A stretch of 64,000 nucleotides of DNA from Vermamoeba vermiformis. Lineage: Eukaryota. How positions within the stretch are numbered: position 1 is the first letter of the stretch; every line of letters begins with the position of its first letter. The translations under genes were made by a program, and so were the position numbers. Shown here piece after piece: positions 1 to 64,000 of the stretch. The notes below the pieces were generated by a model that ran no database searches, had not been told where the DNA came from, and saw only the letters and a list, made by a program, of their open reading frames with translations. The stretch is from contig JBEWZL010000145.1 of NCBI GenBank assembly GCA_045837725.1, positions 248,001 to 312,000 on the forward strand, written 5' to 3'.

Positions 1-15
1 GGTAATTGGAATTGA

Positions 16-246
16 ATGCAGGATATTAGGAGTGCATATATATTTACGTATGAAATATCTACAGATTTTGGCGGTACTACAGAACGAGATCTGACAAATT
101 TGAGCGAGAAGGACGTGGAACAGACACTGAAAGAGCTGGTACAAATAGGACAAGTAGCACTCAAAGCAGACATGTATCACTTCCAAGAATCAGCTCCTTC
201 TGACCTCGACGTGGTTGACTTTGCTGAGATCAAGCGACGTCACTAA
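16..246 (+). CDS. 3' end of an unidentified gene entering from the left edge
   Basis: Open frame ending DVVDFAEIKRRH-TAA followed by AATAAA at ~268; no recognisable motif. Confidence 0.5.
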   Translation: MQDIRSAYIFTYEISTDFGGTTERDLTNLSEKDVEQTLKELVQIGQVALKADMYHFQESAPSDLDVVDFAEIKRRH

Positions 247-345
247 ATCTGTCTCTCAGGTGCGCAAAATAAATATTCAAAGCTACCAATGCACGATACA
301 ATACACCTAGTGCACATACAACCAGTTGAACAAGATCTATTTACA

Positions 346-1322
346 TCAGCGAGACTCGTACAGTGTCTTGTCCCGCAGCGTGTTGCGGATAAATTGTTGC
401 AATTCTTGACCACGTGACACAGCTGCGTGTCGTGCGGCAGTCAACACGTGCTCGGGCAGAGCGAACTGTGTGCCGTGCTCGCTGTCACTGAGCGCACTCC
501 ACTCAGCCACGACTTGGCCCGCACGATTGAGCACAAAGTGACACTGCGCGTGACAGTGCGCGCTGAATGCCTCGCTGGCACTGGGCTCCACAGTGACGGT
601 GTAGGCCTGTGTGGCACTGCTGTCGCGCATCACCGCGCAGTGCACGGCAGTGAGAGGTGTCGTCAGCGGTATACCTGCATCGAGCAGCGCGACTGTGGTG
701 GCATTGATGCACGTCGGCAACAGCTAGCAAGTCAATTAGCCCTGTGTATTTACCGCTGCTGATATATACGTACTGATGCACCACCGTCTTTCAAGATCTG
801 AATGACAATGTTGATTTGAGTGCGTGGATGGAGGGCCAACAATATTTGACTTTTGAAAGCATTGAGAATGAACTGTTGTAAAAACTGCAAATAAGGACCA
901 CGATTGCAGTTCGTATTTGTGTAAGTATAGTGTGTATTGTGTGTTGGGGGTAGAATTGTAACTTCTGGATCGCTGCGATCGAGAAATTCACGAAATCTAT
1001 TTGCTGGTTGTCCAGGACCATATACAGCTACCAATACTGAACTTGTGTCGTCATCTTTCTGATCTTCTTCTCCTTCGGGCTTTTTCCTCGAGTCAATCCA
1101 TGCAGATCCGTCTATTAAAAATATTTGAAATATTAAATATGTGCCATAATAATTGCCCTTTTGCTTTTTACGTTCTAAGGTTAATCAAGTAAATTGTAAA
1201 ATAAAAACGAGTATTCTTTTTAACAAAATATTATCAGATCGCATTTTACCTGCTCGGGATAGAACTGAAGCTCGACAACTTAACAGTCGATATCTCTCAA
1301 CAATACGATTATCAAGTTCCAT
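346..1322 (-). CDS. RRP46: Exosome complex RNase PH-like subunit Rrp46
   Basis: Spliced model MELDNRIVERYRLLSCRASVLSRA/DGSAW...VLVAVYGP...HPRTQINIVIQILKDG...CINATTVALLDAGIPL; typical RNase PH-fold motifs; GT-AG introns. Confidence 0.85.
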
Positions 1323-1406
1323 TTATGTACGGCTAAATAAACAGCAACAACAAACAAACATAGCTACGGTTGCGAAAATTGTTCGGGCCTGTCGGCACGT
1401 GATAGT

Positions 1407-3696
1407 CTAGCCGTGGAATGCAAACACATCGTCGAACAGATCGAGCGTCTTCTTAGACTTCTTCTTCGTCTTGTTGGTGCGCTGATTGGCTTGTGGCTGT
1501 GCTACATTCTATACAACAATATTGTTAAAAGGCAGATTTCCCAACTTGACTCCGCTCTAGATCCGCCTTTACCTTCTTGTGGCTGGGCTGATTAGGAGTA
1601 AAGCGCTTCACACTCGACTCGCTGAGTTGGGACCTGTTCACCAACTGCGTACGATTAGTTGATGGACGTGCGATGGAAGTGTGCTTACCTTCTTTTGCTT
1701 GTGGTTAGCTGGCGGAGAGACTTTCTTTGATGAGAAAGTTTCGCGTACCATTCGAGATGGTTGAGCGGGCAGTTCCTTGCGTGCCTTATCGTCGCGCGAT
1801 CCAGAGAGCACCTCGTCTGATTCATCTTCGTCCAGCAACTCAAGAGGATTAGCCTCTTTGACTGCAACAGCAGCGTTGTGAGACTCTTTGAGTTGCTCTA
1901 CGGCCCGCGCGCTATCTTGAAGTTGCTCATGGAGTTGATCGATTTGACTCTGATACAACTCTTTTTGCTTTTGAATCTCGTTTGCGAGGGCCACAGAGAA
2001 GTCCCGTCTTTGAGATTCAAGCGCTAATTGCAACTCGGCGGCTTCGCGAACCTAAACTCATTGGTAGTCAAAAGCAACACAATAAGCTCTCACCTTCTCT
2101 TCGGAATTGATTCGCGCTTCTTGAAGTTTTTCTTCAAACTCTAACTTCAGTGTCTCGATTGCGCGTCCGTGGGAGCTCTCGAGTAATGAAATCTAAAAAA
2201 CCGTATGAGAATCATGATTATCACCGAGGGCTCTTACTAGATTGTTATATTCTTCATTACAAGCTCGTTTCTCCTCCTCTGCTAATCGGGAATTGGCTTC
2301 AAGCGCGGAGAGGCGTGTTTCTAAGGCATTATTGTTGTCTTTTAGCTCTTCTACTTTGGCACTCAGCGCATTTCTTTCTATCGAGACGCGTTGATTCACC
2401 TGTTGCTGTTAGGGAGTTCGCATGCAGCTAAATTAATCGCTACCTCTTCAACTGAAGCCTTTTCTTGCATCAGGGAATGATAATCCGCTCTTAGTTTATC
2501 GATATTCGCCGACATTCCCGTGAGCTGCAACTCCAGCTCGGCGATACGTGACGACTACAAGATGATGAGATAGGGAAGAAAAACAAAGAATATCTTACCT
2601 TTTCTCGCTCTAAAGCCTTCATTTCGAGTGCTGATTGAGTCAATGCGTTATCTTTATCGCGAATGCTGTTCGTCAAGTCCCTTTCAATGATTTGTAGCAC
2701 GGTGCACCTCTCATCAAGGGAACTCAATTCGCTGCGGACACTGCAGAGCTCGTTTGCCGTTCTCTTCAACTCGTCGCGGCTCTTAAGAAGCTCAGACTTG
2801 AAAGAATCTGCTAATAGTTAGAAAAGACAAAGATCGGATCGGCGATGATCACACATACCCATAGTTGCTTGCGCAACTTCGAGTTGTCCTTTAGTCTCCC
2901 GACATTCACTCTCTAGCGTTGCTATTAGCGAGCCGGCGTTTACCAGTTGCTTTTGGCCTTAGAATAGCTATTAGTCCTCGTAACGCAGTTCTGCTACTAC
3001 GTACATTGACTCAATTGCTCTTTTGAAGAGTTAAGGTCGTCATTTGTCGCCTTTACCTCGGCCTCCAACCGCTTCAATGCCGCGCGTAGAGCCTCGTTCT
3101 CTCTAAAGAGTTCTTCCTTGTCCTTGTCGGCTAATATTGCTTAGTAATATTCAGTTAACAAAGACATACTTTGCGCGACGTTGTCAGCAAAAGATGCCAT
3201 CTCTTTTTTAAGCGATGTAGTAATTGTCGTCAAAGCCAGCATATCGAACTTTAGTCGTTCATACTGCTGCTTCTCGCCTTGCAGAACAGATTGCAGCTGC
3301 AACATTCAGGTTAGGCAATTTCATCAAATACAAACTACGTACTTTTGTTTTTTCCTCGCGCAACCTCTCAACCGTTGCCGCTTGCATCGCGATTACGTTA
3401 TCTTGCCTTTGGAGCTTCGTTTCCTAGAAATGGATAAGAACAGACAAATAGAAGAACAGACATTACCATTGAACTAATCTCCGCTTTGCTCGAAACTTGA
3501 GACTTCATCAGCTGTTCTGAACGTTAACGAATAGGTTAGTACTGAACGACAACCAAAAGATTAACCGATACGTACCCGCTGCCTTCTTTAGGTAGTCGTA
3601 CCTTGAAGCTTCGGTATTGACTACCTTCTGGCGCTCAACAACCGGAGGAGCCTTTGAAGAAAATACTGCTGTCGATGGTCGCTTAAGCTGCTGCAT
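1407..3696 (-). CDS. Multi-exon long coiled-coil protein of unknown function
   Basis: Chain of E/K/Q/L-rich heptad ORFs separated by ~45-55 nt GT-AG introns; starts MQQLKRPSTAVF, ends LDLFDDVFAFHG. Confidence 0.7.
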
Positions 3697-4381
3697 GTTG
3701 TTCAGTTATGGAGACAAAAGACAAAAAAAATTCAAAGGACGAGCATCATTTTGTACTGGCGTACTTGCACGCGATTGGTCAGTTTTTTTTGAGAACTGGG
3801 AACCTGGTTCCACTGAAGGTTTCGTTAGAGAACTCGGACTGACTTGAATGTGCCAACGGAACTAATCGGTTACTTAATATTGGTATAAATTATCCTCTAC
3901 CTATTATTAAATCAGCTCTCTACGACGTACTTGAACGAGATCCAGCCCATATAAACCTAAAAGATGCGCCGGACCTCGTATTACTATAATTCGTGAAATA
4001 TTCAGATGGTAATATAGTAATATGGTTCAATTTTCCACTTGATAATTGGAATGGACTGCATTTGCAAAACTTTTTTTAGAAGTGGTACTAACCTAAAAGT
4101 ATACTATATGGTTTTCAGTTTGTTACTCGCAGAGCCCGTGGCTTCAAATACTAAACTACATACAAAATCTGATTCGGATTGACGGTTAGGTAAAAGATCC
4201 ATGACTGCACAATTCCGGTATATAAGCACCAGGATTGCGAGCCATTATAAAAATAGAACATACTCGTGTTTGGTCCGCAAGTGGCGGAAGATTTGATTGA
4301 ATTGATTTTTTGAATGACGGTTATTTTTGTATTTTCAGCACACGCTTCGCAACAAAACAAACGCAGAGGACCCTATTTACA

Positions 4382-5870
4382 ATGAGCGACGTTAATATTG
4401 CTGATCGTATTCAACAAGTACGCAAGGAAATTGAAACACTGAAAGAGCAGTTGAAAAAGAAGAGAGCCGATAAAAATGACATTGAATGTAAGTTTTAAAT
4501 AGGTTTTTAAATAAATCAGGAAGGGCTCTAAAATTAACTATTAGAGCGAAATAATGATTGTAATCGATACTAACATGATTTAAATAATTAGTGGCTCAAT
4601 TTGTGGAGAATGGAGACCTTAATCTTCCAGAGAAGGGAGAAAAGATTCGAGTTAGAAGAACTTTGAAGGGCCATTTGGCAAAGATTTATGCGATGCACTG
4701 GTCGGAAGATAAAGTACACTTGGTTAGTGCTTCTCAAGACGGTAAACTGTTGGTCTGGGATGCCCTCACCACCAACAAGGTGCATGCAATTCCACTCCGT
4801 TCATCTTGGGTCATGACCTGCGCCTATTCTCCTTCTGGTGGCTTCGTTGCATGCGGTGGCTTGGATAATATTTGCTCTGTCTATAACCTAAGACGACAGG
4901 AGATTCCTATCCGCGTCTGCCGTGAATTAACTGCTCATGTTGGCTATCTCTCATGCTGCCGCTTCTTGAGTGACAAACAAATTATTACCAGCTCTGGAGA
5001 TATGACTTGCATCTTGTGGGACATTGAAACCGGCACTAAGCTCAGAGATTTTGCTGATCACAACGGAGATGTTATGAGGTAAGTGGAATAATTACTCCAC
5101 CACTAATCTGAGAATCTTTGATGCTTTTTGTAATAATTATTTATTTTCTTTTACTTACTGATGTACGCTTTTTTCTAAATTTCCTTTCTAGCGTTTCTCT
5201 TTCTCCGGATAAGAAGACCTTCGTATCTGGTGCTTGCGATGCCACCGCCAAGGTTTGGGATATTAAATCTGGCAAATGCGCTCAAACTTTTGCTGATTGC
5301 CACGAGGGTGATATTAACGCCGTCACGTAAGAATTTTTTTCTTTGATCAAAACCAATCTAGATTCAAAGACCCATCTGGTCTGCACCTTTCTTTTTTTTG
5401 CGCTACTCTACGCGTCAATACAATAATTAATTTATCAATATTGATAATACTACCCCGTATTCAATTGACGATTAATTCGAATTACAGTTACTTCCCCAAT
5501 GGCAACGCTTTCGCCACTGGTTCTGATGACACTTCTTGCCGCTTGTTCGACACTCGTGCTGACAAACAAATGGCTATTTACAAGCACGAATCAATTGGCT
5601 GCGGTATCACTTCCGTTGCCTTCTCGATCTCAGGTCGTTACTTGTTTGGCGGCTATGATGATTACAAGTGCAATGTGTGGGACACATTGAAGGGTGAACG
5701 CGTCTACGTGCTCGAGGGTCACGACAACAGAGTGTCTTGCTTGGGCGTGAGCAGCGATGGTATGGCTCTCTGCACTGGCTCTTGGGACTCGTTCCTCAAG
5801 GTACGCATTCAACTTCAATCAACAGCGGTGACAGCATATTAATTACGACTCTATTTAGGTCTGGGCTTAA
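4382..5870 (+). CDS. gpbA: Heterotrimeric G-protein beta subunit
   Basis: N-terminal coiled coil, [42 protein letters not shown]...[11 protein letters not shown]; five exons. Confidence 0.97.
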
Positions 5871-6217
5871 GCATTGTTATAATACAGCTCTTAATTACGA
5901 ATTGGTGGCTGAAAGAGTCAACCCATTCACTTAATTTATTTTTAATACTTATTCTATAACCGTTATCTCCCTTAAAACCCTCCCCTTTTGTACAACTACT
6001 CGAATATAATTTAGCAAGTTTTGTAAATATAGAGCACTTGTTGCCTCCCAACGTGTTCTTCAATAATAAAATAATGGTTTTTCATTAACTGACACGCCCT
6101 GCGAACACAAAACAGACAAAAATAGTTTGCATGTTCCGTTCATTATTGTTGAGCAATCTGTTGCGTCGAACACACACCAAAGCTCCCTTATTATCTCTAC
6201 TACCACACAGCTGCAAG

Positions 6218-7834
6218 ATGGCAACCAAGAAAACGGTAAGTTTTTGACTAAGTAGAAGAAGAAGTTAGTGGTCTAATATTCGAGTATTTTTAGACCGATG
6301 CTAAGCGATCAATCGATGAAGTGGACGAGGTTGATGAAGTAAGCTTGTGACACTCGCTGATCCAGCTTAGAGTTAACGTACCAATTTATTTAGAAGCCCT
6401 CTAAGAAGCAAAAGAAGGGTAATGAGGTATGAACCTAAGTATACTATTTTTAAAATTTTTAGAAGGGAGATCGCGACCGATCTTCCGTTGTCACTTTTTC
6501 CCGGAAAAGCTTTGGGCCACGAGAGATCTCAACTATTTTAATTAACAGAGTGAAGAGCCAAAGCCACTTCTTGTAGTGCCAACAGACTTCACCAAGCCGG
6601 AATTGAAACCGTAAGTACCGCGCACGTGCTTTGTGTTCTGCGCTGATCGAGCATTGTTACCAGCAACAACATCAAAATTGTCTCGTGGAACGTGGCCAGC
6701 TATACGACTATTCAAGGAGTAAGTGTTCGCACCGTGCCTACGAGTCACTAACAGCTCTGTGCGCAGAAAGGATTTCCGCAGTATATTGCATCAGGTACGT
6801 GCGCGTGGTGGCACTGGTTGTTGTTGCTGACCAAGTGACAGAGAACCCCGATATCGTGTGCTTGCAAGAGACCAAGGTAGCTGAGACCAAGTTCAAATCC
6901 GATGTGTTGTCGGGCTACGAGGCCTACTTCTACTCGTGCAAGAGCAATCCAGGCTATGCAGGTGAGTGACACTGCCGCGCGATGCAGTGCACTAATGTAC
7001 GCGCAGGCACGGCACTGTTCACGAAGATCAAGCCAGTCTCAGTCACCAAGGGCATTGGTGTGGAGGACCATGACGATGAAGGTCGTTGCATCACCGCGGA
7101 GTTCGACAACTTCTATTTGGTCAACACGTACATCCCCAATGCAGGACTCAAGCTGAAAGAGTACGATGACTACTTGATCGCTCATTCGCGACTGACTCGT
7201 CTCCTAGCCTTCCTTACCGTGAGAAGTGGGACGAAGCGTTCTTAAAATATCTCAAAGAGCTCGATGCCAAGAAGCCAGTTGTGTGGTGCGGTGATCTGAA
7301 TGTGGCGCACAAAGAAATTGACCTCAAGAACCCCAAGGGCAATGTGCGTGAGTCTATTGTGCGGAGATTGAGCTAATACTTCCACGCGAGCAGAAAAAGA
7401 ACGCTGGCTTCTCAGACCAAGAACGAGCAAATTTCGGCAAAGTGTTAGAAGCAGGCTTTGTGGACACTTATCGCCACTTGAATCCCGATCAGAAAGACTG
7501 TTGTAAGTAGTTGCTGTTGGCCAATAGCAGAGCATTCATCTGACACGATTGTCAGACACGTTCTGGAGCTTCAAATTCAATTCGCGCGCCAAGGATGTTG
7601 GCTGGTGAGTAGCGATGGCTGCGATCAGGTGCGCAGTACTGACAGGTGTCAATTTGACAGGCGCTTAGACTACTTTGTGGTGTCCAAAGCGCTGCTGCCG
7701 CGAGTGACTGACAGTTACATCCGCAAGTACATTATGGGCTCTGAGTACGCATCGCTTATTGTTAGGTCTCACTATTCACTAATGTTCTATTATATTGCAG
7801 TCACTGCCCGATTGTTCTGCACTTGGAGAAATGA
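6218..7834 (+). CDS. APEX1: AP endonuclease 1 / exonuclease III family
   Basis: [60 protein letters not shown] assembled across many short exons. Confidence 0.93.
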
Positions 7835-7904
7835 TCACGTGGCGCGTAGTGAATTCATTGATTTCGACTCAACCGTTGAATAAAATTCATTGTTATTTGT
7901 CGCT

Positions 7905-9547
7905 ATGTCTAAACCCACATATAAGATTATTAAACGAGTCACTCCTGTGGTTCGGCATGTGCTCGAAAAGCGAGGCAAGATCTAAAATTTAACTTAGCAT
8001 TTTACTTACTAATTTTAGGATGGCTCATGGCATCGCCATCTTCCAATAATTGGAGAATATTTTGGAAAGGATCACGATTCTCCAAGGCTGAAGTTGAATC
8101 TGCTGGTCCGAATCAGAAGTTGAATCATTTTATTAATTCAGGGCATATTACAAAAAAAGTAAGCGTATGACGTTTGATTAGGCTACGTGGCTAACCTTCG
8201 CTAGGCAAGCATGATATATAATTTAAAACAAATGAAGGCTAGATTCGGGGCGATTTACGATTTCTTTCCCCCAGCATTTATTTATTCGACTAAAACACAA
8301 GAAAAGGTCAAAGAACTGGCTAAACAAACTAATGAGGTTCGTAAACCCCTTAATTGACTCCCTGTTTAATTTCGATCGCGATCCAGTTGTGGATCTGCAA
8401 GCCTTCCGGAGGCAGTCGGGGTCGAGGCATTAAAATTACATCCAACTTGGACGACATAAATTTAAGTAGCGAGAAGAAGCTCTACATCGTGCAAAAGTAC
8501 ATCAACAATCCACTTCTCATCGCTGGTTACAAATTCGATCTGCGCTTGTACGTGTTAGTGACCTCATTTCATCCGATGAAGATCTATTTGTACCGCGATG
8601 GACTCGTGAGATTGTGCACGCGAAAGTAAGCTGCATTGTATATGAGGATTGATACTTGGTGTTAACGTTGACAACAGATTCGACAGTGCAGCGCTGGATG
8701 TGTTCCGCCACTTGACGAACAGCTCGATCAACAAAGACGCGAAGAAAGTGTTGGAACGGGACGAGGAGCGCGAGTTCAGACAGAGCATCTATCCCGTGCT
8801 CGGCTACGATCCTTCCATCTGCAAGCGCAGTCTGACGCAACTGTTCGCGCACTTCAAGCAACAGGGCGTGGATTACAATCAGATCTGGAACCAGTTGAGT
8901 AGTGAATGTGCGAGTGATCGGTGCGGTGACTAATAGCGGTGTAGGATCAAGAAGATGATCATATTGACCTGTTTGCCGATGACCACACTCGAACCCAAGA
9001 CTCCGCACGACAACTGCTTTGAGGTGCTCGGATTTGGTGCGTGACAGATGCCTATATAAATGTACATATAGAGAGACCACAGACTAACAGCCCTCAGATG
9101 TGATGTTGGACGACAAGTACAATCCCTGGCTGATAGAAGTCAATTACAGCCCTGCGCTGAGCATTGGTGGCATGATGGACCAGTCGATCAAAGAGGTACC
9201 CCTAGCTCACTGTGTACTATTGACTCACTTCACCCTCATATTGACTGACTTCACAGCCTCTCATCGACGACACTGTCAGCATCCTCAATCTCGATGCAGA
9301 TGTGCAGCACGAGTTCACTGCGCACCGTGTGTCGCGCGTCAATCCCCCGCACTCCTCGCTCGGAAATTTCGAGCAAATATTCCCCTTCAACAAGGCCACC
9401 AAAGACGCAGCTGCAAATATCTCTGCGGACAAGAAGCCCCAGGTACGTAGCTAAAAATAGGAACAACAACAATAGAACACGTGACTGATTGCTGCGCAGG
9501 AGAACATGGCGCGTGTGGTGGCAGAGGTGGGTCAGATGTATCCGTAG
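7905..9547 (+). CDS. Tubulin-tyrosine ligase-like protein (probable polyglutamylase/glycylase)
   Basis: WICKPSGGSRGRGI, VQKYINNPLLIAGYKFDLRLYVLV, HLTNSSINK, CFEVLGF/DVMLDDKYNPWLIEVNYSP; first intron is GC-AG. Confidence 0.9.
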
Positions 9548-9775
9548 AGGTGCTAATGAGACATTGTAATTGGGTTAATAAAGCCAGATCTACTACAATA
9601 GTTTCATTTTCCGCGAGACCGATCCCTACGCATTGAATATCAACGCTTTCAATTACCCCCAGTTGTATTTATATTGATCCTATTCTCCGCGACTTTTCCT
9701 TCAAATAATTGCAAAAACAAAATTTCCCTTACAACAATTAACTAACTTTGATCAACAAACACAACTCCTGCAACT

Positions 9776-11373
9776 ATGGATCAAGAATACGACGTGTGCG
9801 TGTTGGGCACTGGTCTCACTGAGTGCGTGCTCTCTGGCTTGTTGTCAGTAGAGGGATTGAAAGTTCTGCACATGGACCGAAACGACTACTACGGTGGTGA
9901 TTGTGCTTCTTTGAACTTGGAACAATTGTACAAATTTATGAAGGAAGAGACTGCACCCGATGCTAAGCTTGGCCGCAGCAGAGACTTCAATGTGGATCTT
10001 ATTCCTAAATTTTTGATGGCCAACGGTAATTATTATTCTCCGCTTAATACTACTGACAATTAGATATTGATATTAATAATATTACAGGCAAATTGGTTAA
10101 ATTGTTGTTGCACACGGACGTGACTCGCTATCTCGAATTCAAAAGTGTCGATGGCAGCTACGTGCTGAAGGACAAGAAGGTCCACAAGGTCCCTGCCACT
10201 GAAGGTGAAGCACTCACTTCAGGTCTCATGGGCTTCTTCGAGAAGGGTCGCTTCAAAGATTTCCTTGTTTTCACTTCCAACTGGAAAGAAGACAATCCGA
10301 AAACTCACGGAGGTACGTTCTTTTATGCGATTGTTAAGCGTAAATATTTATAATTTCCTGAGGGTTATTTGGGGGTTTTGATTTAAACTCAATAACAATC
10401 GATTATTTTTTTTATTTGAAAAATTCGCATTTTGCGCAGCTCCTAATACTATCGCGTACTTCCCATTGCCCCTATTTATCAATTAATAACGCTAACAATA
10501 GGTTTCGATGCCTTCACCACCCCCGCACGCAAGATGTTGGACAAATACAAGTTGGACAAGGGCACGATCGACTTTATCGGTCACGCATTGGCGCTGTACC
10601 GCGATGACGACTACTTGGACCAGCCTGCCTACGAGACCATTCGTCGCGTCAAGCTCTACGCCAACTCCCTCGCACAGTACGGCAAGAGTCCCTATCTGTA
10701 TCCGATGTACGGTCTCGGTGACTTGCCGCAAGCCTTTGCGCGCTTGAGTGCCATCTACGGCGGCACGTACATGCTGAACAAGCCGATCGAGAAGATCTTG
10801 TACGACGAGCAGGGTCGCGTGTGTGGTGTGCAGAGCGAGGGTGAAGTGGCCAAGTGCAAGGCCGTGATTGCAGACCCCTCGTACTTCATGAGCCCCGACA
10901 AGGTGAAGCAGACTGGCAAGGTGGTGCGCGCAGTGTGCATCTTGGACCACCCGATCCCCAACACCAACAACTCCGAGTCCTGTCAGGTCATCTTGCCGCA
11001 GAAACAGGTCGGACGCAAGTCTGACATCTACATCTTGTGCGTCTCATTCGCGCATCAAGTGGCCCCGCAAGGCAAGTACATCGCCATTGTCTCGACCACC
11101 GTGGAGACCGACAACCCGCGCAAGGAACTCGAGCCTGGTCTCGCGCTCTTGGGCCCCGTGCTCAAGCAGTTTGTGAGTGTGAGTGACGTCTACGAGCCCG
11201 TGAATGACGTGCAGAAAGAGCGCGTGTTCATCTCCAAGTCGTACGATGCCACCTCGCACTTTGAGACCGTGTGCGACGATGTGTTGCGCATCTACAAGCA
11301 ATTCACTGGCAAGGACTTTGACTTCACCAAGAAGAAGGTCACTCCAGGCGAAGAGAGCAACACCAACCAGTAA
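9776..11373 (+). CDS. GDI1: Rab GDP-dissociation inhibitor
   Basis: [72 protein letters not shown]; three exons. Confidence 0.97.
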
Positions 11374-11512
11374 TCACATGGAGCACTGTGGCGACTAGTT
11401 TGTAGCAGCAGATCGTTGAGTCTGCGTGCAGTTAGATCGAAACTATTTTTGTGCATAATTATATATTAAATTACGTGAAAACCACACCTTGTAGTATTAT
11501 CGCATACATTTT

Positions 11513-12325
11513 ATGGATTTACAACCCTCACGACTAGGCACGAAAGAATAGTAAGGGCGTTGGCTATCGTGGATCACGATCTGAAAAGTGCTAAACGAAT
11601 TTCAGTTCCAGTGTATTTTTAATTATAGATAATTTACAAATATTTATTTGCAATTGTCTTTCAATGCTTAATAGTATTTTTTCAGTTGGGATGAGGCTTA
11701 CACTCGCGAATTGAACAATTTTGAAGAAACAAATGACTTGGGCGAGGTGTGGTTTGGTGAAGACACCGCTGAACGAAGTGAGTCATCATATATGTGACAT
11801 ATCAAAATGTCTAATGCGCGTCCAGTGCTGAATGCGTTGGAGGAGATCGACGGCGTGACAACAGCGAGCAGCATCTGTGACTTGGGCTGTGGCAATGGCT
11901 ACTCGCTGCTCGAGCTCGCCAAGCGCGGCTTCACAGCACTGACAGGCGTGGACTACTCGCAGCAAGCGATTGACTTGGCACGACGCATTGCTGCCAAAGA
12001 GCAGTGCGCGATCCAGTACGCGGTGTTCAACATTGTGAGCGATGCAGTGCAGCAGAGCTACGATGTGGTGCTCGACAAGGGTACCTTCGATGCGATATGT
12101 CTGCACCACGCCAATCTGCGACCCAATTACATTGCAGCTGTGCGTCAACTCACGCGCCAGGGCGGGGTGTTCGGCATCACCTCGTGCAATTTCACTGAAC
12201 AGGAGATCATTGCGCTGTTCACTGAACATCAATTCACCGTGCTGACACGTGTCAAGTACCCGACGTTCTCGTTCGGGGGCTCGCAGGGCTCCACGGTGTG
12301 CACTGTATTTTTCACACGCGACTGA
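11513..12325 (+). CDS. EEF1AKMT2: eEF1A lysine methyltransferase 2 (METTL10/See1/Efm4 family)
   Basis: PSRLGTKEY/WDEAY...GEVWFGE, DLGCGNG, GVDYS, DKGTFDAI, ITSCNFT, YPTFSFGG. Confidence 0.92.
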
Positions 12326-12407
12326 CATGTACATAAAAGGAAATTGTATTTACATCAGCGAGTGCAGTGGTGAACTATGTACAAATTAGGCAATGAGGGC
12401 AGATCGA

Positions 12408-13442
12408 TCACATGTTGATGGAGTTCAAGAACTGTTTGAGATTGTTCTGCACATTCTTCTTCTTGTTGGTGCTATTTTTAGTCTCGTGCAACATCTTGGC
12501 CACTTGACTCTTCATGCTGTGCTTGGCGTGCTTGGACTGCGTGCTGGTCGTGTGACTCGCTGCGGTGCTGGTATGCTTTGCAGGCACGGTGCTGGTGGTA
12601 CTCATCTTTGCAGGCACAGTGCTGGTCGTGCTCATCTTTGCAGGCACAGTGCTGGTCGTGCTCATCTTTGCAGGCACGGTGCTGGTCGTGCTCATCTTTG
12701 CAGGCACAGTGCTGGTCGTGCTCATCTTTGCAGGCACGGTGCTGGTCGTGCTCATCTTTGCAGGCACGGTGTGTGTGCCAGTGTTAGTGTTGCCCTGAGT
12801 GTGCACGTGACTGACAGGCGCGGGGGGAGTCGCAGCAGTGCTCTGAGTGACAGGTGTCTCGTGCGCGACAGGGGCGTGTTGAAAGGCTATATATAGTCTC
12901 TTGTAATCGCAGCGCGCACAGTGTTGTTGCTGTCAAGTGGATGTGAGCAGAAATCAGAGCGGTGGTGCACGACTTACCAGCACATTGCGCGGGTGAGTGC
13001 TGGGCGCAGCGTCAGGCGCATTCATATGTGCGAGCATCATATTCATTTGACTCCTAGTCTCGCGTGCGGCGAGTTGAGCAGATCGGCGTGTGCGTCGCTT
13101 CGAAGACACTAAGCGCAACTTGCTCGTGATCAGTCCTCCACATGCTTGACAGATTTTACTAGCTGTACGGTGTGGTATTTCTATCGACATTGTTTATTAA
13201 TAATTATTTTTTCATATGGATCCGGATCTGCACTCACTCAAATTATCTTTCTCCGCTGCTTGCTGCATTCTAAATCTAATAACAATATTTTAAAAATTAT
13301 TCCTACGTCTACTATACACCTACAAGTAATACTGCGCGAGGTGCGGTGCATCGGGCCACAACAAGACCGCTGCATCGCTCAAGTGCTGCACGCGCCTGAT
13401 AGCCTCGGTGTTGCTTTGTACTGCGCGTGCTGGTGAGGTCAT
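12408..13442 (-). CDS. Rpr2/Rpp21/Snm1-family protein resembling C18orf21/RMP24 (putative RNase MRP-specific subunit)
   Basis: Four in-phase exons (13442-13324, 13269-13238, 13180-12978, 12929-12408): RRVQHLSDAAVLLWPDAPHLAQYYL...CQAC...CARC...SQVAKMLHE...NLKQFLNSI. Confidence 0.75.
12565..12772 (-). repeat. Coding 30-bp tandem repeat, about 6.5-7 units, encoding (STTSTVPAKM)n
   Basis: Plus-strand unit gctggtcgtgctcatctttgcaggcac(a/g)gt repeated head-to-tail with no spacers. Confidence 0.97.
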
Positions 13443-13550
13443 TGAGGCAGTAATAGGCTACAGTCACTATGAACAACTAATTTACAAACTACAAAACACG
13501 TGTTTTCACTGAACGACTGATCAAGCACGTGATCAGAGCGGAATATCTCC

Positions 13551-14827
13551 TCAAATGAGCTCAGCGCAGGCACTGAGCACCGACGAGGTCTGTGGCGGCT
13601 CTGCAACTGTGTCACGTGACTGCTCGGTGTCGTCGAGCCACCGTCCCGCACTGTGGCAACATTAGCACGTGCAATCATTGCAAGTATTTCGTACCTCAAC
13701 AGCTCAGTCATCTGCGACACGGTCAGAAATGTCAGCTCGAGGCGTGGTGTGGCAGGTGTCACTGAAGTGTCAGCTGCAAGTGTCAAACAGTGGTTGACAT
13801 CTGGCTCGTAATAATAGCCGCGTAATTCACCTAATTTGGCAAGTGTCTCGTGTTGTGCCGTGTGTTCGAGGGTGAAGGGTGTCACACTCTGGTGCCAGCA
13901 CGTGTCACTCAGAGTCACATCGAGCAGCACGTGCTCACCTGTCGCATTGGCACGTGCCAGGCGTACTCGGAGAGGTCCGCGAATTCTGGCGCGAAATCCT
14001 GCAAAGATAGCTTCGAGCTGCCAATCATTGCCGTTCTTCACCACCTCTCTGCTACGCAGGGCCAGGGTGACAGTCGCGGTGCTCGATGGGCTGTCACGTG
14101 GTGTGATCTGCCACACGAGATCTTGGCTGCGTTGACGCGTGTCATTGGCCCACTCCAGCGTGCAGGTCAGTGATTGACGCGCCTGTAGTTCGAGCTCCGT
14201 GCTCTGCTTCTGCGTCAACAGCTCGTAGCGCGGTGTGAGACTGGTGCCAAAGTACTTTCTATATATGGGCAACTGCAAGCTCAGCACACTGACCAGCACT
14301 CGGACACGTGTCACCTCCACGCCACACCACGGCACGGCGCTGCTGATTGGTCCGTCGAGTTCTTCCGCTGCAGTTCTCTGAAATCTGTTCTGATCTCTGC
14401 AAATGACACCTGTCAACCACTGACTCGCGCGCAGTGACTTACTTGACACGTTTCGGAGCAGGTCCGTTCTTGTTCTCTGCGGCAGTCTGATCACGTGCTC
14501 TCTTGCGCGCTAGTACACTACGGGTGAGCACCACACTGACCAATCACAACGCAGCTACGTACTCGGGGCTGGGGGCGCAGACTCGGCAGTGGGTGCAGCC
14601 TTGCCGTCAGTACTCGTACTAGTGCTAGTATTGTTGTCAATAGCACCACCGAGCTCTACAGTGGCTGTGTAGTGCGGTGTGTCAGTGCTCGCAGATCTGG
14701 CTCCTAAGACTTGATTCAGGAACAGCTCTGCGGGCACTGGCTTGCGAGTACTCTTATTGTTATTTGCAGGGTTGTTATTCGTATTGGAATTATTAGCGCT
14801 GCTAGTCGTTGGCTTGTTTTGCTCCAT
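13551..14827 (-). CDS. Uncharacterised protein
   Basis: Starts MEQNKPTTSS (N/S/T-rich), continues into the long ORF 13439-14494; a 44-nt GTACGA...CTAAT...ACAG intron near 13650-13693 moves the likely stop to 13551 (CAELI*). Confidence 0.6.
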
Positions 14828-15000
14828 CTGCGTTACAAAAATAATGAAACACTTGTCTGCACGACTGTAGGCCTCTATCAATTAGTATTGTACACTCACG
14901 AGCTGTGTGTGCCCTATATTAATATGCCACGTGCTCTTCAGTGGCTGCGACAAAACAAAGATTGTTTTTCACTCGCTAATTATTGACCAAACACACGACC

Positions 15001-16081
15001 ATGGCTGACAACGAGCCCAATGACGGTCACGCGGATGACTCCATGCGCGAGTCTAGTGCCAACAACAATGGCGACAGATCTCCTAGTCGCAGTCGTTCAC
15101 CGAGCAAAGAACGCTCAAAAAGCAGATCGAGAAGTCGATCTAAAGCTCGCTCGCGCAGTCCTAGTCGCAGCCGCAGTCGCAGCAGAAGTCGTAGCAGAAG
15201 TCGCAGTCGTAGCAGACGCAGCAGAAGTCGCAGCAGATCGAGAGACAGATCGAGAAGACACGGCGGCCGTCGCTCTCGCTCTCCTCCTCGCAAAAAACAA
15301 GTACGTATTTGTATACATCGCGCGCTTAATATACATGACGTATTAAGTATAAGAATAATTTTTGAAGACTACCAGAATTAAATTGATATTTTTATTCTTT
15401 TTTTCTGAATGCAAAGCGCGGCACTGACAAGACTCAACTGCAGCAACAAGCACCGCCTAACAAAGTGCTCGGTGTGTGGGGTCTCAGCTCTCGTTCGCGC
15501 GAAGAAGACGTGCGCGAGATGTTCGTAAAGGTGATCGAGATCGAACAAGTCTCGCTCATTACAGATCGACGTGTAAGTAGCTGCGCGCAGTGCCTATTGA
15601 CACTACATATGCTGATCAGTGCTTAGACGGGTGAGTCCAAGTGCTACGCGTTTGTGAACTGTGCCAGCACGGACGATGCCACCAAAGCCAAAGAGGCGCT
15701 GAACGGCACTGAACTGCACGGCAAAAAGGTACGTAGTGTCGCTGAATATGCTGCTGTGTGCACTGATCGCTGACCGAGCTGTGCAGCTGCGCATTGACTA
15801 CTCCTTCACCAAGCGCGCACACTCCCCCACACCTGGTCGCTACATGGGCCCCACATCCAGATCCGGCCATCGCTACCACCCCTACGACTCGTATAATCGT
15901 CGCTCACCGCCGCGCGACTATCGTAAGTGTCACCTCTCTCGCCCTGCCCTCGCTCACGCAGTCCTCACTAGGCTACGACTACTACCGCGGCTCAGATCGA
16001 GATCGAGATCGCGATCGTGACCGCTACTCGCGCGACTCCTCGTACGACCGCTACTACGACGACTATTATCGCCGCAGATAA
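15001..16081 (+). CDS. Transformer-2-like SR splicing factor (RS-RRM-RS/RD)
   Basis: Long RS repeat, then PPNKVLGVWGLS...SKCYAFVN...LRIDYSFTKRAHSPTPGRYMG, the TRA2-type RRM C-terminal signature. Confidence 0.9.
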
Positions 16082-16592
16082 TACTAGTATAGTGGCTGGT
16101 GTTGTGTCCGTTATTACGCATTACCTAATTAACTCATCTTTACTGCTTAGTGCACCACGAACTAAGAACTAATATTAATAAGAAATACGAACCCTAATGA
16201 ATAAATATGAGTCCATAATAATACGACTTTAAGAAGAACTGCGAGCCCTTTAAGAACTGTATTGAAGAGTACTTGCGAGCCCTCCTATACTAGCACACGT
16301 GCAGTACACCCCCCTGCGAATCATTCAGCGATGGGCTGCATATACATCGCAGCACTAGTCTCGCTGCTCGGTAAGTCACATCTCGCCACTCAAAATAAAC
16401 TCGACAATTGTTACTCCTATGTGGTTTGTACGATCGAACATGGTGTTGGTATCTGCGTCTATTCTCATAGTATTAGTATTGAGTGGTCGCTATTCTCGGC
16501 AAGTAGTCCGTGGTGCTCGTCAAAGATATTTTTCGCTGAGCAAAGCATAATTAATTCTGTCTGAACACACGTTCCATTTACAACACACACAA

Positions 16593-17861
16593 ATGAGTGA
16601 CGAGGAACAAAATAATAACGACTTACAAGTCAATGGCGAGGAGCAGGTATATACAGCGCATATAGTGGCAACGAACTTAGAGTTTGAAAAGATTTTCAGT
16701 GACACATCTGGCCACATTGCTAATTAACAACTAATTTCAGAACGGCAGTCCTGGCAAGCGCAACAAAAATAAGTCCAATGAAGAGGAGCACAAGAGCGCT
16801 GAAGAGCCGCACAGTGAGAACGGCAACGCACCACGCGTAGAGCCCAATCTGTTCACGGTAAGAACAAAAAAAATAATTCAAATAAAGGTGAATAACATTA
16901 ATTTTATTATAGTTAGTCGTGCACGCTATATTGGAGTTAGATCGCGAGGGTGGCGCTCGATTTGATGCCATTTGGAAAGTTCGTACTTGACACGCTTGAT
17001 CTGCCTTAAAACTAGCTAATTGCTGCTCTTCAGTTCATTAAATCGCACTTCGGATTGGAAAATGAACGTCGTAAGTTAGTTCGCGCTACCGTCGACGAGT
17101 CCCTCGAAGCTGGCGAGTTGATTGAAGACGGAAACAAGATCAAAGTCAACTTCGCGAAGAAAACAGAAGAGGAAGGTGCACAAGAAGAGGTCCCTGAAGA
17201 GGAGGCTGCATCGGACAAGAAGAAGCGACGCACTAAGCGCCCTGCGATGAAGAAAGGAGCGCAAGTGAATGAGGACGAGGACGAGCCAGCAGAGTCCGAG
17301 ACACCGCGTCGAGGTCGCAAAAGAGCGCGTGAAGCGAGTCCTAGTCCTAAGAAGCGTGGTCGTCCTGCTAAGCGCGCCAAGACTGAACAGACTGCGGATG
17401 TGACCGAAACACCTCGCCGACGAGGCAGACCAGCGAAGAACAAGACCGAGGCACACGACGCTGAGGAGGAGTCTGCAGTGGCTGAAGAGGTAATTGAAGA
17501 GACACCCAAACGACGCGGCAGACCTCCTATTGCCAAAAAAGGAAAGTCACCCAAACGCGGCCGCAGCGCGAGTCCCGCCAAGGCCAAGACGAGTCCTCAT
17601 AAGAAGAGCCCTAAAAAGACTAGTCCTGGCAAGACTAAGGGCACGCCTAGCAAGACTAGTCCCAGCAAGCGAGGCACACCGAGCAAGAAAGCGAGTCCCA
17701 GCAAGGGTGACTTCCAACTGCCCAAGGGCTGGCGCACGGAAGTAGTGGCGCGCAAGAGTGGTCGCACGAGTGATCGCGCTGACACGTACTGGTACAGTCC
17801 TGAGGGCATCAAGTTCAGATCCAGAGTGGCTGTACTGCGTCACTTGGAGGAGCAACAGTGA
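16593..17861 (+). CDS. Linker histone H1-type globular domain + AT-hooks + SPKK tail + C-terminal methyl-CpG-binding domain
   Basis: Exons 16593-16646, 16741-16857, 16913-16978, 17034-17861, all phase 0. PNLFTLVVHAILELDREGGARFDAIWKFIKSHFG...LVRATVDESLEAGELIEDGNKIKV (H15-like); three RGRP hooks; LPKGWRTEVVARKSG...DTYWYSPEGIKFRS (MBD). Confidence 0.85.
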
Positions 17862-18068
17862 AGTGTTGCCGTTGTAGTTGTAGCACGATGAGTAAAGGGC
17901 ACGATGATGCTCGAAAATAGACAACGAGTAGTATGGATCCAGGTCCTCTTAGTTTATTTTACAAGCTGAATAGGGAGTTATTTAATACAAAATTGAATTA
18001 CATTATTTACCAACATGCATCGCAGTCGTGTTGCTTATGTACAAGGCTATATATATCGCGTGCAGTGA

Positions 18069-21000
18069 CTAGTTGCGGCGCTTCTCCTTAGTCGCATTGG
18101 CCACTTTCTTCTTGTCCTGCTTGTCCTTCGACAAGGTACGGCGCGCTTTCTTCGGATCGCGCGGACTTTTGTTGTCCTCATCGTCCTCGTCATCACTCAG
18201 CGGGGCAGCACTGTTCACCACGGCATCCCACTGCTCCTTGTTCGTGGTGTACTGGTGGATCAGCTGCTTGATCAGCTCCAGCAGTCGTTGCGTGTCTGGT
18301 CGCTCGTGGGGATTGCGATTCCAGAGCGTGGTGATCAGATCTGCCACTAGCTCTGCAACAGGTGTTAGGACTGTATATATATATGAGTGCAGAGTACTCA
18401 CGAGGACAGCTGCGTGGAATGGAGGGGCGTGTGCCTTTCTTGGCGGCTTGAATGACAATCTGAAAGTCGAAGTGAATGTACGGGTACTCGGCGTAGGGCC
18501 GTTCATAGCGGCCATGGATCAGGCGAGTGACGAGCTCCCAGAGTATAATGCCCAGACTGTACATGTCTGCTTTGGTCGTGTATTGTTCGCCGTAGTACAC
18601 TTCGGGGGCACTGCATTAGAGGTTAGTGACACGTGGTCTAAAAATAGCTGCACAGCACGCACCAGTACGCGTAAGTGCCGCGCAGTCTGCCGAGTGTGGA
18701 GAGGGTCTGATCGCTCTCCAAGAACCGTGACAGACCGAAATCTGCCACTTTGACTTCGTTCTGTGAATTGATCTGTGACACGTGTCAGTCATTATTCATT
18801 CCCAAATTAGGCAACAAGTCTACGCACCAGCAAATTGAGTGTCTTGACATCGCGGTGCACAATGGGTGGTTTCCAGCTGTGCAGTGCATCAATGCCATTG
18901 ACAGCCTGCGTGAACCAGTGGAACAGCGTGGGCCAGTCCAGCTGGGCAGCGGGCGAGTTGTTGCTCACAGCCTCGTCAGCGGAGATGTTCAACACGTCGT
19001 ATAGTGAGCCCTGTTCGCACAGCTCGAGGATCATGCACAGTCTGGGCTCGACGACCAGACCGTGGAAGAAGATGATGTGCTTGGACTGCAGCACACTCAT
19101 AATATTGAATTCTTCGCGCAAGTCGCGGATCTGCTTGTCGCGCGAGAGCTTTTTGCTGGGTTTGAATGAAATGACTTTGATGGCCACTGTCTGGCCCTTG
19201 TACAGGCCCTTGAACACTGTCGCTGAGGAGCCGTGGCCAATCTCTGCCGTGAACAGCAAGTGCGACGAGTCAATGATCCACGAGCTCTAAATATAGCACC
19301 ACATTAGTGTTAATTAACCAAACAAGGCAAGTGGCACGCACCTTCTCTTGTTTGAGTGCTTGACCCACTTCCCACGTCTCATCGTGCTCGACGTCAGGAT
19401 TGAGCACTTTGGGCCACTCTTTGCCCGGCTCTTTCGGCACGACAATTTTGATCTTGGACTCGTCGATGGCTTTGACCATCACTTCCGCGGGCAGATCGGG
19501 CTTGGCGGGCAAATTGTGCATGGCTGAACCGTGTCCGCTGTTCAGTGAAACAAGTCAATGATTGGTCAACCTCGCGAGTCACGTGGTCACTCACCAATAG
19601 ACGCACACACCCGAGCTGTCAATGTACGACTGACAGCGACACTCAGGGATCTGACAGGGCCCGCGATGAGTGGCAGGCGCGAGACCAAAAGGACCACTCG
19701 GCGCCGCACCTGCGAACTGTGCTTTGAGCTTGGCGAGGCGTGGTGGCACTTTGCTGTCTTTGGGCAGTGTGCTGGGACTGCTCGGCTCGTCCTCCGCGGC
19801 ATTCTCTGCTGGTCGGCTGCGAGGCACGTGTCAGTTGCTAAATTAGGCAATAAAGTGTCAATTGAACGATACTTACGATCTCCCGAAGAATCTCGAAATA
19901 GATTTGAGCGGATTAGTCTTCTGATCAGAGAGTTTGGGCTTGGGCGAGGACTGTTGCTGATTGGCCAGCGCACCTGTGGCTGACTTGACCACTGCCCTGC
20001 AGACTGATGCGGCGCGGTGACACGAGACTGTCCGTGGAGGCAGTCAGATCGGTGTACTCGCCTGAGGCTGTGGTGCTCGATGACGTGGACTCGCCCAGGG
20101 CACGTGTCACGAGACCTCGAATGCGCTGATTGGTCGCGAGCATCTGATCGACTTCTTTGGGCGTGTTGGGCTGTGCGCGACCAGGACCGATCGTTGGACT
20201 GTCACGCGGTGAGGTCTCGGTCTCCGCTCCCAACTCCGCTCCGAGAGGCACGTAGTCTGCTTTCTGTGAACGGTATACAATGAGTATACATTGCCAAATA
20301 TGGTAAGTCCACGTACCTGCAAATCAATCGAGAGAGCCTGTCGTTCACGAATGGAGGCTGAGCGTTCAAGTAACAGAGCCACGTGACCGTGTCGCGCTTC
20401 AACGGCGTCTTTGAATGGCGTGGTGCCCCAACGATCTCGCGCGTGGAGATCACAGCCCTGGGAGATCAAATACTCCGTGCAATCGTACTGGCCAGCACGT
20501 GATGAGCCGTGCAGCGGTGTTCTGCCATCAATGTTGCCTAATTAGGAATTGAATGAATTACTGCACCGCCATACTCAGTCACGTGACTTACCGTGCGTGA
20601 TCTCCGAGCCGTTCTCGATCATGGCGCGCAAATTGTCTATTTTACCCTGACCTGTCACACACTAAATTAGGCAAAGTGTCAAACGCTGACTCGCGCCAAA
20701 TGTCACGTACCAGCAAGTGTGTAGGCAATGGCAGCGACGTACTCGGTGTTGATGTTATTGACATTCTCAGGGGGCATGTAGCCAATCAGCGAGAGCCTAT
20801 TTTTAGCTGCGTCAATGCACTGTTGTGGATGTACCTTGGGAAAAGTCGCCAATTTTCTGATCTGCAATGATATGCAGAATTTGAACAATTGATTTTCACA
20901 CGCATCAATATTGAAACTGTTACTATTAATGTGATAATCTCGCTTAATTAACTGAATTGTCAAATAAAAATAAATATACATCTGTTAATAAATTTGTTCT

Positions 21001-21321
21001 AAATGTCTGATGTGCATTATATAAATAATACAGCATATATATTTAAATAAATAGGCCTGTCATGCAATATAATCATTCAAATTAAACAAATTAATAGCAG
21101 TAAGTCGCTTATTCTTTCACGCACCATAGTCGTCGCATTTGTCGATTAGCAGTCTGTATTTTAATTGAGTCTTTGAGTTGATTCTGCAGTCGCAATTTGA
21201 GACTCTCGATCTGCTTCGCTTGTTCGTCGATCTGCTTTTGCAATTCCTTGATGAGCGCATGGCGCTTCTTTTTCTTCTCTTTAGCGTCAGCATCTTTTTT
21301 ACTGGGGTCCTTGTCACCCAT
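18069..21321 (-). CDS. Ankyrin-repeat tyrosine-kinase-like (TKL) protein kinase
   Basis: N-terminal coiled coil; ankyrin repeats (GRTPLH, RDRWGTTPF); kinase motifs EIGHGSSATVFKG, VAIK, HRDVKTLN, ADFG, YTTKADMYSLGIILWE. Confidence 0.9.
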
Positions 21322-21436
21322 GGCTCTATTCTCTGTCAGTGTAATAATAAAATCTTTCAGTTTTTTTGACCGCAAACAATTTACGGCTGAAAACTCGCGC
21401 TGCTGCTATTGAAATTATTACACGAGCGTAGACAAC

Positions 21437-21962
21437 ATGTCACTATACAAGCTATTCACTTTCAGCACAGAAGCTGTGACTAAGACTGTTCAATCAACAC
21501 AGTTATTTTCAAATCTCTCAAAAGGTAATACATCTACCGTACACTGTTAATTTTGCTATTAATATTCATTGTATTAAATGTATTTGATAGCGATACTGTA
21601 ATTTTAATTGAAATAATCCAGCTTAGATTTTTTAAATAATTTTTAAAATAATTACCAGATCGCGACCGAATTAATGACTCCCTTTTGCTTAATAATTGTG
21701 CGAATATGTTAATAATAATATCAATGCAGGCTGGAAGCAACAAGTACGATTCCGCCGCTCTACAGGCCGTGTGCGCAATCAACAAGCCGAGCTGAAGAAG
21801 CAACGCGAGCTGAACCACCAGCTGAAAGTGGCGCGTTGGGAGGCACATTTGCAACGCATGCAAGAGCAGGAGAAGAATGCTCTTGAACGCGCGATTGAAC
21901 GCCAGCGCAAACACCGCGAAATTATGCAATCGAAAGCTCAGAATACATCTGCGAAACTATAA
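21437..21962 (+). CDS. Small basic coiled-coil protein with probable mitochondrial presequence
   Basis: Two exons (21437-21524, 21730-21962) join in phase; S/T/K/F-rich N-terminus ending QQVRF, then an R/K/Q-rich helix. Confidence 0.65.
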
Positions 21963-22094
21963 TACCCCTTTCTGTGAATAAATGTCGTATAATATTCAAA
22001 TTATAGCACGTGTATGATTGGTTAGTATTAGATAGTACTAGAGGGCAATAGTGAGCTAAAAGCGCAGTTGTTCAGTGCGCATATTTGTAACGCG

Positions 22095-22959
22095 ATGGAG
22101 ACCACAGAAGTGAAGGAAGCCATCACTACCAGTAATAGTGATAAGCGTAGTGCTAAACAGGAAAGGAATACGTACAATAATAACGAGAATAAGCCCGCTA
22201 AGCAGAAGAAAGTCAAGCTGAATTTCAATGCGGATGTGTACAAAAGACTCAACTTCTTGCATCAAGCAGCCATGCTCTCGTTACCTCAAAATGAGGATCT
22301 ATCGCGATTTTATATGGAGACTATGAAATCAGTAGCACAACGGAATGTAATCCGACTGTAAGTTGAAAAAATTGTTAAAAAAATTAGAAAATTGATTAAA
22401 AATAAACCAATACGCTACAACTAATTAATATAAGTCCTATTAACACCTAATATTGCTAGCGATCCTTCAGTGAAGAGTACAATGTGCCACGAGTGCAACA
22501 GGTTATTAGTGCCAGGCCTGTCCTCGTCTGTTCGCTTCAACGGTGCGTGAAATAACTGCAATGATTGGTGCACTATAAATAGCATCACTCACTTTATTAA
22601 CAGCGGCGCGAGACTCGCACATGACAGTCACGTGTCAGCACTGTCACGCGCAGACCAGACGGCGCACCAAACACGTCAAAAAGCCCCGCAAGACGAGCAC
22701 GCAGTTAGAGCACGTGACTGTCGAGGTGATGACACGTGTCGGGGAGATCACTGTGCCGGTCAAACAGTCGAGTGTCAAACCTGAACCTGCACAGCCCAAG
22801 GCCCCGAGCAAGAAACAACTGAAGCGACAACGAGCGATGCAAAAGCGTGCAGAAGAAGAGGCTAAAAATAGCACTGAGCTCTGCACTGTGACACCTGACG
22901 CTAGTGTGACACCTGTCACTGACACCGCTGCCAATGAGTTAAAGGATCAAGCGCAGTGA
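22095..22959 (+). CDS. RPP21: RNase P protein subunit Rpp21
   Basis: YKRLNFLHQAA...LSRFY...NVIRL/DPSVKSTMCHECNRLLVPG...HMTVTCQHC; two CxxC pairs. Confidence 0.92.
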
Positions 22960-22999
22960 GGCAGCAGATCATCAAGTGACACGTGTCAAGTGCAGGCCT

Positions 23000-23948
23000 C
23001 TAAGCGAGCAGCACATCGGGGGCTGACGTCAGAGCGTGGCGGGGCGGTGTCAAACCAAGTCTGCGCAGTCGTGTCAAAGTGCGTGCTTCGAGTCGTCGTA
23101 CCTGCCAAGAATGTCAATGCTAAAGTGTCAATCACTGATCAGCACGCACCGCTTTCACTGAAAAGTTCTCGCCCTGCGCGGTGAGTGGCGCAGTGTGAAT
23201 GGTCAACATGCCGTAGAGATTGCCAAACAACTGTAATAAATCAAAGTGTCAAACTGCGTATTTCATCAATGACACGTGTCATTTGCAGTGTCGTACCATG
23301 TCCGTGAAATATCGATCGCCAATCACTACGAGCTCATGTGGCTCGCACTTGAAATATTGCAATACTTCGGAGATGCCACCAGGTTTCTAAATAAGGAAAT
23401 TAATACAGCAAGCACACCCTTCAGGCACGCACCTGTTCCGTGTGCGGAATAACATCAATGCCGAGCTGCTGTTTGATGAGCTGTGCTTTGAGACCGTTCT
23501 TGTCGTAGCTACTGCCCGCTGTGTTCGAGAAGATTGCTGCACGTGCTCCAAATTCGTGCTGGCACGCGCGCAGACCTGCCTAATTAGGAAATCACGCGTC
23601 AGTCACCGAGTGCCAGAGACTAGTTGCACGTACTTGACAGTCAGGGTGCACATGGTACTGATAGGGAGCAGTAATGGTGTTGTCTTTGTCGAGTATCACA
23701 CCTTTGATGCCGCGCTGCTTGAGTGCTGCAAAATTAATGGCGGATAGATCTGTTCGAGCTCTGTTAATTCACTGCAAAATAGCAATAATTCATTTGTACA
23801 TATTTGTAATTTTTGGAATATTATTTGATAATATTTAGCGCAGGCTGAACATACTTTTAGCTTCAAAGTGCGGCATAAAAAATTGTGGAGACTTGCGCCA
23901 AACTTTCATCGACAAGACTGCACCAGTGAGGTTGAAATACTGATTCAT
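23000..23948 (-). CDS. GEP4: Mitochondrial phosphatidylglycerophosphatase (HAD family IIIA, GEP4-like)
   Basis: MNQYFNLTG..., GIKGVILDKDNTITAPY, IFSNTAGS, KPGG, VVIGDRYFTDM/LFGN; absent from the ORF track because exons are short. Confidence 0.9.
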
Positions 23949-24066
23949 TGGCTAATATGTTATTAAGTAATGATATACAAGATTGATAAGTCGGAGCGGT
24001 GTTCTCGTGCGCAGCGCACAATGGCAATCTGAAAAAAACAACCTGTTGAACACAACAAAGCCCTCC

Positions 24067-24652
24067 ATGGATCCACACGAGGCAGACTACACTACGAGTA
24101 GTCTTATTAAATCCATTCCTTTTCGGATAATTACCTTTCTGCAGCAAGATGCAGTATTAGCGTGGATCGTAATTGGCACCCTATTATTTATTTTCATTAC
24201 AGGGCTGCACAAGAAAATAAGACAGTTATTTTATAAAACAATCGATGCATTAACAACAAAGGATATTGGTAAGTTAGAATAATTATTTGAAATTATTATT
24301 TAAAATTTGTCAATAATTTTCGAAATTGAAAGATCCAAAAAGACAAAAAGAATTCACCGAGTCACTGCGCGCAATAAGAGAAAGACAACAAGAGATTGCT
24401 GAAAAGAAAGCTCGGGAGGCTGAGGAACGTCGTAAAGAAGAAGAAAAGTCTAAACTGCTGCGCAAGGCCACGCAAGCAGGCACTGCAGCCACATCCACTT
24501 CTACTCGCTCAGGTAGCACTACATACGCGCTATTAATACACATGACTTAACCAATACATTCGCCATTAGGCTACAATCCTCTGGGTGGCACTAGTAGCTC
24601 ACGTTATCGACCGAGTGGCTTCAGCAGACCGAAAGGAGGAGGCTGAAAATAA
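24067..24652 (+). CDS. SELENOS: Selenoprotein S (VIMP) with Sec at UGA 24644-24646
   Basis: One TM helix, a coiled coil (LRAIRERQQE...), then GYNPLGG...RYRP...KGGG-TGA-AAA-TAA; SECIS downstream. Confidence 0.88.
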
Positions 24653-24846
24653 GCGGTGGGAACACGTGTTTTCAGTGAACGAGTACTATGAGGCCCTGGT
24701 AGATAGACTGCCGCGTCATGCGTACTCCTCACTGCAAACAGTTCACACCGCCCCTCGTCCCAGCACGTACCACTGAGTGCCGCACCACGCTGCTGAGACT
24801 ACAAGCACTGTGAATATGGACCACTACGAGCACGTCGTGTCACTCG

Positions 24847-24924
24847 GCAGTGCAACGGAACAATGACGCTCTCAGTGCTCAACCCACCAAGGCCGCACGA
24901 GAGACTGACTCGCCGTTGTATTGT
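24847..24924 (+). promoter_or_regulatory. Eukaryotic SECIS element in the SELENOS 3' UTR
   Basis: Helix I gcagtgcaacgg/ccgttgtattgt; core ATGA (24863-66) with TGA (24906-08); helix II ctctc-a-gtgc/gcac-gagag; apical AA at 24881-82; AATAAA at 24941. Confidence 0.88.
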
Positions 24925-25201
24925 GACAAGCAGTTGTTTTAATAAATAGGACTTCTCGTGGATGCAGGGCCGCATTATTCTCCGCAAGATTACTGCGCAA
25001 AATCTTGGCTGAAAATATCTTGGTCTCTTTCAACCAGCAGCCTCGTTTGTAGTGTCTCATTCTGCACCGCACTGACAAACACACTACACGCTCATACTTA
25101 ATGACGTCGTAAAGTTGTATCAATCTAGAACCACCGCTCGAGAGGTAAGTCATCAGGACCGAGTTGATCCAGGCCTCCACGGCCGATCAAAAATTCAAAA
25201 A

Positions 25202-25279
25202 AATATTAGAATGATGGCTTTTTAAGCGCGTTGGACTACGGAACAATTCATGACAGATAAGAAATCCTGACTTAATATT
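25202..25279 (+). ncRNA. Box C/D snoRNA, snR58/SNORD104-like
   Basis: Terminal stem aatatta/taatatt; box C ATGATGG 25211; guide aagcgcgttggacta; D' CGGA 25239; C' ATGA 25250; box D CTGA 25267. Confidence 0.75.
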
Positions 25280-25417
25280 TTTTTTTATTTTTTATTTTCG
25301 AGATGCAGATTTGGCACTCCGTTTTCTAACAATTTTTGTTGTAGGAGGGTGCACTCTAGTTAAGTTAATTGAAAATTTAAAAGGTATGTAGTGAACTTTT
25401 TCCAATGCTAACTTTTT

Positions 25418-25486
25418 TCCCGAGGATTTAATCTAATATTAGCTCTATCTGAATATAATGATAGATATCTTTACTTGTCTGAGGGA
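25418..25486 (+). ncRNA. Box C/D snoRNA, SNORD44-like guide
   Basis: Terminal stem tccc/ggga; degenerate box C; guide tattagctcta complementary to conserved SSU rRNA UAGAGCUAAUA; D' CTGA 25449; C' ATGATA 25458; D CTGA 25479. Confidence 0.72.
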
Positions 25487-25648
25487 TCTATATTAAAAAT
25501 AGTTATTATTGTTGCACATCAAGCATTCTTTTTCTAATCGTTTGTTTAGGATTTGATCCGCTGGATCGAGATCCGTTGCCTTGAACTGAACAGCTCATCA
25601 ACATGCTTAGCGTAAGTTTGCTATGAGCTTATACGATAGATTAGTCGC

Positions 25649-25718
25649 ATTTAAGTGATGACATTGTGAACGGGCGGACTGAGTTGATGAAAATGCTGAT
25701 TCGTTCCATGCTGAATTT
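25649..25718 (+). ncRNA. Box C/D snoRNA, snR70/SNORD43-like
   Basis: Box C GTGATGA 25655; guide acgggcgg complementary to universal SSU CCGCCCGU; D' CTGA 25679; C' TTGATGA 25684; D CTGA 25711. Confidence 0.88.
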
Positions 25719-26046
25719 TTTTCGTTTTTTTCTCCTAATTCTATCCTGATTACATCATATTAATGTTGGTTGCAGGCCTACAAGATGAATCAGTTCTAAA
25801 ATTGCTTGCCCGTTGCAAAAGCGTGGATGCACAAAACCTATCACATGTTCCTCTTTCAGATCCAATAAAACCGAACCTATTTAACATGACCTTTCATGTA
25901 CTTCGTCTCTTGGGCGTACATTGCACGATGATGTTGCATCGGTCCCATATGTGATTCAATTTTTTGAGCTGCAGATAATTTTGTTACGCGGAAGTTTTCA
26001 GTTTGTTGCAACTTGCCTGGCGAGTTAACAATAAGAGAGATAGAAT

Positions 26047-27090
26047 ATGGACGTCATTACCAATACTCTTGCGCAAGTATTGGCGCCCCTTAAGCCATTC
26101 AACGATTACATGAACAATTTCGAGTACTCCAGCGAGACGCCCTTCACCAATTACAGATGGCCCTTCTCGTTCTCTTTTGGCTACTTGGTGGTCATTTGGC
26201 TGCTGCACAAATTCATGGCTAATCGTGCGCCGATGAAAGTCTATTGGGCTGGCCTTATTCACAACTTCAACATGTTTGCTCTCAGCCTTATTATGTTGAT
26301 CGGCTTGGTTTATGGCATGGTTCGAGGTCTTTGGGTACGCAATAATATATGCAATGGAAATGTGCTAATAATTGTGCTCAGGGTCACTCCTTGGAAGAGT
26401 GTGCTGAGATGATGGCTTGTGATTCAAAGAGACAGTTGGTTCGCAGCGGTCCGCTCTACTTCTGGATGTATATCTTCTATCTCTCTAAATTCTACGAGCT
26501 CTTCGACACAGTTTTGATTGTTTTGAGAAAGGTATGAAATGGGTTCACATGATCGTGGATGCGTTGGCAGTTAGATTGCGGAAATTGATGACCCATGTTA
26601 TTATATTGCTCAAAAAACAATACGAATATAACAATACTAATTATTATTGCAGAGCAAACTCCGATTTTTGCACGTTTATCACCACTGGATCACAATGGTA
26701 TTGTGCTGGGTCAGTCTCGAAACTGAGCTCCCTGTTCAGTGGTTGGCGAACATTCTCAACTCACTTGTGCACGTTCCTATGTACTACTACTACGCTATGG
26801 CTATTTTGAAGGTCGATGTCTGGTGGAAGAAGTACATCACCATGATGCAGATCATCCAGTTCGTCCTCGTGCTCACACTCCATACTATTAGCTTTTCTTG
26901 GCACTACCTCTACACCAAGAACTGCAATTCGTTCGATGACACTTGGGGCAATCAATTTGGTCTCACTGTCATTGCTTCGTATCTGGTGCTCTTCATCCAC
27001 TTTTACGCTCAGACTTACAAGAGCGGCGAGGAGGGCAATACTCCACGCACTCCTCGTGTTCCTCGTACTGACGCCAAGAAGACTCAGTAA
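26047..27090 (+). CDS. ELO/GNS1/SUR4-family fatty acid elongase
   Basis: FYLSKFYELFDTVLIVLRK, FLHVYHH, NSLVHVPMYYYY, WKKYITMMQIIQF, C-terminal KKTQ ER-retrieval motif. Confidence 0.96.
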
Positions 27091-27229
27091 ATGTAGCGCA
27101 ATCAATTGGTTCGAGAACTCGCGCTTGAATCCATTTTTGTTTTAAACTGCGAAGTGTTGAATAAATATCTCTCGTATTCGGAAGAAAGGTGCATTGGGTT
27201 TATGTACAAAATAATCAAAAAAGACAGTA

Positions 27230-29392
27230 TTAAGCCTTGTCTGCAGTCTCCACTGGTGCGTCAGTAACAACGCGCTGTTTGATGGCGAGCAGCGAGAGGT
27301 ACTTGATGACATTGAGCAAGAACTTCTTGCCTTCTTGCACATTGGAGATGGCATTGCCGGCATCGAGATAGATGCCGTTGACCCGGAAGTTCACCTTGGT
27401 CTCGAGTGACTTCTGCAGATCTGCCGAGACATTGACCGTCGCTTTGACAGCGTCAATGAAGAGTGTCGAGACAGTGGAGATGTGATCGCTGATCTGATCG
27501 GCAAACACGCGGATGTACTTGGCCTTGGTCAACAGCTCTTCGTCTGAATCTTTCACGACTGGTTCGGACTGCGCAGTTTGATGGTCACTGACAATCATGA
27601 ACTCAGCGACACGCAACAACTGCGAGGGGAGTTAATAGGGACACACGTTAATATGCGTGGTGATGCTTACGTGTTCTACAGCGAGGGCACTCAATTCAGC
27701 CAATCGTTCAGTGCCTTCGATTTGGCTTCAAATGCAGGTTAGTACACTCTAAGTGTCAATTAGTGATCTGACACGTACAATCTGTGTTGATAGGTCATCG
27801 TGAGACCAAACAGTTCGTTAGCGCCAGTCGGGACAGTCGTCAATTGGGCTACACTGGCCTCGAATTCTTTTTGCAGCTGTGTCACGCGCTCTTTGCTCTC
27901 AGCGACTTTAGCCTCAATTTGACCTAATTGTTTCTCGGCTTTCTCGTTCTAGTGTATGTGTCAGTAAGAGCGATTCAATAGCGCGTGCGTGTTACTGACC
28001 CATTTCAGCGCGGGCAGTTCTTCTTTGACATCCTCTTGTCGCTCAATGTCAAACTGTTCTTGAATCGAGGCTGATTGGTCTATAATTGCACCTTGTTAGA
28101 TCACTGTTATGAGTGCGCTCATATCACATACCATCAACTGTTTCACGCACTGAGGCATGGAGTTGACGATAGGCCTGTTGAATTTTCATCATGCACTCGA
28201 TGGACATGTACTCCAAGGCCTGAATGTTGGCAGCACCGAGTCGTTGTTCAAAATAGGCATCGAATGTCATTTCAGCATTCTTCTTCACAGAGGGACTGGA
28301 CGCAGTGCTGGAGGGATCAGTCTCTTCGTCGAGATTGACCGTCAAGCGTGACACGAGCTTGGGCTTGTTCTCGGGACCCACTTCAGTCGTGGTCAACAAT
28401 TGCAGTGCTTTTTCACCGACTTGTTCCAGGGCATCGAGACCACGGTGCGCCAAGTCACCCCCGACTTTGAAGCCCTGATCGACGAGCTGATTCTCGCGCA
28501 CGGTGGTGATCACTGCTTTGGCCTTCTCTTGCGCCTTGTTGGCCACTGTGCTCAGATCTGTGTTGGCGACTTTATCGACACCTTTTTGAATGATGTTGCC
28601 CAGGTAATTGGCGGTGTTGCCGATCAATGAAAACAAACCCTGGTTGATGATGCAGATCCGTTAATGACACGTGTCAAGTGGGGTGAGTACTTACGGCATC
28701 ATCTTCAGCGGTCTGCTGCTCTGAGGGCTGTGCATCACCTTCACCAGGGTTAGTAGTGTTCGTATTATTCTCAACACTACCACTCGAAGTGTCGTTAGTT
28801 TCAGTCGTGTTTGTGTCGCCGCTGCTCTCTTCTTTGACGATCAGACTCGGCTCCTCTTTCTTCTCATCCTCGCCGATCACTTTGGCAATTTCAGATACTA
28901 TGATTTTTAAAATTATTATTAATATTAAATATCGATGTGAAGGCATTAATTATGAAAAATGCAGAAAAATAACGTTGAAATATTTTCGATTTTGAACGTG
29001 AAAAATAACTAATTACCTGTATCACCGACGGTATCCAATGCTGGCTTAACATATTCGCCGACCTTCGAGGACACGCTAGAAATTATACCCCAGCCCCAGC
29101 CCCAGCCTTTGCCTAATGCAAATTATATTGAGTAATTATTATCGATATTCCAAAATCTTTTCGTACTTTCAGTCTTGGGCTCTGGCTTTGGTACTTCAAC
29201 AGGCTGCTGTTTGACAGGCTCAGGTGCTTTTTCAGCTGGTTTAGGACTTGCTTCTTTTTGAGGAGCTGGATCAGCTTGCGGTTGTTCGGGCTTAGATTCA
29301 GGTTGTGGAGCTGATTGGTGCTCAGATGCTGCATCTTGTGGCACTACTGGCACTGTTTGTTCAGTAGGCGTGCTCTCTGCGACGTCTGACAT
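27230..29392 (-). CDS. FAM114-like protein
   Basis: Acidic/Pro-rich N-terminus, GWGWG motif, GLDALEQVGEKALQLL and FDAYFEQRLGAANIQALEYMS segments, helical C-terminus. Confidence 0.72.
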
Positions 29393-29828
29393 GGTCTTGT
29401 GTGCTCGTGCTGTTGGATCTGAAAATAGGACTGCTCCGTCGACAATTGCACTCGATGACGTCAGCATGACCGTTGCTGCGCAGTGTATCTTTTATGAGTG
29501 AGGCGCATTAGGATTTCCGAACCAGTCCAGAAAACACTCACTAAACGCGCGGATCGTCCTTTTTACAAGTATTGAAGAGAAATAATTCTTGATGTCACTC
29601 GTTTCCTAAATGCGCTTCAAGGTCATGAACTTAAAATAACGTTCTTGACTCATTAGTTCACTGTGGGTCCCTACTTGATTAAAAAAGGTAATTTGATTTT
29701 GTTTCAGCGCCAGCACAAATTGATTCTAGCCCATAAATAGAAGAACAACAATACCTAGCTGAATCTATTGTATATAACAACAATTGGTGGCTAATATTTA
29801 AAGTCGAAAACACACAACCGTCGAGATC

Positions 29829-30842
29829 ATGCGACTTTATATTGGCCAAAGGAATAGGTTCTTAAATGGAGCTCCAACAATTATATTAGTAATTACAGTA
29901 GAGCACAACGTAACAATACGACAAATCAAACAAGCGATTGAACAGCAGGTAATATTTTGTTGAGAATAATCAAAAAATCAATAATTATTTATTACCAAAA
30001 AATTCTTATTGATTACCATTTTTGTAAAGCTTGGTGTAGCTGTTGAAGAACAAGTACTTGAACATAATGGGCGAATATTGAGTGACGACAAGTCAATTGC
30101 ATTTTATGGAGTTGGATCAGATGAAATACTGCTGTTCCATCAAGAGATTGATCTTGAAGACCAATCGCACGAGGACAAGCGACGCAAAGTGCAGGAGTAT
30201 ATTCGCATGCAGAATGTGTTTGACAATTTTGAAAAAGCGATCGTGTTCAATCCAGAAAGTTTTGTGCCGACAGCCATGCTGTACATTCACTGCAGCGTGA
30301 ATGGTGTGCCAGTGAAGGCCTTCATCGACTCGGGGGCCCAGCTGACCATCATGTCCAAGTCGTGTGCCGAGCGCTGTGGGTAAGCTATTCGCTTGTGACT
30401 GCGCGTGTCAGTACTGACCTGTCTGATATTTGCAGCATCACGCAGCTGATGGACCAGCGATTTGCAGGCACCGCGCATGGCATTGGCAGTGCACGGATAT
30501 TAGGTGCGTGATATATATACAGCGTGCATAGGGCTTGCGCTGCGTACTGACAGTTGCGTCACAGGTCGCATTCACTCGGTGGACATTAAGGTTGGGCACT
30601 CATATTTGGCCTCTAGTTTCAGCATTATAGACGATGACTCGATGGAGCTCATCATTGGGCTGGATCTGCTCAAAAAATTCAAAGCGCAAATAGACCTCAA
30701 GTACAATGTGCTGCGGATAGACGGTGAAGTGGTGCCGTTCACGCAAGAGCCTGACACCTACTCACCGCCGCTGAATGACCTCCCTAGTCAAGTGAACAGT
30801 ATGAGTGGCCCTACGCTCATGCAGACCACCAAGATCGACTAG
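29829..30842 (+). CDS. DDI1: DNA damage-inducible protein 1 (UBL + retroviral-like aspartyl protease)
   Basis: UBL-like N-terminus; NPESF...[40 protein letters not shown]; no C-terminal UBA seen. Confidence 0.93.
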
Positions 30843-31153
30843 TGGGCAGGTGCATCCATCCATCTCGGCAATTTTGTTGTATTTAATTGTATTATACTCT
30901 TTGGTCCACTAATAGGACACTCGTGTACATACTCTGTGAATAGTGTGATAAATAGCGATGAAAACAGATCTGCTGTGTCCAGTGAGGTCATTGCCAACGA
31001 CATCGTGCGTGTTCATTTGTTTTTTTTTGTATTTACTCGCTAACAGGATTGTAGTGCCATTACAGTATGTATCAGTAGCATAATATTTAGTTACAATCAG
31101 TATTGTCGTCATAATGCGCCTCGGTTCATTATTAATAACTGACTTGTGCAGGG

Positions 31154-34100
31154 ATGTTGACAGCGCGATCCTTGTTAGTGAAGACTATTAGCAAAGTGGC
31201 GAATAATTCGTCGAGTGCCTCTGTATATACAGCTTTGCAATTACGAAGCTCTCGACAGTACTCCACAAACAACTCCAAATCCAGCCTCCATAAATTTTCA
31301 AAAAACAAGTCTACCACCCAAATCCTGTTAAATAATTATGAAAACAAATGTAACAAAATTTTCAGCGCATCATACGCAACCCAAACCACATCAAGTAAGA
31401 TTTGTCATCTAAATTATATTTATTTCTCTATTGCATATTTATTATATGCTTTAAAAAATATATCAATGTGCTACAATTATGAACAAGTAGAAAATAGAAT
31501 TGATATTTTTGTGTCAATAACAAACCACAATAATTAAACGATCCGATCAGAGCCCAGCGCCCCTCGTACAGCCCGTCGCGCACGAGCTGTGGTTGAAAAT
31601 GTCGATGTATATACTGGTCGCATGCGTGATGCTTGGAAGGCCAATGTCGTCACAGGTAATTACGCGATAATTGAGCTTGATCTGTACATCCACTCACCTC
31701 TGCGCAGCTATTCCATTCACTTTCCGAGAAATGACTGCTGCAGGCATTGAACCCAACACAGAGACCTTTGAATTCCTCGTGCTGGCTTTGATCCGCTTGA
31801 AGCGTTACGAGGATGCAGAGATCGCGTACCAGAGCATGCAAGAGCGCAAAGTGGAGCCCAGTCGCGACATATTGTTCCACATGATGAAGATGTATCTGAT
31901 CCTCAAGGACGAGACACGAGCGCTGAGCATGGTGTCGCTGATCAAAGAGCGCCAGTTCGGCATTGACATTCCGATGATCAACGCGCTGCTGACGTACTAT
32001 TACACGATCAAACAGGCTGCGGGCATTGAACAGACCTTGAACATGATGCAGACTGAGAATGTGCAGCCCAATCAGATCACGCTCAATCTGCTGATGCTCA
32101 TTCACAACCAGCAGAACAACAACGACGCGTTGCAGCGTGTCTATCAACAGTTTGAACAGCTCGGCTTGTACCCTGATGACGTCACCTTCAATGTGCTCGC
32201 TGAGTCGCGCGCTAAGACTGGCGATGGTACGTACTGCTAATAGGCCTAAATGGCGTGTAACTGACTGACCACTGTGCAGTCAAGGGCACGTACGAGCTCA
32301 TCGACAAGCTGCAGGCCATGAACAAGAAGCCCAGTCAGCGCGTGTACGACGCACTGATCAAGCACTACTTGAAGACCGATCAGAAGACCAAGGCCGATGA
32401 ACTGCTCTACGAAGTGTTTGTGCGCAAATCCAAGCCCACCATTGAGACCTATCGCGGCTATGTTGATTACTACTACAGTCGCGATATGACTGCACACTTG
32501 TTGGAGTTGATGGTTGACTTCCAACGCAATCAGATCCGCGCTGACAATGACATTTACAAGAAACTTGTGCTCGCTGCTGCACGCACCAACAACTTGTCGG
32601 CTGCACGCAACTTCTTCGCTCAGATCTTGGACAATGGTGCTCGTCCTGGTGAGTAGCACGTGATTGTTGATCCTCTGCGCAGTACTGACTTTGACACGTG
32701 TCATTCAGATAACGAGACGTGGTACACTATTCTCGACGGCATTGCCAATGAAGGCACGATTGAAGAAGCGATTGTGTTCAGCGGATTCATGAAGCAGCTC
32801 AATGTGCCTGTCACCCCTGCACTCTTCAACACCTTTGTCAAGCTCTACTGTCGTCACGGTCAGCCCCTCGCTGCCTTGAACATCGCTCAAATGTTCCCCG
32901 AACACGAGCCAAAGCTCACCAACGACAACTTGCACTTGATTCTGAGCACCATTATGGCTGACATGCAGCCCTATGGCGAGAAGGTGAACAGCGTAGACTT
33001 GAAGAGCGCCACTGAGATGTACAACCGCATTGAATCCATCACTGGTCCTGCCCCGACTGTAGCGCGTGTGTTGGCAGTGTGGGAGTACATTAAGGGCCAG
33101 GGCATCATGGCTGACGGTCGTATCTACGCGCACTTGATTGCTGCTCACGGCTACGAGCGCAATCGTGACCGCGTGTTGGCACTGTTGGGCGAGGTGATTG
33201 AACACGGCATCGCCGTCAGCTCAGACAGCGCGTTGACCATGTTGAGCGGCATTGAACACATTCAGCGCGGTGGTGAAGAGGTGTTGGACACGCTATTCCA
33301 GCACTTGTCTGAGAAGCAGACTGCAGCGCTCTCGCAAGAAGTGCTCACCAAGTTCATCGAGCTCTACTCCAAGCTCAACAGACTCGACAAGGCCAAGCAC
33401 TGCTGGGGTCTGTTCACTGTCTTGGGCAAGGCTCCGTACCGCGCCGCTTACCAGGCCATGCTCGACGCCTACATTGCCAGTGAGTATCATAGTTATTGCA
33501 CCTAAGTGCCTGTATTTCTAACACTCTTGCAGGTGGCTCATCGGGCTTGCACGGCAGCATCACCCTCGCCAAACAAATGGTCGAGGAGCAGCACTTGAAG
33601 TACACCTATCCCTTCAGCGTGCAGTTCTTCACTGATTTCTTTGGTTTCCTCGCCATGCACGGTGCAGTTGAGTACCTCGGCACTGCCATGGGCTGGTTCA
33701 AAGAGCTCAGTGCCTATCATCAGAACAACAAATACGTCACTGGCGAGCACGGCGTGTTGCTCATCAGTTACATGCGCGGTAAGTAGCTGAACACCTTTGT
33801 TGACACCTGTCACTCGACTGACACTGCCATCAGACCTCGTGGTCGAGCGAGCAGTGCCCAAAGAGCTGATCGATCGCAATTTGAATGATTTGCACGAGGC
33901 CTATTTGAACAAGAACAGCGTCTACCGTCAATTGCGCGACAGGCTGTTCGATCCCATTTTAACAGAGTTCGACAAGAAGTTGCGCGATGTGCCCCTGCAA
34001 ATGGAAGATAGCGTGCGCGAAATGATGTACTCGATCAGCGAGGAGCTGAAACAGCCCTTGGAACAGCTTGAACGCAACATGACCAACCCCGATGTGTCCG

Positions 34101-34375
34101 AGAGTGAACTGCTCGAGGACCGATTCATGCAAGCCAATGCCCATCAACTGATGCTCGGCGAAGAACGAGTGCGCATGCGATACAACGTCGATAATGCGGA
34201 CATGGACGAGGACATGCTCGCTGAAGAGGATGTGGATGAGGACGTCGAGGACGAAGAGGACGTCGATGAAGAGATTGAAGAAGAAGAAGACGACACTGTG
34301 GATGTCGCTGAAGAGCGTGCTAAATTAGAAAAAATTGAACAAATTTTGAAGAATTTGTCTGGTGGCAACAAATAA
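31154..34375 (+). CDS. Mitochondrial pentatricopeptide-repeat (PPR) protein
   Basis: R/S/T-rich presequence; repeated ~35-aa units (GIEPNTETF, NVQPNQITLN, GLYPDDVTFN); acidic C-terminus. Confidence 0.88.
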
Positions 34376-34607
34376 GACAAACAAAAGCAAAAAATAACCT
34401 CGGAATAAAACAATTTTGTATTCAAAACAAGCAACAGAACTACTTGCTCCATTTACTAAATACATATTTGATTTGTATAGCAGGTAAGTTCCCTAGCTCT
34501 AGACGCGTTAATTATGAGGATCAGATCTGATCGTCTGGATCCAAATTAATAATTTAAATAAATTCAAATAATTTTACTTATATTTTATTTGAACAGAATA
34601 ATACATA

Positions 34608-35894
34608 ATGGGCGAGGATATATGGTATAAATATTATTTGAAAGAGTTTTGCTTTGACGATCCAGCAGATCCACTTTTAAAAGCCAAGCCAGCACCAATG
34701 TTGTGGTCATATTATTTTATTGCTTCCATGAAGCTCGATAAACAGCGTGGATTTGACTTTTCAAAGAAGTGCGTGACGATAATCTATCAACTGCTCGAAG
34801 AATCATTGACCACGCTGCAAGATCTGGTGTTGAAAGGAGACGTGGCCACAACGGAGTACCAAATTCAGCGCCAGGCCGCACAAGCTCCTAAAGACGGCGA
34901 AGAACACAAGCCCATCCATCAACAAGACAAGTCAGTGCTGCACTACGCCGTGCTCAGTGGCAATGTGCCCATGGTGCAGATGTTGCTGGGGGCAGGGTAC
35001 TTGCCTGAACTGAACGCGCCTGACCTCATCACTGCATTCACACCCCTGCACATGGCCGTATTCATCGAGAATAAGGACATGATGTGGACTCTCATCTCGC
35101 ACGGGGCCAAGCCAGATCTGTTGGACTCGTATCGCGGCACAGCACTCGATTACGCACGTATCGCACAGCTGATGCCGTACAAATATCAAAAACAGCGCGA
35201 CAGCACGCAGATCAAAGTATACGACGACAAAACAGGCAAGATACAAGCGTGGTCTGTGCAACAATTCGAAGAGAAATTCAACGTGACGTGGTGCGCGGAT
35301 TGGATCGCAACCAACGAGTACATTGAAGAGCTGTTGTTCGGTGGATTCACACTGGGCAATCCCGACATGGAGTTCAGGTGCGTGGTCACTGCACTAATTA
35401 TCGACGCGTACTGACCTGTTATCAGAGAACAATACATGCCTGTGATCAATGCCTCGAGTGGCGATGAGAACATTGTGATTGCAGAGATCAGTCCGCAAGT
35501 GGGCTGGGGTGCATTTGCAGCACGTGACATCAAAAAGGGCGAGTTCATTGTCAAGTACGGTGGTCAAGTGATGATTAAAAAGGGCGTGAAAGACAGATCG
35601 TACAGCATGCAATCAGGGCTCGAAGGATTCATATTGAACAGCAAACAGTGTCGCAACACCGGTGCATTCCTCAATCACTCGAGCACACCCAATGCACAGG
35701 CCGAGTGCGTGTTTGAAAAGGGTGTCGAACAAGCAGTCATACTCGCCATTGAAGACATACCTCGAGGCAAACAACTGTTCATCGATTACAGCGAGCGATA
35801 TTTTAGCAAGGGCGTGGATATGAACGAGTTCCTCGACATGAACACTGCGCAGAATGAATTCCCCACTTGTTTGCCGTCCACTGCTTTCAGCTGA
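34608..35894 (+). CDS. Ankyrin-repeat + SET-domain lysine methyltransferase
   Basis: SVLHYAV, TPLHMAV, TALDYA ankyrins; VGWGAFAARDIKKGEFI, FLNHSSTPN, QLFIDYSERYF; one intron in the CDS. Confidence 0.9.
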
Positions 35895-35984
35895 AAATAA
35901 ATAAAATTTTTTAATCGTACTTGCCGTATTACCGACAAATGGGGATTATATTACAGTTCGATTAGTATATATCACAGGTGTTAT

Positions 35985-37631
35985 TTAGTGCATGTTGATG
36001 GGCGTGGTCAATTGTGTTGATTTCCGCTGCGGTGCTGGGGGACTCGTCTTCTTTTCATCCAAATCAACTGACGTACTCAACTGCAAAGCGTGTCAGCACA
36101 AGCACTAGCGTTAAGATTGCTCAATGTTAAATTACCTTTTCAAATTTAGCAATGTGAGCTTTGACAAATGACGACGAGCCAGAGATGGGTTTGTTGTTCT
36201 TCTCGCTCTCATCAATCTTCTTCGCCTCTTCCAAACTCTTTTTCACGGCTTTTGACGCGGGGGCGGGTTGTATGGGTTTGTTTTCTTTGCCTTTGTCGTC
36301 TTCACTCTTGTCTTTGCTGGGTTTGGATTCGACAGGCTTGGGTTTGTTGTTCGGATTGGCTTGGAACTTGAGCTGAGGTTTGTTGACGTGCGCCAGACGA
36401 GGTGAAATAGGCTCTTCATCGCTGTCATTGTCGTCTTCAATGGACGAGGCCGATGAGCGTCGCACGTGAGTGGGTTTGACTTGTTTCTCTTCACTCTTCG
36501 CGGCTAATTTTTCACGTGCGCGCAGCAAGTCTTCAGGCACATCTTTGGCTGCGAGTCTGAGCTTGGTCTTGTCGTTCAGTGAAATCAAATCGTTCTGCGT
36601 TCTGAGCCACACAAATTTAGGTTTCTCATCAGGACTCGGCATCACAGTCGCAGGGTCAGTGCTCGTGGCCTTGGCTGTCTGACCACGCACCACACGACCA
36701 ACACACGTGAACAGACCAATGGCCCCGACGACCAGTACGGTGATGGCTGAGAGCATGATCACCCACGCCAGTCGCGGGTCGTACGTGTTGTCCACAGGCA
36801 CGAGCAAGAGATCGAGATTGTACTCGAGATTGGAGAACATGCCCACGGACTTGGACGGTGTGACTGCAATGTACCACGTGATACCTAAGCATGATTGAGT
36901 TAGTTCAGAGCACATGACACGTGTCAAGCAGAAGTCCGTACTGTGATCGAGTGGCGGCAGTCGCACGTGCATGACGTCGTGATGTGCCGTGTTGAGTGTG
37001 AAGTCGTGTTGTTGCTCGCTCGGTGTGCCTGTCTTGGACAGATAGACTTTCACGAACAACTCGCGGCTGTCAGTCACGTGTTTAATGCGCAACACGAGCA
37101 CGTGATTGGATAGCAGCACTTGATCACGTGCTTTCAGTGAAGCGTGAACACGAGCAGAGTTGAGCACAAAGTAGTGCAGATCAGGTGCAGAGGATGAAAA
37201 TACAGCGCCGAGTCCGCCTTCAAATCGACCTTTCTCCGTCACATTCACGCGCAATTCTTTCATATTTTTGGACGGCTCTTTCGGCTTGTCTATTGGTTGT
37301 GTAATTGGTTTGCCATCTGGACTGCTATGTGTAATTCGAGGTTCTGTTACGTGCTTAAATTCGCCTAATAACATATTTATAAATAATATGCTCGTACGAT
37401 GTTAATTAAATATTGACACTACGTTATATTTTAAATCTGAATTTTAATAATTTATTGATCAAATTGTATTTGAAGGTATAAATGCATATTCATTGAAATA
37501 GTTTCAATATACTCACCGACACCATCTTGAATAACGTCTGTAATTGTTGGTGCATTCACATCTGCAGTTTGATTATAAAAAAATGATAGGATCAACCCTG
37601 CGAAGACGGCGGTTGCTGAATTAAGCCCCAT
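35985..37631 (-). CDS. Uncharacterised single-pass membrane protein
   Basis: Signal-like N-terminus, beta-rich ectodomain, TM helix AWVIMLSAITVLVVGAIGLF, charged low-complexity tail. Confidence 0.7.
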
Positions 37632-37994
37632 ATCTCCTACGAAAGACGTAGAGCAGAAAGGATCACTTGTTGGGGCTTTATGATGGCTATCGAAACAATG
37701 AATGCATTTCAAGTTTTTTCAATCAGCTCACGAAATTTCAGAAACTAGGTGACCGTTGCAAATCTCAGGCACGACTGTTCACATGGATGCTATATTTATC
37801 ACCTGTGACATTGCGCTCTAATGGTTTGAGGAAAGAGAGCATGGAATGCGAGAGGTCAATTTGAATCTTAAATGGCGGGCAATTTGATTGAATTGATTAG
37901 AGCATTATTAATGCAACGGTCGTTTAATGGCATATATATCACACGACTATGATACAGGGTGTTATAATACAAACAAAATAAATAAGTGCTTCGA

Positions 37995-40900
37995 TTACTT
38001 TTTGATCTTCAATGACTTCAACTGCAGCTCTCGCTTCGAGGCGCGGAGAATGTCAAACCACTGCTTCTTTTCAGCGGGGGTCTTGGCTTGCAGTTGATAC
38101 AGCTTGCCTTTGACGTCTAGCTCCACGCAGTTGACCAGATCCACTCCGTCAGCGCGGTCAACAACACGAGCCTCACCGAGGTCTACGACAGCTTTGTTCT
38201 CAAACTTGTCTTTCTGTGCCTTGGGCTTAGCAATGATCACCAAGTCGTTGAACAAGAACACCCAACTCGGCTGTCCATTCACGACGAGCTCGCCTTCTTT
38301 CAAGTACTCGCGTGTCTCATTCAACAAGCTCTGCACGCCATTGGTCAGCACGATATCCTAACACGTCAATCACGTTACTTACGATCTTCAAGCCTTCAAT
38401 GTTGTGCTCAATCTCGCTCATGCGCTGCAAGGTCTCAGCCTTCCTCTTGCGATCATTGACAAAGTCTACCACGCCTTCAATCTTCTTCTGCGCTTTAATG
38501 ATGCTTTCATAAGCTTCTGTGTTCTCGGTCGGGATGTACTTCAACAGCTCCTGGATGGAGGTTAGTTTTATATATCATCTTTGATCGAATTCTCAGAATC
38601 ACTTGCCTTGAAGAACAGAGGATATTTGCAGATACGTTGCACGGGCTTGATGAGAAAACTCGACAAGAAAAGACCACGACACTTGGGATCAGACTCGCAG
38701 ATTTGAATGGTCTTGACGAGCTCTTGTCGTGTCTTGGTCAGTTGTTCCAACAAGATCAGTGCTTGCGTGTGAATGGTGCAGTACTGCGTGTACATCTTGA
38801 AGTAGTCTGACAGCGACAAGAACAGTTCTGCCACTGCTTTGGTCTCGTCAGTCATTTGCTTCTTCTTCTCTTCCCACGTCTTAATGACTTCTGTGTTGAT
38901 TTGCAGCAGAATTTCCACATTGCCGAAGATAGATTTGATTTCGTCCTCAGTCAGCACTCCTTTGATGCGCAGTGGTGTTAAGAACACGCTGTCGATGATG
39001 TTGAGGTCGTTCACGTAATCATATTCCGTGGAAATAATCTCTTTAATCACCCTTTGCAGTGGTGTTAAGTTCGGGTCTTTGTAGTCTGCCAGCTCTGCAT
39101 CGATAAATCGTTAGAATTAACTCAAAAAAATTGTTGGTATCACACGTACTGTCCGCCAATGTCTTTTCTTCACGTCTTTCAATGACTTCGTGCGTCGACT
39201 GCTCGCCGCTGAGTGCGTTTAAATCGTCATTGTCACTAATCAAAATTGCCTTTCTGAAGCGTTCGAATGAGGTCGGTTTTGTCACGTACAACACGTCACG
39301 CAACATCTTGGCTACTTCTGCGACAATGTTATCCACATCCGAGGACTGAAGATTGCGCTTGCACCAAATCTGATCGAAGCTCTCTACAGCCATGACAGCT
39401 ATTTCCGTGAATGCGTTGGGCAAGAACATGACTGGGAAGATGACACGTGTCTGTGGCTGTGTCGGTAAGCGCTCCGTTGCCTCCAATCGTCGTTCACCTC
39501 GTTTAGAAGCCAAGTACTGTTCAAACTCCTCGAGTCGGAACACACTCAAGAAGGCATTGACGAGCTTGAATGTGACGCGCGACACCCCATAGCGCTGCCC
39601 GTCTGTGCGATGTTGCTGCATTTCAATCATTTTCTTGAACTTGCTCGTCTTCGTTGTGGCGAGATGGAACAAGACTTTAACACCCAACTCTCCTGCCTCT
39701 AGTTCAGTGAACGGTGTGTTGTTTTGGAAGCCAATGAATCGCCATTCAGGTGAGTTAAATTCAATCGACGGAGCTTCAGGGAATGCATTGTGATAGATGG
39801 TCGTGAGCTTGAATCGGAGCTTTTCAGCGTCATTGGCCTGCTTTGAGCGACTGATGCCAGCAATCATTGCCATCTGATAGAGCCACAGATCGTCTTTCCA
39901 ATCAGCTGTCACGCCACTCACCACTCGCTGTTGCACGAGATTGTTGAGGCCAATTTTCACGAGTAGTTTGAGGAACTTCTTCTCGTAGATGACATTCAGC
40001 CTGGAGAGGGTCGCACTGAACAGCGCAAAGAATCGCAAGCAGTCAGCGAGCAGCGCTACTTCATTGGTCTCGAAGTATTTGAGAATTTGACGGAACAGTT
40101 CTTCGTCTGCGCGGCGCTGTTCAATTGGACCCAAAATACGCAAGTCATTCATCTCGACAAATGACAGCAACAGCACAATGATTGCCATGCAGTTGCGCCA
40201 CGCATTCAAGTTCTGATCGTACGTCGATACAATGTCGAACAAGCTCTGCACAAACGACGCACTCACAAACTCGTAATCAGCAGCGGTAGTGAGATACGAC
40301 AGCACTGCATTGAGTGCGTAGGCCAGTGTGTTGCCTGCAAACTCGGGGATCTTGGTGATGAGGAACTTCATGCCTCCTTGCTTGCCGAACTCAACGGCGT
40401 AACTCTTGTTCTATGTAGCAAGGGTGAATAGTCGTACTTGAAGGAGGAATAATAAATACCTGTAGCTTCTTAATGAGATCAAAAATGGCTTTCTTCGAGT
40501 AACTGAACAGCTCTCGTATTGTTTGTTCGATGTCCGCGAGTGTCTTATTTGACTGCAACGTTGGATTAAGCTTCAAATGCACTTCTTCGCCGCGCAGAGC
40601 ATCGAACTTCCTTTTGTCCTTCAGATCTGCTTGTTGAATGTATGAATTTGAGCCAGGATGGTACAGAGCAAATAATGTGGCCTGTGCTGGAATATTGAAC
40701 TTCTCCAATATGCAGCCAATGTGTGTTTTGAGAGGAATTTCACGATCAACCATGAGCGGAATTATTTTGGGGCTCTTGGCATCACCATAATGAATCCTCA
40801 GTGGCACTGCCTCGCTGTTGACCGCGGACACTCTACGACCACCAATAGCTGTGGGACCTGAACGAGTGCCAGGATTGAGCATTGTGTTTGTGTTGTTGGT

Positions 40901-43900
40901 GGTGGGCGGTGAGTTCTCCACTCTGTTCATCAGGGCCATGAGATTGGGTGATGAAGGCGAGGGTCGTGGTGAACTGTTCGGACTATCTTGACGTCCAATA
41001 GCGATGTTCTCTGATGACGGTCTTTTGTTGTTCAAGTCAGGACGTTGCCAGAAACCAGCGCGCTGTGGCCATGATTAGTATCACTGATGTGCAATGTCAA
41101 ATGTCTTACCCTGTTTTGACGTGCTGGTGGTGGATCTCGCGGAGACGACTGTGGAGAGAGTTGTGGCGAGTCTATTTTTGGCTGGTTAAAGGAAGGTGTG
41201 TGATTTGGTCGGATTGGCAATTGACGCGGACTCTGCCCTGGTATGTTGCGGAATGTCGGTGAAGACATGGAGGTGTCGACAAGTGAGTTGTGCGTGTTGT
41301 CTAATGATCTCGGCGAGGCTACTGAGACACTGCCAGTGCTGACATGAGTGTTATCGAGACTGCGTGGTGAGGCATACGGAGAGAATGAAGGAGGCTGTTT
41401 CTTCGGTCCAGTTGTCACGAGAATGACTTTGGATCGCTGCTCCTCTTGTTTGGCTCTCTCTTCTTGTGCTCGTCTAGCACGCTCTTCTTCTTCGCGCCGT
41501 CTCCGCTCTTCTTGTTCTCTGCGCATGCGGTCCTCTTGTTCACGACGCGCTCTTTCCTCCTGCTCGCGTCGCATCTGTTCTTGTCGTTGTCTCGCGAGTT
41601 CTTGTTCGCGAATTTGTTTCAAGTGCAGCAATTGTCGTTGTGCACCAGCTCTTCGCACGTAGCGTTGAATGGACACGACAAATCTGTTCAACATGAGTCC
41701 TCTCTGCTGGTCCAGCACACGAGCCATAAAGTCCTTCAAAAACACCTTTGACCTGCCAACTTGCCACTCTTGACAGGTGCCGTCGAGTGCTTTCAAGTAC
41801 GATTTGATTTTGCTAACTTTATCGCCAGGCCCGCTGCCCATCAAATAGTGGTATCGCTCCCAAAAGGTGTCAATGCTGTACCGAGCACCAAATCCAGCAC
41901 GTCTCAATTTCACAACTTGCACGATAGATGTCGAGCGCAGTTGATTCATCACCTTGCCGCCATCAAAGTGACCACTCTGCGAGGTCTCGTTGGGCTTAAT
42001 GCAACGCACGAAGTGGCATTTAGATGTTGATAACACGGTTGCTAGCGCTGCAAGTTGATTTTTGAACGCAATGCACACCGAAGCCTGACTCGAGTTAGTC
42101 ACATCAAGATAATTGGGCTTGTAGAACATACCTTGCGCGCTGCAGGAGATCTATTGGGAGCTACAGACGGCGACCTTCGATCACCAGGCGAGTCTGCGTT
42201 ACTGCTTGCAGCTGTGAAGAGGTGCTTCACGAGCGGCACTGAACTGGTCGAGAGCAGCTGTTCTACGTCTTGACTCATTGTATCTTTGTTCTTCTCCAAG
42301 AAATTGTGCACATTGTACGTGACATCTTCAATGAAGTGGCGCAAAGTAAATCTGTGTTGCTGCTTAACATCGAATACTACTAACGGATTGGCGCCTTGAG
42401 CCTTTTTGAATTTTTGCACGAATCCCTTCATGATGTTAGCAAACAATACTGCAAGGCTATAAACTACGTACGTCATCTGAACCTTTAGGTACGCGACCCT
42501 CTTCATCGAGCAGTGCCAGCAGACCGTTTGTCTTGTGCTCTAATAGGTCAATACAGCTGCGCTCGTCAGTGTCAATGTGACTCCACGATATTCCTTCGCG
42601 CTCGTACTCTTGCTGTTCGAATTTGAACCAGTGCTCGCTCATCAACTGCTGCAGTCGTTCATTGGCATAATTGATCAACAGCTGCTCCAAACTGTTCTCG
42701 GTAAACACTTCAAAACCGTAGATGTCCAACACACCAATGCACGCGCTGTTCTGACCGAGTTGTTTCGGTCGCAAGCTGGTGTTAATGCGATCGATCAGCC
42801 AATCGAATAACAGATGATAAATTGCTTTGGCGAGTGCTGCACACGTCTCTTTGGCCTGTGCAGGTGTGAGAGGGATGTGGTACTGCGTCTGTCTGTTGCC
42901 ACTCTGGAATGAGCGGCCAGTCAGTGTGGACTGCAACTGCGCCTCTTCAATGCCCAGCAATCGCGCGCACAATGCTAGTACATCGGTGTTCACTACTGCT
43001 GAGCCTGCAGTGCCCGATTGCGAGCCTGCGAGTGGCGCTGAAGGTTTGAATTCAATGTTGCCGAGGTGCAGAATGACCGCGATGAGTGACATGATCTGTT
43101 GCTGCTCTTCGCGCGTGATTCCAACTTCACTCATTGTCTGCTGCAGTTGTTGCCAGTGTTGTCTGTCGTGTTGGTCTGTGTTCAACTGTGGATCTACACG
43201 ACCATTGCAGAGATAGTTGTATCGATTATTAGCTGATAGTCCTAGTCTTCTTCGCTCATCTTCACTCGCTCCATATAACAGATAATAAAACACATGATAA
43301 TTGCGCTCTTCAGAAGCTTGAAACACGATCCGTGTCTTTTCGAGCAAATAGTGCTCTATTTGCGCGCCAGTAATGTGTCCGCTAGGGTTGAAAAATACTC
43401 GAATGAATTTGCCAAATCGACTCGAATTGTTGTTTTTAATCGTCTTCGCATTGCCAAACGCTTCAAGGACCGGATTTGCCGCCAAGACTCGCTTAGCAAC
43501 GTTGTCTAAACAAGGCTGTTAATATTATAACCCTATTATAAAATAGCAGACCATCGTACCTAGATTGCTATGACTGCTTGCATAAGCAAGAAACTTCAAA
43601 ATGTATTTTGTCGCCTCCGTCTTGCCAGATCCCGATTCACCGCTAATAACAATCGACTGCGGAGTATTATCGCCCATCATAGATCTATATGCATTCGTCG
43701 CAGTTGTGAATACATGCGGTGGAAGAGCGTTGTTGTTCAGATCCGCCTCGTTGTAACGCTTCATAGTAGCGTCGCTGTACATATCGACAGCTTTGAACGG
43801 ATTGACCGAGACTATCAACTCGCCTATATTCGTCTAAATAATAAACTATATTAATACCGCAGGCAAGCGTTACGTTATATTAAGTGCGGAATTGCGTACG

Positions 43901-44446
43901 TAGATCTTATCCTGCGAGTATCGCTTCTTGAGATTATGCAATACACTAGCCTCATTCAAATCATCGATTTTAATCATGTCATCGAGGTCTTGAATAGGCG
44001 TCTTAGTGCGTATTGGCAGCGCTTGACTTTCATCGACCGAGAATTCCTGTGACGATATAAATGATTACAATGCGTTAATTGAGCAATATATTTATTTAAT
44101 ATAGTAGACCGTATTATTAATATAAAAATGCATAAGCTGTAAATAAAGATTTTATAAATTAAAAATGGAAATTTGGCTTAGGCGAATGAAAACATGATTT
44201 TGACAACATCGTTTAATTGACGATACTAAACCATATTAAATTAAAATATTGCCTAGATTATAAACAATTAACTGTAACGGTCAATTTCTTTCGGATGGGA
44301 AACTAATTATTGGCATTGATCCAGCGCATATTTACCTCTCCAGAATCCAATTTAATATTATATTTATTGCCATTTTTAGATAGGACTGTCGCCAGTGCCC
44401 AACCTTGCTGTGCATCTGCTACCCAAATTTGCGTGTGATCTGCCAT
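37995..44446 (-). CDS. Unconventional myosin with ELMO module and DH-PH RhoGEF tail
   Basis: GESGSGKTE, LEAFGNAKT, NNNSSRFGK, LDIYGFE, HFVRCIKPN; IQ; ER/Q-rich helix; WRFIGFQ (ELMO); KEIISTEYDY...FLIKPVQRICKYPL (DH); VFLFND...EKKQWF (PH); tail exons join in phase. Confidence 0.9.
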
Positions 44447-45465
44447 CTCTTTGGTTCAAAGTGATGCACCAATAATCATTATTATACGCGTATAGTAGTT
44501 AAATGTGATATATAATACATAGTCCTATCTTTCTAAACGCTAATTAAATGACGAAATTGTCGGCACATTCAATTGAATTTCAACGGCCACCGATAGCACA
44601 CAACATGTAATATAAATAATCACTATGCGGTCACAACTGCAGTATATATTGTGCGTAGCAATACTACGGAGTAGAACTTGTTCGTGGGTAGAAGATCACG
44701 TTTGAATTATGAGCCAACTGGTACGCTCGAAATCATCGTTATTTCTAATTTCTACTAACACAACAACAAAAATATATATACTTTGGATACTTTCAAAATT
44801 ACTTGCTTTACTGTCGTTTTATAATTATTTTGCTTGGATAAGAGCAACCAACACAACGACCTCAATCGTGCATATCTTTGTCACTAACATCGCGCTATAA
44901 TATGCGGAGATGTTGTAGATTACATCATTTTTGCAACACGAAAGCGAGATCTGCTAGAAATTCGAGTACAAAACTAATGAACAGGAACTACTTGTGAACT
45001 CTAACCGCCGGCACATCTTTATGACTTTGTGCAATCTACGCTCGAAAAAAATTATTGTATGAACGAGCAGACAACCAGGAAAGCCACGGCAACAGGAACA
45101 TTGAGCAAAAACTTCTCAGCCGCTGCAGTTGAGGCTCGGTTAGGGCGGATAATGCTACCTGCGCCTTTGTAAACTATTCAACTGCTACTGCCTCTCATTC
45201 AGCTTCTCTGCGTCGCGGATGTGCTTCCCGCTGAAGAGGGTGTCGAACGCGTAAAATATCGCCACTAGCCAATTTAAGTGTGTCCTAACCGCTGTCACCA
45301 ACACAAAAAGATATTGCAGCCGAATAGCAGCTAATTTCTCGCGGAAAATTGAGGGAAAACTCGCAACGGAGCTCGGTAAAAAAAGAAAAAAATCGGCTTT
45401 ATTTTAGTTCAGACTCAACAGTCAGCACCACCCAACGCGACAAACATTCACACTTAACACTAGCC

Positions 45466-46370
45466 ATGAGCCGCCGACGATCATCTTCCCCTCCCAAGTT
45501 CGAAATTGCCGGATCGACTTACAGTACGAGTCACCACGTAGAATCCGCTTTATAATTCCGCTAATTCTTTGATTTTAGAGGTCATCACTGCCCCTATTGC
45601 AGGCAAAAAGTATGGCGTCCAAGACGATGAATTCTGTTTCAAAGTAAAAGTAAGTCACAAGTTAGATCGTGTCACGAAACATTTCAGACTGTTGCTAACT
45701 CGCTTGATTAGCAAATGTTCGAACAAATCAACTCGAAAGAATCCCGCCTTCTTGTAGTAGGCAAGAGAGGCCTGCGCCTTCTGGTGCCCGGTACTGAGGT
45801 AAAAAGAAATAAAATTTAAAAAATCGAGATTATGCGCCTCAATCTTGATTAAATTTTGCTAATCGAATATGTTATAATGCAGGAAGAGATAGCAAACTAC
45901 TCATACTATGTCATACGCGAATTCAATCTCAATGAGACTGCGAAAACTTTTGACTTTGAATACAAAGACACTGCGGCCAATGAATACAAACGATTGAAAT
46001 TCAAGACTAAGGAGGTACGTAATATTATAGCATGCCATAGTTTCATCGGTTGCTTTCTCTTAAATAGGATAACCAGCTGCAATTTCAGTCGGATTCATTA
46101 ATTAACCTACTTTCTTGATTTTAGAGCTTGGCCATTCAAAACCATATTAACGATGCCTTGAAACAAATCCTTAAAGAACATCATATTGACAACCCAGATC
46201 AAGTCCTTGCGGACAACACGAAGGTAGGTCCTGCGCACAAGAGCAGCACCACGTCCTCACCGCTGCCGCAACGACGTCGCTCAGGCTCGCACTCGAAGAA
46301 GAGACTATCGCAGAATCACGGCACTGGCGGCGAGAAACTGCTCTACACAGCCCTCGATGACGACGAATAG
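45466..46370 (+). CDS. Small uncharacterised protein, possible PH-like fold
   Basis: Five short exons; beta-strand-rich core followed by helix AIQNHINDALKQIL; basic tail. Confidence 0.65.
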
Positions 46371-46617
46371 ATTTGGTGGATCTGATCGAGACTCACCATG
46401 AAATTAAATCATGTAGCATGTACATATCAATCGCTACATAGCCGTACTGTATTGTAAATAAACTGCGCTTAATCTTAATTGTAGTAGTGCGGTGTTTTCA
46501 GCTGAGATTTCAAAATGAAGAAAATCATGACGGCGCAGTATTATTAGCTCTGTGCGATGTATATAGAGTGAACATAACGCAACGTCAACGTATTAATGTA
46601 AATAGAATACAATTCCG

Positions 46618-48508
46618 ATGTGTTCGTTGCGAGGAGTTTGGATAATTGTCGCGGATGGAGAGCCCGTGTATTCGAGGTCAGTGAATAGCATAAATATCCT
46701 GTTATGAATAATTACGTGCATAATCAATAACACAAAAACATTATAAATAGAGTCGTGCTATTTGTGGCTCCAATTTTATTCAAATATTGAAAAATTCGAT
46801 AGAAAAATAACAAAAAATCTAGCAATATTAGACATTAACAATATTACAGGCGGTTCCATACAGTTGAACGTCGTGCACAAAATCTTCCAGAATACAAACC
46901 AATCCCAGCAGATCCGGTGCTCAGTCAGTTATTCATCAAACAAGTGTCCACTTTGACGCAAGATCAGCGAGCAATGAATATTATAAGTGTCGATGGTATT
47001 GAAGATGTGGTGTATCTCAACACGAGCATGTCAGTGTATCTCGTAGCAATTCCATTGCGATCGGGCTACGTGTCACGTACTGGCAGCGGATCCACTTCAC
47101 TATTCGACAAACCATATATTACTGGCGCACTAACATTGCTGCACGACCTCATTGCATTTATTGAGCCATTTGCACCTAAATTCGTAAGTCTTAATCTTAA
47201 ATCAAGCAGGATCCCGGAATAATTACGTTACTTAATGTCATGACTATTTCGTTTAGGAGCCGAACAAATTACAAGAATTAAATAGCTATATGACAGTTAT
47301 GATGCCTTTTGGAACACCTATCGAGACCAATATGAAGACTGTTAAAACAATCGTAAAACAGCCTCAATTGCTTGCAGATCCGTTCACTGAACAGACACGC
47401 ACAGTAAGACAATTGTCATACACTACATATAGCTCTAACACCTTGTGAAGCGACCAGCATGGCGATCAGTCACACAGCGCGGCAAACAAGAGATTTACTT
47501 TCACATTCAAGAGTTCATCAGCGCAGTGCAGTACGACAATCCAGCCCTGGTAGATGTCTCGCAGCTGACTGGCGGAATAATTTGCCAAGCAGAACTCGAT
47601 GGCACACCCGAGCTGAGTGTCACACTCGACAAGCGCGGCAGTCAAGTGCTCGTGTCACACTCTTTGGACCAGATCTGCCATACACTCGCGCCACATCACA
47701 GCGTCACGAATACAGACTACACGAGCTCTTACAAACTCAGCTGCACACCTCCGAGCATGAGCTTTGAACTGTGCAAATATTATGTGCGATCATTGGACAA
47801 ACTGCCGCTAAGAGGATTTTATCAAATGAAGGTGAGTGACACGTGTCATTGCTGGCCTAGCACGGAGCTGACATATATGACTAGGAAGCAGAGGATGGTG
47901 AGGTGCAGATCTTAGTGCAACTCAAGCTGAATGAAGAAGTGAACAACGAGTTCGAGTACTGTGAGATGGAAATTCCATTCCCCAACAAGTGAGTCACGCG
48001 AAGATATTAGAACATTCTTAATGTACTCCTTATTAACACATCATCAGAGGCAAAATCACTACGATTGACTCAACACCCACAGCTGGCACAGTGACAGTGC
48101 ACCCTGAGCGCAAGAACAGTTTGTTGTGGAACATAGGTGCGGCACAAACGTCATATGATGCATGGGCCATAATCTAACCTCCTATATTCAGGTACTAAGT
48201 TCACGCACCGCAATCTCGAAGTAGCACTCCCCGCGTCAGTGTATTTTGAGCCCGGTGACGGCACTGTGCGCGACCCATTCTTAGCGCAGAACAACAATTC
48301 ATACGTGGCACTCAACTTCAAGATATTGAACTGGACGGCGAGTGGTGTGAATATCGAACGCAAAAATATCTCAATATTCCCCAAGCCCTCGAACAAATTG
48401 TACATTATTGACCGCAGCGTGACGAGTGAAGACTACAAGATTTGGAACTCACTCGGCCAAGCACTGCATTGTCTGCCCGCACTGGAACACAGCGACGAGC
48501 ACACGTGA
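46618..48508 (+). CDS. AP5M1: Adaptor protein complex AP-5 mu subunit
   Basis: MCSLRGVWII...VYSR/RFHTVERRA, MPFGTP, RPAWR...GKQEIYFHIQE, LPLRGFYQMK, YKIWNSLG. Confidence 0.88.
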
Positions 48509-48602
48509 TAAAAACTGTTTGAGCCGAGTAGCGCTTGTTTTCAGTGAATCAATTGACTTCTCGTCTCGTGAGGTTTATTCGTGTCAATTCTACATGTGAG
48601 CG

Positions 48603-50179
48603 TCAATTGATTGGTCGCACTTCAGGCGTCGGAATATTCATTGGAAATTGTCTTTTAGCGAAGATATTCCTGCGACGCGTGTAAATGCACAAGAGCAATA
48701 TGCTGTAATTCAACAGCAGCATTACTCCGTATATCAACCAGTAGTGCGAATTGATCAACAGCAGCAATTGAAAGATTATCAGTGTCAGCTCTGTGCCGAT
48801 CAAAAACGTGTGCACTTTTTCGGGGTTGAGAATAGCGTACTAGACGAGTATTAGAGCACTATAAATAGGGTATTATATGCTTGTCTTACTTGTACAGCCC
48901 AGTACCAAGGCGTCAAATTTTCGTCATCAGGATAATAATTGCACGTCCCAAACAGAATTCCTCTGATGTTCGTCAATCTGATTATAATGAGTTAATACTG
49001 ACTAAGGTGATATTAATACGTCACAACTTACTTTCCGTCTCCACTGGGCGTTATATTTGTATTAATTTTTTTCACCGACTGCGCGCTGTAATATTGATAC
49101 ACGTCGGCAAAGCACGTGAATAAGAATCCTTCGATCAACAGCCACATGGTGTTCAGCGCCACCATGAATATCACGATGATGCACCGTGCTGAGTCGTAAA
49201 ACACATACTCGCTCTGTGCAATCAATCAACATTAGGTCACATCAATTATAACGCTTTGAAATCAAGCTCGCCTTACCTGCAAAAATCTCAAAGGCAGCAC
49301 AGTGGTGTAATACGTGGCTTGAAATGTGTCGTAGACAATGTACTTGACTTGCATCAACATCACACCTTCAATGCTGGGTGTCATAATATTTCGATTGTAT
49401 ATTCGTTGAATTGCATCTAATCCTCCGGTAATCACCAATCTGTAATAAAATATTAAAAAAAGGGTCATATATATTCATTATAGGCCTATTCAACGTACGG
49501 TAAAACAGCTAACACGACGTTTTTCAGTGAATAATACAAATATAGTTTGGTTAACAAAAATGTCACGTAAGCTGTCAATAATGCAATCACTATCGTTCCA
49601 AATGTAGTTATTCCGCTCAGCTGCAAATGAAATTAGTCCGAAATCGGTCTAATCTATGTATAGTAACGCTTACATTAGGGTAATTTTTGAACATTTTCGG
49701 GCCAAGCAGGACTAACAATAGCCGCCTTGAATAAACCAATCCACAAAATAAAAGCAAATATACATTGTAGCTGTATATATTCTGCAATTAAATCAATTAG
49801 AACAAGCGCAGAAAAAATGAATTCATTACGAATAAATACAGAAAATAAATTCAATACGCTCGTAATTGATTCTACAATTATTATATCACTTCAATATTAT
49901 ATGTTTTTTATTTTAGAATTATTTAAATATTTTTTCATGACTTACCAAGCGGTAAATATTAAAATTCTGGATTAGCATATGAACAGTCAAGAAGACAAAG
50001 AAATACAGTTCAAAATCCAATCTTGGCTTCTTTGTAACACTATTATATAATTGTTTTCCTTTTGAGATCTTCCTGTCCTGTGCCGCATCTGGTTGTCTGG
50101 TGACAGACGTACCAGCTGGGCCCTCCGCGTTGCCGCTCGAGTTGGGAGGCGGATTACTTCCCTTTCTCTTGCGTAACAT
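48603..50179 (-). CDS. TMEM39-family multipass membrane protein
   Basis: FELYFF...IQNFNIYR, YYTTVLPLRF, YVFYD, multiple hydrophobic exons. Confidence 0.75.
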
Positions 50180-50558
50180 CGCTTTGCACGAATAATCAGT
50201 TTGAGCGCCAAACATCAATATAAATTTCTCCGTTTGAAAAAGTTTGACCTACAAACTGCTTCAACATCCCGACACTGATTCATAATTCGCCTTTTATTAA
50301 CATAATTACAATTGTAGGTCATTGGATCGCTGCCTAAACAAAAACAACGTTACCGCACCTATTCTGGCCATTCAAGTCCTATGAGACGCCGATTATTTAA
50401 GACCCAGTCCCTTAAGAACTTCATTGTGTAGTTTATCGTAATCTTTGCCTTTAAAAGAACTGCAGTTAATATCAATCACGAAACATCGGTTAGAGATCCA
50501 AATAAGGCAATCATGTCATGAAACATGTCAACGCTCTAATAGCCCGCCCAGTGAGGAG

Positions 50559-52508
50559 TTAGTGGTTCATGAATAACTCAACGGCTGCTAACAAGACGGC
50601 CTTACCCTTCGTGCCACTACTCGTGCTCAGAACAGGTGTTTGTTCTTCCTCGTCCTCGTCGTCTTTCTGGTCTTCATTGTGCCCGCCCAGCACTGAAAAT
50701 ATCGGCTTTCCGGGCGGTGGTGCGGCCCAAAACGGAGTCTTGTTGCGCGGTGCAGTGAACTTGTCATCGTCTTCAGTCTCGTCGTAGTTGACGAGCTTAA
50801 AGCCACCGGCTCCTTCATCACCCGAAGAAGACTCTTCGTCACTGCTGTGCTCCGCTGAAACTTTCTGCCGCTTTGGCGCGGGAAATTTGTCGTCTGTTGC
50901 GTGTGTCAGTGAGTTGCGCCTCTTTCGCTTGGCTGGTGAGACGGTGCCTGGTGCGACACGAGGCGGAGGAGGCATCCTCTCAGCATCACTCCTTTCGTCC
51001 TCGCTCGCTGAGTGTGATTCATACGCGTGCTCGGGCAGTTCAACTAACCGACTTCGTGATTGTTCAATGTCTGCCGCAGTTGGTCTTCGAGGACCCACGC
51101 TAAGACCGTTGTCCTCTTTGACTTCTGTAGTCTTCGCTTGTGCTTCAACTTCTGGCTCTGATTTCTGCAGCCCAGGATAGAGTGGCACATTAGCCGTAGC
51201 AGGCACTGGAGGTACAGGCACGAACATGTTTGGTGGTGGTGGCATTTGGCCGTACATATGCGTCGGAGGAGGGATCATGACGCCTGTACCGGGTGGCGGT
51301 GGCGGATACGGCATCATGGGCATTGCAGGGTAGTGCACTGGAACGTGTGCGGGTTGTTTGCTATTTAGAATCATTTAATTAGTCCATCTACTCGCTCATT
51401 CACACTCTACTTACTAAATCTTGGCATAATCACGCTGCACATGCTCAATCAGGTCATTGGCCATCGACCTCGCTTTATCAAGGGCTAGTTGAGTCGGAGC
51501 ACTGATGACGAAGTGAAGTGCGTCTGGAGCCTCGACTGGTAACGCCATATATGAGTAAAAATAAGACTATAAATGATTGATCCATACGCTTGGTGTGTGG
51601 CTCTAAATATCCAGACCCTCGTCCGTGAAGTTGGATCTTGGCACCAGTCTCGTTGTTGATGTATTTTACAAAGCTACCTTGCTTGCCCAACAGCCGCGGG
51701 ATCAATCCAAACTCTGCCCTTGTGTTCTCTATTCCAATATATACTTTGACTGTCAATTGTGTTTGCTACAAGTATTGTGACATTAGCGACAAGTTAATGC
51801 AGCAACGTGACACGTACGGCCTTATTAATAATCTCCTGTAGTCTTTCCTTTGCCTTCTCCACGACAATCGAATTCTCGCCAGATATCAATAGATACAACG
51901 GTCGCTCAGTTTGTGAGTGAGTGCCTGGTGCTAAGTAATAGCCGCGGCTTAGAATTGTAGCGCCGGTCTCAGCTCGTATCTGCGGCAAATTAGAAAATAC
52001 TTCGTGCATAACAAATATCTTAATAAGGGCATACTTGTTCGTGAGTAGCACCTCTTGTGAGAAGAGCACGAATTTCAGGCGAGTAATCGTTGATCTCTAA
52101 TTCTGCTGTGGCACCGGTATCTTGCACAGCCTAAGTAATTAGCGACGTAATTACTGGATAGATCATCTTACAATCGACATTCCCTTTTGTGCTAGAATTT
52201 GTTGCAATTTGGCAGCAGCCAGTTGTGCCGCGTTTAGAGTTGATCCAGATTCAACATTTGTAGCATTATTTTGTTGAATATTCTGTTGGGACGCTGGAGT
52301 AGTCGGCGCACTTGATTCGCTGCCTGGTACGTCCCACCGTCGCTTCTTCTTTCTATTGATATTACAAAAAAATATTTAATATAATCTTGTATTGACACGA
52401 ATATATTTGGACTATTTGCTGCTGGCCGTCCTGCCAATTTTGTAGCATGCACAATTATTCGCCTTCGTAAAGGAAGAGAACGTACTTATCCTGATCTTGG
52501 CTTGACAT
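50559..52508 (-). CDS. KHDC4/BLOM7/RIK-like KH-domain splicing protein
   Basis: KKKRRWDVP, AELEIND, IRAETGATILSRG...ERPLYLLI, LLGKQGSFVKYINNETGAKIQLHGRGSGYLEP; Pro-rich tail with PFWAAPP. Confidence 0.85.
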
Positions 52509-52660
52509 GTCAGTAAGCCAAATAAGTGTTGAACGAATGCGCTCAGTGGCAATACAAACCCCTTTGTATGAGGTCTTCTAATAATTATTGACTTGTTCGA
52601 GTTAGCAAATTTTTGAGCACGTTTTTTTTATTTTCCTTCGTGCATTGAAAGAGCGCAACA

Positions 52661-53982
52661 ATGAGCTTGGCGATCCACAAAACCAGCATACCAACAAATA
52701 ATAAGAGAATTACTCCTGGCAGTATTAATGGCTGCCGACTTGCTGTAAAAAACGACTCGGAGTTCGTTGTTGCGTGCAACAATGAGCTATTCTACCTCAC
52801 GGTCGATTTGAAAGAAGCAGCTGAGCAATTTTCACACGACGCTAGATCACAGATATCAAAATTCATTCCGATAGCAACGCCTCTCAAACAAGAAACAAAA
52901 TTGACGGCAACACATCCGTATGAAATTCAGAATATTTTTTATAAATCAGCCAATGGCCAAGATTATTTATACTCCGTGGATATGGCTGGAAATAGCAAGT
53001 TTCATATCTTAGAAAATTCTCAAATCAAAAATACGGTCACTATTGGCCAATCTGAAACAAAACGGCCAGAACTTGGCTGGTGCGGCATTATCCCAACTCC
53101 TCACGATGCAGAAAAGGTGTGTTTGATAACTATAATATTCTTTGAAAGGCAGGTTAATTGACGCTCGTGGATTTATTCAGACCGTCACTGCACGTTTCTT
53201 CGACAAAAAGATTACAGTAGCCGACAAAGACCGCGTTATCAGAACATTCCAGCCTGTGCAGCACCCTACACAAATCGGTTTTCTTCCCAATCAGGACGTA
53301 CTCTGCGTCACCGAGTACAACATGCTGAGCGTGTGGGACTTGAGACAAGGCGAGAAGTTTGGCTGCATCAAGCGTACTAATGTAAGACATTCATAATAAT
53401 ACATTCGCCGTCTGTAACACCTCTATTATGCCAGACACTGCGCGAACCACTTTATGCTCTGGCCTGCACAAGCAATAACGTCTCAGTGAGCGGTGTTGCG
53501 CGTGATGTCATCACATTTGACACGCACAAGTGGAACATTCGTGCGCGCTGGAACAGTTGTCTCAAGTACGAAGTGACATCGCTACACCTCTCCTCGGCCA
53601 ATGAAAATCTTTGCTACGTAAGCGGCTTGGGTTCTGAAGTAAGTAATACCAGACAAAACTATTTCATATGTGCGATTTATCGAGCCCACACGACTGCACG
53701 TGTCTAACAATCTATTTAAAGCTGCTTTGTGGAGATTGGCGTGGATCTGCATCGGTCTCTCACAGAGAGGGTTTCCACGCTGAGTCTCGATGGCTCGGAG
53801 TGCAACAATATGCAGAAGATGATACAATGGTAGGATTTACTGAGGCAGGAAATATCTATGTGTTCAAGAATGGTGTCACGATGATTGATCTGGCTATGGA
53901 AGAAAAGAAACAAAGCCACAAAGATGAAGTTATTACTGACGATGATGAACATCTAAACAAAAGACAAAAATTGGATGAATAG
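52661..53982 (+). CDS. WD40/beta-propeller-like protein
   Basis: LSVWDLRQ, ITFDTHKW, short beta-strand repeats; four exons; basic NLS-like KRQKL tail. Confidence 0.7.
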
Positions 53983-54270
53983 ATGTAAATAAACCGCAGA
54001 TCGGATCAAGATCACATCCACGGTGGATGCAACCGAAAACACGCTAGCTTGACTACGGTACGTGGTAATTAGAGGACACACTCTTGCACGCGTAAAAACC
54101 TTTCCAGAAAGGCTAGATGGCTGTTGGACGAAAACCATGACTTAAGTCAACTTCGGTTAAGTCACGATTTTTTTTCAATCCTCATCGTGCACCACTTTCT
54201 CTTTTTCATTTTTCTGTTCTCGTTTATTCATTGTCCACCACGAGGAGCCCAATAATCAAATAATATAAAA

Positions 54271-54654
54271 ATGTCTGCTGATCTTGTCTGGTTGCTTGTT
54301 AGAGATAACTCTTCATTCATCGTCAAGCGCGATGGTGCTAACTTGACCACTGAGCCTGGTAACCTCACCAACCAAAACAGACGAAAATACACTGGTTTGG
54401 CTTCAGAAAAGACTGTTGATGTTGCTGGAGATAAGGACGGCTTCGTTCACTTGACCGTCAAGAACCACAATCTTAGACACCGATCTATTGGCGCCACCCT
54501 CCTCCTCAAGAAGGATCCCAGACGTGTTAACAAGGCCATCAAGGCTAACGTTGGTGCTTCCAGAAAGGATCTTGTCAGTGCTGCTTTGACCAAGGCCACC
54601 AGATTGAAGCAAACCGCCGGTGGTGTTTCCAAGAAGACCAAGAAGCAGAAATAA
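54271..54654 (+). CDS. RPL28: 60S ribosomal protein eL28
   Basis: MSADLVWLLVRDNSSFIVKR...EPGNLTN...KYTGLA; intronless; pyrimidine tract (TOP-like) at ~54195. Confidence 0.96.
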   Translation: MSADLVWLLVRDNSSFIVKRDGANLTTEPGNLTNQNRRKYTGLASEKTVDVAGDKDGFVHLTVKNHNLRHRSIGATLLLKKDPRRVNKAIKANVGASRKDLVSAALTKATRLKQTAGGVSKKTKKQK

Positions 54655-55164
54655 GTACTTGCGGCCTCAAATGTATCAAAAAGCCCTAAGTAAAAATATT
54701 TAAAAATAATAATACACCAAATTATAATTTTTGATAATTTTTTTCGGATTAATTACCTCTTAGCAGTTGGACGCAAAAATTAGACTAGGATAAATAAGAC
54801 ACAATATCAACATGGCAGAACTCGAATATAAATTTTGCAGCCTTATTTCCAAGCCTATTATGTATGGTAGGATCGACTCACTGATCCTCCACCTCGTCAA
54901 AGCTGCGGCGAGGTTGCATAACCTGCCTGTATTATTTATGTACATTTCTCTTGTGGCAAAATTGTTAAGGTACATTATTGCCTTCGCAAGCCCCTCAAAT
55001 CTTCTACCCAGATGAGCGCGCTTTGAAAATTTTTGTTGCTTTCTTATGTTCGCTACTCGCCTTTTTGTCTTTCTTTCTTTGTCTTTAAACTTTGGTCCGT
55101 CAGTAGTTCGTTGAAAGGATCGTGCCATTCAAACAACGCTGCTAAACGCGCAACCACGCAAGAC

Positions 55165-56134
55165 ATGTCCGAGAAGGAAGAAAAGAAGGAAGACAACGTT
55201 GTCGAAGAAGAGGTGAAGGAGGAGAACGTTGAAGACCAGGAAGAGGATGAGGAAAGCGATGAGGGTAAGCAGATCTCGATCCACAAGTGCGATCGCACAA
55301 GTAATTTTAAAAATTAAAATTGCGAACCCAAAATTATCCAATCATACGCTTATTAAACACCAGTACCGCTTGATTAATTTAAATTATTCTTTTTAATTAC
55401 AGAGGTTGACGACTTGGATCTTCTGTGTGATGCCATCACTGAGAAGCTAAACGTGCGAGATCCCGAGGATATTGACGAAGATTTGTTATTAGAGTCGCTA
55501 GAAGGTTATAATCAAATACTGGAAATAGATCAAGAATGCATTGCTGCCCTGAAGGGTAAAGGCTACGTGCTTGGTTTGCTTGATGACTTCCCGCAAGGTA
55601 ATTGTTCGACTAGCAACAAATCGCTCAATATTAATTGTTTGTTAGCCATGGAAGTATTGAAGCAAGCCAAGGCTCTGGATCCGAATGACACTGGCATTGA
55701 TGACATGATTAGACAGTGCTCAATACTCGAGGAGGAGTTCGCCGAGGAGAACGGTATGCTACTCCTGCTAGCTCATACTAGTACCTAACGTGACTGTAGG
55801 TGCGTCGGTTCCCAGTTTGATTGAAAAAGGAGAGCCCACAGAGAAGTTCGTGCAAGCACTTGAAGAGATATTTGCTCGATTTGACAAGGACGGTGATGGT
55901 GGCTGGAGTGACGACGAGTTCGACCAATACCACCGCTTTGTCAACGGTACACCTATCAACCCAACTGTGATCATCAATTTCAAGCGCGAGTACGGCACAA
56001 CAGACTCGGGTGCTTTTTCACTCGACGGTTTTGTCACATTTTATGTCGAGCAAACAATTGACGATGCGGAGGAGACCTGGAAAGACCTCACCAAGCTCGG
56101 GTACAACAACAAGCTTGAGCGGAGTGACAACTAG
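55165..56134 (+). CDS. Acidic TPR-like + EF-hand protein
   Basis: ALKGKGYVLG...AKALDPND (TPR-like); IFARFDKDGDGGWSDDE (EF-hand); ETWKDLTKLGY. Confidence 0.75.
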
Positions 56135-56217
56135 TTGATCAATCAATATCATCATGTACAGAGTGCGGCAGTGTTAATAAATATCATCGTAGTGTCAATG
56201 TAATCATATCTGCACAT

Positions 56218-57697
56218 TTATTTCTTTTTGGTCCGCGGTGAGGCCTTCGTCTTAGAGACAGGACTGGCATCGATAACCTCTTCGTCATTGTTGTCCGTGT
56301 TGTTGTTATTTTTACCGCTCGGCTTTGGTGATTTGGCACTCGAAGCAAGGCTCTTCTTTGCACTACTGGGAGTTGATTTCGGCGTGCTAGGGTTGGGCGT
56401 GCTACCGTTGTTTGACTTCGAAGGCGTTGTGCTTGTCTTTGCTGGCGGAGCAGTGGTAAATTCGGCACTGTGCTCGATTAGCTTTAACTTCTTTCGACGA
56501 TGTTTTTATACATACCCACACGTGCTGCACTTGTCCTTTGCTTCACAGAAGACTGATGTATCGTTAGTTACTGCGGACACAATGGATACTTCCTTACTTG
56601 ACAAGCAAACTGAGCACACGTAGCCTTGGTCGAGTACTTTCTTGTGACAGAAGCAGGAGGCTCTGTAGTCTACCTCGAACAGCCGCGGTAGTGGCACAAA
56701 TGCTCTAGAGTATGTGTCTGTAATATAAGTAGACTGGAGTCGATTAGTAGTCGAATAAAGTACATGGATAGATGGCACGTACAAGTAAATACTGCAGTAG
56801 CCCTTCTTGCAGTTTTGGTCGCAAGTAAATTCCATTCGTCAAGTGTGATGCTTGTTGGAGGAAAGACGAGTCCTCGTCCATCAATATGCAGCTGTCAATG
56901 ATGATATTCTGTGGGGTGTTAGGGGTGGCACTCCGTGTAATTCCAGGTACTTACCAACCGTTGAGCAGCCAAGATTGCATTCATTATAGGAATGTATTGT
57001 GAGGACTGATCGGGTGTCACACTAAATGTCAGTATTCTCGGTTTAATTTTTGGTTTGAGCTTCACAATGCGGTTGACATCTGTAGGTGACACGTGTCAGC
57101 TCTTTTAGACCTCGAGGGTGCTACGTACAGGAAAGTGCCATAGAGATGGCCGCTGAATATGTCGAGCCTTGGGCCGGCATATTTTTAACTCCTAATAAGA
57201 ATGTGTTGGTGTTGAACTATTGGTTGGCTGGATCTTACCTTCAAAAAATGTATTTAACTCCTCTGATACAGTTTTGCGCAGCTGTTGGCTATCGATAACA
57301 ACGTCTACTTGTGCTTGCTCGTTGCTTTGCGCGGGAGGGTATACGAATGTGCTTCGTGCCACCAATTAGCGGATCGCGATACCTCAAATGATGTCACTTA
57401 CCTCGCTTTTGGGTTCGTTTGAATAATCGCAATACGGTTGTATTTTTGTGTCATCAAATAAGCATTTATGAAGATAAATAAGTGTTCGAAAAATGTAGCG
57501 AAGTCAATCTGCTTTGCGGATTTTTTCCTATTGGCCCACTCATGCGCGTTGACATCCAGTATCACGACTAAAAAGCTAATATCGTCTACAGAATTTCCAA
57601 GAAATTATCAGTTACAGCATGCGTGACGAATAGTTTGAAAAAATTCTAATTGACATAAAGGGAGTTTGCGCCTACCTTCTGTTAAAGTGTTGTCCAT
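56218..57697 (-). CDS. GTF2H3: TFIIH subunit p34/Tfb4
   Basis: FLVVILDVN, KPRILTFS, QYIPIMNAILAAQR, IIIDSC, VDYRASCFCH...GYVCSVCLS/FC...CSTC. Confidence 0.93.
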
Positions 57698-57874
57698 ATT
57701 ATTTACAATATATACAAGTTAAATAAAATATATTTTACAAGTTAATCGCTTCTGTGTGCGTCGCTTGGCGAGCGGAAACAAAAATAAAGTTTTATTCAAG
57801 AAGTAGTTTTGTTGCTGTTGATTGCGCAGATTATCAACACTGCCTTCGTTCGTATTATATTATAGATATTAAGA

Positions 57875-60707
57875 ATGGATCGAAGGAACGATAATTATGA
57901 CGATCTGTCCGAACACTCAATGGAATTGAGTGAAGATGAGGATGTGCCTCGTAAGTCACGAAGGTAAGTTGCTAAAAATATTTAATATCCAGAAATTATG
58001 CAAAAGAGCGTTCATTAGTCCCCAATTACCATTTTCTAAGTCAGTTGAATTTTTTTAATTTTTATTTTCTTTTCAGTATTTGTAAAAGGCTACTTTATAC
58101 GTTATACGATACTTTTTATCAGTAATATATTGATACACGATTAACAATAATTCAGTGAATTATTCATTTAATATTAATTTTTTTTCCTTAATACTATGTA
58201 TCGTCCTTTGACACGAATAGTAACTACGCAGCAGCATAAAATAATATCGTAATATTCGATTTAGATCGCGAGATAATCGCGACTCGAGGGACTCGGATAG
58301 ACATGGCTCGGATCGTTCCACCAACGATAAAATGGAGCGAGCACGTGAACGCATCAAACAAGACTTGTGGGACACTGACGCGTGGACGACATTGATCATG
58401 GAGGCACAGATGAAAGACATTTCAGTGGCTAGACCAGTCTACGAAGAGTTCTTGAAGATGTTCCCCACTGCAGCGCGGTACTGGAAGTTTTATATCGAGC
58501 ACGAAATTGGTGCAAAGAATTACCACAATGCCGAGAAGATTATTGCGCGGTGTCTCGTGCAGTGTCCGAACGTGGATCTGTGGAAGACGTATTTGAAGTA
58601 CGTGATGGACGTCAAGGGCAAACTGCCCAACAGCAAAGACGAAATTGTGCGCGCATTTGAATTCGCACTCAGTCACGTCGGATTTGACATCGCTTCGACT
58701 CAGATCTGGCAAGATTATCTCAACTTGTTGAGACAACAAAAGGTATCCGTCACATGCACTATTCCACTGACGATTTATTAACGCCTTGTACAATAGACGA
58801 CTTCGCAGTTCGAAGAAGGACAAAAGATTGACGCGCTGCGTAAATTGTATCAACGCGCCATTGAAAATCCGATGCACAACTTGGAGGGTATTTGGAAAGA
58901 ATACGACGCCTTCGAGAACGGACTCCACAAGATTATTGTACGTGTGTTGGGACCTAATGTCAGTTCATACTAATTCCACGACAGGCTAAAGCAGTGTTGA
59001 CGGAGCACGGTCCCAAGTACATGTCTGCTCGTGCGGTGTATCGTGAACGAAAAAATCACATGGAAGGTATTTCACGCAATGTTCTCGCACGACCTCCTCG
59101 AGGCAATGCCAAGGACAAACATCAGGTACGAAGTCATATGTGAATAAATTAATACAGTGCGCTGACGTAATTCACAAGGCACAACTGTGGAAGAGACTGA
59201 TTGAATACGAGAAGACCAATCCTCAAACACTCGAAGCACCGCTGTTGAAAGACCGCGTTGCCTTTGCATTCAATCAGGCACTGCTCTATTTGTATCACTA
59301 TCCTGAGATCTGGTACGACTCGGCGATGTGGCAGCTCGAGAACAACGACTACGACTCAGCTGTTGCCGTGTTGCAAAAGTCTAATATTGTAAGTGCACTA
59401 TCGAGCACAGATGTTATAGCTAACACATTGACTAGGCTTTACCCGACAATCTGTTTTTGCACTACCAATTAGCAGATCTGTTAGAATCACACTCAGATAT
59501 TAAGCGCGCTAAAGAAGTCTACGAGAATTTGTTGAAGAAAAAGAACGACACGTTGATTTATGTACAGTACATGCGATTTGCACGACGTCAAGAGGGTGTT
59601 GACGCGGCTCGTAAAGTGTTTTTCCGCGCACGCAAGTCACCGAATTGCACCTATCACATCTACTTGGCTGCAGGTACGTCTGCATCTTATCAACGCTAAT
59701 CGCAACTTAACTAACATTAATCAGCCCAAATGGAGTATTACATCAACAAGGACGCCAATGTCGCACGAAAGATTTACGAAATGGGCTTTAAGAAGTTCTC
59801 GCAAGAGACAGCTTTTGTCTTCCAATACATTGACTTTTTGTTCCACAGAAGTGACGAGAACAGTACGTATTGCAAGGGTATATTATAATATAGTCACTAA
59901 TTTTGTGGTAGACTTGCGTGTGTTGTTTGAAAAGATTTTGGCCACAATGCCCAAAGAGAAGACAGGCGAGATTTGGAACATGTATTTGAAGTTCGAATAT
60001 GTTTGCGGTAACCTCAACACCATTCAGAAGATTGAACAACGAAGGGCTCAAAGCATGCCTAACTTTGGTAAGGGTTGAAAGGTGACACTTTGACATGCGT
60101 TAATTATGTCCCTAGATTCGAGTGGTATCTTCAGTGCTGTGCAGCGATATCAGTTTTATGACCTGTGGCCCTGTGGCAGTGACGAGATGGCCTCGTTCGT
60201 GGGTGGTTTGAAGGTTGAGCGCGGCAAGAAGGGCAAAGACAGCGAGGGTGACAAGCCAGTGCAAGTCAAGATTGCGAGTGCCAAGTTCCCCATGCCTGAT
60301 CTCAGTCAGTTGGTGCCGTACAAACACGACTCTGCTCCTGGCGTGAACGACATGGGTCCTATGGGCGGCATTTCGCGCTTCATGATGTCATTGCCCACGG
60401 ATCACTGGGATGGTAAGCACGCTTTGACACTTTTGACACCCTTGACGTTTGGATTATTAACGTGGTATTTCTCGTAGGTCCGTTGGTGAACGTCGATGCC
60501 TTGATGAAGTTGTTGATGGACACACCGATCAGACCCGACCTCATTTCTGCTCCTGAGCGCAAGGGACGAAACCGTGACGGTGACGAGAGTGACGACGAAG
60601 ACGACGGTCCTGGCACAGCAAGCACAAGCGCGCAACGAACTGGCGGACGCGATGTTTACCGCGAGAGAATGCAGCACAAATTTTCTTCGACTAATCGAAA
60701 CACATAG
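57875..60707 (+). CDS. CSTF3: Cleavage stimulation factor 77 kDa subunit (Suf/Rna14)
   Basis: HAT repeats (FPTAARYWKFYIEHE, LWKRLIEYEKTNP, YVQYMRFARRQEG); C-terminal DVYRER motif. Confidence 0.95.
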
Positions 60708-60765
60708 AGCGTTGTTCATAATTGACATAAACTTCGGTTGAATTGTACACCTGCCTTTTGTTTAT

Positions 60766-63619
<2,854 letters not shown>

Positions 63620-64000
63620 GAATTGTTAGTATTTTCTTTTGTTGTGAGGGCTGTGCTAGAGTATGATGATTGCTCTTGTAATGGTCTTGCGCTTTTCAGT
63701 AAGTTAAATGAAAAATCAATAACTTTTCGAAGACCACGTTTTTTGGATCGGATCGCAAAAATTTTATTTACAAAAAATGCACAAATTACTAACTCGCGTG
63801 ATAAATCTTCAACACACGAGTGATCTGATTGTTGCACACAGGACACTGTTTGAGCTGTTTGGTCGTTGTGCAGTCATGACACACGATCAAATGATTGCAC
63901 TCTAACAGCACCACATTGGCCGTATTGTCCATACATATGCAGCACAGTGATTGTTCCTCTAACTTATTAATCTTATCGTGCTTGGCCTTCAGATCACGCT

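What the first reader, a model, noticed from the sequence alone, without database searches (positions are those of the whole stretch)
25025..25885. Hidden non-coding host gene with one C/D snoRNA in each of three introns
Seen: the apparent gap between SELENOS and the elongase contains a CTCTTTC start, three long (164-200 nt) GT-AG introns against the usual ~50 nt, tiny internal exons (39 and 62 nt) that close all three reading frames, and AATAAA at 25864. Each intron holds one C/D cassette ending about 60-75 nt upstream of its 3' splice site. Established: this is the layout of animal 5'TOP snoRNA host lncRNAs (GAS5/UHG type), and that spacing favours splicing-coupled snoRNP assembly; Dictyostelium C/D snoRNAs are reported to be mostly independently transcribed. 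Inference: a dedicated snoRNA host lncRNA in an amoeboid protist, pointing to deep ancestry or convergence.
Basis: partly seen in the sequence, partly recalled or inferred. Interest (0 to 1): 0.85.

Follow-up and report, generated by a model that had tools for sequence, protein, structure and literature searches.

The report
Non-coding host gene with three snoRNAs
The gap between two protein genes holds a small spliced RNA gene that codes for no protein and whose three introns each carry a methylation-guide snoRNA, an arrangement known from animals and fungi and here seen in an unnamed, probably amoeboid, protist.

Summary
The sequence at 25025-25885 has three GT-AG intervals of 200, 166 and 164 nt, internal exons of 39 and 62 nt, stops in all frames, and AATAAA at 25864. 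Each interval holds one box C/D cassette, with the D box 74, 67 and 61 nt before the 3' splice site.

One RNA-derived contig of a near-identical strain joins 25383 to 25550 exactly, so intron 2 is spliced. The same contig retains intron 3.

- Cassette 2 carries the SNORD44 antisense element and pairs 11 bp with 18S at the Am166 site.
- Cassette 3 carries the SNORD43 element and pairs 8 bp at the conserved Cm1703/Cm1639 site.
- Cassette 1 has the best box and stem structure, but only a tentative target.

The spliced RNA has no ATG ORF longer than 13 codons. The elongase mRNA contig starts at 26026 without upstream exons.

Not tested: junctions 1 and 3, the 5' end (TOP claim), the poly(A) site and mature snoRNA accumulation. 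No Rfam family reaches its gathering score.

The layout is already described for fungi (Neurospora) as well as animals. This is therefore a new member of a known kind, of interest mainly because Dictyostelium snoRNAs are almost all intergenic.

The parts
25025..25144 (+). Putative exon 1 of the host RNA.
   Evidence: The sequence is read, and the 5' splice site GAG|GTAAGT lies at 25144/25145. No read or contig defines the start. The upstream gene's AATAAA at 24942 limits the start to roughly 24970-25144.
25145..25344 (+). Intron 1 (200 nt), GTAAGT...CTAAC...TTGTAG. Splicing was not observed.
   Evidence: A branch-point-like CTAAC sits 14 nt before the acceptor. No RNA coverage in X1.
25200..25281 (+). 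C/D cassette 1 (about 82 nt). C box AUGAUGG 25211-25217, probable D' CGGA 25239-25242, C'-like AUGACAG 25250-25256, D CUGA 25267-25270, and a 10-bp terminal stem 25200-25209/25272-25281.
   Evidence: RNAfold gives the terminal stem. 0 of 2000 shuffles of the intron reach its score. One or two reads per run from a roughly 92% relative map here and not in the two flanking bins. The only target lead is 8 bp (1 G-U) in register on an LSU C.
25345..25383 (+). Exon 2 (39 nt).
   Evidence: Its last 18 nt are joined to exon 3 in X1 contig record 3. The 16 loose letters match only 25366-25381 in the window.
25384..25549 (+). Intron 2 (166 nt), GTATGT...CTAAT...TTTAG. Splicing is confirmed.
   Evidence: X1 record 3 joins 25383 to 25550.
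25418..25486 (+). C/D cassette 2 (69 nt). Degenerate C box AGGAUUU 25423-25429, D' CUGA 25449-25452, C' AUGAUAG 25458-25464, D CUGA 25479-25482, and a 4-bp stem UCCC/GGGA.
   Evidence: Residues 25438-25452 match Rfam SNORD44 consensus positions 45-59 at 14 of 15. The guide pairs 11 Watson-Crick bp in register with 18S in 4 of 4 full SSU loci. The full-length weak hits are SNORD24 at 21.2 bits and SNORD27 at 17.9 bits, both below gathering.
25550..25611 (+). Exon 3 (62 nt).
   Evidence: Covered by X1 record 3. Three of the 4 strain differences in L048 lie here.
25612..25775 (+). Intron 3 (164 nt), GTAAGT...TGCAG. It is retained in the only contig that covers it.
   Evidence: X1 record 3 runs unbroken from 25548 to 25805.
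25651..25718 (+). C/D cassette 3 (about 68 nt). C GUGAUGA 25655-25661, D' CUGA 25679-25682, C' UGAUGA 25685-25690, D CUGA 25711-25714 (other CUGA at 25696 and 25746). The terminal stem is weak, 2-4 bp.
   Evidence: The D' guide plus box ACGGGCGGACUGA matches the Rfam SNORD43 consensus in the same register. It pairs 8 Watson-Crick bp with 18S CACACCGC[C]CGUCGC in 3 of 4 SSU loci; the fourth, divergent locus pairs 8 bp with 2 G-U. 2 of 2000 shuffles reach its score.
25776..25885 (+). Putative last exon with AATAAA at 25864-25869. The 3' end is not mapped.
   Evidence: X1 record 3 covers it up to 25805 only. AATAAA is plausibly used in this organism: the elongase mRNA contig ends at 27176, 10 nt after AATAAA 27161-27166.

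Best explanation
An RNA polymerase II transcript of about 860 nt is made from the + strand, from roughly 25025 to roughly 25885. It lies between a selenoprotein-S-like gene and an ELO-family elongase gene.

It has four short exons and three introns. Each intron carries one box C/D snoRNA about 60-75 nt upstream of the 3' splice site.

Splicing releases the introns. After debranching, exonucleases trim them back to the snoRNP-protected box C/D cores, giving three guide RNAs of about 82, 69 and 68 nt (inferred).

- Cassette 2 guides 2'-O-methylation of the 18S adenosine equivalent to human Am166, through its D' element.
- Cassette 3 guides the pan-eukaryotic 18S cytidine (human Cm1703, yeast Cm1639, Dictyostelium Cm1715), also through D'.
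- Cassette 1 may guide the large-subunit cytidine 14 nt downstream of the U18 site. This is a lead only.

The spliced RNA of about 330 nt has no ORF above 13 codons. It is a by-product or carrier, not an mRNA.

Shown: the sequence anatomy, splicing of intron 2, the absence of an ORF, and the guide-target complementarity.

Inferred: the transcript ends, splicing of introns 1 and 3, the processing route, snoRNP assembly, and the methylation itself.
For: Anatomy:
- The intervals have canonical splice sites, and introns 1 and 2 have CTAAC or CTAAT branch motifs.

Splicing:
- X1 holds spliced contigs of both neighbouring genes, so it is RNA.
- Its record 3 carries 16 letters that occur only at 25366-25381, followed directly by 25548 onward. 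That is the junction 25383/25550.

snoRNA identity:
- Cassette 1 has a 10-bp terminal stem flanking its C and D boxes, and 0 of 2000 shuffles reach its score.
- Cassette 2 matches the SNORD44 guide plus box at 14 of 15 and pairs 11 bp with 18S in 4 of 4 SSU loci. SNORD44 corresponds to Am166 (PMC11550049 table; bioRxiv 10.64898/2026.09.11.751006 passage).
- Cassette 3 matches the SNORD43 guide plus box in the same register and pairs 8 G-C-rich bp at the decoding-centre C. U43, snR70, CD28 and AtU43 all guide this site (PMC8817022, Table 1).
- In controls, 0 of 588 pseudo-guides reach 11 bp or hit either site.

Non-coding:
- The longest ATG ORF is 13 codons when spliced and 41 codons when unspliced.

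Separate from the elongase:
- The mRNA contig record 4 begins at 26026 with no loose end.
- AATAAA lies at 25864.

Conservation pattern:
- In a second strain (L048, 388 nt aligned), 4 of 4 differences lie in the 101 exon bases and 0 lie in the 287 intron bases.
- Reads of a roughly 92% relative fall on cassettes 1 and 3 but not on the flanking bins. These are very few reads.
Against: - No Rfam family reaches its gathering score anywhere in the window.
- The family matches are local and have E-values of 0.11-6.3 even in searches of about 95 nt.
- Cassette 2 has a poor C box, with 3 of 7 positions off consensus, and it fails the shuffle test's entry criterion.
- Cassette 3 has almost no terminal stem.
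- An 8-bp duplex alone is common: 36 of 588 controls have one.
- Intron 3 is retained in the only contig that covers it, and junctions 1 and 3 were not seen.
- The splicing evidence is one contig of one run, with 18 nt on the short side.
- No data exist on the 5' end, the poly(A) site or mature small RNAs.
- The organism's own rRNA was not available. Targets were tested on other eukaryotes' rRNA, and positions 1268-2927 of the LSU model were not covered at all.
Confidence: 0.77

Rival explanations
1. The short exons are upstream 5'-UTR exons of the elongase gene. On this reading the snoRNAs sit in 5'-UTR introns of a protein-coding host and there is no dedicated lncRNA.
For: The same strand is used, and only about 160 nt separate AATAAA 25864 from the elongase ATG at 26047. 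An AG at 26023-26024 lies just before the start of the elongase contig at 26026. X1 has no coverage between 25806 and 26025, so the 3' end of the host RNA was not observed.
Against: The elongase mRNA contig (depth 26.5) begins at 26026 with no loose letters from an upstream exon, whereas the host contig does show such letters at its junction (tables 7 and 8). AATAAA at 25864 is in the same kind of context as the signal 10 nt before the end of the elongase contig. By eye, I saw no GTAAGT- or GTATGT-type donor between 25776 and 26020 in the sequence.
Confidence: 0.08
2. The precursor is polycistronic and is processed mainly by endonuclease and exonuclease cleavage, as in yeast, plant and Dictyostelium clusters. 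Splicing would be incidental. In particular, cassette 3 would lie in a terminal exon rather than an intron.
For: Intron 3 is retained in the only contig across it. Cassette 3 lacks a terminal stem. Dictyostelium C/D snoRNAs are intergenic, half of them in clusters (PMC8817022, passages read).
Against: Intron 2 is demonstrably spliced. All three intervals have strong GTAAGT or GTATGT donors and pyrimidine-AG acceptors. The constant 61-74 nt spacing between D box and acceptor fits splicing-coupled assembly as described for vertebrates, Drosophila and Neurospora (PMC2780460, passages read). Partly spliced intermediates are expected in any RNA sample.
Confidence: 0.1
3. The cassettes are chance box-like motifs or decayed snoRNA relics in the AT-rich introns of an otherwise functionless transcript.
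For: No Rfam hit reaches gathering. The loose C/D finder yields 17 hits in the window, several of them inside coding sequence. Cassette 2 has a degenerate C box.
Against: There are three cassettes in three consecutive introns on the same strand, all at similar distances from the acceptor. 0 of 2000 and 2 of 2000 shuffles reach the observed scores. Two guides are identical to known family guides, in the right register at known methylation sites, while 0 of 588 controls do this. There are no strain differences inside the introns.
Confidence: 0.04

Closest known systems
Animal non-coding snoRNA host genes (UHG, GAS5, SNHG family)
   Same: It is a multi-exon spliced RNA with no meaningful ORF and one box C/D snoRNA per intron. 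The snoRNAs are placed a fixed short distance upstream of the 3' splice site. In one small comparison the exons vary between strains and the introns do not. One cassette carries the guide of SNORD44, which by my recollection lies in a GAS5 intron in human.
   Different: It is tiny: about 860 nt of gene and about 330 nt of spliced RNA, with introns of 164-200 nt. The 5'TOP start, NMD sensitivity and polyadenylation were not tested. There is no sequence similarity of the exons to any known host. The SNORD44-type guide sits upstream of D' here, but upstream of D in the Rfam consensus.
UHG-like box C/D snoRNA cluster hosts of Neurospora crassa and yeasts (PMC2780460, passages read)
   Same: The organism is a non-animal eukaryote with short introns. 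The host has little coding potential, one snoRNA per intron, and canonical splice sites flanking every snoRNA. Partially or alternatively spliced forms are detected.
   Different: The Neurospora clusters are conserved with yeast and carry other snoRNA sets. Here, conservation of the host beyond strain level could not be tested.
Dictyostelium discoideum box C/D snoRNA genes (PMC8817022, passages read)
   Same: It is possibly the same supergroup. The same conserved 18S C methylation site (Cm1715, guided by CD28) is targeted as by cassette 3.
   Different: In Dictyostelium 46 of 47 are intergenic, as single genes or clusters, and only CD38 is intronic. No site near 18S position 160 is listed in that paper's Table 1, whereas cassette 2 targets one.
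Rfam SNORD44 (RF00287) and SNORD43 (RF00221)
   Same: The antisense element plus the adjacent box is identical (14 of 15) or near-identical, in the same register.
   Different: The scores of 12.9 and 11.4 bits are far below the gathering scores of 40 and 45. The rest of each RNA is unrelated or only faintly similar.

Membership tests
Box C/D methylation-guide snoRNA | C box RUGAUGA near the 5' end | tested here: inconclusive
   Cassette 3 has GUGAUGA (exact). Cassette 1 has AUGAUGG (one mismatch). Cassette 2 has AGGAUUU, which keeps only the core GA and U5 and is off consensus at 3 of 7 positions.
Box C/D methylation-guide snoRNA | D box CUGA near the 3' end, brought next to the C box by a terminal stem | tested here: inconclusive
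   CUGA is present in all three cassettes. The terminal stem is 10 bp in cassette 1, 4 bp in cassette 2, and only 2-4 bp in cassette 3.
Box C/D methylation-guide snoRNA | An antisense element of about 9 nt or more directly upstream of D or D', pairing with rRNA so that the fifth nucleotide from the box is a modification site | tested here: met
   Cassette 2 pairs 11 bp at the SNORD44/Am166 site. Cassette 3 pairs 8 bp at the SNORD43/Cm1703 site. Both were tested on other eukaryotes' 18S. Cassette 1 has only a lead, 8 bp with 1 G-U. The organism's own rRNA is not available.
Box C/D methylation-guide snoRNA | Score at or above the gathering threshold of an Rfam C/D family | tested here: not met
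   There are 0 hits at gathering in the window. The best sub-threshold hit is 21.2 bits against a threshold of 41.
Box C/D methylation-guide snoRNA | Accumulates as a stable RNA of about 60-100 nt bound by fibrillarin, Nop56/58 and Snu13 | not testable with these tools
   No small-RNA or total-RNA reads of this organism were available.
Non-coding snoRNA host gene (UHG/GAS5 type) | Spliced transcript whose introns hold the snoRNAs | tested here: inconclusive
   Junction 25383/25550 was seen in one contig of one run. Intron 3 is retained in that contig. Junction 1 has no coverage.
Non-coding snoRNA host gene (UHG/GAS5 type) | No long or conserved ORF in the spliced RNA | tested here: met
   The longest ATG ORF is 13 codons, and all three frames are closed.
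Non-coding snoRNA host gene (UHG/GAS5 type) | One snoRNA per intron, about 60-80 nt upstream of the 3' splice site | tested here: met
   The distance from the end of the D box to the last intron base is 74, 67 and 61 nt (with the intron 1 acceptor correction).
Non-coding snoRNA host gene (UHG/GAS5 type) | 5'-terminal oligopyrimidine transcription start | not testable with these tools
   The CTCTTTC motif exists at 25025, but no 5'-end data cover it.
Non-coding snoRNA host gene (UHG/GAS5 type) | Exons less conserved than the intronic snoRNAs | tested here: inconclusive
   In the strain comparison, 4 of 4 differences lie in exons and 0 in introns over 388 nt. The direction is right, but the sample is very small and no distant relative was available.
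Non-coding snoRNA host gene (UHG/GAS5 type) | Polyadenylated, short-lived spliced product (NMD or translation-dependent decay) | not testable with these tools
   AATAAA lies at 25864 only. The contig stops at 25805.

The most novel reading that the evidence does not exclude
Dedicated non-coding host genes with one C/D snoRNA per intron, placed at a fixed distance from the acceptor for splicing-coupled snoRNP assembly, were already present in the common ancestor of Amoebozoa and Opisthokonta. On this reading, the intergenic arrangement of Dictyostelium is a secondary loss, and the animal and fungal hosts are not a later invention.
Probability: 0.15. Interest if true: 0.6.

Novelty: new member of a known kind. 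Interest (0 to 1): 0.4.

Why it matters
snoRNA annotation in protists is thin. The best-studied amoebozoan, Dictyostelium, keeps nearly all its C/D snoRNAs in intergenic units.

This locus is a clear non-coding, multi-intron host with one snoRNA per intron, in an unrelated and probably amoebozoan protist whose ordinary introns are very short. It shows that the layout is not confined to animals and fungi.

The introns appear to be enlarged to just the size needed to hold a snoRNA at the usual distance from the acceptor. The locus therefore offers a compact natural system for studying splicing-coupled snoRNP assembly.

It also assigns two, perhaps three, conserved rRNA methylation sites to guides in this organism. 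For gene annotation, it warns that such 'empty' intergenic gaps hold real genes.

Tried and rejected
- **Rfam at gathering on the whole window.** It gave nothing.
- **Whole genome of the window.** None is held, so the organism's own rRNA, snRNAs and further snoRNA loci could not be searched.
- **Three raw RNA-seq runs (X21-X23).** These carry the same species label as a holder, but they turned out to be a roughly 90-95% relative. They cover only the elongase coding exons, so they give no junction information for the host.
- **Metagenome search with elongase exon 1.** It found 1 locus (46 stretches matched a pattern, 1 was confirmed). This was a chimeric contig of a near-identical strain. It is useful for a strain comparison of 388 nt only and gives no synteny in a distant relative.
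- **Obtaining a complete eukaryotic LSU rRNA.**
  - The genome search with the LSU family failed twice on the machine.
  - A pattern search in the genome behind L003 found 0 matches.
  - The contig ends 1.2 kb after the 18S.
  - Two viral-contig scans gave only LSU fragments.
  - As a result, positions about 1268-2927 of the LSU model were never tested as targets.
- **D-box guides and alternative D' positions.** The D-box guides of all three cassettes, and several alternative D' positions of cassette 1, gave only duplexes that were not conserved or were 8-10 bp with G-U pairs. I do not count these.
- **Cassette 1 as a U38/snoZ223 homologue.** It shares 16 consecutive identical nt around C' with the snoZ223 consensus. 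That snoZ223 belongs with the U38/snR61 guides of the Am1133/Am1858 site is my recollection, not a call result. By my recollection of the sequence that follows, the printed context around base 1105 of the L029 LSU piece puts that site inside the tested stretch, and the guide gave no duplex of 8 bp or more anywhere on it. I rejected this as a target assignment.
- **Bacterial promoter and terminator scan.** It is irrelevant here and at background level: 3 found against 3.1 expected.
- **SECIS search downstream of the upstream gene, and Pfam on its middle exon.** Both gave nothing, so the 'SELENOS' label is unverified.
- **Earlier findings of this scan.** There is nothing on this genome or this sequence. 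Two unrelated intronic-snoRNA notes came up by words.
- **Other loose C/D candidates in the window.** Examples are 31974, 36533 and 63358. They lie in coding sequence or at a start codon, and I dropped them.
Full report
**1. What is in the sequence**

The window region 25025-25885 lies between two genes.
- The upstream gene's last exon ends ...GGG-TGA-AAA-TAA at about 24650 and has AATAAA at 24942.
- The downstream gene is an ELO-family elongase. Its ATG is at 26047, and Pfam PF01151 matches with E = 8e-35 on exon 3 and 6.5e-09 on exon 1.
- The 'SELENOS' label of the upstream gene is not verified. Pfam finds nothing on its middle exon, and Rfam finds no SECIS in 24640-25030.

Between them, on the + strand, are three GT-AG intervals (the first acceptor was re-indexed by hand):
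- 25145-25344: 200 nt, GAG|GTAAGT ... TTGTAG|G.
- 25384-25549: 166 nt, AAG|GTATGT ... TTTAG|G.
- 25612-25775: 164 nt, AGC|GTAAGT ... TGCAG|G.

Other features:
- Introns 1 and 2 have CTAAC or CTAAT 12-14 nt before the acceptor.
- The internal exons are 39 and 62 nt.
- AATAAA is at 25864-25869.
- The introns have 28-36% G+C and the exons 31-48%.
- The four introns of the neighbouring genes that RNA contigs confirm are 64, 57, 47 and 121 nt.

**2. Transcript evidence**

The one read-laying run used three raw RNA-seq runs and one set of Logan contigs (X1).

The raw runs come from a relative with 90-95% identity in the elongase coding exons. They say almost nothing about the non-coding gap.

X1 is a near-identical strain, and it is RNA. 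Its contigs skip the introns of both neighbours (24267/24332, 24510/24568, 26333/26381, 26529/26651).

X1 record 3 (274 nt, depth 6.2) consists of 16 letters followed by window 25548-25805.
- Those 16 letters occur once in the window, at 25366-25381 (0 of 100 shuffles give a match).
- The next two letters, AG, fit both the end of exon 2 and the end of intron 2.
- The same contig runs straight through 25612-25775, so intron 3 is unspliced in that molecule population.
- Nothing in X1 covers exon 1, intron 1, or 25806-25925; the following depth bin (25926-26032) holds only the first bases of the elongase contig.

The elongase mRNA contig (record 4, depth 26.5) begins at 26026, with no loose letters. 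It ends at 27176, 10 nt after AATAAA 27161-27166.
- This speaks for AATAAA being used as a poly(A) signal.
- It speaks against the short exons being elongase 5'-UTR exons.
- Contig ends are not transcript ends, so this remains an argument and not proof.

**3. The three cassettes**

Cassette 1 (25200-25281)
- It has AUGAUGG at 25211 and CUGA at 25267.
- RNAfold closes a 10-bp terminal stem around them.
- 0 of 2000 dinucleotide shuffles of intron 1 reach its score.

Cassette 2 (25418-25486)
- It has a 4-bp UCCC/GGGA stem.
- The order of boxes is C-like AGGAUUU, D' CUGA, C' AUGAUAG, D CUGA.
- Its C box keeps only the central GA and the following U. It therefore fails my one-mismatch criterion, and the shuffle test does not apply.

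Cassette 3 (about 25651-25718)
- It has exact GUGAUGA, CUGA, UGAUGA and CUGA boxes in the right order.
- It has hardly any terminal stem.
- 2 of 2000 shuffles reach its score.

The D boxes end 74, 67 and 61 nt before the acceptor.

**4. Guides and targets**

At gathering thresholds Rfam reports nothing in the window. In permissive searches of each cassette alone, two local matches stand out.
- Residues 25438-25452 (AUUAGCUCUAUCUGA) match 14 of 15 positions of the SNORD44 consensus, namely its antisense element plus box (12.9 bits, E = 1.6).
- ACGGGCGGACUGA of cassette 3 aligns with the SNORD43 antisense element plus D' in the same register (11.4 bits, E = 6.3).

These E-values are not significant on their own, so I tested complementarity directly. 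No genome is held for the window. I therefore collected eukaryotic rDNA that contaminates bacterial genome records, using a recalled 19-nt 18S motif.
- Rfam confirmed eukaryotic SSU in 10 of 10 loci checked, 4 of them full length.

Results on those loci:
- The D' guide of cassette 2 forms 11 contiguous Watson-Crick pairs from guide position 2 with CUAG[A]GCUAAUA in 4 of 4 full SSU sequences. The loci were selected with a motif that contains this site, so that count is not independent. What it shows is that the site is a conserved part of 18S.
- The bracketed A is the fifth nucleotide from the box. It is the same nucleotide that the SNORD44 consensus selects.
- SNORD44 is listed as the guide of human 18S Am166 (PMC11550049, table passage; bioRxiv 10.64898/2026.09.11.751006, passage).
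- The D' guide of cassette 3 forms 8 Watson-Crick pairs, 7 of them G-C, with CACACCGC[C]CGUCGC in 3 of 4 SSU sequences. The fourth, divergent sequence pairs 8 bp with 2 G-U.
- This is the site guided by U43 in human (Cm1703), snR70 in yeast (Cm1639), CD28 in Dictyostelium (Cm1715) and AtU43 in Arabidopsis (PMC8817022, Table 1 passage).

As a control, I took the 20 nt upstream of every other CTGA in the window on both strands, giving 588 pseudo-guides.
- 36 reach 8 bp somewhere on one 18S.
- 10 reach 9 bp.
- 1 reaches 10 bp.
- 0 reach 11 bp.
- 0 hit either of the two sites.

Cassette 1 has only a lead.
- With CGGA (25239) read as D', its guide pairs 8 bp (1 G-U) with GAGU[C]UAAC of an LSU fragment (L051).
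- That C lies 14 nt downstream of the U18-site A, which is the offset between the SNORD18 and SNORD104 sites in the table of PMC11550049.
- 19 of 127,960 window 20-mers do the same.
- I tried about five D' positions, and in two fungal loci this stretch of LSU differs.

The three D-box guides found no convincing target in the rRNA available. About half of the LSU was never available (see Tried and rejected).

**5. Coding potential and variation**

- With the proposed ends, the spliced RNA is 331 nt. All frames are closed and the longest ATG ORF is 13 codons. Unspliced, the longest is 41 codons.
- A metagenome contig of a 98-99% strain (L048, a chimera of three pieces of this same neighbourhood) covers 25334-25721.
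- Its 4 differences are at 25346, 25560, 25562 and 25611. All lie in exons 2 and 3 (101 nt), and none lies in the 287 intron bases.
- If differences fell at random, this would happen with probability about 0.005. It is still only four events.
- In the roughly 92% relative, one or two reads per run fall in the bin holding cassette 1 in all three runs, and in the bin holding cassette 3 in two of the three runs. There are none in the bins between, and none on cassette 2.

**6. Organism**

- A Rab GDI exon and a myosin head exon have 98-99% and 79-87% relatives only in unnamed metagenome or run assemblies.
- The best named hits are Arcella intermedia (48%, myosin), Physarum (65%) and Balamuthia (63%) for GDI, with animals at similar levels.
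- An amoebozoan origin is plausible but not shown.

**7. Interpretation**

The most likely reading is a small, dedicated, non-coding snoRNA host gene (confidence about 0.77).
- Pol II transcription produces the precursor.
- Splicing removes the introns; this is shown for intron 2.
- The three C/D snoRNAs are released by debranching and exonucleolytic trimming (inferred).
- They guide methylation at two conserved 18S sites, supported by complementarity, and perhaps at one LSU site.

Retention of intron 3 in the only contig may reflect slow splicing or a partly spliced intermediate. It keeps alive the alternative that cassette 3 is processed from an unspliced 3' region.

The rivals are as follows.
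- 5'-UTR exons of the elongase (0.08).
- Splicing-independent polycistronic processing (0.10).
- Chance or decayed motifs (0.04).

**8. Comparison and novelty**

- The architecture is that of UHG/GAS5-type hosts.
- It is not confined to animals. Neurospora crassa has five C/D clusters, conserved with yeast, whose hosts have only 159-267-bp ORFs. They hold one snoRNA per intron, at distances to the splice sites like those in Drosophila and human, and they show alternative splicing (PMC2780460, abstract and passages read).
- In Dictyostelium, 46 of 47 C/D snoRNAs are intergenic (PMC8817022, passages read).
- In Tetrahymena most are intergenic, with a few in introns of protein genes (PMC3273799, passages read).
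- Two full-text searches for snoRNA host genes in Amoebozoa gave no report of a non-coding host there: 33 papers held at least 3 of the 4 terms, 15 listed; 12 papers held all 3 terms. The library covers open-access papers only, and supplements were not seen.

I therefore rate this a new member of a known kind. It is a tidy, well-supported example in a poorly sampled lineage and is useful for annotation. It is of moderate evolutionary interest, not a new mechanism.

Noticed in passing
Rfam confirms eukaryotic SSU rRNA in 10 of 10 loci checked, so these records carry contaminating eukaryotic rDNA.
   Followed up: partly
L048:1-3375: The only metagenome relative is a low-coverage contig that joins three pieces of this same neighbourhood in mixed orientation: window 26059-28969 forward, 25721-25334 reverse and 27274-27193 reverse. 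It is probably an assembly chimera of a 98-99% strain.
   Followed up: partly
window 26034-26487: In all three RNA-seq runs of the roughly 92% relative, recurrent 'opposite strands' joints link 26034 or 26046 with 26487 or 26475, with 12 shared letters, in the elongase 5' region. The cause is unexplained; it could be an inverted repeat or a library artefact in the relative.
   Followed up: no
window 24227-24960: The upstream gene ends GGG-TGA-AAA-TAA, as a selenoprotein S would with TGA read as Sec. However, Rfam finds no SECIS in 24640-25030 and Pfam finds nothing on exon 24332-24508. Strain X1 has an in-frame GCA insertion after 24598.
   Followed up: partly
window 25245-25260: Cassette 1 shares 16 consecutive identical nucleotides with the Rfam snoZ223 consensus around its C' box, although its guide does not fit that family's target.
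   Followed up: partly
window 12408-12932 (- strand): The ORF holds six tandem copies of a 10-residue unit (STTSTVPAKM).
   Followed up: no

Follow-up and report, generated by a model that had tools for sequence, protein, structure and literature searches.

A myosin is assigned to its class by the phylogeny of the motor and the architecture of the tail, and sampling of tubulinean amoebae is sparse. The free-living amoeba Vermamoeba vermiformis is described as a common grazer of water systems and as a host to bacteria and giant viruses, which makes its feeding machinery ecologically interesting. A gene in the 64,000-nt stretch of its genome analysed here (the window) raises the question of whether a myosin motor, an ELMO module and a Rho-type exchange factor are carried on a single chain and, if so, how such a chain arose and what it would do.

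Gene structure and splicing

The gene runs on the minus strand from an ATG at 44446 to a stop codon at 37997-37995, exactly where a first-pass annotation had placed it (Table 1). Removal of ten introns (nine GT-AG, with GC-AG at intron 9; 46-66 nt, except for a 289-nt intron 1) leaves one open frame of 1896 aa, while keeping any single intron introduces a stop. Public contigs were taken from four of eight listed runs, none of them recorded as RNA, and X1-X3 are presumed to be RNA. Spliced contigs from three studies match the model exactly at introns 3 and 5-10 (7/10), including all introns from motor to DH. The joints of introns 5, 6, 7 and 8 are each present in two to three runs of different studies, that of intron 6 in all three (X1, X2 and X3), and the uninterrupted exon 6 leads from the end of the motor through the putative single alpha-helix (SAH) into the linker. 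At intron 4, a 9-nt loose contig end agrees with the model; intron 2 is matched inexactly by two reads of a more distant organism, and coverage of intron 1 is zero. No single read or contig reaches from motor to DH.

A joint at 38654-38788 was rejected as a splice of this gene and taken to represent another DH gene, since it misfits the model, has non-canonical ends and lies between loose ends common to X1 and X3. Two separate genes were likewise rejected, as there is no gap inside the locus, its internal introns all measure 46-66 nt and joints 5-8 are spliced. Contamination, or a prokaryotic or viral origin, was also discarded: none of 156 pattern stretches in the genome_contigs set and none of 42 in the viral_contigs set was confirmed, and the genome holds a eukaryotic 18S gene in which the two V. 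vermiformis primer sites lie 502 nt from each other. The in-phase splicing from motor to DH-PH originally proposed is thus upheld by the open frame and by exact joints at every motor-to-DH intron, and we are highly confident that motor, ELMO module and DH-PH share one chain.

Table 1. Features of the myosin-ELMO-RhoGEF gene, in window coordinates.
Feature	Position	Strand	Basis or remark
Whole gene	37995..44446	-	11 exons, 1896 aa; 7/10 introns with matching spliced joints
Exons 1-4	44446-44336, 44046-43900, 43833-43560, 43505-42472	-	
Exons 5-8	42425-42132, 42084-41110, 41062-40460, 40410-39150	-	
Exons 9-11	39094-38607, 38550-38383, 38330-37995	-	
Myosin N-terminal SH3-like domain (aa 5-37)	44336..44434	-	Pfam Myosin_N 29.7 bits, cut-off 27
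Myosin motor (about aa 55-742)	41719..43995	-	Pfam Myosin_head and motifs
TEDS-site Thr384, R-x-T-x-Y context, actin-binding loop	42886..42888	-	Alignment and TEDS site rule
One degenerate IQ motif (about aa 755-775)	41620..41682	-	Pattern match only
Putative SAH, E/R/Q-rich (aa 779-838)	41431..41610	-	Composition
S/P/T-rich linker (aa 847-1030, 40% S+P+T)	40808..41406	-	Broken by 47-nt intron 6 (41109-41063)
ELMO-type RBD, ubiquitin fold (aa 1031-1113)	40559..40807	-	Profile and predicted fold
ELMO armadillo/EID region (about aa 1114-1330)	39859..40558	-	Spans intron 7; ELMO_ARM and fold
ELMO/CED-12 domain (aa 1342-1508)	39325..39825	-	Pfam and fold
GAP-like motif, Glu in catalytic Arg position	39744-39679	-	Alignment
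DH (RhoGEF) domain (about aa 1580-1765)	38443..39056	-	Spans GC-AG intron 9; conserved-region residues intact
Dbl-type PH domain (aa 1786-1885), then short basic C-terminus	38031..38330	-	Pfam

Myosin head and neck

Exon-wise Pfam searches matched Myosin_head in exons 2-6 (best 401.7 bits), and the P-loop, switch I, switch II and relay motifs are all intact, the motor being probably active as an ATPase. At the SH2-SH1 junction, a glycine considered important for motor function, present in 26 of the 27 other motors aligned, is replaced by serine; because of this replacement, the motor may be slow or act as a tether. The TEDS position is occupied by Ser or Thr in all nine clade rows printed, seven of them in an R-x-S/T-x-Y context. 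Judged by the TEDS site rule and the sequence preference of PAK, Thr384 is presumably a PAK-type TEDS threonine, and the literature consulted does link the TEDS site to PAK.

Of the neck elements listed in the first-pass annotation, the IQ survives only as a degenerate pattern match, since Pfam matched no IQ in the protein. The E/R/Q-rich helix that follows was recovered as a 60-aa segment with 67% E+K+R (83% counting Q), a composition that suggests an SAH, and so was the S/P-rich linker.

The ELMO module

Animals use the ELMO module to regulate their engulfment switch. The segment initially called ubiquitin/RBD-like yields a weak hint in Pfam (ForC_N, E 0.014). It scores 40.4 bits with a profile of 18 ELMO N-termini from which it was left out (best of 200 shuffles, 4.6), and the top four fold matches of its model are ELMO1/ELMO2 chains, including 6jpp and 7y4a, in agreement with an ELMO-type RBD. 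The ARM-like segment and the ELMO domain, also anticipated, exceed the Pfam cut-offs for ELMO_ARM (29.9 bits; cut-off 27) and ELMO_CED12 (65.1 bits; cut-off 23.3). Exon 8 is predicted with a pLDDT of 86.8, and its fold search at E<=0.001 returned four matches, ELMO2 and ELMO1 only, with TM-scores of 0.67-0.72; its sequence alone found none among PDB sequences, so that the relation is revealed by alignment and fold.

The GAP motif of ELMODs is given in PMC8483735 as WX3G(F/W)QX3PXTD(F/L)R with an invariant Arg, for which substitution by Lys is there stated to abolish activity already. The W, G, F, Q, P and T of this motif are retained here, while both Asp and Arg are replaced by Glu, the latter as Glu1384, with Glu likewise in the sister-species locus L043; the claimed absence of the arginine therefore holds. 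This loss is not unique to the Vermamoeba protein, because human ELMO1 and seven of 37 aligned homologues also lack the Arg (30/37 retain it). We regard the domain, with good confidence, as regulatory rather than a GAP; a review (PMC6548286) describes the ELMO domain as having no assigned function in ELMO1-3.

ELMO binds DOCK through its PH/PxxP end (PMC7351999). The ELMO profile alignment stops at position 504 of 702 and this end is missing, with DH-PH in its place; Pfam found no PH_12 at E<=0.1 in the protein, and no PxxP occurs in its last 120 aa. In DOCK2-ELMO1, the ELMO N-terminal module blocks the Rac site and yet is required for cellular Rac activation (PMC7351999).

The predicted DH-PH exchange factor

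The C-terminal end carries DH followed by PH, as originally read (RhoGEF 141.5 bits, cut-off 27.6; PH 32.2 and SOS1_NGEF_PH 35.9 bits). The DH has the invariant columns of a 37-row alignment, and conserved regions 1 and 3 are followed by PH, as in Dbl-family RhoGEFs. Its closest solved domains are those of intersectin (E 6e-24), ARHGEF4, P-Rex1 and Tiam1 (to 1e-17), with ARHGEF11/12 further off (about 4e-12). The sequence predicts that DH-PH is very probably an active GEF. A complex prediction of ARM-ELMO with the exon-9 DH scored 0.01, which weighs neither for nor against a contact. With Pfam matches exon by exon, ELMO folds and the RBD profile, the proposed motor, ELMO module and DH-PH architecture stands as a whole.

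Two sister-species loci (L043 and L044; 79% nucleotide identity) retain SAH, linker, RBD, ELMO, DH and PH with identical intron positions and the GC donor; their contigs stop short of the motor, so that the motor-tail linkage is known from one species. Between the species, exons 7-8 show a dN/dS of 0.075-0.096 and exons 9-10 one of 0.005-0.008; the value for the ELMO exon (0.096) indicates purifying selection, and the DH, at 0.005-0.008, is strongly conserved.

Relatives and origin

Motor-less proteins combining ELMO and DH occur in other amoebozoans, namely P0244 of Phalansterium solitarium, P0192 of Planoprotostelium fungivorum (partial) and the transcript P0217. P0244 starts at the RBD, a 189-aa match at 32% lies in its RBD-ARM, and among 68 DH matches its domain ranks first. 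In a DH tree whose sample was picked by similarity to the Vermamoeba domain, the latter groups with P0244, P0192 and one fragment with moderate support (86.7/93), and the DH of P0217 falls outside. The motor tree (28 rows, LG+F+G4; 15 of 43 rows dropped as long branches, near-duplicates or short rows) joins the motor to Pyxidicula-type SAH myosins (95.8/98), and also to a metagenomic myosin built as motor-SAH-DH with no ELMO (92/92); a quick tree gave these two groups 95 and 99 SH-aLRT. Neither the DH tree nor the motor tree includes Dictyostelium MyoM. Nearer motor relatives have a FERM tail or no recognised tail, and the metagenomic myosin's partial DH reaches 27.5 bits against ours, across 60 positions only. 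The ELMO tree, in which the protein sits on a 1.68-long branch next to other Arg-less ELMOs and apart from P0244, is uninformative about origin owing to that branch.

The occurrence of motor-less ELMO-DH proteins among other amoebozoans indicates that the ELMO and DH pairing is older than the myosin fusion, and the gene is best read as an SAH-myosin joined to a pre-existing ELMO-RhoGEF. Fusion of an amoebozoan SAH-myosin with an ELMO-RhoGEF gene already present is accordingly the origin that we favour, if with some reserve. Exon 8 found no full-length fused homologue among 5647 candidate proteins of 736-2100 aa, which is weak evidence; the 45 representatives that it matched display neither Myosin_head nor RhoGEF among the families shown (for four proteins, the best five only). 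Among the best 120 of 7999 motor matches none has ELMO and one has RhoGEF, and none of the 68 DH matches from 873 candidates has a motor. In the host genome, this is the only one of at least 11 myosin loci, and the only one among the ELMO loci found, with an adjacent DH match; three PBD+kinase frames occur among the six PBD loci taken.

Proposed mechanism and alternatives

The whole reads best, somewhat ahead of even chances, as a MyoM-like motor-RacGEF born of a gene fusion, in which ELMO acts in cis to target and gate the GEF. The IQ and SAH neck would make for a single-headed motor, holding the tail to cortical actin or carrying it along, and DH-PH would load GTP onto a Rac/Cdc42-type GTPase, by analogy with the MyoM tail. 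The non-catalytic ELMO module may act in cis as ELMO does for DOCK in trans, reading an upstream GTPase or receptor, bringing the GEF to the membrane and probably restraining it until engaged. Rac-GTP could then activate PAK, which would phosphorylate Thr384, so that a feed-forward loop would operate locally in feeding cups or protrusions. We hold this PAK loop tentatively; a role in cups or protrusions, including the phagocytosis or macropinocytosis proposed earlier, is slightly better than evenly likely. Such an arrangement points to a motor with its own actin-triggering signal on board, which it would also gate.

The nearest competitor, to which we give roughly one chance in three, is a Vermamoeba orthologue of MyoM (class 45) that works as MyoM does, with ELMO, an accessory scaffold, inserted into an ancestral motor-SAH-linker-DH-PH or lost in dictyostelids. 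The order motor, SAH, S/P linker, DH-PH matches; class-45 myosins, described from dictyostelids and Balamuthia, all have an SAH (PMC5378345); the motor groups with the ELMO-less metagenomic myosin; and no second myosin-DH turned up in the genome, on lower-bound locus counts. The DH, on the contrary, groups with the motor-less ELMO-DH proteins, the metagenomic DH scores as little as 27.5 bits against it, if over just those 60 positions, and the FERM or unrecognised tails of nearer motor relatives also speak against orthology.

It is improbable that the ELMO domain is still directed to Arf/Arl, by binding or as a GAP using another residue, coupling Arf-controlled traffic to Rac activation with a DH that is not self-gated. 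The conserved motif residues, the purifying selection on the ELMO exon and the Arl4A-ELMO RBD complex cited in PMC6548286 would fit; the reversed charge at the catalytic position in both species opposes it, given that Lys there suffices to abolish ELMOD activity (PMC8483735). Least likely, and distinctly so, is a motor-less ELMO-RhoGEF as the main product, arising from an internal start within exon 6/7 while the full-length form is minor, or through a post-translational cut between motor and tail. Contig depth in X1 is ~8-20 across most of the tail and 0-4 across the motor, a step that fits 3' bias and also a tail-only transcript; such proteins are viable elsewhere, and the 184-aa low-complexity linker could be cleavable. 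X2, however, stays at 0-3.4 in both halves without a step, contig depth being a poor gauge of expression level; the motor frame meets no stop unless intron 6, spliced in three runs, is kept, and the gene contains no intergenic gap.

Returning to gating in cis by ELMO, a broader possibility, which we consider less likely than not, is that amoebozoans have an undescribed, DOCK-independent ELMO system where a Dbl-type GEF is gated by the ELMO N-terminal module of its own chain, and that Vermamoeba has it mounted on a PAK-switchable myosin. If true, a single polypeptide would sense an upstream GTPase or receptor and activate Rac; the effector kinase of Rac would switch it on in turn, and it would travel along the actin that it induces, a self-amplifying engulfment or protrusion module with its own myosin class. 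The gene also offers a natural test for a non-catalytic ELMO domain, here placed on one chain with a Dbl GEF and lacking the DOCK-binding end, as a possible general GEF gate.

Comparison with known systems

No description of myosin, ELMO and RhoGEF in one protein was found in the literature searched, in line with the initial impression of novelty; the analysis thus adds a myosin tail absent from that literature and brings to light a broader group of ELMO-DH proteins among amoebozoans. The motor-less ELMO-RhoGEFs, for which no paper was found and which are known as database entries, likewise carry DH(-PH) after ELMO on a single chain. P0244 retains the Arg, contains a B-box and a long spacer and shows no motor, whereas the Vermamoeba protein has a motor and no Arg; P0217 has SAM and no motor seen, and in P0192 no motor is seen in a record whose N-terminus is missing.

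Dictyostelium discoideum MyoM, which we take most likely to be Myo45 of the Kollmar scheme from its matching SAH length, was aptly chosen as the comparison, sharing a motor, a long SAH and a DH-PH tail. Its SAH spans 97 aa (PMC4571873), and according to PMC1914345, which cites earlier work, its tail RhoGEF catalyses exchange on Rac1 and gives rise to protrusions driven by actin. Compared by description rather than by sequence, MyoM has 1737 aa against 1896 here, and the published descriptions found mention no ELMO module, while the Vermamoeba protein adds ~480 aa of RBD-ARM-ELMO ahead of DH. Of the class-45 traits, the SAH after the neck (by composition) and DH-PH in the tail are present; RBD-ARM-ELMO, not reported for the class in the accounts available, is a departure, and the motor grouping was obtained among amoebozoan SAH myosins in a tree without named Myo45 sequences.

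Human ELMO1/2 (CED-12) present RBD, ARM/EID and ELMO in the same order and fold, and ELMO1 equally lacks the GAP Arg; the Vermamoeba protein is without the atypical PH_12 and C-terminal PxxP and adds a Dbl-type DH-PH and a motor. The ELMOD1-3 Arf/Arl GAPs and the Arg-bearing amoebozoan ELMO proteins (such as P0004, P0007 and P0019) have the domain and most of the motif in common with it, and differ at the two positions changed to Glu. Class IX myosins also join a motor to a Rho-family regulator in the tail; theirs, however, is a RhoGAP, which switches off, accompanied by C1 and RA domains, and their motors form a clade separate from that of the Vermamoeba myosin.

Gene model and domain composition

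Removal of ten introns from the query gene leaves a single frame of 1896 codons plus stop in the window; nine of the introns are GT-AG and one is GC-AG, their lengths are 46-66 nt (289 nt for intron 1), and retention of any single one introduces a stop codon. Exon-by-exon searches matched Myosin_N, Myosin_head (exons 2-6), ELMO_ARM, ELMO_CED12, RhoGEF and PH, which include every family expected from the first-pass annotation, and all exceed their curated Pfam cut-offs with the exception of a short motor piece in exon 2. The IQ motif was found by pattern match only. The ubiquitin/RBD-like segment proposed ahead of the ARM region falls under the Pfam cut-off but is upheld by profile and fold: exon 7 scores 40.4 bits against a profile of 18 ELMO N-termini with the query left out (best of 200 shuffles, 4.6 bits), and four ELMO1/ELMO2 chains rank above ubiquitin as matches to its model (pLDDT 81.8). 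At E<=0.001, the exon-8 model (pLDDT 86.8) matches ELMO2 and ELMO1 alone, with TM of 0.67-0.72, both models having been folded from ELMO alignments that bias them toward ELMO folds; the Pfam and profile scores of the ELMO parts are independent of those alignments.

Features located in the window and in the host genome (G000)
Feature	Location	Strand	Remarks
Query gene	window 44446-37995	minus	11 exons
GC-AG intron 9, DH-coding region	window 38606-38551	minus	also at about 2551-2604 of sister-species contig L043; spliced in X1
Gene downstream of query	window 37401-36127	minus	intron about 37515-37364 spliced in three runs
Divergent spliced transcript	window about 45170-45700	plus	intron from 45524; contig depth far above myosin gene
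Group I intron RF00028	L055:2227-2567	minus	103.9 bits; within 18S rRNA gene
Very divergent motor, long branch (L053)	G000:C178:43900-53800	minus	followed by RGS (weak), LRR and FYVE frames and a Ras-like frame
Most divergent genome motor, branch 2.9 (L052)	G000:C278:110700-120600	minus	runs into 974-aa frame without Pfam match
Myosin gene (L050)	G000:C234		groups with myosin I
Myosin gene (L051)	G000:C123		near-identical to L050, equal exon layout

Host genome and conservation

The host genome surveyed comprises 43.3 Mb in 309 contigs, and its 18S sequence matches exactly both V. vermiformis primer sites in the table available from PMC5057267, 502 nt apart as published. The 18S rRNA gene reaches 2310 nt through its group I intron. 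Two metagenome contigs from one sister species (L043 and L044), 79% identical to the window in nucleotides, keep the introns and the order SAH-linker-RBD-ARM-ELMO-DH-PH, both stopping before the motor. Relative to this species, dN/dS is 0.075 in exon 7, 0.096 in exon 8, 0.005 in exon 9 and 0.008 in exon 10 (dS about 1). A more distantly related orthologue of the query ELMO module is represented by exon fragments (P0022, P0048, P0006, P0049), which lie on contigs of 3-8 kb, have additional introns and share 62% over 91 aa with the query, versus 29-37% for most ordinary ELMOs, and 31-36% in the next exon.

The query is the only one of at least 11 myosin loci in the genome with an adjoining DH match, and likewise the only such ELMO locus, a lower bound given by a survey that scored 150 of 154 DH candidates. 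DOCK and PAK-type genes occur in the same genome. As to the other myosins, L053 and its following same-strand frames may be one gene or neighbours, kinase frames lie about 1.2 kb past the next long frame at L052, and L050/L051 may represent a recent duplication or an uncollapsed haplotype. The downstream gene gave no Pfam match, its product having a hydrophobic stretch and then a charged Lys/Pro-rich tail, and the plus-strand transcript gave no convincing one.

Continuity of the chain and origin of the fusion

Contigs from four of the eight listed sequencing runs were compared with the gene model. Those from X1, X2 and X3, three studies whose RNA nature is presumed rather than on record, are mostly at least 95% identical to the window, and introns 3, 5, 6, 7, 8, 9 and 10 (seven of ten) are precisely absent from them; joints 6, 8 and 10 were seen in all three runs, and joints 5 and 7 in two. 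For intron 4 there is a 9-nt loose contig end identical to the exon 4 terminus, for intron 2 two inexactly matching X6 reads from a more distant organism, and for intron 1 contig coverage is 0. Because exon 6 spans the final 120 motor residues, the neck, the SAH and half of the linker uninterrupted, joints 5-8 connect motor to DH, a linkage pieced together from successive joints, no single record covering the whole gene. The proposal of one spliced frame from motor to DH-PH is borne out by frame, Pfam domains and joints. A tail-only isoform may also exist, tail depth in X1 being several-fold above motor depth, but no such step appears in X2. We conclude that the query gene is real, conserved and, with X1-X3 taken as RNA, expressed.

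The simplest reading of its origin is that an amoebozoan SAH-myosin was fused with an older ELMO-RhoGEF gene. Among 68 proteins recovered with the query DH, the top match lies in a cluster from Phalansterium solitarium; the long protein of that cluster, P0244, has the order RBD-ARM-ELMO-B-box-DH and lacks a motor. ELMO and DH are also paired in Planoprotostelium P0192 (partial) and P0217. The 43-row DH tree groups the query with the DH domains of Phalansterium and Planoprotostelium plus a single fragment (86.7/93), with P0217 placed elsewhere. In the motor tree (28 rows after removal of 15 from 43, a quick 43-row tree recovering identical groups), the query falls with Pyxidicula-type SAH myosins (95.8/98). 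The main rival, insertion of an ELMO module into an orthologue of MyoM, the Dictyostelium DH-PH myosin, is to be set beside the 92/92 grouping of the query motor with a metagenomic motor-SAH-Pro-rich-DH myosin without ELMO and its relative; rows were chosen by similarity to the query and named MyoM/Myo45 sequences are absent from them, which limits class assignment. The ELMO tree gives no information on origin.

Motor, ELMO module and DH

P-loop, switch I, switch II and relay are all kept in the motor, and the SH2-SH1 Gly of 26 of the 27 other motors, which acts as a pivot, is Ser in the query. We place the TEDS site of the actin-binding loop 16 residues ahead of the DALAK-like motif. This rule returns Thr for myosin VI, in agreement with the available text of PMC6981383. 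In the query the position is Thr384, in the context R-x-T-x-Y; it is Ser/Thr in all nine motor-clade rows shown, seven with R-x-S/T-x-Y, a count leaving out one member whose sequence did not fit the DALAK-like pattern.

As had been claimed, the GAP Arg of ELMOD proteins is missing: the final Arg of WX3G(F/W)QX3PXTD(F/L)R, the consensus in the accessible portion of PMC8483735, aligns with Glu1384, Glu likewise in the sister species. It is present in 30 of 37 homologues and absent, as in the query, from human ELMO1. The ELMO profile match ends at position 504 of 702, exactly where the DOCK-binding PH/PxxP part of ELMO proteins begins; the query has lost that end and carries DH-PH in its place. 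The closest solved structures to the DH are intersectin, ARHGEF4, P-Rex1 and Tiam1, which act on Cdc42/Rac. The ELMO module is also joined to other C-terminal units, P0034 and P0038 having talin-type FERM F0 repeats where the PH end would be, and P0038 also SAM.

Proposed mechanism

In this proposal the motor, single-headed and with the SAH as its lever, would keep a Rac-type GEF at cortical actin, the ELMO module would target and restrain the DH in cis, and Rac-GTP would feed back via PAK onto Thr384. PAKs prefer Arg/Tyr around the target site. In the consulted parts of the respective reports, PakB binds GTP-Rac and phosphorylates class I myosin TEDS sites (PMC3708727), and in DOCK2-ELMO1, the model for the restraint in cis, the ELMO N-terminal module blocks the Rac site yet is required for activation in cells (PMC7351999). 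According to work cited in the part of PMC1914345 available, the MyoM tail acts as an exchange factor for Rac1 and induces protrusions, which supports a role of the query in protrusions or feeding cups. The proposed reading as a whole appears moderately probable, and the PAK loop alone is more tentative.

Comparison with known systems

The first-pass annotation regarded the architecture as undescribed, which holds for the full-text literature searched: among the papers listed none deals with a myosin bearing ELMO and RhoGEF, and 'ELMO domain', 'myosin motor' and 'amoebozoa' in combination gave 0 papers. Class architectures in figures, in CyMoBase and in Additional file 1 of PMC5583752 lie outside that literature, and the last of these could contain such a myosin. 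The myosin classifications PMC5583752, PMC3942036 and PMC2375034 have no instance of 'ELMO' in their main text, as available, nor has the supplementary species table of the first, which includes Hartmannella vermiformis. A Dbl GEF sharing its chain with an ELMO module, motor or not, likewise appears undescribed in the literature searched. A motor carrying a Rac GEF is already known from MyoM, and Myo45, of which MyoM is presumably a member, occurs in dictyostelids and Balamuthia, with SAH in all, according to the accessible text of PMC5378345. The six Dictyostelium ELMO proteins listed in the available part of PMC6548286 carry neither DH nor motor, and an ELMO-like protein cited there associates with myosin II in trans.
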